NCBI RefSeq assembly: GCF_018977255.1
Contig: NW_024704747.1
Span: 21,762,001 to 21,826,000 of the forward strand
Reading direction: 5' to 3'
Length of the DNA: 64,000 nucleotides
Origin: Callorhinchus milii
Lineage: Eukaryota
Below the pieces are notes generated by a model. It was not told where the DNA came from. It saw only the letters and a program-made list of their open reading frames with translations, and made no database searches. The number at the start of each line of letters is the position of its first letter. Within the stretch, counting starts at the first letter, position 1. Shown piece after piece: positions 1-64,000 of this stretch. The position numbers were made by a program, and so were the translations under genes.

Positions 1-744
1 GCAGCACCAGTCGCCATCCCTGATGAATCAGAAATTTTGCTGCTCGGGCTAAAGGCTGCTTTGCAAGTGCTTCGGATTCCTAACTGGCGTATTCAATTTC
101 TGGCTCGTGGATACAAATTGGGAACATCTCTCATCGAGAGAATGACAGGATTGAAAATTATACTGATAACTTGGGGATTTATTTGTGCGTTGGGCTAACA
201 ACTCATGTGCAAATGTGAACTTCTGTAGTTGAGAACCAGTGTAAAGAACTTTTATATTCTGAGGGGTTTATTTTGAGATTGTCTGACCTTGGGAGCCAAG
301 TGAACTGCATTCTCTTCTGCTCATTGAATTCACCTACCTTAGCTATGTGGGCTTACAATGCCAAAATCCTATTAAAAGCTTGTTTGTTCCCCTCTCCCCT
401 TACTTTCAGAGCAAACACACTTTGTTAAATATTCCCTGTAGCTGTGCAAAGTGCTTTAGACTAGAGTCCTAGACCATTAAGCCTGCGTCTAGAAAAACAC
501 AGTTTGCAGTTTATTTTACAAAAACTCTTGTGTACATAATTATAGATTGCACTAGCATAATTAGAACTTCTTAAAAACAGCTAAGCGTTTTTGCAGTAGA
601 CATTTACAACACAAACAGGCTGGCGAAAACCACCCGAAAAGAAAGTGAGACAGGTTTATTTTAGTGCTGTACAAAAGCTGTCAATAAATGTATGATGTAG
701 TGGAGAGGTAATTTGTCATCATCAGAATATAAATAATAATAACA

Positions 745-985
745 ATCATAATCCTATCATTTAATAGAGCACCTTTCAAGGCAGAGACAAGCACCTCAAA
801 GCAGGATTTACTGTAAAGTGCAGTGACTGTATTTTGAGGTGAATACACATCCAATTTGCACACAGCAATGTCCCCACAAACAGCCATGAAGCAAATGAAC
901 AATTCCATTTTGGGAACTGTTGGCCAGGACACTGGGCAAAACACCCAATGATTTGAAAAATAACTCCAGATATTATAGTGAGAGA
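745..985 (-). mobile_element. Deu-domain SINE fragment with L2-type tail
   Basis: Reverse complement contains GGCTGTTTGTGGGGACATTGCTGTGTGCAAATTGG and ends in a degenerate stem-loop and (ATT)-rich tail. Confidence 0.7.
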
Positions 986-1419
986 ATGAGGAAATCTCCA
1001 TGGCATATTAAACACAAACAATTATTGTCACCACTCACAAACTACATCGAGCTAAAGCATAATTCCATTCGTAATTTGGTAATTATTTTTTTTCAATGAT
1101 TTATTCAAAAATGACAGAGACTAATGAATGATTCAGACTAAAAGTTTGCCATTGTACAAGTAACTGGGATAAATAGATGTAGTAAATTTACAACAATATT
1201 GCTCATAATAATGAGTTTACAAATCATTGTTTGTATTGAAATAGAGATTATTTTGTATTTAAATACAAAGGGTTTCGCATGAATTTAACTTGAGTGGATA
1301 AACAGACTCTTGTGTTCCCATCTACATGAAAGAGAAAGACATGACTGTTTCTCTTTTCTCCTCTTTTCTGCCTGTTCTGGATGTTGAACACTTTTCAGGA
1401 GGATGACACTGAGTTCAAA

Positions 1420-1680
1420 AATACAGCACAGAAATCCATTTGGCCCATTATATCTGTACTGGCTCTTTGAAAGAGCAAACCATTTAGTCCCTTTTATCTA
1501 CCTTCTCCCTGTAGCCCTTCACATTTGCAGCACAGAAGAAGGTCATTTGGCCCATCATGTCTATGCAGGCTCTTTGAAAAAGCAAACTGTTCAGTCCCAT
1601 TTATTTGGCTTTTACTGCTACACTTTTTAGTTATCTATTCAGTTCCCTCTTGAGAGCTAAAGTGGATTCTGCCTCAACCA
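1420..1680 (-). mobile_element. Degenerate CR1 3' fragment(s)
   Basis: Duplicated CATTTGGCCCAT...GGCTCTTTGAAA segment, the reverse complement of a CR1-type tail. Similar to 28735-28820. Confidence 0.5.
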
Positions 1681-2022
1681 TCGGACCCAGCAGGAAATCC
1701 TCCAGGTGAATTGACCATTCAACTCCTGTCTGTTGGTGGGACCTTGTTGTTGCAAATAGCTGTGGCTTTTGCCTGCAAGGAGTTGCTGCACTTGACAGTA
1801 CTTACTTATGAAGAGCTATCAGATGTTTCAGTGTTCTCCGTGCTATAAGCAAATGCAAGGATTATTATTAGTCAGTTTAGTCATGAGACTATGGAATGGT
1901 GTGACTGAAAGGATTAATAGCACTGTTCTGCCATCTTCCCAGAGAAAAGGATTCACTCACTCTCAGTCATTTCGCCCTACTTTGCTCTAACAACAACAAC
2001 AACAACAAGATTCCATTTATAG

Positions 2023-2058
2023 AGCGCCTTTCACGTCAGGAGGACGTCCCAAGGCGCT
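2023..2058 (-). other. L2 3' stem-loop (putative RT recognition signal)
   Basis: Sense AGCGCCTT-GGG-ACGTC-CTCCT-GACGT-GA-AAGGCGCT just upstream of the microsatellite tail. L2 LINEs are known to need a 3' stem-loop for retrotransposition. Confidence 0.85.
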
Positions 2059-2144
2059 GCACAGTTGGGTCATGACCCGAGCAGGGGGGAAATGGTCAGG
2101 GTGAGGGGAGGGAAGGGAGGGAGAGAGAGAGGAGGGGGAAATGG

Positions 2145-5100
2145 TCAGGGTGAGGGGAGGGAAGGGAGGGAGCGAGGAGGAGGAAGAGAGTCGAGAGGGG
2201 AGCTGAAGGCACGGTCAAAGAGAAAGGTTTTGAGACCGGCCTTGAAGGAGGAAAGGGAGGAAGCAAGGCGAAGGCACTGGGGGATGGAGTTCCAGAGCCT
2301 CGGGGCTGAGAGGCTGAAGGCCCGACCACCGATAGTAGGGCGGTTGGGGCGGGGGACGTGGAGCAGACCGGAGCCAGAGGAACGGAGGGTACGGGCAGGT
2401 AGGTAGGGGGATAGTAGGTTGGAGAGGTAGGAGGGAGCAAGGCCGTGAATGGCCTTGTAGGTGAGGATGAGGATCTTGAAATCAATCCTCTGGGGGATGG
2501 GGAGCCAGTGGAGGCGAGCGAGGGTGGGAGTGATGTGGTCCCGAAGCCTGGTGCGGGACAGTACACGAGCTGCAGAGTTCTGAATGACCTGCAGCTTGTG
2601 GAGGGAGGTGGCGGGAAGGCCGGCGAGGAGAGAGTTCCCATAGTCCAGCCTTGAGGTGACAAAGGCGTGAACCAGGGTTTCAGCAGCGTGAGGGGTGAGG
2701 TAGTGCCGTAGTCTGGCGATATTCCGGAGGTGATGGAAGGCGGTGCCAGTTGTGGTGCGGATGTGAGGGAGAAAGGACAGCTCAGGGTCGAACAAAACGC
2801 CGAGGTTCCTGACTGGCTTTGAGAGGTGGAGAGTGCAGCCTTGGATGCTGATGGTGTCAGCGCCTGAGGTGCGGAGGCGCTGACGTGAGCCAATCAGGAG
2901 GGCCTCGGTTTTTTGCACGTTGAGCTGAAGAAAGTTGTCTCTCGTCCAGGACTCGATGTCGGACAGGCAGGCTGTCAGGACATCGGTGGTCGTGGAGTTG
3001 AGAGTAGAGGAGGAAAGGTAGAGTTGGGTGTCATCCGCATACATGTGGAAGTTAACCCCATGTTTGCGGATGATGTCACCAAGGGGGAGCATATAGAGGG
3101 TGAAGAGGAGGGGACCGAGGACAGAGCCCTGAGGGACACCACATGAGACAGTACGGGGGGTGGAGGAGAAGCCATTCGTTGAGACGAAGTGAAGACGGTG
3201 AGAAAGGTACGACCTAAACCATTCAAGGACAGTGCCTTGAAGGTTGAGGTGGGAGGACAAGCGGTGGAGTAGGATAGTGTGGTCGACCGTATCGAATGCT
3301 GCCGATAGGTCGAGGAGGACGAGGAGACAGAGGGAGCCCTGGTCACAGATGGTCAGGATATCATTGGTGACCTTGACCAGGGCAGTTTCTGTGCTATGAG
3401 CAGCACGGAAACCTGACTGAAGGGGTTCAAAAAGAGAATGGGTGGAGAGGAAAGAGCGCAGTTGGGAGGCGACAACTCTTTCCAAGACCTTGGAGAGAAA
3501 GGGGAGGTTGGAGATGGGCCGGTAGCTTGATAGCTGCGACGCATCAAGGGAGGGTTTTTTCAGGGTGGGCGTGATGATGGCAGTTTTTAATGGAATGGGG
3601 ACAGAGCCAGAGGAGAGGGACAGGTTTATGATGTCAGTGATGTGTGGGGCAAGAAAATGGAGCTGGGAGATAAGGAGTGGAGTGGGGATGGGGTCAAGGG
3701 AGCAGGTGGTTGGTTTTAGGGATAGGATGAGTTCAGTGACAGAGGGTGGGGAAACGGGTACGAAGGTGTGTAGGGGAGGATGGGTAGGAGTCGGAGTGTG
3801 GGAGGGAAGGGGTGGGTGGTGGGTGGAAGTTGGAGGGGAAGTGACCGCGGAGCGGATTCCCTTGATCTTGGATTCAAGGAAATCCAGCATCTCCTCGCAG
3901 TGAAGGTTGGAGGAGATGACCTGCGCGGGGTGGCGGGGGGGACGGAGGAGTCGGGATGTGGTGGAAAACAGTAGCCTGGGGTTGTTCTTCGCCTCCAGGA
4001 TTATCCTGGAGTAGAAGGACGACTTGGCCGAGGCTAGAGTGGAGCGGTAAATTTTGAGGAGGTCCAGCCAGATTTGTCGGTGGACCGTTAAGCCGGATTT
4101 GACAAAGGTGCGCTCAGCAGCCCGCACCTGGCATTTCAGTGAGCGGAGGTGGGTGGTGTACCAGGGGGAGGAGCGGGAGTAGGAGACAGTGCGGGAAGTG
4201 ATGGGGGCAAGAGTATCGAGTGTGGAGGAGAGGATATTGTGGAGGAGGGAGAGAGGAGAAGAGGGGTCGGTGAGGGTTGAAGGCCAGAGGGAGAGGAGTT
4301 CAGAGGACTCCAAGGCATCGGTTAGGGATTGTGGGGGTAACTTCTTCCAAGGGCGGTAGAAGATGGTGGTGGGTCTGGTGGAGGTGGGGAGGGGGGTGGA
4401 GGTGGTGAAGGAGATGAAGTAGTGGTCGGAGATGGCCTTGTCGGTAATAGTGACATCCGAGACACTGAGGCCCCGGGTGATCACCAAATCGAGTGGGTGG
4501 CCGTGACTGTGAGTGGGGGAGTTTATGTGTAGGGAAAGGTTGAGTGAGGAGAGCAGGGAAGAGAAGTCTGTGGAGATGGAGCAGGAGGGGGTGAAGTGTA
4601 GGTTAAAGTCGCCCAGGATGATGAGGCGATCGGAGCAGAGGCAAAGAGATGTGAGGAGTGTTGAAATGTCAGAGATGAAGGTGGGAGAGGTTTTAGGGGG
4701 CCGGTAGAGGAGGAGGATTTTAAGGGAGAGGAATGAGGGGTGGGAGAGGGTGAGGTGCTCGAAGGAGGGGAAAGAGCCAGTGGAGTAGGGGGAGAGGGCA
4801 AGTGGTGTCCTTGAGATAAGGGCAACACCACCGCCACGGCGGTTGGGGCGGGGGATGTGGTGGGAGGTGTAGCCGGGTGGCGTGGCCTCCGTGAGGGGGA
4901 AGGTGTCGCCTGGGGTGAGCCACGTTTCTGTCAAGGCCATGATATCAACGTTCTCATCAAGGATGAGATCGTTGATGACCAGGGCCTTGTTGCAGAGGGA
5001 GCGGACATTTTGCAGTCCGATGTGGAGGGAGCGGTTGACAGAAGGGTGTGTGGGAGGGGAGGGGGGTCCAGGTTGTGAGGCAGGGGTGGGGGAGATGGGG

Positions 5101-5417
5101 ATGAGGGAGGAGAGGTTGACTCCCCGGGTCTGTGTCCGGGGTGGCTGGCGAGAGTGGTGGGGAATGGGGCAGTCGGTGTGGCTGCTGCTGGACAGCCAAC
5201 GCCGAGTGCCACGGTGAGCCCGGCGGAGGATTCCCAGACTGGAACAGAGGGAGGTTGTGGGAGGGTCAAGTGGGGATAGAAGACGAGAGGGACGGAGAGA
5301 GAGGAGGACAGAGCGAGAGAGATGCAGAGGGGGGAGGGTTTGGGGGGAGAGAGGAGGGGGGCGGGAGGGAGGGGGTGAGGGAGGGGGTGAGGGGGCTCGG
5401 GTCAAAGCGGCAGCCAT
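2145..5417 (-). CDS. L2 LINE endonuclease-reverse transcriptase (APE + RT), 1090 aa from ATG at 5417 (the ORF track starts at GTG 5426)
   Basis: APE motifs [39 protein letters not shown] motifs [48 protein letters not shown]2-type C-terminus with [10 protein letters not shown] and [16 protein letters not shown] in strong Kozak context (actATGG). Confidence 0.96.
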
Positions 5418-5611
5418 AGTGCGCACGCGGGGACCGGGAGCGAGCGGTCAGGTGGATGGCATTATCCCGCAGATTGGGGCATCGAACCCAACAGGACCAT
5501 AGTGGGCTCTGATGTGAGCCCTGGGGGGGGGGGGCGCGGAGGGTTTTTTTTTTTGTTTTGTTTTTTTTTTTTTTTTTTTTTTGTGCGCGCGCACTCACCT
5601 GAAAACTAATC

Positions 5612-7066
5612 TATGACGTCGCAGTTCCCCCGCTCCGCCCCCACCCCTCCACTGCCTAGCTGCACTCGCTCCGGCGTCGAGTTTAAGTACCTGGGTCAGT
5701 AGGCCCAGGCTCCTCCCCGCGCTGTCCTGCTGCCGCTCCCCGACTGGCTGCACTCGCTCCGGCGTCGAGTTTAAGTACCTGGGTCAGTAGGCCCAGGCTC
5801 CTCCCCGCGCTGTCCTGCTGCCGCTCCCCGACTGGCTGCACTCGCTCCGGCGTCGAGTTTAAGTACCTGGGTCAGTAGGCCCAGGCTCCTCCCCGCGCTG
5901 TCCTGCTGCCGCTCCCCGACTGGCTGCACTCGCTCCGGCGTCGAGTTTAAGTACCTGGGTCAGTAGGCCCAGGCTCCTCCCCGCGCTGTCCTGCCGCCGC
6001 TCCCCGACTGGCTGCACTCGCTCCGGCGTCGAGTTTAAGTACCTGGGTCAGTAGGCCCAGGCTCCTCCCCGCGCTGTCCTGCTGCCGCTCCCCGACTGGC
6101 TGCACTCGCTCCGGCGTCGAGTTTAAGTACCTGGGTCAGTAGGCCCAGGCTCCTCCCCGCGCTGTCCTGCCGCCGCTCCCCGACTGGCTGCACTCGCTCC
6201 GGCGTCGAGTTTAAGTACCTGGGTCAGTAGGCCCAGGCTCCTCCCCGCGCTGTCCTGCTGCCGCTCCCCGACTGGCTGCACTCGCTCCGGCGTCGAGTTT
6301 AAGTACCTGGGTCAGTAGGCCCAGGCTCCTCCCCGCGCTGTCCTGCCGCCGCTCCCCGACTGGCTGCACTCGCTCCGGCGTCGAGTTTAAGTACCTGGGT
6401 CAGTAGGCCCAGGCTCCTCCCCGCGCTGTCCTGCTGCCGCTCCCCGACTGGCTGCACTCGCTCCGGCGTCGAGTTTAAGTACCTGGGTCAGTAGGCCCAG
6501 GCTCCTCCCCGCGCTGTCCTGCCGCCGCTCCCCGACTGGCTGCACTCGCTCCGGCGTCGAGTTTAAGTACCTGGGTCAGTAGGCCCAGGCTCCTCCCCGC
6601 GCTGTCCTGCCGCCGCTCCCCGACTGGCTGCACTCGCTCCGGCGTCGAGTTTAAGTACCTGGGTCAGTAGGCCCAGGCTCCTCCCCGCGCTGTCCTGCCG
6701 CCGCTCCCCGACTGGCTGCACTCGCTCCGGCGTCGAGTTTAAGTACCTGGGTCAGTAGGCCCAGGCTCCTCCCCGCGCTGTCCTGCTGCCGCTCCCCGAC
6801 TGGCTGCACTCGCTCCGGCGTCGAGTTTAAGTACCTGGGTCAGTAGGCCCAGGCTCCTCCCCGCGCTGTCCTGCTGCCGCTCCCCGACTGGCTGCACTCG
6901 CTCCGGCGTCGAGTTTAAGTACCTGGGTCAGTAGGCCCAGGCTCCTCCCCGCGCTGTCCTGCTGCCGCTCCCCGACTGGCTGCACTCGCTCCGGCGTCGA
7001 GTTTAAGTACCTGGGTCAGTAGGCCCAGGCTCCTCCCCGCGCTGTCCTGCTGCCGCTCCCCGACTG
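5612..7066 (-). promoter_or_regulatory. Putative Pol II promoter region of the L2 (monomer TATA-like + Inr-like motifs; proximal GC box and CRE-like site)
   Basis: Each sense monomer has GGGGAGGAGCC, TACTTAAA, and GCCAGT about 30 nt downstream. The unique proximal part has GGGGCGGAG (5633-5641) and GACGTCA (5614-5620). Function is inferred. Confidence 0.5.
5661..7066 (-). repeat. Tandem array of 16 x 88-bp CpG-rich monomers forming the LINE 5' end
   Basis: The unit TGCACTCGCT...CGACTGGC starts at 5661, 5749 ... 6981 (period 88). The only variation seen is one T/C site (ctgc[T/C]gccgc). Each unit has 8-9 CpG. Confidence 0.97.
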
Positions 7067-8984
7067 CTGCCGCTCTAATCGACCTAATTAGAAAAAGGAA
7101 CAGTTGACAAGGGAATTTATTTCATCTTGCAAAGGACACCTCCCATTGACCATGGGAGAAGCCCGTGGAACAGTCTGTCCCTATTAAAGGAGGGCAGGAT
7201 TCAAGCAGAACATGCTGAAGACAGTGATAAAATGGGGTGGAGGGAATTACAAAAATAAACTTATTTTGTTATCCTTTTCTATTTAAAAAAGTGGATACTG
7301 AGTCACAAACTTTCTTTATGAGAGTTCAGTTAAAAATACATATCTCAACCCAAGCTACACACTATCTTCCAAATTCCTTCAACAAGAGCAATATTGTTCT
7401 TAATAATAATAAGCATAATAATCCTTGCATTTGACATCTTATCATGTCTTCGACATGTCTCAATGAGCTTCACAAGATTCACCTAAAGTGTAGTTACTAT
7501 GTAGTTGTAGGCAAACAAGAGGCAGATGTGAGGGTTTTCAGAATTTGTATTTATTTGCATTAAACATACTGTATAATTCTGAAATGCTGCGCAAAGATAA
7601 ACCTGCAGAAGACCTGTTCATGTCAGAGACAAGATGGAGGTTTGCGTTTCTATTGGGAAGCTCAATTCAAGAACACAAAGAGACTAAGTGAGAAACTTCC
7701 AACTGCTAAATCTTCATGGCCTCAAAGATGAGACATCAAGGGAGGCTTCTGCTCTGCAATCTCCTTGTAACATGATGAAAACAGCCATTTTGTCTGACAA
7801 CCCATCTGGGCCTGTGGGGCTTGAATCAGTGAACTCTCGGAAGCTACTGTGGGTTGGCATTCATTTATCACTCTTTCTAAAGCAGCACAAGTGTTGACAG
7901 ATACAGATTGAATGCCAGCACTAAAAGGGATGTGCGATGTGATGCAAACGGTGACCGTTCAGCTGGTGTGGGGCCTTAGTGATTTAGACACACATTATGG
8001 TTTCCCAGATGTGTCATGTGGAGTGCATATGAGGGCCACCGTTTTGCTCGATCATTAATTTGTTACTCAAGTACCCTGCCACTGCCACTGTTGTTTGGCC
8101 ACGGTTCGCCTGGTTCAAATACAGCTCAAGTATCTGAGAGCACCGGGTGAACTGGAAAATAATTGTTACATTTTAAATTATGACAGCATTTTGCGCCCAT
8201 TTTATGGTTGCAATCATTTTAATTTGTAGGTGAGTCACCCCAAAAGACTCGTGAATTGTGGAAATACCCAATGGAAGCAATGAGGCCACTGATACATAAA
8301 AAAGCTATTGAGCGTTACACATAGTGTAATTATCAGTCACAAAGCTTCTGCTTGTAGTGTCGGGATTACCCTCTACCAATCTGTTTGTACATACCTTACC
8401 ATAGAGTTTATGTTGGTTAAGGACATGGGCTCTAGCTTTTATCTTCCACCTGTGCTCTCATTCCTTTTGTGGATCACTGAAATATAATTCAAATGAAACA
8501 TGTGATATATGCTTCTGGTTTCCATTCATCCCATAACAGAGTTCAACAAAAAGGATATCTACACATTTTTAAACATTCTTTCAAAAGCGATATGAGTGAC
8601 CAAAAACTTCAGACATTTCTGGATAAAAGGAAAAAAAGGTAATCTTTTAATACACCAGAGCAATTAGTTATTGAATTGAATTGAATACAAAGCTCTATAA
8701 GCTTCTTACCTAGCAAATGATAGGTGCTATTTATTTTCAGTAGAGAATTCTGCAAAGGTAAATTTGTTTTGCCTTTTATTGTAAGGTTTTGCAATTATGG
8801 TTGGATTTGGCCATTGTCCTCTATCTTTCCATTGTTTCACACTTGTTTCCAATAGACCAACCATTAAGTTTCAATCATTTTTAACTTTGAAATGCCCTGT
8901 CATCTGTTTTGGTTGCAGGTTTCCATTTGATATTGGACCTTATTAAAACTTCTCAAAGTGCTTAAAAGTAATTACTGTTCAAGT

Positions 8985-9225
8985 GTAGCAACTGTGTATT
9001 TTTAGGCAAACCTGGCAGAGGCAATTTGAGTACAGCAATTTCCCACAAAAACAGCCATGAGGTGAATGACCAATCTTTCTGGAAAAATCTGCCTTCACTT
9101 TTCGAACCATCTCACGAATGCTCACATGAACAAGTAGACAAGACTTTGGTTTAACGTTTAACGTTGAAGGACGACACCTCGACAATGCAGCACTACCCCA
9201 ACACTGTACTGGAGCCTAGGCTATG
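8985..9225 (-). mobile_element. Degenerate tRNA-head/Deu SINE
   Basis: GACGACACCTCGACAATGCAGCACTACCCCAACACTGTACTGGAG is the reverse complement of the SINE body at 25725-25790. Deu-like CCCACAAAAACAGCCATGA present. Confidence 0.65.
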
Positions 9226-11634
9226 AGTGCTTTGAAGGCCAGCAGTCATCTGATTTGTGATAAATATTCACTGTGTTGCAATATTTGCTTTTTTATGACC
9301 TTGTCTGAATCCTGTTCCACTTGTAGAAATCTGCATAATTCTCATTTGCAATTCGTTCCTCCTTCAAGTAGCACAAGTGGTAGATTTTGAGAAAATGTCA
9401 TATCCTCTTTCAGATTAAAGGGCCAGAGAATGAAGATGCAGTAAATTGATTTTAACAACTCTCAATCTTCACTAAAAACGTGTTATTTTGATGCACTGAC
9501 TTGGCAATAAGAGGGTTACAGGGTGATAGGATAAGAATGAGTTAACTACTTAATCGCAAAAATGTGTCATATTATATCATACCTGCTATCTGGCCCACGG
9601 AGAAAACTGAATAATGAATTTGTTCTGTGTAAGGGAGCTGCGTAATTTGTGTCTGGCTGGGGATGTTATAGATTGGTATTTCTTGCTGAGTTTGTTTTTA
9701 ATTAAACCAGGTAGTTAAAAGAAGCCTGTAGGTCAGGCCAGGGTCACTCAGTGCTACGATTTTGACCGACGCTAACTAATTCAGCGAGCTCGCTCAGCTA
9801 GACACTTCAGATAGAAATGTTTTTTTATCCTTAGCACCCAAAATGTCGCAACCTCAGTTACTCTATCCCCAAAGTGAAACATCCAGTGTACCTTTACAGA
9901 AGTAATTTATCACAGGGAATGCTGAATATTCCAAGGTGGGAGCTGTGGTTTTCAGTCCTTTGTTGTGCCACAATATCAGTGTTTTAATTGTGCTTTAGGA
10001 TGTCACATTTAGCCAACACATCTTCAGTAGCTCCTAAATCATTGAAGAATGACTCTCTTTATTGAAATAAGGAAGAATAAATTATTACCGACTGTAAATG
10101 TTCATCAAATGTCACATATTTAACCATAAATAAGTGATTTTTTCATGTCCTTCAAAAGTAAAAAGTAAGAACAACTTACTTGATGAGTCTTAGCTGCTTT
10201 ATGAGGGCACTATTAAGCCTGGGTGTCACTTCAAAACTTGATTGAGTGACTAGAGGTGTTGAAATATTGGAAGAGGGAAAACATTATTAAAATTATTAAT
10301 GCTCTTAATGCTCTGTTATAAATTCAAAAAATGACTCAACTAAAACCCTTATGTCTTATAATGCATATTAATTAATTCTAAAATTATAGACACTTCTCTT
10401 TTTTCAAATTGATTTCTTCTGGTAGAAAGAGAGGCCTTTAATACACTTGCCACTGTTATTAATAGCATCAGGTTCAAAGCTTTCTCACTTGAGTGAAACT
10501 GTTGCATTGTGCCAGAAATAAAAGGCCAATTCAAGCCCCTACGTTTCGCATACTAATGCACTACGCAGAGGAAAGGTGTTAGATCAGAACCATGATCTAT
10601 GCTTTATGTATCGTCTGCTACAGCTACCTGGATCAGGTAATGGCAAGTGACTTTGAAGGTCAAGCCTTTATTTAAGAAGAACATAACAGCATAAGAAAGC
10701 AAGGAATAAGAAAAGGTCACTCATCCCATTATACCCATTCCTTCTACAGGCGACCTGCCACCGTTCTGAAGCATGTTCAGCCCTGATACTTTCAGCTATC
10801 TTTTTGTTTCAGATGCTGATTGAATTGTTGTGGATTTTCAGCCTTGTCTTTTTTTTAATAAAGTTTGGACTCTTCCTAATCTATTTAACATGCTGAGATA
10901 ATAATAATAATATTACTTACATTTGGTATAGTGCCTTTCATGTCGATTGTGCTTCCCAGAGCGCTTCACAGGATTTACTGAAAAGCACAATGATTTGTGG
11001 ACAAACGTGGCAGCCAATTTAGCAGAAAAGGGTTCTGCGAAGTTTCTCCCCACTCCGCCAAGAAGTAAAGTAAGCAGAACTGTGGAATGTCTAACTAACC
11101 TTCTGTTTATGCCTCCTTGACATGACATATCCACTCTCCAAGCCAGTCAGAAACCCGTCACGTTCCACATAGCGTTAAACCATTGCTATCTGTACTTATC
11201 CTTGTAACCTCAATCTCCTTCCTAACCAGATATTCATCCATCTATTTTGATGGTGTTAATTGACTCAGCATTAACAGCTTTAGCTGGGAATCTATGCCAC
11301 ATATCCTCAATTCTGTGGGGAAATAAATGTGTTCTGATGGCACAGACTAGTTAATTTTATACCATGTATTTTCTATTTCTGTGTTCATAGTCCATGTTAA
11401 ATTACTTGGTGCTTTTGCATGAAACATTTCACTCTAAAATTTGAAAACCTCAATAATTTCTTTGCGCCCTCACTCATCTCTTTCAGTATCTAGGAGACTG
11501 GGATAAGCGCTCCAGGACCCTACCCCTTGTAAAGGGCGCTATATAAATGCTGCTGTTGTTGTTGTTGTTGTCATTGTATCTGTCTCAAGACTTTCCTCTT
11601 GATCACACCTTCGCTCATCTTTCTGCTCCCACCC

Positions 11635-12145
11635 CAAACAGTGTGAGGCAGCAATAAACAAGGCAAACCAGATGCTGGACTGCACTGCTAAATCAATTGA
11701 GTTCAAATTCCCCAAAAGTCATATTGAAGCCGTACAGTGATCTGGTTAGGCTGTACCTAGAGGAAGGCATGCAGTCCTGGTTACTGCAACATAAGAGGAC
11801 TGACCAAGTCCTAGAGGAAGTGCAAAGACGACAATGAGACTGATTCCCAGTTTTAGAGGGATGATGCCTCAATCTTGAAAAGAAATGTTTGAGAGGAGAT
11901 ATTATAGATATATAGAGTGTATGCAATGGGATAGCTAAATTAAAACTGGAGCAATCCTTTCAGGCACACCAGAAGACCCAAGCTTATGATAGTGGTTGGT
12001 TAGTTTAGAGCAGACACCAGGAAGTGCTTCTTTACAGAGGATAATCACAAGCTGATGTAGCAGAAACAGCTTGATGCTGTAATGGGAAGAAAGGATGAGT
12101 TCAAATGGACCAAACATCCTTTTTCATCCAACCTACTCTTCTATG
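11635..12145 (+). mobile_element. CR1 LINE 3' fragment (decayed RT C-terminus + tail)
   Basis: Translates to QCEAAINKANQMLDC followed by a frameshifted Y..LVRL.LE and VLEEVQRR, matching the CR1 KANRMLGCI...LVRPHLEY...LERVQRRAT region. Tail GGAAGGATGAGTTCAAATGGACCAAA...TTCATC. Confidence 0.8.
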
Positions 12146-14409
12146 ACCTTCTGTACCAAATTGATGGAATTGAGTCCAGGATGCAACGTGCCAAAACAAT
12201 TAAGGTGATTAGATTGTGAAATGGAAAAGGAAGTTTTGCATAGCTCTGTACTTCCTCCCACATAGTCATTGGGGGAAATTATATGCTATGTTCTGTGAGA
12301 TAAAGGCACCATTTTTATTACAATGCACAGTGGAATGGTTATATGGCAGGGGCAGGAATGATTTATTGCACGGTTAAGTCATTGGGCTGTTCCTTCATTT
12401 CGCATCCCACTTTTACTCCTGTGACCCCAGAACTCCTCGTCCAGCTAAGATAGCACTTTGGTTAGTCACTGCACATCTTGCTTTAGCTTTCTAATTCAAT
12501 GCCACCCTATGACTCTGGAGAAATGCTTTTACATGGTTGGGATAGCAAGATAACCTTCAACTAAATGAAAAAATATAATCTTCTCATACCCGTTTGACAG
12601 CTGCCCAATATTAATGTTATACATTATCTTACATCACAAAGGCTTGTATTACAGAATCACTGATATTAAGCCACATGGATTCATGCAGTGGTGTATACTA
12701 ATGTGTCACTGTGAATTTACAGCCTCTATAAATAAACATCTGTCCGTTGTAGTTCATCCAATAAACAGCAGAAGGAATTAAAAGACATGAATAGTTTGAC
12801 TGCCTGATTTATGTGTCATTGGGACTCTCACTTGTGTTATGTTTACAAGGTCTGGTTTGTATGCTGACCATTTCACTGCATTTTTATTTGCACGCAAATC
12901 TCTGTGACCAGTTCTTTTATAGGGACACAGAATGTTAAACCTCCAATTTAACTGTACAAAGCAGTGCACGAGCAAATCAATCAGCTGTTTTCAGACCATC
13001 TGCAGTCAAGGATCGGCTTGACTTTTCTTGTTAAACGCCAAGAATAAATCAGCAAAACAATGGTACACGAATGAAACCTCCACAGAAAAACCCCATGGTT
13101 TATTGCCATATGTCCTGGTAACCAGCTTAATGCATGATGATGTTCAAAACAATGATTTTTAATAGCACCATATTCATGACTGAAACCATCATGCTGTTTC
13201 TTAGTGCTCTGGGGTCCCCAAGTCTTGGGTCTGGCCAACCTTCACTTAACCTTCTCTGGAATTAGATAAGCAGGGTTTGTCTCTCTGTGGAGAGTTGGAA
13301 ACACCGTCCTGCAGAAACATTGCCCTATTAACATTTAGTCGAGTTCTACTGGGGCACACATTTGTGCGGAATTTACAAAGCAAATGAACTTATCAAACAA
13401 ATGTTATAGAGAACTTGTGGGATCTAATTTGCAATATGTCTCAACAGATTTCATAAGAAAGGTGAAATTTCTAGTGTTTCAGAGTGTGCATTCTTTAGCA
13501 CTTTGATGTTTCAGAAATGTAATAATCACATAGTTCCTATCATGAAATGCCGCAAATATGACCCCATCGCATAAGAAAGACACCCGTGCTAAAAAGCAAC
13601 CTTATAGAGAGTACTGTGATGACATTCTGCTGTATTTTGATGATAAATATGCAATGACTTGTGAGTATACCTGTGAGTGGGGAACAAGCTGTTTTCTTCA
13701 AGCACTGTCAGTGTTTACTCATTCAGCTCAGATTCTTTCTTTAAAATTGAACTGTTTGCTGCTTTGTCTCTGACTCCAGTTCCAGGAGAGAGATGGCGAG
13801 ATCACGTGCAGATCCATTTGACAGGATTAGGTTGGACATTTGGAATGAATCTAAAATGCTCCTCACGTGAGTCAGTTGCGAAGAGTTCAAATGGGAAGTG
13901 CTAAATGCCAGTGAAACACTGAGAATATTGGAAACTGCTGAGGCAGAAGGCCGATGGGGGTGGGAAGCTGTAATTATGATTTTTAACAACTTTCATCATA
14001 TCACTCATGAAATTGTCCTTCAGCCATCCAATTGAACAACCAGCGATCCTCATAAAATCAGTCACGGTTCTGCTCCCAATTGCATCCAGTGGCTCCAGCT
14101 GAAAAGTGTGTTTATATTGGATGAAGGCTTTCCTGTGAAGGCCTCACCTCAACATTGAGCAGCCTCTGACGATCACACACACAGAAAAAGTTCTGGAGTT
14201 GCTGGTGCCTGTGGACCTGAATCTCAAGCCCCTAGTGTTCGCCCACAAAACGCACACAGTCACTACACTTCACATTATATACTGTGAAGCGCTTTGGGAA
14301 GTCCATCTGACGTGAAATGCACTATACCAATTATAAGGATTAGTAGTAGAATTCTTATTAACAGGAGGAGAGAAGGAAATTAGAATAAAAATAATAGAAA
14401 CAATTTAAA

Positions 14410-14900
14410 CCAATCTTTTATCTTAATTCACATTGGTTGTTTTAGGCACATAGGATCGGTCACAACGTAACCTCTCAAGGCAATGCTATTCCATACTTTT
14501 GTGATTTGTACTTGTAAACCACTGTTGATGGATTGCTGACGACACTGAATTTTGACAAATGTCAATTGAATTTCCAGAGGGAGAGTGAAAGGAATCCGTG
14601 ACAAAGATGCTCAGGAGAACAGTGACCTTCTCAGCCATGGGAGAGTGGCCCTGACTACCAATGACATCTTCAGCTCCTCTGTCAATCTATGACCTCACAT
14701 GGAGGAGACTCAATCTCTGCACTGACACTGCTACTGGGTGAGGTCCAGGTAAGATTTTCTGGCCTTCTGTCACTCCGGTCATGGCTGTGGGTCCCTTCAT
14801 GCCTCTCCTCCTCCTCCTCCTCCTCTTCTAATGACTGCCATGACAGGCGCAAAAACCCTTCTGGAGAAAACTCTTGCACACAAACTCTAAGACACAGATA
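14410..14900 (-). pseudogene. Decayed PIF/Harbinger (HARBI1-like) DDE transposase fragment
   Basis: Minus-strand translation with stops and frameshifts: poly-Glu run, RKSYLDLTQ*QCQCR, ATLPMAEKVTVLLSIFVTDSFHSPSGNSIDICQNSVSSAIHQ, DRSYV. Resembles the Harbinger SYLDLSEEQC.RRLRL / LPVAVKVTVALNFFASGSFQ..GD..GISQ.AV / IDCTHV motifs. Confidence 0.7.
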
Positions 14901-15104
14901 GAAGACTTTCTGCTTGCTCAGTCCATGATTCAATGCACCTGATTCTAAAAGCCTAAAAGCATAAAAGCATCAGAAATTGCAGATTTCCCCATGCTTAATA
15001 GACTCTTGACATCAATTCATTGCCTTTATTGCTGTAGAACAAGATTTCAGGAGCGTTATCCTCTGTCCAACATTTGTACATTTGTATGGAATATTGCAGT
15101 TGCC

Positions 15105-15510
15105 TTTAACTCATAAAACCTTCCATCCCACTGAAACTCCCATTTCCTCTCCTGTAAATCCCTTCATTCTCTGGCACTCCGACCTCCTCACTCCCCAACA
15201 CACCCCTCGGCACCTCCCCTTGACTGGCACTGGCCTTCTGCTTGGCCCTCGCACCATCCGTCCCACCCTCAGAGATCGTGCTTTCAGCTACTACGCCCCG
15301 AAACTCTGGAACGCTCTCCCCCAATTCTTTCGGCTTGCCCCCTCTCTCCCCTTTTTCAAGTGCTGCCTGAAGACCGTCCTCTTTGACCGTGCTTACGGCC
15401 ACCTCCCCACCTGGCTCAGAGTCAGGCTCCGCCACTGTTAAGCACTCTGAGACGCTACCCTGCGTGGGAGGTGCTATATAAGTGCAAGGTATTTTTTGTT
15501 GTTTTTTCCT
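15105..15510 (+). mobile_element. 5'-truncated L2 (older subfamily)
   Basis: Translates to ...RPTLRDRAFSYYAPKLWNALPQFFRLAPSLPFFKCCLKTVLFDRAY, homologous to the C-terminus of the intact ORF. Stem-loop variant at 15441-15475 and TTG-rich tail. Confidence 0.85.
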
Positions 15511-16593
15511 TGACACTTACAAAAATAAAAATAGAGAGTAACCGATGTGTTTGCATTAAATATAAGTCTCAGTGAGGTTGATGAAAGCCTTTGGAAAAGG
15601 TTTGGTGGAGCATTAAGTATTAAGTAACTATTAAGTATTCATTATTATTAAGCATTAACAATAATAATAATTATTGATAATAATTAATAATTATTATTAT
15701 TAAGCAGCAAACTCCCTTGCAACCAGTGATACAATTTCTGTCTAGCAAGCAGACTACACAATCCTGATTTCTTTGTTTACAATAGAAGCAGGGTGGACAG
15801 CCTTCAATTTCTTACATTTAAATTATGCCTTACGGATCACCACAATTATAAATTTATTAGTACCTGTTCAGCTACAATAGTCAATGTGCTACCTTCAGTG
15901 ACACTTCATTCTGCCTGCAGTCTCTCTTTATATGTGCATTGGTTTACATTTAGCTGTGCCTTCAGTCTACTCCCTCCAAGCCTCCTTATCTCCCACCCTA
16001 CTCGGGCTCCCACTCTGTCTCTGTTAAGATTTGTTTCTCTGTGAAAGGTTTTGTATTAAGTGCAAGTTATGGTTGTTATAGTGTATACTGTATGCACATA
16101 TAAAAGTGTCTCAGGTTTCAAGTTATCTTTTTGACATGCAGTTTCAGGAAGCTGACATCAGTTATTTGATGTATTCCTATTGCAACCGAAATGTCCCCAA
16201 CTCCGGTTGAAAGATGTGCTTAGTTAGAGACTGAAGCGATGCTTCTGTCCTTCATGGTAAAGCTCATTAAAGCTGAACGCAGCTCTGTTCCCCCAATTAA
16301 ATTGGGTAGCAAACATTTTTCCTCCACAAAACATGACAGAATATAAATACTAATCAACTCCGAGTTGTTTTTGATGTATTCATTATGCTGTACAAAAGAT
16401 TCTTCCGAATCAAGAACATGCATTTAATTTGCTAAGGTTTCTGTGGAAACAGAAGAACACAGCAAAACTTTGGAGCCTGTGACTTTGATAATGCTGACTC
16501 AGACCAACTTTAATAGTCACAGACCACAGGGATGCAAAGTTAAATGTGTTCCTTGTTACAATGCCATTTAGATATCAAGGTAACTGCCTTCAG

Positions 16594-16880
16594 CGACAAC
16601 AACAAGATTACATTTGTATAGCGCCTTTCACGTCGGGAGGACGTCCCAAGATGCTGGACAGAGTACAGCATTTCAGACCTGAGCTGGGGTTGGGGGGGTA
16701 AGGGAGTGGAGGGGAAGGGGGGTGGCCGATGGCATGGTCGAAGAGGAGGGTCTTGAGGTGGGACTTGAAGGAGGCTAAGAAGGGGGCGAGGCGGAGTGAC
16801 TGGGGGATGGAATTCCAGAGACTAGGGGCAGAGTGGCTGAAGGCTCCCCCAATGGTGGGGCGGGTGGGATGGGGCGATGT
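16594..16880 (-). mobile_element. 5'-truncated L2 3' end
   Basis: AAC tail and stem-loop GCGCCTTTCACGTCGGGAGGACGTCCCAAG. Closely similar to 30780-31128. Confidence 0.9.
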
Positions 16881-17324
16881 ACAGCGAAAGCTCCTCAGAA
16901 AAATTCGGAATGTCCAATGACATTTATAATTTCAGCCGTAATTGGGGCTCAACAAAGACCCGGAAAGCAAGGTGCAAACAAAAAAACAGCTTAAAGTCTC
17001 AACCCTCTGCAGCTAGAGCATTTTATAAAGCAAATGGAAATATTTTTTACTATGAATAGACACAATATTAAAGTTGCATATAGTGAAAAGGGCCACAGGG
17101 GCCCTCAGAAATTCAGCTATGTTATTGAATAGGGAAAAATACCCAGTGGGGAAAAACAATCCCCATCGAGTTAAATACCAAAGTTATGTGGACTTATGTT
17201 AACCCTACAAGCCACTGTCCTAACGGGTAGGGTGTTGGCAGCTGAACAAGCAGGGGAACAACAACAACATTTTGCATTTATAAAGCATCTTTCATAGAGG
17301 GTAGCATCTTGGAGTGCTTAATGA

Positions 17325-17480
17325 TAATAATAATAATCCTTGCATTGGATATAGCGCTTTTCATGTCTAGACGTCTCAAAGTGCTTCACAGAATATACTG
17401 TAAAGTGAATTGACTGTATATTTGTGGGCGAATTGCGCACAGCAGTGTCCCACAAACAGTTTGGATTGAAGTGACCAATT
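17325..17480 (-). mobile_element. Deu SINE 3' half with L2-type tail
   Basis: (TAA)n-CCTTGCATTGGATATAGCGCTTTTCATGTC...GCGCACAGCAGTGTCCCACAAACAG. Confidence 0.8.
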
Positions 17481-17544
17481 TGTTATTGTTTGTTTTTCTT
17501 AAGGGATTATTATCATTTATCATTATCATTTCCAACCTTTGTTT

Positions 17545-17830
17545 CCCCCATCTCCAACCTCCCATTCCTCTCCAAAGTCCTGAAATGAGTCATTGAGTCC
17601 CAGCTTCACTCTTTCCTCTCCCACCATTACCTCTCTGAACCCCTCCAATCGAGTTTCCATGCTGCCCACAGTCCTGGTCAAAGTCACCAACGTCATTCTG
17701 AACATCTGCGATCAGTGCTCTCTCTGCCTCCTTGTCCTCCTTGACCCCTCTGCTGCCTTCAACACTGTCGACCATTCTATCCTCGTTCACCGCCTCTCCT
17801 CACAGCTCAATCTTCGCGGACCTGCCCTTA
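17545..17830 (+). mobile_element. Internal L2 RT fragment
   Basis: Translates to [50 protein letters not shown], homologous to the RT of the intact element. Confidence 0.9.
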
Positions 17831-17999
17831 ACAGTGACGGAGCCTGATGCCGAGCCAGGGGGAAGGAGGAGCTGACCGTAAGGACGGACGTTTGAATAGG
17901 AAGGTCTCTAGGCTTCGGCTAACCTCATCCTCACATTTCAATCTATGTTTTACAGACATTTGCTGTTCATTCTCTAATGGGGCATTACAAGAACAAGCT

Positions 18000-18250
18000 T
18001 GCTTGGCTGGTTAAACTCCAGGAGTACTTGAATGTACACTCGGACGTCCCCAAGCCTTGGCTCTTACCAACTTGCACCGAATACAATCCAGAATTAGGTA
18101 AGCAGAGTGCGTTCCCCCCAGGGAGAGAGTGCACATTTCATTCCAGTCATTAGAATTTCCGTGTGTGGGCAGCATACATGTAAGTCTCAGTCTGATTTGG
18201 ATACTCTTAAACATGGGAATGGATTGTGTCAGACACACATTAAGAAAAAA
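18000..18250. repeat. Unclassified ancient interspersed repeat, copy 1 of 4
   Basis: Shares GCTGGTTAAACTCCAG...GTGCACATTTCATTCCAG...GTCAGACAC with 24650-24843, 38490-39150 and 43875-44316. Confidence 0.7.
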
Positions 18251-19184
18251 TAATACAGACCAAAATGTTCCAGTACTCTATCTCTTATAGTCTTAACATG
18301 GATTGCAATGTGCGTATGAGATTGGTTCACTGAGAAACTGGAGATACAATTATTAATTTATATCCAATGTCACATGAAACACAGACCAATTGCATTGAAA
18401 ACCTGTACTTAGATGCTGCACAATGGAAGTTGCCTCACGCTTGAAATGTTATGCCGTTCCTAGTACTCACTAAGTGTACCTTTTTACAACAATGGAGTCT
18501 AACTCTCTCCAGAGTGCTGACCCCTTCCCTTCTTGGGCAGTATTGGGAAATTTCAAGAATTTTTAAATGAATGTTTCTCCATTAAGCTAAGTGGCAGATG
18601 AGCACTGCCCGTCTGTCTGAGCAATGTACCTGCCTTGTCTCTGTCAAGGAGAATTCCACAAAGAAGGCTCACCCAACTAGTCAGATGGAAAGAAAGAAAA
18701 TATCACCTGCTCAAATCTAAAATCAACTTAAGTCCACGAGCGGAGGGGATATTTACATGATCTGTTGAAAGGATAACATTAAAATCCCAGATCACTGATT
18801 TAGAAGCCAAACATCACTGTGTGAAGGGATTGGCCGCCATGCAATGCAAGTGACCTTGAACTGGGATCAGACAAGATGACTCATTTGAAGGGAATAGGTT
18901 ACTGCAGTTTGTTAATAGAATACAATTTTCCAAGCTAAGAAACCTCATGGATATGTATGTGCAAAGACCTTCAAACTGCAAGTCAGATCAAATATTTCTG
19001 TGGCGTAATGAGGAGACCTGGAATGACAATAAATGTAATAATTTCTGGCAGGAATTTGCAGCGTTAACAAGAACAAAAACTGACCTTCTTCTGGCAGTGT
19101 TTATGACTTCAGGCCAAATGATATTTGGTTGTTTTTTTTAAAAAAAACAAGATACAAATAAATTCTCACAGACCCCCTCCTCCA

Positions 19185-19510
19185 ATCACATAGTCTATTG
19201 AGGAAGTGCTGCATTGTCGGAGGTGCCGTCCTTTGGATGAGACATTAACCTGTCCACTTGTTCAGATCCCACTATTTCCAGAGAGAAGGTAGCTTGTCTC
19301 AGTGTCCTGGCCAACAATCCCCCAGATAAAATTAGTCATTACTGTGTGCAAATTTACTTTATGACTGTTTGTGGGAGATTACTGTGTGCAAACTGGCTGC
19401 CGTGTTTGCCTACAAAATACAGTCACTCTTACACTTTTCCAGTAAATTCTGTGAAACACTGAAACGTTTTGATGAGGGAGGCACGATATCAAATGTAAGG
19501 ATTATTATTG
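19185..19510 (+). mobile_element. Deu SINE (tRNA-head family body + Deu + tail)
   Basis: GTGCTGCATTGTCGGAGGTGCCGTCCTTTGGATGAGAC, Deu domain GACTGTTTGTGGGA...TGGCTGCC, and (ATT)n tail. Confidence 0.8.
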
Positions 19511-20094
19511 CAGATATGTGAATATTTGCACGGATTGCAATATTTAGCTGGATCCTGTTGTGTACAGCAAACACAAAGTTCAAATGGAAAGACAGGTGAC
19601 TCTGGATTGAATAAATCTTGTGCCTTGGTAGGGCAGTGCTGTTTCAAGAGTTTTACCTCTAGTTCTCCAAGATTTATAAGCAAAACATTGCACGACAAAT
19701 GCAGCATTGAAATTTTCCAGCATCTGTATGTGGTTTCAGCACTCTTAGTCAAAATAAGCCAAAATCGCTTCATAAAAGAAATAAGCCAAAAGATTCACTA
19801 ACGTTATTTTTGGCATTCACTTACAAATATATAATTGCTACATTTGCGGTAAATTGTATGAAGCACTTAAAAATGTCCTCCTGATGTGAAAGGTACCATA
19901 TCAATGCAAGGATCCTATTATTATTTGATGGTACATAACCTTTCGATCATACTTGCAAAAGGCATTGTTTATTTATTGAGCCTGAGAGAAAATAAATGAT
20001 TTTAAAGTAATGTTTCACAGGCCCAACATACGTTGGCATCACATGTAAGGGCCCGTGACTGCCAGCGTATACACTGAAGTGCGGAAACAAAGAA

Positions 20095-20305
20095 AAAATA
20101 ATCCCTCCAAAAAAACAAAACAATAATAAATTGGTCATTTTCAATCCATGACTGTTTGTGGGACACAGCTGTGTGCAATTGGCTGCCGCATTCGCCCACA
20201 AATATACAGTCAATTCACTTTACAGTATATTCCGTGAAGCGCTTTGGGATGTCTAGAAGACGTGAAAAGCGCTGTATCAAATGCAAGGATTATTATTATT
20301 ATAAT
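20095..20305 (+). mobile_element. Young Deu SINE 3' portion with L2-type stem-loop
   Basis: Highly similar to 28937-29155. AGCGCTTTGGGATGTCTAGAAGACGTGAAAAGCGCT followed by (ATT)n. Confidence 0.85.
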
Positions 20306-21199
20306 TCACTGGGTAGCTCAATTGTTTGAGCGTTGGCCTTGGAAACAGGATTCAAATTCCAGCTCAGGTCACCACCGCTTTCCAGGTTGATAAATTGAGA
20401 ACCATGCCTAAAACGGAATTGAGTTCCTGTGGGTCAACAATAATTCTAACCTTGTTTTTTTATTAAGAAACAAAGCAAATTGGACCTCATTCATATCGTT
20501 GCCACCCCCACCCCCCCCCACCCCCCACTCTTTAATTCCCACTGGGCCACTGTATATCTCTTGGTAACAAGGGTTAGCAAATAATCTGTTTCTTGTGCGC
20601 TGCTAATGTCCTTCTTTAATGCACCATTTGGAGGGATGGAGGGTTGAAGACATCAGAGTGATCTAAAAGCCTATAATCTATGATTACAATTTAGATTCGG
20701 TTGCAAAGAAATTCCCGCCTTCTTCAAAGAGTTAATATTATTTCTCTTTCTCTGAGGAACTCCATTTAGTGCGTTTTGTATGCTCTTGAAGTCTGATGCA
20801 AGTTTCTAAGGAGATTTAATTTCCTACAGGGAAATTATATGGTAATTTCTAGAATAATTATTGGTCTGTGTTGCTAAGATACACTTACTCTTCCTTGCTT
20901 CATTACCTCGACTGTGCTGCAATCGTCTACATAATAATAAGGCATTGTTGACATGCAGCAGATAAATAACTATCAGAAATAAAGAGAATCTGTGGCCTTT
21001 TTGATGTAGAATGAATGCCCAAATAGAATTAATTTAGTCAGGCTTCATCAGAATTCTACTTTTTCTCTCCAAAATGTAGTTGAAGAAAATCGGGTTTTGT
21101 CAATGAAAAGCATAGTATTGAATGTCTACAGTTTTTCTTAATGCTGGTGAAAACAACTCTTCTGAAATGAAATGTCTTCTGAATGAAATGTGCATAAAA

Positions 21200-22320
21200 A
21201 TAGAAGAAAATATGAAGTGGTAAAAGGTAATTTGGCCCAACACACTCATTCCTTCTACAAATCATGTCCAAACCCTTCTTCCATAGACTCAATCCAACTC
21301 AATTCCTCTCTTAGATTAAGGTTCTGCTGTTTCGCTCTTCTCCCAAGAGATAAATTAAATAAAAATTCTAGAATATTTATGTGACATTACATTCTAACTT
21401 ATTGATTCTTGATGTGGTTCCAGCAGCTCAACTTTCTCAAAGTATTCAATCATCTCTATCTGTACTTATCGTTATATCCTTCAATTGCATTCCTAACCAG
21501 ATAACCATCAACCTTTTTAACAAGGTATTCGTCATCAGAGCACTAGCTATTTATGTTGGGAAATTATTACACAAGTTCATTATTAGGGGTGGGGGTGGGC
21601 AGTGCTTCCAAACCTGAATCTCACTTTACTGATGTCCCCTACTTGTGTGCTCACAGTGCAAAGTGAACAACTTCCTTGAATCTATATATTGACATATCTT
21701 TCAGCATTTTGTAGTCAGATCTGGATACTGAATCGTAAATGTCAATACAATTATATATTGACAGTTCTCTCAGGATTAACATTTTCATTATTTTATGATC
21801 CTCTCTAATGCTTCTATTCCACATGGTCCTTATCTGATCTACAGAATATATCTGATCTCTATTCTTGTATCTCCCACATATTCCTCTTGTGTTAATCTGT
21901 ACTCCACCTCAATTATGCTCTCAAATAACAGGCAAATATCTAACCAAGATCACTAGATTGGTTCTGTTGAAAAATGCCCTTTGATCCATTTGATCTTATC
22001 CTTTCAGAATACCCACCTGTCTGTCCTCCCATTACAGCATTGAGCTCTTTTAAAATGAGTCCAGTGTCCTGGCCTCAACCACTCTTCCTAACAGCCGGTT
22101 CCAGTCATTACTTACCCTCTGGGTAAATCAATAATTCCTGGTATTTGTCCTGAAATTACCCTTTGCAACTCTAAACCTATGTTCTCTTGTTCTACTGTCT
22201 TAGTGCATCATAACGTATTGTTCTGGGTTTGTTTTTTCAATCCCATTTAAGGGTATACAATACAGGGTATCCTCTGAGACATCTCCTTTCAAAACTCAGC
22301 ACATCTGCTTTCAAGACTGA
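21200..22320 (-). mobile_element. Highly decayed CR1-type LINE fragments
   Basis: Reverse complement includes tail-like segments (GGCCCAACACACTCATTCC at about 21235; CCCTTTGATCCATTTGATCTTATCCTTTC at about 21980) and GAACATAGGTTTAGAGTT (TRGH.FKL-like). Confidence 0.5.
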
Positions 22321-22949
22321 GACCATGGAATGAGAGAGACGAATAATATCTGAACAAGTCATTAAATTTCAGGTCAGAACAATGTAGTTGAGCAGAATGG
22401 CCTCGCCTTTGCTTCTTGTATTCCGCATATTTTAAATTTACAAAATCCTGTCGTAACTAATCACTGTAATTGTGTATAATCCTTGGCAGCAATTCTCACA
22501 ATAGTGAAGCAGACGTTTTCTTTGATAAAACCATTGTGGAAAATAACAAATTAGTTAATTTAATTGCTGAGCGCCTGAAACATCGTTAAACATAATGCAA
22601 ATGATCTTTCCTTGGGATCATTTTTAAACATGTTGCTTGATGTTGATTCACGAGTAAAAACTTCTGACTCAAACGGCTCTCTGTTTATAATAAAAATAAT
22701 GTTAATATAATGTACCTTGATTCATGAAGGAAGCTGTGTGGTGGCACTTACAGGCATTTCCATTGCAATTTGTTAACTGCTGTTCAGGATAATGAATATA
22801 CAAATAGTGACTGCTGTTTAGAGAGCAATACTGTTTAAACGTTCCCCGATGGTTAGAGAGGTAAGATAATACAAGTCAGTTTCCTCACCTGGGGGAAAAC
22901 CACTGCTGAAACTGCAAGTACCTTTTATTACACCTATTTGCCTCCCTAG

Positions 22950-23854
22950 AACAACAACAACAACAACAAAATTACACTTATATAGCGCCTTTCACGTCGG
23001 GAGGACTTCCCAAGGCGCGGGACAGACAGAGTTATGGACCTGAGCTGAGGGTCGGGGTGGGGGAGGGGGAGGGCAGGGGGGGAGCAGGGAGATCGAAAGC
23101 ACGGTTGAAGAGGAGGGTCTTGAGGTGGGTCTTGAAGGTGCCGAGGGAGGGGGCAAGACGGAGGGACTGCAGGATGGACTTCCAGAGGGTGGGTGCAAAG
23201 TGGTGGAAGGCCCGCCTCCCAATAGTGGAGTGAGCAAGGTGGGGGACATGAAGCAGGCCAAAGCCTGGTGAGCGGAGGGAGCGAACAGGATGGTAGGGGA
23301 TTAGGAGGTCGGAGTGGAAGGGGGGGAGCAAGACCATGGAGGGCTTTGAAGGTGAGGACCAGAATTTTGAACAGTATCCTCTGTGTGATGGGAAGCCAGT
23401 GGAGTTGGCCAAAGATGGGGCTGATAGGGTCATGGAGCCTAATGCGGGATAGGACACGAGCTGCAGAGTTCTGGATGATCTGCAGCCTGTGGAGGGAGGA
23501 GTTGGGGAGGCCGACAAGCAGTGAGTTTGCATAGTTGAGCCTTGATGTAGTGAAGGAGTGTATGATGGCGGCCTGCAGTGTGAGACAGTGGCGGAGCCGG
23601 GCGACGTTGTGGAAGTGGGGGAAGGCAGAGCGGGCCATGGCCCAAATGTGGGGTAGAAAGGATAGTTGAGGGTCAAACAAGACCCCAAGGTTCCGGACTG
23701 GCTTAGCAAGGTTGACTGTGCAACCATGGATGGTGATACTGTCAGTACCTGAGGTGCGGAGGCGCTGACGGGAGCCAATCAGGAGAGCCTCGGTCTTGTT
23801 GACGTTCAACTGAAGAAAATTAGCTCTCATCCAGGACTTGATGTCTGACAGGCA
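22950..23854 (-). pseudogene. 5'-truncated L2 copy (about 0.9 kb, RT C-terminus, frameshifted)
   Basis: [36 protein letters not shown]...LHWLP...; the frame switches near LAPP. Stem-loop and (TTG)n tail present. Diverged from the intact copy. Confidence 0.92.
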
Positions 23855-24649
23855 TAATTGAATTGAACAAGGCAAAAAATAGAGAAAAAAGAAAGTGTTT
23901 TTAAAACTGCAATATTCCCATTCCAATACTCATCATGTCAATTATCTACAATTTGCAAAAGAGCTGACATTGAGCTTGCAACAGTACAACATGAGTTTCC
24001 AAAGAACACACAAGAGATTAAAATAAGATAAACCGGAAGTGAAGTGCTTGCTTTTTATTTTGTGACAGCCTTAGTCAGTGAGATATAAAAGGGGACCATC
24101 AGGTCAGTCCAGAAGAGATGTGTAGGTGTACATGGTGTAAGAGGTGGAGTGGGGGAATTCTCTGGGGAGGAGACTTAATGGAGCTCTGAGCTTTATCTTT
24201 TCTATTTCCAGTCTATGTGTTTATGAATCCAATATAGCCCAAAATGTCACATAGTCTTAAGCTGCGAGACCAATTTTTGTTTTAAGACTGAAGGTAGTGC
24301 AAAATTGTAAAAAAAAATTCTTCTTCTTCAGAACTGAGGAAAACCTACATTAAAACTGACCCGATTTTAAGGACCCCACGACTACATCTGCATACTTCTA
24401 AAGCCTCGTGGTTGTCAAGTGGCTGATCAGCTACTTCAGAAGGCAAAAATGCTCTGAATGCAAATGCATCATCCTGCCGTGGTCCATATTTTTGCTAACC
24501 AGAGCGAAATTCACATTTTCTAAATGCAGCATTTTCGAAACTTTGCAATTTTCTTCACGTTTCCTTGAAACAAATTGTGAAATAATATTTTCTCTCATGT
24601 TCTCCGAGGACGTGTTGGGAACATCTTTGAAAAGCTTGGTTGTGGGTAT

Positions 24650-24843
24650 CTTGTTAGGTGTCTTGTTTTGTCCTAATTTGAAACTTCATACTTTGGAGAG
24701 CGTACATTCCGTTCTAGCAATTCAATCGCTGCGATTTCCATGTGTAGGTGGGATGCATGGAATTCTCAGCATGGTTTGGATGGTTCTTAAGCATGGTGAT
24801 GGGTTTCCACATGTGTCAGACACCCGGCTGACCACAAAAAAAA
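24650..24843. repeat. Unclassified ancient interspersed repeat, copy 2 of 4
   Basis: GAGAGCGTACATTCCGTTCTAG...TGTGTCAGACACCCGGCTGACCACAAAAAAAA aligns with the ends of the other copies. Confidence 0.65.
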
Positions 24844-25399
24844 CATTAATTCCACTCTATACTCATTATATGGTAGATTTTCACAGTTGAGCATTTTGTT
24901 GCAGCTGAATGCGTTTTTTAAATACTGTGCTGTAATGAATGCCAGGTACTGTAGCACACATTGCAGCTACCAGAGAAATTACATTAGTGTAAATGAGAGC
25001 AATCCTTCCAAATTCTGTAACAGTGAGGGGACAGTAAAGAATGATTAACAAGGAGATTAAGGAAATGAAAGAGTAATCCCATTCTGATGTGGAGTCATTT
25101 AATCGTTTTAACCTAAATTAAAGATCTCAGCAGTGACCTTTGGCTTTAAGGATGTGCGCTAATAATATTTAAGATTATTAACATCACCCACCAGCAACCC
25201 AATGGTACTTAGATTTTTTTTGGCACTTTGTTGAGCTCTCAACTACTTCTAGTTTATATGCAGCTGAGCTGCGTCAATCAATGCAATCCATGAATAACCC
25301 ACCTCACACCATTGTGGAAATTGCATTGACATTAACAAAAGTGAGAAAAGCAAAATGTCTTGCAGAACATTTGATCAACACAGACTATATATAGTGCAT

Positions 25400-26082
25400 C
25401 AGCCTGGTTCAGTTGGTAGCATTCTCATCCCTGAGTCATGAGGTTGTGGGTTCAAGATCCATGTCAGGACTTGGAACTAATATAGTCTAAGGCAGTGGTG
25501 GACAACCTTTTTGGTCGGGCAATCGAATACATTTTCTTGATTGAATATTTCTAAATTTATGGCCGCTTATCGGGCATTGCTGTTCGGTAGCTATTGGAAA
25601 CAAGGCATTGATTTGGAACCGATTTGCCTGGACTGGTGCAAATGTCTATTGGGCCATTTCTGGACAGTCCCACAGGCCACTTCCAGCTCATGCGTCAGGG
25701 GTTGGCTATTACTGGTTGAAGCTGACACTCCAGTGCAGTGCTGGGGGTTTGTTGCATTGTTGGAAGCGCTGACCTTCGAATGAGATGTTAAATCAAGGTC
25801 CTGTCTGCCTGTTCAGGGGGGACGGTAAAGATCCCATGGGACTATTCAAAAAACAAAGGGAGTTTCTCCTGATATCCTGGTCAACCCCCACCCACCCCCC
25901 AAATCAAATTGATCTTTCACTTCAAGGCTGTTTGTGAGATGTTGCTCTGGCAAAATTGGCTGCCGCATTTGCCCACAAAACACACACTCACACCACTTTA
26001 CAATACATCCTGTGAAGTGTTTTGGGACGTCTCCCTCCTGACATGAAAGGCACTGTACGAAATGTAAGGATTATTATTATTA
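25400..26082 (+). mobile_element. Near full-length tRNA-derived Deu SINE interrupted by a MITE
   Basis: A-box-like TGGTTCAGTTGG, B-box-like GGTTCAAGATCC, body GACACTCCAGTGCAGTG, Deu domain, L2-type stem-loop and (ATT)n tail. Confidence 0.85.
25493..25714. mobile_element. hAT/Charlie-type MITE (222 bp) nested in the SINE
   Basis: Imperfect TIRs CAGTGGTGGACAACC / GGTTGGCTATTACTG. Degenerate 8-bp flanks GTCTAAGG / GTTGAAGC. The SINE sequence resumes across the insertion. Confidence 0.7.
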
Positions 26083-28734
26083 AGCAATAGATATCTACAT
26101 TCAAGTTGTAACCCCAAAGCACACTAGTTTTACAAAACTTGGAAACTGATCGATATTGGTAAAACCTTGATCGGATGTTTTCTGCTGAACTTTCCAGCAT
26201 TGCAACATCGACCTCTGTATATAGAGAAAATACTATCAAGTCTGAATGAAATACAAAGACTCATATTGTCGTAACAGTCAGTCAGCTTGAAGCAGAGAAG
26301 GACAACAAAAGTCACATCACAATGGAAATTATATTATACAGGACCTCTGAAAATTGTCAGACCTGTAGACTGCTTGAAAGAGTCAGAAAGAATAATCAAC
26401 AGAACAAGGTAGAAGTGCAAGAACTAACCTTGTTCTATCTGCTAGCTCTCATAGTTTCTATGGTTGTATCGATTAGTTCTGCAGCCTCAGCCATTTGCAG
26501 AGGTATGTCATTTCCTTCTTGAAGTGTTTTTCATTGTATTCTCTCTATCTTGTGCAGACTGACTGGTACTTCATGCAAGATAACTTGTATGCCTTTTAGA
26601 TTGACTGGTACAGTACTGTATTTCATATATATATATATAATTGACATTAATCCAACGTTGTTCAGTTTTGTGGTGGTATTTTGCTCTCTTGAAAACTTGG
26701 AGTCTTGTGATTATTTTGAGTTTTGATTCTATGTTTTGCACCTTCTCAGCTACCAAACATATCACACAAGATGATTTGTATTTTATTAAAGTATGTTTGC
26801 TCATCATATTTCTTGTAAAAATTCTTTCAATGCATACTACCTATTGAAAGTCTTGCCACTAGTTAAAACATAATTAAAAAACTGATGTATTTATGCCATA
26901 ATTTGTGCATTAATGCACTACAATAATTGGAATATAGATTAGAATTAGCAACAGGATTCAAAATGAATCAAATTGAAACCCCATTGCCAGGAGCACTGTA
27001 AAGGAGTTCTGACCTTTGTCAGAACTTTGATTTTGGTCATTATATCAACACAGAAGGTGTGGAATTTATCCCAGCTCCAGTTCAATGGTCCTTCAAAAGT
27101 CCCCCAGATCCGCAACCCCAAAAACATTCAAGGAATCATCTTGTTTAAAGATTTTATCACAGAACCATCGCTTTAATAAGACGGGGCTGGGGGGGGTCTA
27201 AATTGCAGCAATTTGTGATGGAAGTTGTTCGAGCGAAGTTCCTGAGTGTGTCCATGCACGTACTCCTGGTTATCAGAAGGAGTCTCTATTTGAGCGCATT
27301 AAGGATCACTGCAGTTTAGACCCTTTATGTTTTGATGCCAGATATAAAACATATGCATGTGTTTACTTGTGCGTGGGCAGTACTCCATTTTCAGGTGTTA
27401 ATTTTTAATATCATGCCCTCAGCCCCGTACAAGACGACGAGGAGAAAAAAACATAAATCAGACTTTCTACTCTCATTACTCTTCTGCTGGAACAGGATGG
27501 CTCGACTCCAGCAGTATAAACATGCAGTTCAATTGAAGTGGCTTCTGTAAGCATACATCATTTTTGTGTTTTTAAAATGGAGCTAAATTCACAGCAGTAA
27601 TATGGAAGCTGATGTCCTGGAATAGACCATAAAAATTCTGTGAATCTGTCATGAAGTGCGCTCATTTTGCCCTTACATTGCAAGAACAACTTATAAATCA
27701 ATGATTTTTAATCAAAAAAGCATCCATTAAAAACAAGGAAATAATTTGCATGCCAATGTGACTATCTGGATTCAGATCTATCATTTCTTTTGAAAAAATA
27801 AACACAATAAATTTAGATACTGAACTGAATTTTGAAGATCTCTCAACTAAATGTTGTTATTTCACAAGAGGCAGGAAACAGTTCAGTAATCGGTCCCTAC
27901 CTATCTTTGCTAAGTTAACACATGAGAATGTGTGTAAGATTGTACTGGGAGAGTTAGACAACACTATCACATGATCTGATGCATAGAGAATGGTGAACAG
28001 ATGAAGATATTGACTTTTTTTTACACAATGACTGCATCGACACTGCCTCTATGCATTAAAATAAAAACAAATGTTTTTAGATGTCTTGGAATGATTGATC
28101 AAAATTACCTTTAATTCAAACAGCATTTGGTAGAATAAAAAAATCCCCTTCAGAGCTGACATTTTTTCTTTGGATTAAAAGTAATGAGTTATTCTATACT
28201 GGAATTGGATTGCCTTCTGTATTTCATCTCCTCAGGCATTGCGACTGTTTGCAAAGGTTTAGAATATCAGGTAAATGTTAGGATTGTCTGAAATGTAATA
28301 TTTTAAAATGTTGAGGTTTCTGGAGTGTTTAACTCTTGTTCCGACAGTTTGAGATTGCTCCTGGATATTCTGTGCAATTTTTAGTCTTTCATAGCGCAAG
28401 GGCTAAAGCTCTGAGAAAGGCTATGTTAATGGCCACTCCTTAACTAATGTGGACTGCAGATTGCGTCTCTGGTAGCAGAAAGAGCTAGAGCAAAGATTGT
28501 GGGGTTTACAATTTGCTGGAGATGTTTTTATTATACAGTGTATTGGGTCACACTGCTAGGATCTCTGTGTACTTATGGCCGTGCATGGGACATCCCTAGT
28601 CCCACTTTCAGGGTGGCACGCATATTGCCCACATCAAAAGATGAACGCTCTGTTGCTTTAGAGATAAATATCATTGGAGTTTCCCAATGATTAGAAGGTT
28701 ATCCTTGAAGGCTTAGTTGAGGAAAGGCAGGAGG

Positions 28735-28820
28735 AGGCTCATGTGAAGCATAAACACTGGCATAGACCAGTTGGGCCGAATGGCCTGTTTCTGTGCTATA
28801 TATTCTAATGTATTCTAATG
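28735..28820 (+). mobile_element. CR1 3' tail
   Basis: GACCAGTTGGGCCGAATGGCCTGTTTCTGTGCTATATATTCTAATGTATTCTAATG, a CR1-type terminal stem and ATTCT repeat. Confidence 0.75.
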
Positions 28821-28827
28821 ATGCAAT

Positions 28828-29155
28828 GGTATATCGCTGGAGTTTCTCGATGATGCAATGCTCAACTTACAATCCAGTTCAATTCCAGGCAGGTCAGGGC
28901 GAAACCTTGGGCAAGTTTCCTTACTCCACACGCCTAATAATAATCCCTCCAAAACCAAGAACAATAATAAATTGGTCATTTTCAATCTACGACTGTTTGT
29001 GGGACATTGCTGTGCGCAATTGGCTGCCGCGTTCGCCCACAAATATACAGTCAATTCACTTTACAGTGTGTTCTGTGAAGCGCTTTGGGACGTCCTCCCG
29101 ACGTGAAAAGCGCTATATCAAATGCAAGGATTATTATTATTATTATTATTATTAC
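28828..29155 (+). mobile_element. Young composite SINE (tRNA-like head + CORE-like segment + Deu domain + L2 tail)
   Basis: B-box-like GTTCAATTCC, CCTTGGGCAAGTT, Deu GACTGTTTGTGGGACATTGCTGTGCGCAATTGGCTGCCGC, stem-loop nearly identical to the L2, and (ATT)n tail. Confidence 0.85.
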
Positions 29156-30779
29156 AATCGGTATCAATGACATCGTATCAATGAAGCAGCAAGCTTCCAT
29201 TCATAATTCAGAACTTTCATTTATGTTAAGGTGACTTCATTTTTACCTATTTGTGTTGCAAATGAAATTGAATCCTTGTATTTCACTTCAGCTTCAAGGA
29301 AACACGATAAGAACTTGATATCTTTTCATAATGTCATGACTTTGTTGAACATAATAATAGTAATAATAATAGTAATACTAATTGCATTTAATATAGTGCA
29401 TTTCAGGTCGGGAGGTCATTCCAAAGCACCTTAAGGATCTTCTGCAGTGACTGTGGATTTTGCAGGTGAAGGCTACAAGACAATTGCGCACAACAATGTC
29501 CTACAGACAGCCATGAAGTAAACTTTAATAGATTTAACTAGATGTAGCTGGATTGTTAAGTTTCCCTTCTCTTTAATATGCTGTTAAAATTAATTGTCCA
29601 TTAAAATCTTGTTACATTATGGAGACTCTCTACTTGCAATTAATAAACAGTAGCCACATGCACTAAAATGAAAAGATGATACAATGGATTTTTTATGTGC
29701 ATGAAACCACTTACCAAAAAGACCCTGTTTTATAGTAAACCCAAGAGAGCAGGACGATGGGGGGGGGACAGATTGTGACTGTGGAGGAGTCTGGCTTGGT
29801 AGTCAAGTTTGCTCGCTACCTAAGTGGAAAAATTAGTGCGTAGAAAGAGGTCAGAAGTCTTATAATGGAAAGAACATAATAAGTACAACCAGAAATTGCA
29901 AATCATAACAGAGTGTATTTGTTTGGTGTTTAACAGAGCCACTGTTCCTGCAAGCTGAACAATTAACAAACTGCAGCAGAACATTTCAGCTTCCTGTCAG
30001 CAGTCTTCAATATCCTCTGTTCATGATACTTAGCCAAATAAATGGAACACAGCTGAACAGAACCCTCGCAAAACACAACGAACTGAGAGAAGACGACTTA
30101 GAAGGGATCTCACAGAGTTAAATGGAATTGTAAAATTAAACCCAGATCGATATTATAGGATGCAACAAGACGATACAACTAGAGGACACAGGCGTAGGCA
30201 ATTTCAGGACAGGCACCACAAATTTTTTTTATATGCAAAGGGCGCCTGGAACAGGTTGTCAGGAAAGGTGACTGAGACCAGGTCACTGGTCTATCAGCTT
30301 GATATTATTATTGTGTGGGGGTGGGGGTAGAATGGATACTCTGGAGAAGCTTCAAACTTCAGATATAAAATATAGGAAGGTTGATCCTTCTACAGGGTCG
30401 ATCATAACTCAGGCCTGCATCATGTCCCCTGCCTTACCATTGGTAGGTAAACTTTTAGCAGTTTTGCTCCCATCTTCTGGAACTCTCTCCCAAATAATAA
30501 TAATAATAATCCTTGCATTTGATTATTAAATTATTATTATTAAATCCCTCCTCTCACTCCCTCTTTTTCTCTGCTTTCAAGTCGAGTCTAAAAATGTCTC
30601 TCTTTATCTATGTTTCCTCCTAACTCCTAGTTCTCCAAGACATCACCCTACATGAAGGGTGCTATATCAATGCAAGTTGCTGTTCTACCTCCAACGCTGC
30701 TTGGGCTCCTATTCTGTCTCTGTGAGGTGCTTTGAGATGTGAAAGTCACTCTGTAAGTGCACGTTGTTGTTGATGGTTA

Positions 30780-31128
30780 AACAACAACAACAAGATTACA
30801 TTTGTATAGCGACTTTCACGTCGGGAGGACGTCCCAAGGCGCTGAACAGAGTACAGCATTTCAGATCCGATGGGTGGCCGATGGCATGTTCGAAGAGGAG
30901 GGTCTTGAGGGAGTTGAAGGAGGCTAAGGAGGGGCCGAGGCGGAGTGATTGGGGGATGGAATTCCAGAGATTGGGGGCAGAGTGGCTGAAGGCTCTCCCG
31001 CCAATGGTGGGGCGGGTGGGTTGAGGGATGTGGAGCAGGCCAGAGCCTGCTGAGCGGAGGGATCGGGTGGGTTGGTAGCGGGTTAGGAGGGCGCAGAGGT
31101 AGGGTAGGCCAGGCCATGGAGGACTTTT
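30780..31128 (-). mobile_element. 5'-truncated L2 3' end
   Basis: AAC tail, stem-loop and ORF C-terminal homology. Same subfamily as 16594-16880. Confidence 0.9.
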
Positions 31129-31875
31129 AAACAGAAGCTAAAGGGGGCAGGATTAGATACTAAAAATAATGCCATTCTTTCACTCCCATCTTCCGTATGC
31201 ATGAGTGGCCTGATACTGATTAACATTCTTAAATGTCAAATTTAAAGAGAAATGGAAAGAATCTGAACACAATTGGAGGCTAGTTGCGTTGGTAAGAGGC
31301 CAATATAAAAGGAGGGCTAATTAAGTGGTGCAACTGCTGGGTAAACAACTGTTAAGGCATAGGTTAGTGATCCACGGGGTAATTAATACATAAATCTTCA
31401 ATAGAAGAGTCACAGCTTATCCAGCTGGGAGTATGGAACACAAACCTCACATCCAATGAGTGGAAATCTGTCTTAATTACCTGATAATAGAACCAGAATC
31501 TGATCCACTCCACAGAAAGAAAATGTGGTTCTTATTTCAGAGTCACTGAAACATAAATATTGACAATTATTTGTGATAATTGAAAGGAATCCTTTCATCT
31601 GCTGCAAGATAGGAGGATAGGAATAGATGGAGTGATATTCACTCCGTCCGTGGTGCCTAGACTCACATTGTACTAGATAGATGGCAGAGCTTTTCAGTTC
31701 CATTTCCCTCGATATCTTTGATCCTCAAGTATTTAATCTGTCCATTTGTCAACAGAGACATTATAGACGTTATAGAACAAACAAAATGTCATTTAAAATC
31801 TATTAAAAAAGACATACGCAAGCTTAATGTTCACTTGATCAATAGACTCTTATTCCAAACAAATCAGGAACATGC

Positions 31876-32092
31876 ATGTCCCTCGTTCCACCATCGGTGG
31901 CTGTGTTTTTAGCCTCTATGCCCCGGAACTCTGGAATGTTCTGCCTCTATCTCTCCGTCTTGCCCCTTCCTTCTTCAACTGTAGCTACAGTCACCTCCTC
32001 ATCCCCTGGCTTGGGGCCATGCACTGCCACCATCAAGTGCTTTGGGACCCTATCCTGCGTGAGAGTCGCTGTATAAATGCAAGTTGTTTTTT
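31876..32092 (+). mobile_element. Old L2 3' fragment
   Basis: Translates to HVPRSTIGGCVFSLYAPELWNVLPLSLRLAPS; tail TATAAATGCAAGTTGTT. Confidence 0.8.
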
Positions 32093-32949
32093 ATTAGTAA
32101 TTGTAATTTATAAAGCAGATTGAGAAGATTAAAGGATTACTGCAGGACAGATTAAGTGAACAAGGGTCTTGGCATAAGCATTATGAAGTCAAGCTTTCTC
32201 AGCAAAAAGAAAGATAGTAACTTATTTTTCACTGTCCCTTCAGCTTAGTGTATAGTGGGCTGTGACATAATGCAAATGGTATGATTGGGGTAAGATTTTA
32301 TGTACTCCTGCTTTCGGATATGGATAAAATAAGTGTTTGCCAGAGTATTTACAGTAGTTGCTGCCAGGATTACCTCAGCCCTTTACAGTCAGGCAAATTC
32401 TAGCTTGTGTGAATAATAAAAATGTAAATGTCACGTCCTAGCAGGAGCACAGAAATATATTCTTTCTGGTTGTAACATTGACCAACAAATGCACTAATTC
32501 TATCAGGCACATCACATTGGCTACTCCCGAGACCCTCAAGACAATATTTTGGCTCTGTGTTTAAAGAGTTATTTTAAACGATATTCGTGAGAAACAGGGG
32601 CACTTCTATCTTGTTCAAACACCTGTTTCCTATTTTTCCTGGTTTGAATGTTGCTTTCCAAAAAAGGTTTTTAGTTTTCAGGCAGTGCTGTTGTGTTCCC
32701 CAGATATTGCTAAGTGAAAGATTGACCGAATGGCCCAATTATCTTCATGCACTTAGAAATTCATTTGCACTTTAATTGACTCATGAAAAGAGATCCAATT
32801 TGGATACATGTAGTTTAAAAAAATAGTGATAATTTCCAAGAATTCTGTCTGATTTGAATTATTTTGCATTTATTCACAAGAGAGATGTGCACACTGCTGT
32901 TCTCCGGTTTTGTGCTCTACAATTTATTTCCTTACTGTGTAAAAAAAGG

Positions 32950-33485
32950 TGATAGCACTCTGGCCTCCACGTCGTAGCTTGAGCTTGCAGTCTGGGCTGA
33001 CATGCCAGTGCAATACTGGGGGGGAGAGGGGCAGTGTTTATTTATGGTGGTTGTGCTACCTTTTGAATGAGGCTCTAAAGCTAGGTCTGATCTTCCTTTT
33101 CATTGGGTCCTTAAAAATACCACAACACTATTTGAAAAGCGAAGGGAGTTTGTAGCCAGTAATCCTTCAGATCCATTGGCCATTCACCCAATGACCGTGT
33201 TGGGGACCTTGTTGCCATAAATAGCCAATGCGTTCGCCTACAAATGCACAGTCACTGCACTTCACAGCAAGAATCCCATGAAGTACTTTGAAACATAGCG
33301 ACAACATGATAAGGCACTATATTAATAATAATAACCCTTGCATTTGATATAGCGCTTTTTCACGTCTTCTAGACATCTCAAAGCGCTTCACAGAATATAT
33401 TGCAAAGTGAATTGGCTGTATATTTGTGGGCGAAATGCGGCAGCCAATTGCGCACAGCAGTATCCCACAAACAGTCGTGGATTAA
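32950..33485. mobile_element. Two Deu SINEs joined tail-to-tail (old + copy 32950-33325; younger - copy 33325-33485)
   Basis: The + copy ends GATAAGGCACTATATTAATAATAATAA and is immediately followed by CCCTTGCATTTGATATAGCGC, the reverse complement of a tail. Confidence 0.75.
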
Positions 33486-34942
33486 ATGCAAAGATCATTA
33501 AAAACAGGTACTTCCCTTGACATCAATTACCACAAATTGCTTTCAGGTAATTCAAAGTAATAATCTGCTCTAAAAACAAAAGTTCTTTCTTCATCAAAGT
33601 TGTGTTGTTTTTCTCATATTGGATATGCATGTTATCATCTCTTTCTGAATTCTCTATTTCCTGAATTTGAAACCTTTCCAAAGTTTAACAATTTCCCTCC
33701 CACACAATGTGCTACAACAATCCTTCAGTGTTATATAATGATGATACCACATATAAAGTGATGCAGGAAAACACTGAAAGGTTACAATGTGCTATCATGC
33801 ATTCCTAGGTATTTTAGGCTTGTAATTACAGCCTTTCCCTGCCCTGTGTCTGAGTTCTGCATGGTTAGGGGGCTGAGCAGGAGGAGTGTGTTTATTGACC
33901 TGCTACTTAGTGGATTTACAGGCAAATTCTTGATGGTACAAAATAAAGGAGGAATACTCTCATGTTAGGATTCCTAAAACAAAATAGGGAATTTTATAAT
34001 CAGAGTACTCCTCGTCTCCCCCGAGTTCTTCCCCACCCAACCCCCCCCCACCCCACCGATGAGTGCTTTTTAAAAATCCCACTGAATCTTTCCCTCCTCT
34101 CTCCCTTCCCCTCCTCTCACCGCACCGGAAACATACACTGTCAGCACGTGATACATCTACTCGGTGCTGCACATTTATGCAGCTTCTGTGTCTCTTTAAA
34201 ATCCCGCTGTTTCAAAATTTCAGCTGGCATTTTCACCACATGAAAAAATTCCCATGACTTAATTAACACGGATATACAGCATTTTTCTCAGTATTAATGT
34301 GAATATCCAATAAGGCTATGCCATGCCTGAGTAATTGCCTAAAGGATCATTAATGCGCAGTGATTATAAAGAAGCCCAGATGCTACCCAATGACCATCTG
34401 TGGGAAGCACGACTCATTCATTTTCAGGTAAGTGGCACTGCAGGTGACATCGTACAGTATTAGGCACAAGCAGTTAGCAATAGTAGTAGGTCATCCACCC
34501 AGATTGCAGAGGAGCAGAGTCCTCCTGAGGACTTGTCACTAGCAGTCACCTGCTGCTTCAATCCTGCTCAGCCCTCTAACCTTCGCAGGTGAGTGCAGTG
34601 AATCAGAGCAGGGAATGGCTTTTGTTTCAAGTTCCCCTCCCTCCCCCCCCCAAATACCTGGGGAATGTATCATAACCTTTCCATGCGCTCGCCTAAAAGA
34701 ATGTTGAATTTAATAAGTCCAGGAACCCTCTCAATAAGTCATCGTAACCTCTGAGCTGGCCTGCTATTTTTTCTAATATTAAGCAGTACAAGCAGCTTCA
34801 ACAGCATATTGTAGTTCACTCGGTCCACGACATTGGGGGTGTCTCTGACTAGCCAAGAGGTTGTGAATGGGGTGCAGGAGGCTGGACTGGCAGTATCGGG
34901 AATGAGATCAGCGGTAACCTGGAGTCCTGTAGCTACCATGCA

Positions 34943-35090
34943 GTCCTGCAGCTCAGTGGTTAGAGCACTCGCCTCGCAAGCTAGAGACCTGGGCTCGATT
35001 CCCCACAGGGTGAAACGTTGGGCAAGTTTCGATATTCCACATGCCTCTGTTAACCTTGCAGTAAGGAGGATCCCAGTTATTAGTCAAGAG
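34943..35090 (+). mobile_element. tRNA-derived SINE with CORE-like segment and a different 3' body
   Basis: AGCTCAGTGGTTAGAGC (A box), GGCTCGATTCC (B box), then GTTGGGCAAGTTTC...GCCTCTGTTAACCTTGCAGTAA. Confidence 0.75.
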
Positions 35091-35592
35091 ATTAGAGAAA
35101 GCAAATAACATGCATTTTCTCGTGCTTTATTTCGCTGAAATATTTCAAAGCACTTCAAAGGTAACTGTTGCCAAATGTCATGACTGTTCGCAAATATGGC
35201 AGTCGTTTGCACCAGCAAGGACACAACAAACAGCCATGATGTGAATAATCAATTATTTTGGAAGAATTGCTGGCTAGGACGATAGGAAATGCTCGCTTCT
35301 CATTCCAAATAGAGTCCTGGGTCCTTTAATGTCACCTGAACAGGAAGGCAGGACATCACCTCTGACAATGCAGCATGTCCCCAGTGCTTTGCTGAAGTGA
35401 CTAGGAGCTCAATGTCTCGCAGACGTCCGACCCAGAGGCAAGAGCACAGCCAAATGAGCCTGGCTACTATCTAGACTGTCACCTACGTGCCTGAGAGAAT
35501 CACACAACCAGCAGATATCAGCAAACTCAAACCTGGGCATTATGGATAATGTATTGCTTTATCATGGGGGCTGTGGCTTTAACAGAGGAGTT

Positions 35593-36323
35593 CTGCTAAT
35601 TTTGTAAAGAATTCCACAAAGTCAAGATACTCGGTATTCCCTGTACACCCAACAAAGATGGCAATTAAAAATTACAACAAATCCTAACCTTTAAAAGTGT
35701 GTTTCTCTTTCCCAGCGCCTGCTTTTAAAACAATATCCTTCATACCTGTAGTGCTGCATTAGCCCCAGGTTATTGCAATGATTCTTATCTCATCTGGCAG
35801 CTTATTCTTCACTGGTGACACAACATTGGAGCCTGTAGAAAACTATTGAATTAAGACAACCATTTTAAACGCGTTGCTTACTTTGTTTTATTAGGTTTGC
35901 TTTTTCATTGGGAACGCATAGTGTTACATGGGGTCACGCATTGAGCTCTTGTAATACTTTCAATCCATTTGCGGGGAATCTCAGACTGAATTGTAGTCAC
36001 AGGCCACATGAAAGGTCACTTAAAGATGCAATCTTTCTTATCTGAGTCACCAATGGAAGGGAAGGAATCACTTTGTCTCTATTTAAGGAAAATAAACCGT
36101 TCACCTTTGCTGGCCATGCTTTGGGTTGTGCCAAACAGAATTATAGATCCCAGGAAATCTACTAATTTTGTAAAGAATTCCACAAAGACAAGAGATTTAC
36201 TATTCCCTGTGCATTCACCAAAGATGGCAATTAAATAATTAAAACAAATCCTGACCTTTAAAGAGGCTTTGCTGTTTCCCAGCACCTGCTATCAAAACAA
36301 TATTCTTGATACCTGCAGTGCTT
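35593..36323. repeat. Local diverged direct duplication of about 165 bp (35593-35755 and 36159-36323)
   Basis: Both read CTAATTTTGTAAAGAATTCCACAAAG...AAAGATGGCAATTAAA...ACAAATCCT.ACCTTTAAA...TTTCCCAGC.CCTGCT...AAAACAATAT...ATACCTG.AGTGCT. Confidence 0.9.
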
Positions 36324-36324
36324 T

Positions 36325-36452
36325 CAGATCACGCCTTAAGACTTTCCTCTTCAACTATGCTTACGGTCATCTCCCCTCTTCCCCAACACTTTAAGCGCTC
36401 TGAGACGCTACCCTACGTGAAGGGCGTTATATAAATGCAAAGAGGTTGTTAT
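36325..36452 (+). mobile_element. L2 3' tip (older subfamily)
   Basis: AGCGCTCTGAGACGCTACCCTACGTGAAGGGCGTT stem-loop, same variant as 15441-15475. Confidence 0.8.
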
Positions 36453-38489
36453 TGTAAAAGGAAATTGAGGCATGGTTGAAAGGCTCTATAGATTTATAGA
36501 GCTCTATAGGCTCTATTTATGGTATTGATGCATTTCTTCTTCATTGAAAAGATGGTGCTCGTTTCAACAGAGCAAGCCAGACAAGAAGGAACCAGTAAAA
36601 CAAATGTTTTTAAGACAAATAAAGAAATAAAAGCATTTACTTTTGTTCTGGTGACTTAAGTAATTGCTTTTATTTCTTAGTCTACTTGGTCTACCAATTT
36701 CTTTGACAATGAAAAACTACCAGCTCCTTCCAAAAGGGGAATTAGGTCCATTCTGCCTGATCCTATGGATGTTATAGATCCCGTGACACAATTTGAAAAG
36801 AGAAGGGAGTTTCTCCTTGGCCAACAACCCTCCAGATAAAATTGGTTAGTTACTTCATCGCTTTTTGTAGGACTTTACTGTGCTTACTTTGGCTGTTGTG
36901 TTAGCCGGCAAATATGCAGTCACTACACTGTACAGCAAATCCTACGGAGGTCTTTGAGTCCTTCCGAGAATGTGATGAAGCTCCTTAGAAAATGTGAGGA
37001 TTATTTACCTTCTTGAAAAAGTATTAGACTTTGGGGCGGGATGGCTAGTTTCTGTGCTGCGAGATTCTATAATTCTATGCACAAACGTACCTGGATGAGA
37101 GGAGAAATCAGAATTAGGTTATTTTTGAATCATTTGCTGTGGAAATGCGGCTTGATTGCAGCTGGATCTTGATCATAGCAATCTTTTGGAAGTGGGTCAC
37201 TGCAAGTTAGGATTCACATGCCTTTTATGAAACTTTGTTGATTTGCAAATAGCCACTTAGTACGGGAATCAAATCATCAGAGCCTCAAGGGCTGCTAACT
37301 CCTCAAAAAGGTTATAACATGCCATATTGCATGTTTAGTGACTTCTGATGGAGCAAGCCTTTGTTATTACAACCAGAGTTAGAGAGAGAAGAGAAAGATA
37401 GAAGAGAGAGAAGAGAGGAGAGAGAGAGAGGAAAGAGAGGTTTTAGCTGGATACAGGATTGCCCCATGTTACACACCACAGGTGCATGTAATGTTCGCAG
37501 CATTTATTTACTGCTTTAGGTACTCTTGGAAGTCCTGGGGGAGATATTCCTGAAACTAATCATTTATGAAAGCCCTTCTGTGTGCCCCAGATATCCCAGT
37601 TTTGATAGTTATATAGGTTATTACATTGGATATTAGATAGGTTACTCTATAGTTTATTATGTAGGTTTTCCCAAGGACAACAAAGTGGCAATCTCAACTC
37701 GGTCATCAATCTTTTCCAAATTGCAAACCTTGCTGATGTTCTGGTATTTATATAAATGTGGGTCTCAGAGTAGCTGCTTACGAAAGCACCTGCCAAAATG
37801 GTGAGCTCTTCATTTCCATAAAAACACAAGTAGCCTTTGATGTCAAGTGCCTTATCACCGATATAGTCGATAATTTCTCACCCCTGGTTCAATAACACAG
37901 GAGATTACACAGAGCATTTGATGGATTACTAGGTAAGGTTGATGCCGTCGATCGCTATGGTCATTGTAAAATCTTGACCTGTGAGCGGGTGGACTGAGCT
38001 CTCTGTCGGTTCTGTTGGATGAGCTCTGTGCTACACTGATATTCCTGGATCCTCAAGCTGCAAACTGGGTTTTCAAAATCAACAACGCTCAGAAGGTTCA
38101 GAGGAATGGCCGGAAGTCCTCAAGGGTGAAATCACCTGGTTTTAGATGCCAGCAGCTCCTGTTGGATTTGAGCTGATAGCACGGAACAAATTCATTCTGG
38201 AGAAGACACTCGAGGGAAGAACTCTGTTCCTGTTCAGCCCTGTCCTTCTGGCTGCTGGTTTGTGTGCCAAATGGTGCTGCTGCCCATCTGCCATAAATGC
38301 TCTTGCTACTTCATCAAAAGGACAAGAGGAGGTATGGGAAACTCTTCATCAACTGTAACGCTATTGAACTAAAGAGTCCCTCTGTGATTTGACCATATTA
38401 AACACTTACAGCAAGGCAACATTAAAACATGATTTACCTGCCCTACATTATCCTTTCATGCTGTAATTCTGGAACCACATAATCTAAAT

Positions 38490-39150
38490 TTGGAGCAGAG
38501 TTCCTTTAGATTGACATAATATGCGTGATTCACTTCCATTCACTGAAAGAAATCTCCACTCAGCTTTCTTATGAATCCATCCTGCTAGATCTCGCCACAT
38601 ATTTATACTCCTTGGGGAGGGGAGTAAGTGAAATAAGACTCTTTTGAGCTGAGCTGATTGCACGCTGACATGTTTGGCCACGGAAAGTCCGAATCAAATC
38701 AACTATCTGTGGCAGACTTGATTGTCTGGTTCCTGAGCTTGGCAAGTCTGTAGTACTTTGGGCCGATGCTGATAACAGACCAGCCACTGGAGTTCGAGAG
38801 GCAGAGACTGGTCAATAGAACCAAGAATTCTTCTCATTCAGCTCCTGTAAAAAAGCCAAAGCCCTAAAGGGTGGGGTGCTTCCAGCTGTACCAGCAGAGT
38901 GAAGATTGACACACAAGTCTTTCAGCGGCAAGCTATGGAGCTTTAGCTGGTTAAACTCCAGCAGTACCCAAATGCACACTTCACCAACCTGCACCTCATG
39001 CTTTTTGGAATTAGGTAATTTGGTATTCCATTCTAGAAACAGGAACATTTCTCTATGAAAGTGACATACATATGTGGAACTCTGTCTGTTTTGGATATGG
39101 TAACAGGTTTCCAGGTGTGACAGACACTCGGCTGACCATAAAACAAAAAG
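38490..39150. repeat. Unclassified ancient interspersed repeat, copy 3 of 4 (longest)
   Basis: TTGGAGCAGAGTTCC...CATTCAGCTCCTGT...GGCAAGCTATGGAGCTTTAGCTGGTTAAACTCCAGCAGTACCC...CAGACACTCGGCTGACCATAAAACAAAA. Confidence 0.75.
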
Positions 39151-40439
39151 CACAGCATATTAGAGCCCAGTGAATGCCATGTGATCTCTTTCCTCTGATC
39201 ACAGATGACCAAAGGGTTGTACCTCATACTCTCTTCTCTGTTATTCTTTATTTGCCATTTTGCTGAAATTTGGATTACATTCCTGCATTACATCATTTAG
39301 ACAATAGTAGCTTAATTTGCATGCTACTGCTATGATCCTTATCGTGTAATGTCTTTGTTGATTTCCCCCTTCCCTTTGCCCGGCAAAAATAGTGAATCAC
39401 GATACTAAAATTCCACAGAAGCTTGTCTGCAGAGCAAAAATTATCTTTGTGGGAAAATTACCAAACATTGTTAAATGTTAGTGCAAAAAAAAATCTTCAG
39501 TGAGGTCATGTACAGCCACTTCAATTATACACAACAGCTGTTTTTCTATTCATATCGACCTTTTGCTTATAACATGGTTACACTGTGATTAGGGAAAAGG
39601 AAACACCTAGCAGCCAAATGTGAAGCTTGAAAAACAAAGGATAAAACCATTGCCAAGTACACAATTAGGGTGATGACAAATGAATATTTTCTGGAAAAAG
39701 GAAAATTCAAGCCCTGTGACATTTCTACGCTACTTTGCTGTACACGAGAGGCAGAGAATGCATATTTTAAACATGTTAATATAACAACTAAATGTCAGCC
39801 TGGCTCATTTGGTAGCACTATCACCTTCAGAGTCAAGTTTGGGTTCAAGTCTCATGTCTGGACTTTAATTTGAAAAATTCCTTTGTGAAATACTGTAATA
39901 TTTACCCCACTGTAAATTGGATCAAACGTACAAATCGTAATGATTGTAATAATATTAATAATAATCCTTGCAATTTGATATAATGCCTTTCATGTTGCGA
40001 GGATTCTCAAAGCACACCACAGGAATTATTCTAAAGTGTTTTGAAAGTAAAGTATATTTTCTAAATAAATCATATGCTACAGCTAAGCTTTAATAGCTGC
40101 CACATAGTAGGAGGTCTTTATTCCTTATTTTGGGTTACTCTTAAATCTGAATCCCTTGTGCTCTACACTGGTTATAAAGACTTGTTTACGTTAGTTTCAT
40201 AGATATCCAATAGAAACGACACCAAATATTGTCCTCAGTAGTGCACACATTATCCCAGTGCGTCTTGTTTACTTTGATGCCCAAGAGTATGCAGAGTTAT
40301 CTTGGGAGAATACTGATCAGGCAATACATCCTACTCTTTGCGATAAAGATCCGTACAATCTACCAGCAGAGGCTTTGGTTCAATACCTGAACACTCATAT
40401 CAGACATTAGCTCAAGCCTTTCAGTGAATATAGAGCTTT

Positions 40440-40830
40440 CATAATTCTAACAGCAGAGAAGGGATCTCAGTGGGATCTAACATTTCCCGATCTCTAAACA
40501 TTTCTGGTAAACTTCGAAGGTGGGATTTCACCTCCAGAGCTATTTCATCATTTAACTCAATTTCCTGAATACATTTACAAGGAAAGGCTTTCAATGATGC
40601 AAGTTTTTGCGTACAGATTTCAACTAAGAGTCTAATTAGCAGCAACTGGAAGGAAGCAACTGGAAACATTTTTCATCATCTTCAAAAAAGCAGTAAAGGT
40701 CCTCACAGTGTAGAGCTCCAGATTTGATCTTACAGAGATCCACAGCTGAAACTGACATGCTCTGATCCCTGGAGAGTAAAGTGTAGCAGAGCAATTTACC
40801 CATAGACAAGAATATAAATCATAATCTCTG
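40440..40830 (-). pseudogene. Possible decayed hAT (Charlie/Buster-like) transposase fragment
   Basis: Frameshifted segments GKL, HFTLQG, SVSAVDLCKIK, LELY, MFP, VKSHLRSLPEMF occur in the order expected for hAT (LNLSLQG...DKIKAF..KLELW...MFP...HL.SL...F). Confidence 0.35.
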
Positions 40831-41749
40831 CTGACAACTCTCCCTATTGTATTTGTAATTAAAGTAAACAAAAATTATTATTAAAACTAGCAGCTTGACA
40901 CACTTCCCTGTAATTTTCTTTTTCTAAAAATAAAAGCCGGGAGGACGTCTTAAAGTGCTTCACAGGATTTACTGCAAAGTGCAGCAATTATGTACTTTAT
41001 AGGTGAATGAGGCAGTCAATTTGCACCCTGCACTGTTCCACAAACACCTATGAAGTACATGATATTCTCTATCGGAATCGGTCGAAGCAAGTGCATCAGT
41101 AAAGTATTCTGTTTTCATTTCATTTCAATTCTGTATCAGCGGAGAACAAAATGAACAGATAAGAGCCACATTATTAAATAAATTTGGTATTTTGGACCAA
41201 ACACACCCCAGCAAATGAACACTTCAAATGAACCTTCAATGTCATAGCAGACATTGGTTTGCGCTGTCACATTATGGAATCTACTGGACAAGGAATTGCA
41301 ATTTCCACCCAAAGTCTAGAGAAAAAAACTTGGGAGCAAAATAGGCAACCACTGCAATTTGGGAAAAGTCATACTTTTTTTTACTCAGAAAATAATTCAT
41401 GAATGGACCAAGTTGCCTGGTTCAGGCTAGGACCCTGGGACTCATTTTAAGAGCAGTTTGATGCTGTGATGGGGGGACGGTAGGGTGGGTGTTCTGGAAG
41501 GATGCGATCAGATGGGCCAAAGGGTCTTCCTCATCCAAACCAATCTTGTGATATTTTAATCAACTAACTCAATATTTACCAATTTAGGATGTGTGCAGTG
41601 TGATCCACAGCTGATGGTTTTAAGTGTGAAGAAGTTATTCCTGAAGATCAGCTGTGATTTTATTTTAAAAGCTTTCACAACATGAATATTGTAATGTCTG
41701 CTAACAAGTATCCCTGGTATATTTATAATACAAGTGTTTGTAATAATAG

Positions 41750-42020
41750 TGTGTCAGCCTGGCTCACTCTCGTCTTTGAATCTGAAGGTTGTGGGTTCAA
41801 GCCCCAGATCGAGACTTTGAGCTCGCAGTCGAGGCTGACATTTCAGTGTAGTGCTGGGGGAGCACTGGATTATTGTTGGTGATGTCCTTCAGATGAGACA
41901 ATAAACCAAGGTTTTTCACTGACACTCACAAACTTGACTCCTGGCTATCGAAGCACTTTAAGACGTCTCAAAAATGTGATAAGGCTCTATATTCAAATGC
42001 AGGGATTATTATTATTATAT
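41750..42020 (+). mobile_element. tRNA-head SINE with internal deletion
   Basis: TCAGCCTGGCTCA...GGTTGTGGGTTCAAGCCCC...GGCTGACATTTCAGTG, with an L2-type tail and (ATT)n. Confidence 0.75.
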
Positions 42021-42929
42021 ATTGCATCAGAGACACATTGCCAGGGATTGGAGTGACTTATGTCACTCCTTAGCTTCATTCAGGCATTGCTATTTACTTT
42101 TCCAAATACCCCATTTAAGACTCTGTCCTCCTTTTGCACAAACAATCTTTCCCTTGCCAGCTTATTGATGTTTACTGATATCACTGAACACAACAGCTTG
42201 CATTTATATAGCGCCCGCCACATCGGGCGGCATTTTATCTATTATAACAGGTACTGATTCGACTTCCTTACTGATTTCCAATTGTGCTTTCATTTCAGGA
42301 CTTGTACGAACTTCATACTGGAAAGGGTTAAGCAAACAGCCTTACTGTTAGAGAAAATAAGCAAATGGCAGTCTGCATATGAATGCCAGACTACTTTATA
42401 TGCAGATTTTAAGTAATTTTGAGCTGTCGTTCTTGACTAGGTGCTACATTTTGACAAAGTGTGTTCAAGGACTTGAACTGATATCATGTCTTACCCAATT
42501 AATGTGTCCATGTTGGATTTTCATTAGAACGCCTTATTGTAGGTTCAGTGCACAGTGCTAATGGTGTTGTTCCCTACTTCTCATGCCAGCTTTGGTATTA
42601 GCCCCTCGCACATAAATAGCAGCTGTACATTTTTTTTCTATCTGCACAAGAAGCAAATTGCTACCAGCAAATAATGTATTCTAATTTTGCTTTGCAGCAA
42701 GTGTAATCAAGGCTGAATAATTAAAACTAGCTGCAAATGCTTTCACTATTAAAATCAGAGCAAAACTATTTACTCAGATTTGTTGCATAAATAACACAGC
42801 ACAATATTTATTCGTTTTCACCACACATTGCATGGCTTAATGACAGAATTGCAAATGATAGAATTAATGAAAGCAATAAGGCTTGAGAATTTTTCTGCCC
42901 TGGTAGCCCACCTCAACAGAAGATAATTA

Positions 42930-43105
42930 GTGGCTGGAATGGAAGGATGATAGAGGCAAAGTTGCTGAGCTCATGTAAGAAACAGCTTGATATAAGAAAC
43001 AGCTTGATTCTGTGATAGGAAGACAGTAGGGTGGGTAATGTGGAAGGATGAGATCAAATGGGTCAAAGGACCTTTTTCATCTCTACCTCTCTTGTGATCT
43101 TGTGA
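42930..43105 (+). mobile_element. CR1 3' tail (similar tails at about 41400-41550, 46590-46745, 54560-55025 on + and 57430-57590, 61060-61230 on -)
   Basis: Shared AAACAGCTTGAT...GGAAGGATGAGATCAAATGGGTCAAAGG.CCTTTTCATC motif, also seen at 12060-12140. Confidence 0.7.
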
Positions 43106-43304
43106 AACGAAAGCTTGTTGACTTAAACCTTCCTCACAGTTCGAGGTCAGTCAGTGAACTGGACTGAAATCAGAACTAATGTGAAACAGTGGTGTTTCCA
43201 GACAACATCTAAATTTTTCTTTACACTTTTTAATCTTTACTCACTGATAGTTTATGGTCAAGTTTCGATTGGCACATCGCTTTTCTGGGGGTAATAATTC
43301 CTTA

Positions 43305-43487
43305 AAAAAAATCGGTCACTCACCCCGTGGCTGTTTGTGGGACACTGTTGTGTGCAATTGGCTACCGCATTTCGTTCACAAAATACACAGTCAATCCTCT
43401 TTTCAGTATATTCTGTGAAGCGCTTTGAGACGTCTCAATAACGCAACAAGGCACTATATCAAATGCAAGGAATATTATTATTATTAA
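43305..43487 (+). mobile_element. Deu SINE 3' half
   Basis: GGCTGTTTGTGGGACACTGTTGTGTGCAATTGG...AGCGCTTTGAGACGTCTC...TATCAAATGCAAGG(ATT)n. Confidence 0.85.
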
Positions 43488-43874
43488 ACACAAGTTTTAC
43501 TTCTCACTTTACTATCTTTCCTTAAATAGACTAATTGCTTTGAAATCGCTTTGATTGGCCCAGTCAGTCTTTCAGTTCTCTTTCAAAGCACTGGAACCCA
43601 ATGGACAGTCAGGTAAAATAATCCCATTATAGCGTTAACATTGAAAAGACTTCCTCTGTTTTTAATGAGTCTGCTGGTTCCTCCTCCTCTCTGTGAAGGT
43701 GCCAGCTCTTCACTAAAGATACTGTCACACATCCCAATGGCTTTAAATCAGCTCCCAAAATAAATAATATGCATAAGGAGAAAAATACCTCAAAGTAGTT
43801 TTAGTGTATCACTGTAGAGAATTGTGACTAATACGCTATATTACTTAATGGGATTCATTCCTCCTGTCGATTTG

Positions 43875-44316
43875 CATTGGAGCAGAGTTCCCGTGGGTTG
43901 GCATGACTAGGATTCCTGTTTAGGTCATTATTTGTGAGTAGGAAGAATCCTTGGAGGCAGATAGTCTTATCATTCAGCTCCTGTTAACCCTGCAAGCCAA
44001 AGTCCTAATAGGTGGTCGTAGATGGAGAAGCAGTGGGAAGGTTGTCGGACAGCACTCTCAATGGCAAGCCATGCAGTTTTAGCTGGTTAAACTGGCAGTA
44101 CCCCAACACACACTCGAGGGTCCCCAAGCCTGTGTTCTTGCTAACCTGTGTACAACCTTCTCCGGAAAGTAGGTTTCCAGAGAGAGGGTGCACATTCCGT
44201 TCCAGATGCAGGGAAGTTTCCATGCATAATTGGCACACATATGTGGAATTCTTATGTTGGTTTTGATGCTCTAAAGTATGGCGATGTGTTTCTGCACCCA
44301 GCTGATTCAAAACAAT
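43875..44316. repeat. Unclassified ancient interspersed repeat, copy 4 of 4
   Basis: Collinear with 38490-39150 (TTGGAGCAGAGTTCC; CATTCAGCTCCTGT; GGCAAGCCATGCAGTTTTAGCTGGTTAAACT; CACATATGTGGAA). Confidence 0.75.
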
Positions 44317-45686
44317 CACTGTTTGCCTGACTCCTTATTAAGAAATCTCATTAAGAAATATCAAATTAGATCCCATCATTGGAAAGGTAATAATAGTGAC
44401 TTGCATTAAACAGTTTGTGGGTTGGGACAACTTCTGTTCCCATGGAATACTGCAGGGAACAGATCTGGAGGCTCAGAAAACTGCACATTATTATCTCTGT
44501 CAACTTATAAATATGGCAGTACATCCTGTTTAATGTACAGTTTAAATATTATTCTTACATTTCCGTAGGGTCTCCATTTTATTTGCTGGAACTTTTGTTT
44601 GCTTAACTTCCTTGCCTTGCTAGCTGTTGGCAACTGGCCATCGATTGATGTGTTTCATTCTAAAATTCTGCAGTTTGTTTATTGTTAACAGCAGAATTTC
44701 AGACTGCAGTGTTTCAGTGGTAGTGCCTGGGCTGGTCCCAGCAGGAGTGACAATGAGGGACTGTACTTTTTAAGTATCACACTGTGTTAATGAACCATTT
44801 GGGGACTGCGGCAAGATAAAAACAAAAATAAAAACAAGCCTCGCTTACTTTGGGATGCACCAAGACAGTAGAACAAGAGGACATAATAATCCTTGCATTT
44901 TGTACAGCTCCTCTCAAGTCACAAGGCCGTCTCAAAGCACTTCACAGGATTGACTGTGAAGTTGAGTGACCGTGTACTTTGAAGCCTAACATAGCAGCCA
45001 ATATGTGCAATATCACATTTTGGTGTTTATGGTTTGGGCAGTGAATTAGACATAATATCTACTCGGCTAAGACCATTAAACTGCAGAAATAGCAGCACTT
45101 TATCGCTGTAGGTCAGACACAAATCTGTCAAGAACATTATGATTTCCTCTCTTAACATCCACTAGCTCAGCCACTCTGCTGGCACCTGTAACTGAAGAAT
45201 TACAACTTGCCTTGATAGTGACCGAATAACAGTCAGTCATTGTAAATGGCTCCTCAACTTCCCTCTTCCGAAAATAATTACTTCTGTCTAAACTCCAATC
45301 TATGGATATCTGCAGACAGTCTCCAAGGTTGCTGCAACAGATAGAGTTTGTTTCCTTTCTCCTCCCCCCCACGTCCCCCACACAAACTTTCTCGTAGGAC
45401 TTCTGAGCGGTTTCATCATTTGGTAAGATTAGTTTGGTTCCGAATAGCACACCTGTTACATGAGTCCATCATTATATCATAATTGATAGAAAAACAACAT
45501 TTAATCACCAGTTACTGTAAAACCTTGTGGCATTTACATGAATAGAGCAGTGGTGGGTGGGAGAAGGGAATAGGAATGAAAGATCAGAGTTAGAGTAAAG
45601 AGGCGTTTTTTGCTGGCAGCTCGTGTGGTGTTGGTTTATTTGGCAAGCTGCAATATTCCGAAGGCAGACGAACAGCAGAAATGTTT

Positions 45687-46240
45687 GAGGGAAAAAATTC
45701 CACCTGGGTCCAGCTTTATTCTCTCGATCCAGCATTTTAGAACACCCAGAATTTGGCAAACTCTTAAATACAGCCTCAATTTTTATGCTATTTTTTCTGT
45801 AAGTTCCTTTAAGTACCGCAGAAAACTGATCTGAAACTTAAGATGAAAATTCAACAATTTATGTCAGGAGGATGTTTCAAAGCCTTTTATGAAGCGGGCT
45901 AGGCGCCCTGACTGGGAAAAGGGTGAGAGCCGAAGAGGGTGTTGGTGCATGTGTGTGTGTGTGTGGAAGATGACCAATAGCATGGTGAAAGAGATGCCGT
46001 GATGCGCTTTGAAAGTGGGGAAAGAGAGGAATGAATCAAAGGGACTCCGGGATGGCGTTCCAGAGGGTGGGGGGGGTTAGAAATGGCTGAAAGCTTGCGT
46101 GCTAATGGAGGAACAAGTAGGCAGGGGGACATGAAGCAGGCTAGTGTTCACTGAGAGGAAGGAGTGACTGATCAAATTCTGGACATTCTGTAATGCTGCA
46201 TAAACGGAGTTAACCTGGATCCTGGTGGAGTTTCACTCCA
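45687..46240. mobile_element. Palindromic MITE split by an L2 fragment (45860-46168, - strand)
   Basis: Left arm AAATTCCACCTGGGTCCAG...CCAGAATTTG and right arm AAATTCTGGAC...CCTGGATCCTGGTGGAGTTT match 47949-48197. The middle is L2 C-terminus/3' UTR-like. Confidence 0.7.
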
Positions 46241-47574
46241 CTTTGGAAGCAGCAGTTGTCGGAATTATCAGCCCTGCAAGGGCTTTGTACAACAGGTATG
46301 GACGAAAAAGCTATTTTCTTCACTGTGAGCAATTTGCATTTTGATCATTTGCGCTACACAATGGTATCTCAGTGTGAAAATATAGATGACAGTGTTTTCA
46401 CTTTGTTCACACTCATAATTGGATGGAAGCAGTGTTCTGCAGTCTTTCAGTTTTTCTGCGAAAGCAGCTACTGCTGCAAACACACAGCAATTTCTGATTC
46501 CAGAGATGTTTTTGGAATTTTATAGCCAAGCAAAGTAACCCTGAAGGCTTGATTCTCAAATCAATTGGGATTAAATATCTTGATCTCTCGTGTTCCTTAC
46601 AAGTGGTTCCACTCTGCTATAAGTATGCGTGAGGCCAGGACAGTGCTTGATGCTGCGATGGGAGAACAAAGAGGTGGGTATTTCTGGAAGGCTGAGACTA
46701 GATGGGTCAAAGGGCCTTCTTCATCAGAAATAATCTTGTGATGCTGAGAATAAAAATTGCTGGAAATGGGCCAAAAAATCAATCAGCTCCCGAGGGAGAA
46801 AACTAAATTAACGTTTTCAGTGTGACCCTTCTCAGTGTTCTAGACGCCCCAAATTCCACCCAGTCTTAGCGTTTGGGATGGCTTTGTCTAATTATGGAAG
46901 AAAACTCAGTGATAATTGTGGAAAATTCTTAAATTCACTCAATTTGGAAACCAGTTTTCTGCACTTCTCAAAAAAAGACTGATTTAAGAATGTTTAACAA
47001 TCCTGGACAAAATGAACTTACAAGCTGGGACTAAACAAAGTTTTGGCCTACATACATTAACGATGTTCTGTATTTTCAGGTGCTAATTGAACTGCTTAGC
47101 TTCTGCATTTTCTGCCTGTGTTTCAGATCTCCAAGATTCACCTTTTTTCCTTTTGATCAGAGACTTACCAAATCCTCCTTTAGCTTTCAAAGCTGAGGAT
47201 CATCCTTTAATGCTCAACGTGTTACATGGTCACTGAATAAAAGGTCACTTGCTTTACAACCATTCCTTCATCGAGCAGACTTTGAGAAGGACTCAATTCT
47301 TAAACAGCTAATGCTACATTTGGCTTGTGGATGTCATAAGAGGCAATTCAAAGAGAGCCAGTGTCCTGAGACTGCTGGTGCCAGGAAACCTTGTTTTCAT
47401 CCTTGAGAGCTTTGCAGGGTACAATTCCAGGCACTTGTAACAACATGGAAATAACTGTGCATATGCAGTAACTTGTTAAGCCTGGCTATGGACCAGTGTC
47501 TGGAGGAGGTGTGGCAGCAATCCACATCAGATCTGTTAGCCTGACCCTGGTTAGAAAATGTGAGGTCACCACAA

Positions 47575-47735
47575 ATACAAAACAATATAATACAAAAGTA
47601 CACTTGTATAGCACCTTTCAGGTCGGGAGGATGTCCCAAGGCGCTGGACGGTCAGGGATTTGGACCCGAGCAGGGTGGGGGGGTGGTGGGTGTGTTGGGA
47701 TAAGGAAAGGTGGAGGGCAGTGAGGGAAGGGGCCC
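47575..47735 (-). mobile_element. L2 3' tip
   Basis: TATAGCACCTTTCAGGTCGGGAGGATGTCCCAAGGCGCTG...GACCCGAGCAGGG, similar to 2018-2090. Confidence 0.8.
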
Positions 47736-47948
47736 TAAATGCAGTGCCCTAACCTAAATGAAATGCAAGTGCATATTGGATCCCAAATTCTGCTGTAAGA
47801 CCACTTTGAAGACCGTAGAGCATTGACATTGCAGCTGGCACATCTAACACAATACCGGTATTTTTCCAATGCGATTCTTTCATTTGATATTTTACATTTT
47901 GGTCATCTTAAAGTAAAAAGAATACAGTGTGGTGCCAGACACAAAAAT

Positions 47949-48197
47949 GGGGGAGAAATTCCACCTGGATCTAGATTTACTCTATTCTCTTATCAATTCA
48001 GAGTGTCCAGAAATTGGCAAATTGTTGAATTCAGTCTTATCTTTGAAGTTGTATTTTTGGAAAAAAAATCTTATAAGGATTTACAAAAAAATGCTTAAGA
48101 ACTGTTCGAGACTGTGTTCAACAATTTGCCAAATTCTGAACTTTCCGAATTGCTACATAAATGGAGTCAACCTGGAAGCCAGTTGGATTTCCTCCCC
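47949..48197. mobile_element. Palindromic MITE (about 250 bp; Harbinger-like GGGG-AAATT termini)
   Basis: GGGGGAGAAATTCCACCTGG ... CCAGTTGGATTTCCTCCCC, with internal arms CAGAAATTGGCAAATTGTTGAA / TTCAACAATTTGCCAAATTCTG. Confidence 0.75.
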
Positions 48198-51100
48198 AAA
48201 TGTATTGCCAATTGGACTATTGCGTCCTACTTTGTTCATAAACAGAGGACTTTTAAGGTACTTTATCATAACAACACAGACGCTTGTCACAGTCTGCCTG
48301 AGAATGTAAGAGGTTTTGGACCGGTGCAGATTTTCACTGATATTTTAACACCTCCTTGGGTGTATGATTACCACAGACCTTGTGATGTTTAGTTATCTCC
48401 TCCCTTCTTCACCAACAATGAGAACACCTCAGTTGATTGATATATCAAACTGGACTTTGTTTCATACATGTATGAAGGGGTGGCTGTGTCATATAGGCTG
48501 CTCTGTGAACAAATCGATTTGGTTTTGCTCACTCAGACACCACAGATAATAAGCAGCATTTTGATTCCCTTCTAAAATCCAATCAAGAGGCAATTGAGTG
48601 GGTTTTGTTCACGCACACAATAACAACTCTAATATTGTTTAATAAAATTGCAAAGTGTAGCGTGGAAGAAATAGCGTCAAACACTAACTACTATTTATAA
48701 GTTTTCTATTTTGAGTTCAAAAAATGTTCTTGGACATGTGATATAGACTATTTTAAAAGCACATCAGCAATTATACATTGTTTGAAAACTACAGCGATTG
48801 CAGTCTAATAGATGAGGCACACATGATCTGAGAGTAGAGAATTCCATTCGTGTCTCGGTTGAAATCTGTTTAATTTTACAGTAGTGCGACAGGCTGTAAG
48901 GTGGAAAAAAAATTGTAGTTTGCACGACAACTCATCATATTGTGCCCATGCACTTTTTGTACACAGTGCTGACGTGCAATTTTATCGATCGATTCTGAGG
49001 CACTGATCACCCAATTGCTTAGCTATTGTTTATGCATAAAGCAATGCAAAGGGTAGGAATAGAACAAACGGTTAAAAGTGGACCAGGGTTTGTGTTGTTG
49101 TTGTTTGAATGGTCTGATGGTTCATCGTCTTTGGAGAATGCAACCATGCTGTGGGAGCCATGTGAACAATTAAGAGAAGATCTGAAGTGTCACACAATGA
49201 TAAATAGGTGAAAGGAGGGCAAGTGAAAGCCGCCATTTCTGTCACCTTTTATGCAATTGGTACCTTTCAGTTCCTAGCCGCAGTAACCAAGGTGGATAGT
49301 CACTTCCACCCAAGTTATTTCTGAAGAGGATTTTCCCTTCGCTCAAACTGAAATCAGGTATCCAATATCCCCCCCAGCAGCTAATGCTTAGTGAATCCTG
49401 ACTTCTCCAATATGCCCAGGTGCTCCGAGATGTACAAACCTATCTTGGGACACTTGAAAAAACAGCAGGAAAGGTTTGCCCTTACAGATAGTACACAATC
49501 TCAGCAGTGTTATTACTGATGTGGTCAAAATTGCACTGGCGGTTGTCACGGTTCATTTACCTTCACTGATTCAAGTCTGAGCAGGAAGGTCGAGAAGGGA
49601 GAACTGTGAGGTTGGTGAGTGACTGCTCAGCTAATGACTCGTGTATGTATCTACAGTTGTCTGCATTTACAGAGATACTCGCTCTTTCACAGAAGGGAGC
49701 CTTTTCCAGTTTCCCAGCCAACAATCTCCCAGATAAAATTGATCACTCCCTTCAGGTTCCTGCTTGAATATACACCAGGCACCGTTCTGTTTCACAAACA
49801 TCCTATTTTCTAATAAATACAGACGTATGCTGGGCACACAGAATTCAAATGTGCTTCCAGGTCTCCATCTAAGGCACACCACTGCCAAAATTAAATTGAG
49901 CCTGGAAGTTAAGCTCACCATTTTGTATTTGATTTCCCCCCCCTAAGATTCCCATTGCTTCAGCATATGGGTGCAATTTATGCTTCAAGGTCGGGTACGG
50001 GTAGCCACTCACCCCCATGAGTACTTACAAGCTAAGGACAAAAACACATGCAGTTAAGAATACAGATGCATCTGAGCAAAAGAATACACCTAGAGCACCT
50101 AGCAGGGAAATTTATACCTAGAACTGTACAGGTTTTCTCTTGTAGATTCAAGAGATTTAAATTCTCTCATCAACAGTGTGCAACACAGACACCACAAACT
50201 CTAACTCCAAACTCTGCTGAGATGCTCTCAAAATGTGGAAGCAGGAAGGGGGGAAATTGAGCTCCGCCAAGTGTTTATTTTCCTGCAGTTGCTCAATTTC
50301 TTTTTCATTTTACCAGAACTGCCTTGCCTGATTTCCATGATATCCTCACACTGCATTGTGTCAGTTTGCCAGATCTAATTTCCTCAGAGATTCCATGATC
50401 ATCAGTCTAAATCCCACAAGATCTCATTATGCTTTATATTCCTGCTGGTTACACCTCAGACACTTCAACAGTCAAATCCATGTGTTAAAATTTTTTTAAA
50501 AAATAAATAATTAACAATTGAGCAGAGCTCAAGCGCCAAGAACACATGCAGTGACAAGTTTGCAAAGTCCTACTGAAGGATGAATGATAATACCATTCAA
50601 GGAAATTGACAAAACTAAATTAAATTATAAAATTTCCATGGCATGCGTTTCCACAGCATGGGTCCATATTAATAATTTTCAAATAAGTTGGAGCATCACT
50701 CATACGCAGTGTGTATTAAGGCAGCACTGCATGACTTGAAAGATGAATAATTTACCGCTTATTGCTATAATGAGGTGACTAGTCATTTAATTTAAAAATT
50801 ATCCAAAAATATTGACAGTAGCATCACAGTACAGTTGAGTGAGCAGATTTCTCTCCAGAAATCTTTTTAACTTGTCTCTTTTTTTCAACTGGCGATACAT
50901 GCTTTTACTCAGCAACGCATTGGAGAAACTTTTTTTTGTGGAGGGGGAAAAATAAATCTCAACTCATAAGAAATATTCCAGCCATCTATCCACACAGTTA
51001 AAGTAATACTGACAATCTCTCTGTAAAACACCAAAGGAATTGCTCATGCATTGCTCAAATGCATCAGGTACAAATGTATACCCAATTCTAGAAATGAATA

Positions 51101-52404
51101 ACACCATTAATCTTTCCGGGAGATACAGTGGACTAAATATTCCAGATTTACCTTTTCACCTCGAAAGCCAATGTAAATACAAATAAGCTGCAGATAAAAA
51201 AAGAATGAAATAGCAGACTGGTGAAACAAAATGTGATGGTTAAAACTAAGAGGCCTTTATGATATAAATTACCGAAATAAATAGAAGGAAGAGATGCATG
51301 ACTGATCATATTAATATTCAAATTCCACGGAGGAATAGTGAATCAACTATGTGGAGCTCAAATTATGAGGCTGAAGTAGGTTTAATAAACAGACTCTTTA
51401 ACAAACTAGCGCAGACATAATTGAGTAAATGCTCCAATTACAGAAGCACTGAATATTGTGGTTATGTAGCTCTATCAGAATTTTGCGGTATTGCTTCTGC
51501 GAGTTAAAGATTTTAATCCCTTTTTTGCCATTAGAATTATAAAAATGTTCAAGATGGAACAAAGGATGTTTTTACAGAAATGTGATGTGCATGTTAAATG
51601 AGGATCTCTCCAGATCACGGATAGAGCCGAGAATGGTTCTCTCCCCTTTACCACCCTTGGAATCTTTGCAACGACAGAGAAAGTTCATCGCAAAGTAAAC
51701 ATCCCTCATTTGCTTGGAATAATGTAATAAAAATCCTTGCATATCTTTATCATTCTGTCCAACAAGAATTTTGCTTCCATTTAACAGGTGTGGGAGGCTG
51801 ATCTTAAGCAAGAGGAATGGATGGTGAAGCAGAGTGGAATGCCACTCACTAAAGCTCTGCAGCAGCTCATTGGCAATTTGTTCAGGTGCACTCTCAAACT
51901 TTAGTTAATCTACATTGAGACCCAGAACTGCTCAGTTATGAATTAATCTGGATACCATCAGTGAGAATCAGAGCTGTCCCTTGTTCCTGCCTTTTTCCAT
52001 GGACTCAGTTCGCATGATACCAGTGAACATTTATAGTAATCTATCCTATTAATTGCTAGAGAATGAGGCTCGGGTGGTCCTTTGTCTCTGCAACTTCCAG
52101 GTACACACCAGTGCCAGACAGGTTGGAGGAGGTGGGGGTGGGGTTGGGGGGAGAGATAAGTTCCAAAGGAATCATGTGGAAAGCCAGACACCTCTATGGA
52201 GATCCAAGTCAACCAACGCAGTAGGGGTACATTTTCACTTGTACTTTTTAAAGCTCATTAGATTGACATAATCTTTATGCAAAGTACACACAGTCTACTA
52301 TTTGGTTTTGATCTTGTCCATAGGGCGCAGGACAGATGGAATCAGCAGCTGTTTTATCGTGCAAAACATCAGGGATCTGCAGCATCCAAACATTTAACTA
52401 ATGA

Positions 52405-52615
52405 TTCCTGGGAGAGCGGGCTCCGCTCCCATTCTGCGGAGGCAGCTCAGGCATGAGCAGTCGGCGCAACAACTCCTGGGAGAGAAAGTTCTTGGAGTTC
52501 CAAGAGCGTGGAGTAGATCAAGGCGATGGAAAGCTGGGAGAGATACCAGCATAGAGCTCAGTGAGGCAAGTGAGGGTGGGATCATCCAGCAGGCATGCAG
52601 AAGATGGGAAAAGTA
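52405..52615 (+). pseudogene. Possible decayed Myb/SANT-like ORF of a Harbinger transposon
   Basis: Frameshifted ERAP.(H)SAEAAQA followed by VLGVPRAWSRSRRWK...IELSEAS...QQACRRW. Spacing is reminiscent of the ERAPRFS..ALEAL...W..VA..VS..S...QCRK.W pattern. Confidence 0.4.
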
Positions 52616-54361
52616 TAGTCAGGGGAGATTTAGGTGCTACAGTAAAACTCACATAGCAGTATCTGTATAAATTGTATAATTGCCTAAGTCGTACATCTGC
52701 CCAAGTCCCATTCAAGAGTTTATATTCTATGCAAGTTTGGCATAACCCATCCCTTGCATAAGTCATATTAAATGTATGGTCCCAACTGAAACGACTTATG
52801 TGAGGTTTATTGTATTTGAATGGCTCTCAGAATCATTGGAGTGCTCCGACTCCACTTCTGTGCCAATTGTCTATCTGTAGATAATGTCTGGTGATTTGAA
52901 AGTCACATTACTCCGGATCAAGAGTATTTATAATTAAGACGAAGGATCCCAGTATGTAAGGGTTGGGGGGAGGCAGCTAGCAGAATAGATATTTCACTAT
53001 AACTATTTTATGTTATTTACTGGTGGAGAAAAACAATAAAAGCAAATGGTTTGAAAAAGTGAAAATGGCTTACCTTGTTCCAATTCAGTTAAAGGCGTCT
53101 CACTCCTGTGCGCACACACACTAATACGTCTCAGAGCATGTTCAGTTTCAGTGTGGTACTTTACTGCCTCTGTTTTCGTTCCATTCCACGACCGAAAAGG
53201 TAAAATTATATTAGCTTTCCAAGCCAAGCCCCACTGCCCATGCATGTGGTGCGTTAACCCTTCTGGGCTTAGGTGACATTTGTGATGCATTCACTCACGT
53301 AATCACTTTTTTTCTTCTGAAGAACATCTTTGAACACCACACGCTCTTATGGCACCCCTAACCTGTGGGTATCGGCAGCTGTTATTTTTGCCTCCTGGTG
53401 CTTCTGCTTACCCTTGGTGCCGTTATGCAACACAGGAAAAAGCAGATGTTTGCAAACCACCTGAAGGCTGCATTGGCCTGTACCACATGTGAAATGCAAA
53501 ATAAAATGACCATATCTTAAGTATCCTGTGCAAAAGTTTGGGGCTATTCCTGTTGATTTGTGTGCACCCATTATACATTGTGTGCACTGCATTCATGAGA
53601 CTCACTCCCGCTACCACCCACCCCCCCCCCCCGCCACTCCGGGTGGGGCGATCTGACTTTAGAAGCTGCTAAATTATCTATTGTGTTCATCTACAGAATA
53701 CAGTCAGTATACTTTACAGTAAATTCTGTGAAGCACTTTGAGACGTGAGAGGCACTATATCAAATGCAAAAAAATATTATTTAATAATAACCCTTGCATT
53801 TTATACAGAGCCTTCCATTTATTATTTTTAGTGGTTTTCTGTGATGGGTCAGCCAGACCAATTACACTGCCACGTTACATATAAATGGATGCTATTTTTC
53901 TAAGTTTGTTTGCTTCCTCGAATAGCTACTTTTTGTAGGAGGTTGACATTTTGTTCACCAGATATTTTGTCAAGTCATTTTTGAATATCCTTGCTAACAG
54001 GCCTGTTACACTGATGATTATAGGAACTATGTTCCTATATGGTTAGGAATAACTACTGCAACTGCATTTAATTTGTAGATCGATATATTTCTTAATCTTC
54101 CTTATTTTTTACAGTGTAATCACTTGAGATCTCCACATCAATACTACTAAGTGTAAAATTTATTTGATTAGTTTTGATAATATCGGTCTGTTACAAATGA
54201 TTGTCCCATTTGTATGTACATGTGAATCCCAGATTTTGGGGTGTTATTTTTCAATGTCACTTTTGCTACTTGATGTTCATACTAGTTTGTCTTTATACTA
54301 CTATTATTATTATTTTTTAAACTGAACTCTTGCACTAAACGCATTCATTCATAGAACACAT

Positions 54362-54522
54362 CAATAATAATAATCCTTGGATTTGATGTAGCGCCTTATC
54401 ACATCATTGAGACATCTCAAAGCATTTCGCAGAATATATTGCAAAGTGTACTTTGTGAGCGAAACACAGCAGCCAACTGCACACAGCAGTGCCCAAAAAA
54501 ACAGGCGTGGATTGAGTGACCT
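54362..54522 (-). mobile_element. Deu SINE 3' half
   Basis: (TAA)n-CCTTGGATTTGATGTAGCGCCTTATCAC...CACAGCAGCCAACTGCACACAGCAG. Confidence 0.75.
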
Positions 54523-55163
54523 TTTTTTTAAATGCCAACAGGCTTTTTAGACTGCAAGTGTAAAACTAGAGGGCACAGGTTTAAAAATTAACATGCTTCA
54601 AGTAAGACCAGATTTAAAAAGAAAATGCCCTGTAGTGCAGTGGTTACAGTGAAAGCAGCTGATTCTTTGTCAATTAACTCCTTCAAAAAAGTGAGAAGCT
54701 TCATAAATGCCTGATTGGAATTGGATTGAAGTTTACAAACTAAATTGATTAAAAACTGTACAGGACACAATAATAATCAGCCTTGCATTTGATGTAGTGC
54801 TGACAACATCAAAACATCTCAATGAGCTTTACTGGCACTTCCTGTAAAGTGAAGTGACTGTGTTGTTTGTAGGTGAAAGCAGTTCAGTTGAGATCAAGGA
54901 ATATTTATGTGGAATTTTCCATCAAGAGTCTTAATACATGATGTAGAGTAATTGATAAACTGTGGAAGAAGTAGCATTACTGGGCCAAATGGTCTTTGGT
55001 CTTACCTGATCTCCTATGTTCTCATGCGTGTTAGTAGAGTGAAGAACATCCAGTTCCTAGCCAAAGAAGCTCAGCTTCATTTTTTTTCTGAAACTTCTCC
55101 TCCCAATGTAAAGGAAGCTATATAAATGTAATTTTGTATAAGTATCGCATTGAAACTGATATA

Positions 55164-55529
55164 CAGTAAAACTCCCATGAGTTGTATCAGTTGGAACCAT
55201 GACATTTAATATGCAGTTGGTAAGTGCCGTCATGGGTCAAGACTATATTTCCTTCAATTCAATGTGTCTTGACCCGTTACCGCATGCGTACCTACCGGCA
55301 TGCATTGGAATCGTGCATCGATGGATCAAGACTTTGTTTCCTGTGAGTCAATGTAGCAGTAAATCCGCATGCGTCAACAGGTTCGAACTGCGATTCAAAG
55401 CAAACGGTAAGTGAAGGAGTATCGGAGGGTAGGACAGCGGCGTTATGAGTTAGGAAGTGATTATTATGAGAAATTGATAGGAAACTGAATGGGACTCTGG
55501 TGAATATAAGAATTAGGCCAGTTTTACTG
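55164..55529. mobile_element. Tc1/mariner (Tigger/pogo-like) MITE, 366 bp
   Basis: TA-CAGTAAAACT ... AGTTTTACTG-TA: a perfect 10-bp TIR with TA TSD (55162-55163, 55530-55531). Confidence 0.75.
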
Positions 55530-56025
55530 TAGTTGGTGCGGGGAAATCCAGAGCAAATATGTGAATTGTATGTGAGAAAGACATTTGGACATTTTTAGGA
55601 GATCTAGGCCAGTTGGTGTACGTCCTGGCCTGAGAGGACTACCCCCAAGCCATTCAAGGCAGTGCTACTGGCAGCAACAGAGTCACAAACCCTCAGCTTC
55701 AAAGGTTCTGAACATATGGAGCTTTACAGCTGAGCCAGCAGCTGTAGAAACAGCCCCACGACACAAACAGGGAGCATCTATTCTTCCTGAAACTCTATCT
55801 GCAACATAAATGTACCATAAATCTCTCAAGACATTGCCAGAGAAATCTTGAAAAATTGCCCGCTTCACCTTCAGCCTACATCGCCTGCTCTGCCCCCCCG
55901 CCACAATGTCAATGAGAGGCCGGTATACTCACCAGTGTAGTAAAATTAAATTGCTATACACAGGGCATGGGAGAAGTCCATCCAGTTAATAAGTGTACTT
56001 GAATAAATGTTGATAGAAATAAATA

Positions 56026-56405
56026 GCATTCAGCCTCTCTGCCCCCACACTCTGGAACTTCATCCCACAGTCCCTTCACCTCACTTCCTTCAAGGTCGGT
56101 CTCAAGATCCTCTTCTTCGATCGTACCTTCAGTCTGCCTTGCCTCCCCTCTCCCCCACCCTTCCCCCATGCTCGGGTCCTGACCCCTGACTGTCCAGCGC
56201 TCTATAAATGTAATTTTGTTGTTGTTGTTGTTAATAATAACATAATAATATTTGTTGCATTGAATATAGTGCTTATCGTAATCAAGAGATCTCCAAGCTC
56301 TTCACAGGCTATGCAGTAAAGATGTAACTGGGTGCATTTTGTGGGCAAATGCAGCAGTAAATTTGTGCACAGCAATGTCCCACAAACAGCCATGGAGTGA
56401 ATAAA
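56026..56405. mobile_element. L2 3' fragment (+, 56026-56232) tail-to-tail with a Deu SINE (-, about 56235-56405)
   Basis: GCATTCAGCCTCTCTGCCCCCACACTCTGGAAC (AFSLSAP.LWN), a (TTG)n tail, then (AAT)n and a reverse Deu domain. Confidence 0.8.
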
Positions 56406-57124
56406 CATGTCACCAAATGGGTTCTTTCACCTGTAGAAGCAGAAGCTTTCAGAAACACACAGTGGCACTTTTGATACTGGGTAGAGCAAGGAGATCAAGA
56501 GTACACGCACAGAGGAATTGTCTCTCACCAGTCTACCTGCCCCTTGTGACCCTGGGTGCGGTCAATAAAATGTTTGCCAAGGCATAGCTAATGCACTGCC
56601 AATTCATTTGCATATCATTATAATTTTATAATGATGGCCAAACTGTGTCCAGGGTAGAAATTGCCTTTTAGCACATGCATGCAATTGAACCCAATTTAGA
56701 GTTTGCATGCGAAAGAGGAAAAATTAGTCCCTTTATCTATTCGGTGGAACATACTTTCGTAATTTCTAAGCACAATTGACCCCACTATCATTTTTCACAC
56801 TTCAATTCAATTACACTGAATGCAGTACGATCTAAGAATAAACTGTACACATCAATCAGTTTCTTGTACTGGCATTTAAATACTCCCATAAGAATCCTTC
56901 ATTCAATGTTGTAGAACACTGCAATTTGAAGAAATGAGCTTTAGTGCTTTATTGTTTGACACACAATTCTCAGTTAAATTGGTTCAAAGCGAACTGTACA
57001 TTTGTGTGTCACCTGACTTAACTGGATACCTGCAATGTGACCCTCAAATACCAGTGACAGCCCGATGCATAAACATTGATTTCTAAGTAAACATCGCAAG
57101 ATCAGTTCAGATCACCTTAAATAA

Positions 57125-57800
57125 ATATAATCCTTGCATTTGATATAGCACATATCACATCGTCAAGACGTCTCAAAGCACTTCACAGAATATACTGTAA
57201 AGTGGAATGAATGTGTATTTTGTGGACGAAATGCGGCAGCCAATTGCACACAGCAGTATCCCACAAACAGTCGTGGATTGAGTGACCAAATTATTATTAT
57301 GTATTTCTGAAGGGATTATTACCCACCGGAAAGTGATCCACTAATCAACTAACAACCGAAGAGATATCTATCAAGAAATGTCTTAGGATTTTTTATTCAT
57401 TTTGTATTGTGAATGTACATGGGGACATGGACACAATGTGTCATCAGAGTAGCCATCCTACCACCCTGTCATTGCAGCATCAAGCTATTTCTTAAATGAA
57501 TCATTAGCTATCCTCTGGGTAAAGAAATGTTTCCTGATGTTTGTCTTGAAATTGTGCTTTACAGCCCTGTGCCCCTTTGTTTGGCTGCCTTGACACATTT
57601 ATAATAATAATAATAATAATAACATTTATAATCCTATGATAATCGATACAGAGCCATATCACGTCGTCACAATGTCTCAAAGCGCTTCATAAGATATACA
57701 GTAAAGTGGTGTGTCTGCGTGTAGTTTGTAGACAAACACAGCAGCCAATTTGCACACAGCAATATCCCACAAGCAGCCAAGGAGTGAGTGACCAATTTGC
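57125..57800 (-). mobile_element. Two Deu SINE copies (57125-57322, 57600-57800) flanking a CR1 fragment
   Basis: Both contain the reverse stem-loop (ATATCAC.TCGTCA...GTCTCAAAGC.CTTCA) and the Deu domain. Confidence 0.75.
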
Positions 57801-59159
57801 AGATCGCTGGAATATAAAGATCATCTTCTATCAATTCCGAAATAAAAACGGCAATTCACAAAATGAAGGGACCACCAGCGAATAAGAACCAGTGAAAGTC
57901 AATCCCAATGGTGGCCATTAGAGTCAGACCTCAATGTCTTTTCTATGTCTGTTCAAACCAACAAGATAAGAGCCCAGAGGCCCATGAGAGCGAGCACTAA
58001 TAATGGTTGATGTCGTGTTTGGGAACCTGGTTTTGAACCATCTATGTTTATGCTATGTCTCCAGGTCCAGCACATAAACAAGAAATATAGTCACTGAACT
58101 CTTGGATTCTATTTACAGTCTTCACATGTGGTGCCACATCAAGTCCAGCCAGTGTGTAGAAGCTTTCCTCCCTCCAACAGAAATCAATAGCCCCTGGGAC
58201 ATATAAAGGTGCTTAGGTTTTTCTCTGTTCATCAATGCTTCCATTTTTGGTCCATCTTACAGCAAGGGCTAAATGTAAGAAGCAACTCGGAATGCAACTC
58301 CCTTTGATCATCTTAACTGAAGAAACTGAAAAGGCATCTATCAGGAAATATCTTCCGACTTATTATTGAAGGTTTTGTGAATGTGCATGGGGAAGTGGAC
58401 CCTGATATGCAGCTCTGAATAGTTTCCTTCTGTAAAGAACAGAAAGGATATGTACCACAATGAACAGTGACCTGAAAACAATTAAACAACTTACAATTCT
58501 GAAATTAGTGGCAGAATTCGATTCATTTGTTTCAAGCAGATGCAGGATTCTTAAGACTAAATCCAGTTTGTTAAAAATAAATCAAAAACATCCTCACTGA
58601 ATGAACTCAAGAAGGGTTTAGTGGTTTCCCCTTTTGAATCAGGCAAATGTGATGAGGGCGCAGGTTAGTCAGTCTCGATAAGGTGTCTGAGAGCTTTGCT
58701 GGAGTTTGCCATCTGACACTAATGAATAACACCAGAATTTGCACCTGCATCAAATAAAATCTTTTAAATATCACCAGAGCCATTAACTTCTGTTGCTGCA
58801 ATTACCACAAAGTGCAGTGCATATGTTACTCTGGTCTACATGTCTCCACCAATATAATAGTTAATAGGGTCTAATTTGTGGTGTTTCTTGTAATGGGATT
58901 CTTGTGTTACCTCATAATGGAATTCCACAATAAGAATTACGAGTTGGCCCAAAGGAGACTTCTTTTGGAAACCAGAAGCACGTCACGTTACTTCTCCAAA
59001 TCTGTCTCCATCAGTAGCAAAATTCCAGTAGTTCGAAAGGAATTTTAAAAGATTACAAAATAGACTACATTTTTATATAAAAGTTTTTTCTATAAGATGT
59101 TGGTCGCAGCAAAGGGTCTTCTGTTTTTCCTCTCCATCTCTGTGACTCATGTCTCAGTT

Positions 59160-59162
<3 letters not shown>

Positions 59163-59193
<31 letters not shown>

Positions 59194-59200
59194 TCTCTCT
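59163..59200. repeat. (GT)n(CT)n microsatellite
   Basis: About 15 GT units followed by CT units. Confidence 0.95.
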
Positions 59201-59729
59201 CTTGCGTGTGTTGTCTCGTTTCATCTTTTGTTTATTGTCTCTTTCTCGTTTCCCCAAAAAAAATCACACAGAGCTACTCCATACAGACTGTACAATTGGC
59301 AGGTTATGCACTCAGCCAATGTAGGCTATACATGTGACACTGACATTTCAGCAGTGTTTTTTCCTGACAGTTGTGTGAAATCTTTATTATGAACAGTGCT
59401 TTTGATTATGCCAGTTTGCATATTTAACTATAATTCACATTTTCCTCTATGTGATAAATAAAGGGGTTCATTCTGACACCCATACAAGTTCAAAGCCAAT
59501 TCAGAGTTTAACATCAAAGAATTATGATGCGAAATAGGTACTTGCTCATTTTTCTAAGCCTCAACATGGAGGAAATTCATGCTGATTTTTAAACTATTCT
59601 GAAACTTATCTTAAAGCACTTTACAGAATAAAGAGTTGACTGACATAATGTCAGACTGTATAAACTGACTCACAGGAGTGCATCACAATCAGCACATTAC
59701 AATTTTATCAGAAGGATTATTCATCAGAA

Positions 59730-59960
59730 CACCAGGAGATACTCCTTCCCCTTTTCAAGTAGTACCATGGGATCTTTAACATGCACCTGAACAAGCAGAT
59801 GGGACCTCAGTTTAACATCTCATTAGATAGACAGCACCTCCGACAATGCGGCATCCCTCAACACTGCATTGGAGTGTTAGCCAAGACAATGAACTCAAAG
59901 TCCTGACGTTGGCTTGAACCTTCTGTCTTGGGAGGACAAGGTGCCAACAAGCGAGACAGG
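59730..59960 (-). mobile_element. tRNA-head SINE 5' half
   Basis: Reverse complement of the SINE head and body (GGTTCAAGCC...CTAACACTCCAATGCAGTGTTGAGGGATGCCGCATTGTCGGAGGTGCTG). Confidence 0.8.
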
Positions 59961-61639
59961 TTGATACCTAAGAATAGAACCACACATGAAGTGCAGATGC
60001 AGTTCCTCCGTGTCATTTCAAACTCAGGACCTGATCGTTTCATTGATCATCTTTTTTCTACCTAAACCTCCCGCTGTTCTAGTTAGTCAATATTGTATCC
60101 TGTTTTCAACTTCCTTCCCTATCCCTGCAACCTCACAATGCAGATATTTGCAAACTCCTACTGTCAATGCCACCTATTTATAAGTAGCAATTCAAATGAC
60201 TGAAGCCAGTAAGCTTTATGCTACTGGCACCCTGGCAAGTCGCTAACATGTGCCAACTATACAGACACAGATCTACATCAAAAGAGCCACTGAACTTCAA
60301 AGTAAATCATTGTTTGAAGTGCTTTAAGATGCTTTGACGTGACCTGACACTACCTCAAATGCAAGGCTTATTATTGTTTATTATTAATGATGAGCAGACA
60401 AGCATCACATAGCCTATCATGTCAAAACACATACAGCCGTCATTGCTGTATCGCTCACTGACACAGAAATTTCCCGAGAGCCCAGCAGTGAGAAGTACAG
60501 ACATGGCAGCACTTTTAAAATCCCATTCAATGTCCCAGCAACTTGCTTAGTCTCGACTAAAAGTGTCTCAAGATGTGTGTAGACACCATCAATACTATTT
60601 CTCGTATAAAATACACAAAATACACAGCCAATCCACTTCATAATATATTCTGGGAAGCTCTTTGAGACGTCTCAAAGATGTAATAAGGCGCTATATCAAA
60701 TGCAAGGAATATTATTATTATTATTATTGAAGTTAGAACTATTTTGTAGCTCAATATGCAGGTGGTTTTGTAATGCCAAAATTATTACTTGTGTAGCTGT
60801 AAATGACTCACAGCAGAATCCTCACTCTGTTCACTCAATTACTTTCTAAACATGGTAAGATTGGTAACAAACTGCGGGGTGGCTTTATTGCAGCAATATC
60901 CACTTATGTTATAACAAACATAACTCCACATCGCCAGTCCCAAAGTCTACTACAATATCCACTTCAAAGCTAATTTGCCTGTTGTTTGCTGCTATTTAAA
61001 TCCAAATGGCCTTCTTCTGAATTAACATCCAGGACAAGAGCTGGTTACAAAGATACACAAGGCTGGGCTTGGGGTGAAGAAAACCCTTTGGCTCGTTTGA
61101 TGCTATTCTTTCTGAATACTAACCCCATCATCTTCCTGATAAAGCACCAAGAGCTTTCTTAAATAAATCCAGCATCATAGCAGTATTGCCCTTCCTTGGT
61201 AACTCATTACCCTCTACGTAAAATAAATACTTCCTAGAATCTGTAGGGGGCACTTTAGCCACATTGTATGAGCTGCTTGAAGCTAAATCTACATTCCTGG
61301 ATGTTTGACCATTCTTGCTGGAGCTCTGAATGGAATTTCCCTGAGATATGTGCAGAATGAACCCAGTTGGAATTTACCTCAATCAGCAGGGCTGACAGAG
61401 TGAGTCAACTTGTTTGGCTAGTTCTCCAAAAGTGGTATGTAGAGCTCTTTACAATCATCGCAGGCTGCTACCCTTCTGCAGAAGGTAAAATCTAGAGCAA
61501 CCTGCCAGCTATTGAGCCTCTGGTTCTCCCTTTGGAATTTGGTGTTTGGCATCACTACAGTTTGAGGAAATAACTTGTAAATTAAGATCTTCCCACACAG
61601 CAGTGACTTTTTTTTCTCATTGTTGATTTCCCAGCTCGA

Positions 61640-61815
61640 AGTCTTTCAGCCCAGAAGGTTGTAGATTGAATTTGTGACCTGTATCTACATGAAGTTAGCG
61701 ACTCTCAGCTGGACAGAAATTGGCCTTAACCCTGCTGGGCTGGGCTGAGGAGGGGAAACAGCCAGGTTTCCCAGTCCAGCTCACTAGCCAATGATCTCTC
61801 CTCTGCAGCAGGGGG
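61640..61815 (+). mobile_element. Possible LF-SINE-like ancient SINE fragment (related inverted pieces at 33829-33882 and 34563-34680)
   Basis: TCTCAGCTGG...AATTGGCCT...GGGCTGAGGAGGGGAAACAGCCAGGTTTCCC resembles the LF-SINE-type body as recalled. Needs alignment to confirm. Confidence 0.35.
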
Positions 61816-61824
61816 AAAGGGTTC

Positions 61825-61950
61825 ATTTCGCCCACAAAATACACAGTCAATTCACTTTACAGCATATTCTGTGAAGCGCTTTGAGACGTCTCGAAGACGT
61901 GATAAGGCGCTATATCAAATGCACTGATTATTATTATTTTTTATTATTAT
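61825..61950 (+). mobile_element. Young SINE 3' end (another at 60605-60728)
   Basis: AGCGCTTTGAGACGTCTCGAAGACGTGATAAGGCGCTATATCAAATGC followed by (ATT)n. Confidence 0.85.
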
Positions 61951-64000
61951 AAGTGATTGTTTGAGTGGCTGTGATACCGTACCAGAGATTAAATGCCTGC
62001 TGAAATTTCCAATATAAAAACTTTTGAAAATATGATCAGTGTGCGATGCTCCTCTAATTCCCCTCCAAAGGGAATACATCCAAAGAATACAACTTTATAT
62101 AGGAACTACTTATTCCATATGTAGAAAAAGCTTAATTCTAAAATTCCTGCTTATTGAAGGATAGGAAACTGATCTCCCGCACTCAGAGGTGAAGGGTAAG
62201 TCATAAAAAGTCATTGTCATTGTACTCCATTGTCTCAGCTCTGTCTTAACAATGGTTTTGGAAAACGTGAGGAGCCAGAAATGCTCAACAAAGCACCTTT
62301 GACCTTTGAGTACGTGCGATTATAACGGGGGAATAACTATAAATTGTTTCATTGTGCTCCAGGAAAGATCTGAGCCCTTTGATTCAAATCAGAATATAAT
62401 GTTACTACAGAGTGTCATTTTTAAAAGGATGCCAGAGTGCAGAAATGTATGAACTGTGCTCTGTGGTAATATCATGTGGGGCTTATTTATTATTCACTAA
62501 TGTCCTCATAGTCCTGGCATTTGACTTTTCACAGCACTCAAACATGAATGAATATGAGCCGTTGAAGAGATATCTGTCTGAGGTTTACTGATGTTATTGA
62601 TTATTGATGTAAGAACATCTTTTTCATTAATGTCTCAAAAACTTGACCTGTAACACATATCACTGTTCCTCCTGTAATGGATCACCTGTGAATTTCAGCA
62701 CTTCAGAGTGAAAGGGATAACAGGTAGGTCATAAAAGGTTACCTGAGCTCAAAATGGTTTCTTGAATCACTTCAGCTTGACCTCTGACACAATTAATGCT
62801 CCAGACAAAATAATAACAATAATGCTATGGAACAAGAAACTATAAAGGGTTTCAAAAAAAAACTGGGCTAGTTTCTGGGATTTGAAATAATTCAGTCTTA
62901 TTAGAATGATCAGATAGATGTGCAGAAGGATTTTTTTTGTGGTGGGAGGAGTGGAATGGGTTATTGTGTTATTGAAATAAATTCAGATGATGCTCGCAGT
63001 TACGTCACTTCTGGGATTAACATTATTCTTTCCCACAAACAAGCACTCAAAACCTCAGAAGTTCATCCTTCAGAAAGTGGTTACAATAATGTGCGTTAAT
63101 GAAAAATTAGGTAGGTACTGCAAGGAAATTCTTATTTATGGCTGGTCTCTTTTTAAGGAATTCACGTTTCTCATTTTCCAAAAGAGACATTTTCATGAAA
63201 TGATAAGCTTTTTATTAAATCCCATTGGTGTTTCTTTTAAAATAAAAATCAATATACCAGTTGAACTCACATGAGCTGCCTCCTGCCTACACATCGCTTC
63301 ACTTAATAGTGTCTGTCTCCTGTCAGCTTTTGGATATCCAATGTGTTACATTTATACAATTTGCAATGAACTGAGTTTTTTAATTATAAAAAAACTTTCA
63401 AAATTGAAACCAAAAGCTACGTGGAAATTCCCCATTACTCATTCTCCCCCCCAACCTCCCACCAAACCCCAACACCAATCCCCCACCCCCCACCCCCAAT
63501 ATGTTCACTTTTCAGCAAGCCCCTCATCAACCATGAATAATGTAATCTGGCTGGAATGTTTGCTGCTTTATATGCCAACCCACAAGCAGCCTGAAATGAG
63601 TGTTTTTTGTGCATGACAGTCTATAGACATTTACAATTTATGTTTGATTCTTCTCTCTGCTGAGCACCACCTGCATGCTTTTGCCTTGTCCAACTAGCAC
63701 CGCATATTGGTCTGGACTGGCATGATTTGTGACAGGTTAACGCCAGTGCACTTCTTCTGAAGAAAGGCTCTGCTAACACTTCTCTTGAGCTCGCATTCCC
63801 CACTCATCTACTTATGTACGTGATATCACCTCAGACAAATAATAGAAGAAAAAACTGTTTCCTTTACTTTCCTTGCCTTTCATTTCCATTCCCTTTGTTC
63901 TTCCTCTGACGTAAGGGGAGAGGAGTAAAGCATACATGAGGAAATGTGTAGCTTTGCACCACCCAGATGTTCTGTTATTTGAATATCGCTATATTTACTG

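What the first reader, a model, noticed from the sequence alone, without database searches (positions are those of the whole stretch)
5661..7078. L2 LINE carrying a 16-monomer tandem TATA/Inr promoter array, with its 5' end falling at a monomer initiator
Seen: each 88-bp sense monomer reads ...GGGGAGGAGCCTGGGCCTACTGACCCAGG-TACTTAAA-CTCGACGCCGGAGCGAGTGCAG-CCAGT. This puts a TATA-like box about 30 nt upstream of a BBCABW initiator (GCCAGT). Monomer homology at the 5' boundary stops at this CAGT (about 7066). Known: tandem 5' monomer promoters exist in mouse L1, and non-LTR elements lose sequence upstream of their TSS at each transposition. Inference: this L2 uses an upstream-type Pol II core promoter and keeps it by stacking copies. 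Each round would sacrifice at least one monomer, and the array would re-expand by slippage or unequal recombination. I do not know of this being described for an L2 in this lineage.
Basis: partly seen in the sequence, partly recalled or inferred. Interest (0 to 1): 0.8.

Follow-up and report, generated by a model that had tools for sequence, protein, structure and literature searches.

The report
LINE with stacked TATA promoter units
A young jumping gene in a cartilaginous fish carries 1 to 27 tandem 88-base units at its front end, and most copies start at the same few bases of a unit, which likely means each unit's TATA box starts transcription in the next unit, so the element would keep a type of promoter that such elements normally lose.

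Summary
In detail: 16 near-identical 88-bp monomers head an intact single-ORF L2 bounded by a 7-bp target-site duplication. The array is family-wide. 82 of 97 independent copies begin within a 9-base window around the monomer's CAGT. 17 of 22 copies starting at the A carry an extra G, as expected from a copied cap. The TATA reading is supported: an older subfamily (about 92% identical) has TATTTAAG, and a sister family (66-71% identical) has canonical TATAAA at -30/-31 in 23 of 23 units. The box-to-initiator distance stays fixed while the spacer sequence has turned over. Against a pure upstream promoter, copies with no full monomer are rare, even where an intact initiator follows the last TATA (2 versus about 18). 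Best model: a promoter that straddles two monomers. Daughters lose units, and arrays change length in DNA and probably at integration. The family and its array are already in print (CalMil_L2-1; PMC13343379), and monomer promoters are known in mouse L1. I found no description of the TATA-type anatomy. There are no start-site or reporter data. Verdict: new variant of a known kind.

The parts
7072..7078 (-). 5' copy of the 7-bp target-site duplication (TTAGAGC)
7067..7071 (-). Extra 5' bases; with the target end they repeat monomer positions 8-16 (re-priming footprint at the 5' junction)
5659..7066 (-). Array of 16 x 88-bp monomers; initiator C at 7066 and A(+1) at 7065, repeating every 88 bp
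7028..7038 (-). GC-box-like GGGGAGGAGCC of monomer 1 (repeated in each unit); GGGGCGGAGCC at the homologous place in the sister family
7002..7009 (-). TATA-like TACTTAAA of monomer 1 (repeated every 88 bp down to 5689-5682); first T at -32 from the next unit's A
5418..5658 (-). Unique 5' UTR: length-variable G-rich junction without the CAGT initiator, GC box, CRE-like GACGTCA, A-run and C-run
2145..5417 (-). Single intact ORF from the first ATG (APE endonuclease + reverse transcriptase); open frame 5447-2145, 1100 aa stop to stop; no ORF1
2085..2183 (-). 49-bp tandem duplication over the ORF end and 3' UTR
2009..2068 (-). 3' stem-loop of L2 type (-25.5 kcal/mol for 1995-2075, z -2.6)
1991..2008 (-). 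(TTG)n tail
1984..1990 (-). 3' copy of the target-site duplication

Best explanation
This is an intact, very young single-ORF L2 retrotransposon whose family carries 1-27 tandem 88-bp units and begins at the unit's initiator, and the units likely form an RNA polymerase II promoter that straddles two units: the GC box and TATA box of one unit would position initiation at the C/A of the next, which probably also needs sequence downstream of the initiator. On this model each new copy loses at least the unit that supplied the TATA box, and one-unit copies are the weak or dead end of the ladder (inferred). Arrays are rebuilt by length changes in DNA (shown for one insertion present with 2 and 14 units, with an assembly caveat) and probably by re-priming at the 5' end during integration (shown only for 5-13-base duplications; whole-unit addition is inferred). 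Arrays appear to shrink towards one unit with age.
For: (1) 82 of 97 independent young copies begin at unit positions -3..+5; uniform expectation 9/88, p about 6e-67 on the 95 that end inside the array. (2) 17 of 22 copies starting at the A have G before it against 26% expected, p 9e-7. This is the expected trace of a copied cap (established for L1; recalled). (3) The TATA-like box is unique in the unit and lies at -32, inside the -32..-29 window of PMC1779604. (4) Older subfamily, 91-93% identical: TATTTAAG in 24 of 42 units and a 23-nt spacer in 40 of 42, while spacer and initiator letters changed. (5) Sister family, 66-71% identical: TATAAA-type box at -30 in 20 of 23 units and -31 in 3. 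Its spacer is unrelated in sequence but the same length, while the GC-box-to-TATA distance differs by 2 nt between copies. This spacing matters only in tandem context. (6) Copies with no full unit are rare: 1 of 97 at the junction in the young family, 2 versus about 18 in the sister family; +5..+46 is the most conserved part of the unit. (7) Copies with 3 or more units have fewer private mutations than one-unit copies (17 of 19 versus 23 of 51 with none; p 0.0014). (8) The same insertion occurs with 2 and 14 units, and another with 1 and 2. (9) Short in-register 5' duplications occur in 7 of 82 copies versus 45 of 1798 control flanks.
Against: One-unit copies are the commonest class even among copies with no private mutation (23 of 56). 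None of the 28 sister-family copies with monomer sequence has two TATA units, so the model needs their sources to have collapsed or been lost. 36 of 97 copies keep the C or CC before the A and so retain a pyrimidine-purine initiator of their own. Copies starting at the C show no clear G excess (10 of 26, three of them duplications). The young family's own box has 2 mismatches to TATAWAWR. In two duplicated-insertion pairs one member looks low-quality (many gaps), so these may be haplotypes or assembly artefacts. No start-site or reporter data exist here.
Confidence: 0.55

Rival explanations
1. Each monomer is an autonomous internal promoter (initiator plus downstream elements in +5..+46), as in mouse L1 or Drosophila I/jockey. 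One-unit copies propagate themselves, and the TATA box only boosts or sharpens starts when units are in tandem.
For: One-unit copies dominate in all three groups. +5..+46 is the most conserved part. Many copies keep the C before the A. Zero-unit copies are rare. Internal promoters are the norm for non-LTR elements (PMC2881922; PMC1636488).
Against: It does not explain why the TATA-to-next-initiator distance stayed fixed across about 30% sequence divergence while the spacer letters and upstream distances changed. By eye I saw no YY1 core (GCCATCTT) and no DPE-like match at +28..+36 in the unit. L217 and L301 start at partial, TATA-less units, so an element's own +34..+88 is not needed for a start.
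Confidence: 0.3
2. Strict upstream promoter: GC box + TATA + initiator alone suffice, and nothing downstream is needed.
For: Conserved TATA geometry. A few copies do start at terminal partial units: L217, L190, L272, L301.
Against: In the sister family an intact initiator follows the last TATA in nearly every copy, yet starts there number 2 against about 18 at the full unit. It survives only if those shorter RNAs are made but transpose poorly.
Confidence: 0.1
3. The phased ends are not transcription starts. They reflect a reverse-transcription stop, RNA cleavage or preferred joining site in a minisatellite carried by the element.
For: Microhomology and extra bases are common at these junctions (general for L2, PMC4245944).
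Against: Extra G before the A (17 of 22), initiator consensus at the exact position in three sequence versions, and a TATA box at the right distance.
Confidence: 0.05

Closest known systems
CalMil_L2-1 and CalMil_L2-2 consensus sequences, and the 5' 'repeating subunit' of ORF1(-) CR1-group elements (PMC13343379, Fig. 4 legend and Supplementary Tables 2-3)
   Same: The CalMil_L2-1 consensus begins with about three copies of this monomer followed by the same unique 5' UTR (first 400 letters seen). Single ORF; 141 of 326 with intact ORF2.
   Different: The paper gives 1-5 subunits of 100-500 bp as a structural remark. The words promoter, monomer and tandem do not occur in its main text. Here units are 88 bp and up to 27; phase, cap G and TATA spacing are not described in the passages I saw.
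Mouse L1Md monomer promoters (A, Tf, Gf) (PMC6454616, PMC10620060)
   Same: Tandem CpG-rich 5' monomers of variable number; 5' ends cluster at a Py/Pu initiator; daughters lose 0.6-1.8 monomers; re-expansion by unequal crossing-over or second-strand priming proposed but unresolved.
   Different: L1 clade with ORF1 and longer monomers (about 200 bp, recalled). Start is set by a YY1 site downstream of the start (internal promoter) and is broader. Here it is an L2 with a tight start window and a conserved upstream TATA box.
Drosophila HeT-A promoting in tandem (Danilevskaya 1997, as described in PMC1636488)
   Same: Sequence upstream of the start, supplied by a neighbouring repeat, drives transcription of a non-LTR element.
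   Different: HeT-A uses the 3' end of a whole upstream element at telomeres. Here the upstream part is an 88-bp unit inside the same dispersed element, and the 3' end has no monomer copy.
Dictyostelium TRE5-A A-module (PMC3159450)
   Same: A 200-bp 5' module with promoter activity in a non-LTR element; a canonical upstream promoter put in its place is left behind on transposition.
   Different: Described as an internally located promoter in an unrelated, tRNA-gene-targeting element. Its tandem repetition is recalled, not seen in the passages read.

Membership tests
L2 clade non-LTR retrotransposon (CalMil_L2-1) | ORF with APE endonuclease and reverse transcriptase | tested here: met
   PF03372 and PF00078
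L2 clade non-LTR retrotransposon (CalMil_L2-1) | 3' stem-loop and short tandem tail instead of poly(A) | tested here: met
L2 clade non-LTR retrotransposon (CalMil_L2-1) | Short target-site duplications (peak 3-5 bp per PMC4245944) | tested here: met
   7 bp in the window copy; about 4-8 bp where recognisable, many copies ambiguous
L2 clade non-LTR retrotransposon (CalMil_L2-1) | RT phylogeny within L2 | not tested
   No tree against reference clades was built; the assignment rests on the by-eye match of the 5' 400 bases to the published CalMil_L2-1 consensus
Mouse-L1-type monomer promoter | Tandem 5' monomers of variable number with clustered 5' ends | tested here: met
Mouse-L1-type monomer promoter | YY1 site just downstream of the start | tested here: not met
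   No GCCATCTT/CCAT core in the monomer printed (read by eye)
Mouse-L1-type monomer promoter | Additive promoter activity of monomers | not testable with these tools
   needs reporters
TATA/Inr Pol II core promoter | TATA box starting -32..-29 from a Py-Pu start | tested here: met
   -32 in this family (2 mismatches; 1 in the older subfamily), -30/-31 canonical in the sister family
TATA/Inr Pol II core promoter | Capped transcripts starting at the initiator | tested here: inconclusive
   Indirect only: extra G in 17 of 22 A-starts; no raw RNA reads
TATA/Inr Pol II core promoter | TBP binding and TATA dependence | not testable with these tools
   needs mutagenesis or ChIP
HeT-A-type sacrificial upstream promoter | Single unit cannot start at its own 5' end; daughters always lose upstream sequence | tested here: inconclusive
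   No donor-daughter pair could be resolved (tree poorly resolved); one-unit excess fits both models

The most novel reading that the evidence does not exclude
A vertebrate LINE lineage has, for the whole history of two sister families, run on an ordinary upstream TATA promoter and paid one 88-bp unit per generation. It works like an LTR folded into a tandem array (R-U3-R-U3...), and rebuilds the array by re-priming of reverse transcription one unit downstream of the RNA's 5' end. The species-specific 5' subunits seen in other ORF1-less CR1-group elements would be the same device.
Probability: 0.3. Interest if true: 0.75.

Novelty: new variant of a known kind. Interest (0 to 1): 0.55.

Why it matters
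Non-LTR retrotransposons are expected to need internal promoters, because anything upstream of the start is lost. A dispersed vertebrate L2 that keeps a conserved upstream TATA box by stacking units would be a distinct solution to that problem. With 88-bp units, near-single-base phase and over a hundred very young full-length copies, it is also a cleaner system than mouse L1 for the open question of how monomer arrays are lost and rebuilt (PMC6454616 calls that mechanism unclear).

Tried and rejected
Locus-specific minisatellite: rejected. 467 exact monomer matches genome-wide; the 13 extra monomer sites fetched were all attached to this element's 5' UTR.

Spliced element: a donor-like CAG/GTGAGT at 5598 suggested an intron. 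No genomic copy joins the donor to A, C or T (a G-starting exon would be missed), no such joint appears in contigs, and the older subfamily lacks the GT. Dropped.

Expression: no RNA holder was listed on record, and only assembled contigs could be laid. These cannot show starts, strand or level, so they are no evidence either way.

Donor-daughter inference from a tree of 98 copies: too little resolution, and copies of one insertion did not group.

LTR-like regeneration from a 3' copy of the unit: no monomer match in the body or 3' UTR on the sense strand (best score 16).

Automatic TSD calling gave many spurious or ambiguous calls, so TSD-based counts were not used.

Skate, coelacanth and sturgeon L2 consensus 5' ends (14 rows, first 400 letters): no recognisable version of this monomer by eye. 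Generality beyond this genome is untested.

Literature searches for an L2/CR1 monomer TATA promoter found none. Repbase and Dfam could not be searched.

Full report
The element. The window holds a full-length non-LTR retrotransposon on the minus strand, 7071 to 1991, between 7-bp target-site duplications. It has 16 monomers of 88 bp (7066-5659) and a 240-bp unique 5' UTR. One uninterrupted ORF carries endonuclease and reverse transcriptase; there is no ORF1. It ends in a stem-loop and a (TTG)n tail. Its 5' region matches by eye the published consensus CalMil_L2-1, which labels it an L2 of the elephant shark and already contains about three monomers.

The family. An exact 27-mer from the unique 5' UTR, which does not select for monomers, has 137 matches. 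I fetched the 100 that were listed. 98 have the normal 3' end. Of these 98, 52 have one unit, 16 have two, 22 have three or more (up to 27), and 8 have part of a unit or none. The two left out carry about 4.5 and 10 units. For phase I dropped 3 duplicates of the same insertion and re-anchored 3 copies by hand. One further copy (L137) abuts an assembly gap. Of 97 copies, 82 begin at unit positions -3..+5: 1 at -2, 9 at -1, 26 at the C, 22 at the A, 14 at the next G, 10 at +3..+5. Thirteen end elsewhere in a unit and 2 in the unique part. Of the 22 starting at the A, 17 have G before it, against 26% expected from flanks. In some the G is clearly outside the target duplication (L107, L125), in one inside it (L128). 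Copying of the cap G by LINE reverse transcriptases is recalled knowledge. The C-starts show no clear G excess (10 of 26, including three duplications).

Is the TATA box real? In the young unit TACTTAAA is the only site within two mismatches of TATAWAWR (consensus recalled). It begins 32 bases before the only BBCABW initiator; shuffle probability is 0.013. PMC1779604 (passages) puts functional boxes at -32..-29 and notes that at longer spacings minor starts fall at more favourable distances. That fits the starts at the two Cs, although non-templated additions could also give them. An older subfamily, 91-93% identical, has the same unit length and CACAC in place of CAGTC at the start. It has TATTTAAG in 24 of 42 units and a 23-base spacer in 40 of 42 (101 of 101 young; 2 units unparsed), although the spacer is the most variable part. 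The motif anchors used there bias conservation upward at the GC box and the TATA box. The sister family was found from the CalMil_L2-2 consensus; I examined 70 of 93 pattern hits, 28 of which show monomer sequence. It is 66-71% identical over the ORF region. Its homologous unit has GGGGCGGAGCC and a TATAAA-type box at -30 in 20 and -31 in 3 of 23 units, after I removed one spurious flank match. The spacer is unrelated in sequence but equal in length, and the GC-box-to-TATA distance differs by 2 bases between copies (14 against 7). A fixed distance from a TATA box to the start of the following unit has a purpose only in tandem, so it is the strongest evidence for an upstream role.

What does not fit a pure upstream promoter. 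If TATA plus initiator were enough, the last box should produce many copies without a full unit. In the young family the last junction mostly lacks the CA initiator, and only L134 starts there. In the sister family an intact initiator and about 25 bases of unit follow the last box in nearly all copies. Even so, only 2 copies (L272, L301) start there, against about 18 at or near the start of the full unit (counted by eye). In the older subfamily L217 and L190 start at partial, TATA-less units. Positions +5..+46 are the most conserved. I infer that efficient starts need both the upstream box and downstream sequence of a full unit, which makes two units the minimal strong promoter. The main rival is that single units fire on their own and the box is a booster. 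One-unit copies are the largest class even among copies with no private mutation (23 of 56), and no sister-family copy has two boxes; both facts suit that rival.

How arrays change. With the 6 copies in duplicated pairs dropped, 17 of 19 arrays of three or more units have no private mutation, against 23 of 51 one-unit copies (p 0.0014). The older subfamily and the sister family are almost all one-unit. This suggests collapse with age, like solo-LTR formation, though assembly polishing may distort private-mutation counts. One insertion is present twice with 2 and 14 units, another with 1 and 2, a third with 8 and 8. In the first two pairs one member is gap-rich and may be a haplotype or an artefact. 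Long arrays show higher-order variant patterns (L144, L145, the window copy), as unequal exchange would give. At 5' junctions, 7 of 82 copies, the window copy among them, carry a 5-13-base direct duplication of the unit's first bases, against 2.5% of control flanks. L022 has an inverted one. Re-priming therefore occurs at the 5' end. The same slip by 88 bases would add a unit, but that is inferred.

Comparison with what is known. Papers were seen as passages from term searches only: PMC6454616, PMC10620060, PMC13343379, PMC1779604, PMC4245944, PMC3159450, PMC2881922, PMC1636488. For PMC13343379 I also saw supplement rows cut at 400 letters. Mouse L1 has the same architecture and monomer loss but a downstream YY1-directed start. 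HeT-A has an upstream, sacrificed promoter, but borrowed from a whole neighbouring element. PMC13343379 notes 5' repeating subunits in ORF1-less CR1-group elements without discussing promoters. Searches found no report of a TATA-type monomer promoter in an L2. Repbase, Dfam and subscription journals were not searchable. An earlier AI note on this genome (e1-7812041) reached the same phase observation; it is not independent support.

Verdict. The structure is catalogued. The promoter anatomy, conserved across two families, appears undescribed but is untested at the bench. New variant of a known kind; interest 0.55.

Noticed in passing
L283, L296, L299, L304, L322 (about 100-240 bases upstream of the CRE-like site): Five sister-family L2 copies share the same upstream sequence, which resembles the 5' UTR of the CalMil_CR1-2 consensus, fused at about +12 of the monomer. 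This looks like a chimeric sublineage that spread from a captured CR1 promoter.
   Followed up: no
L289, L303, L308, L311, L315, L319, L324: A third L2 5' type without these monomers, carrying CACTTCC(G/T)GG (ETS-like) and GCCATTTT (YY1-like) motifs (motif names recalled). Apparent promoter replacement among L2 subfamilies in this genome.
   Followed up: no
L171, L179, L190, L258, L265: The older subfamily has 29-30-bp deletion derivatives of the monomer lacking GC box and TATA, in arrays of up to about 10. L253 and L265 share a flank and differ by such a deletion.
   Followed up: partly
window 5598 and about 5240, minus strand: Donor-like and acceptor-like splice signals in the 5' region; no spliced copy found, and the donor is not conserved in the older subfamily.
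   Followed up: yes
L082/L083 (G000:C1:137.63 and 137.75 Mb): Inverted duplication with 95-98% identical flanks holding the same insertion with 2 versus 14 monomers; segmental duplication or false duplication in the assembly.
   Followed up: partly
L087, L089: The 5' end is preceded by sequence from the element's own ORF: insertion into another copy, or a template switch.
   Followed up: no
window 23001-24000: GC-rich, skewed kilobase with the same composition as the L2 ORF; probably a truncated L2 copy.
   Followed up: no
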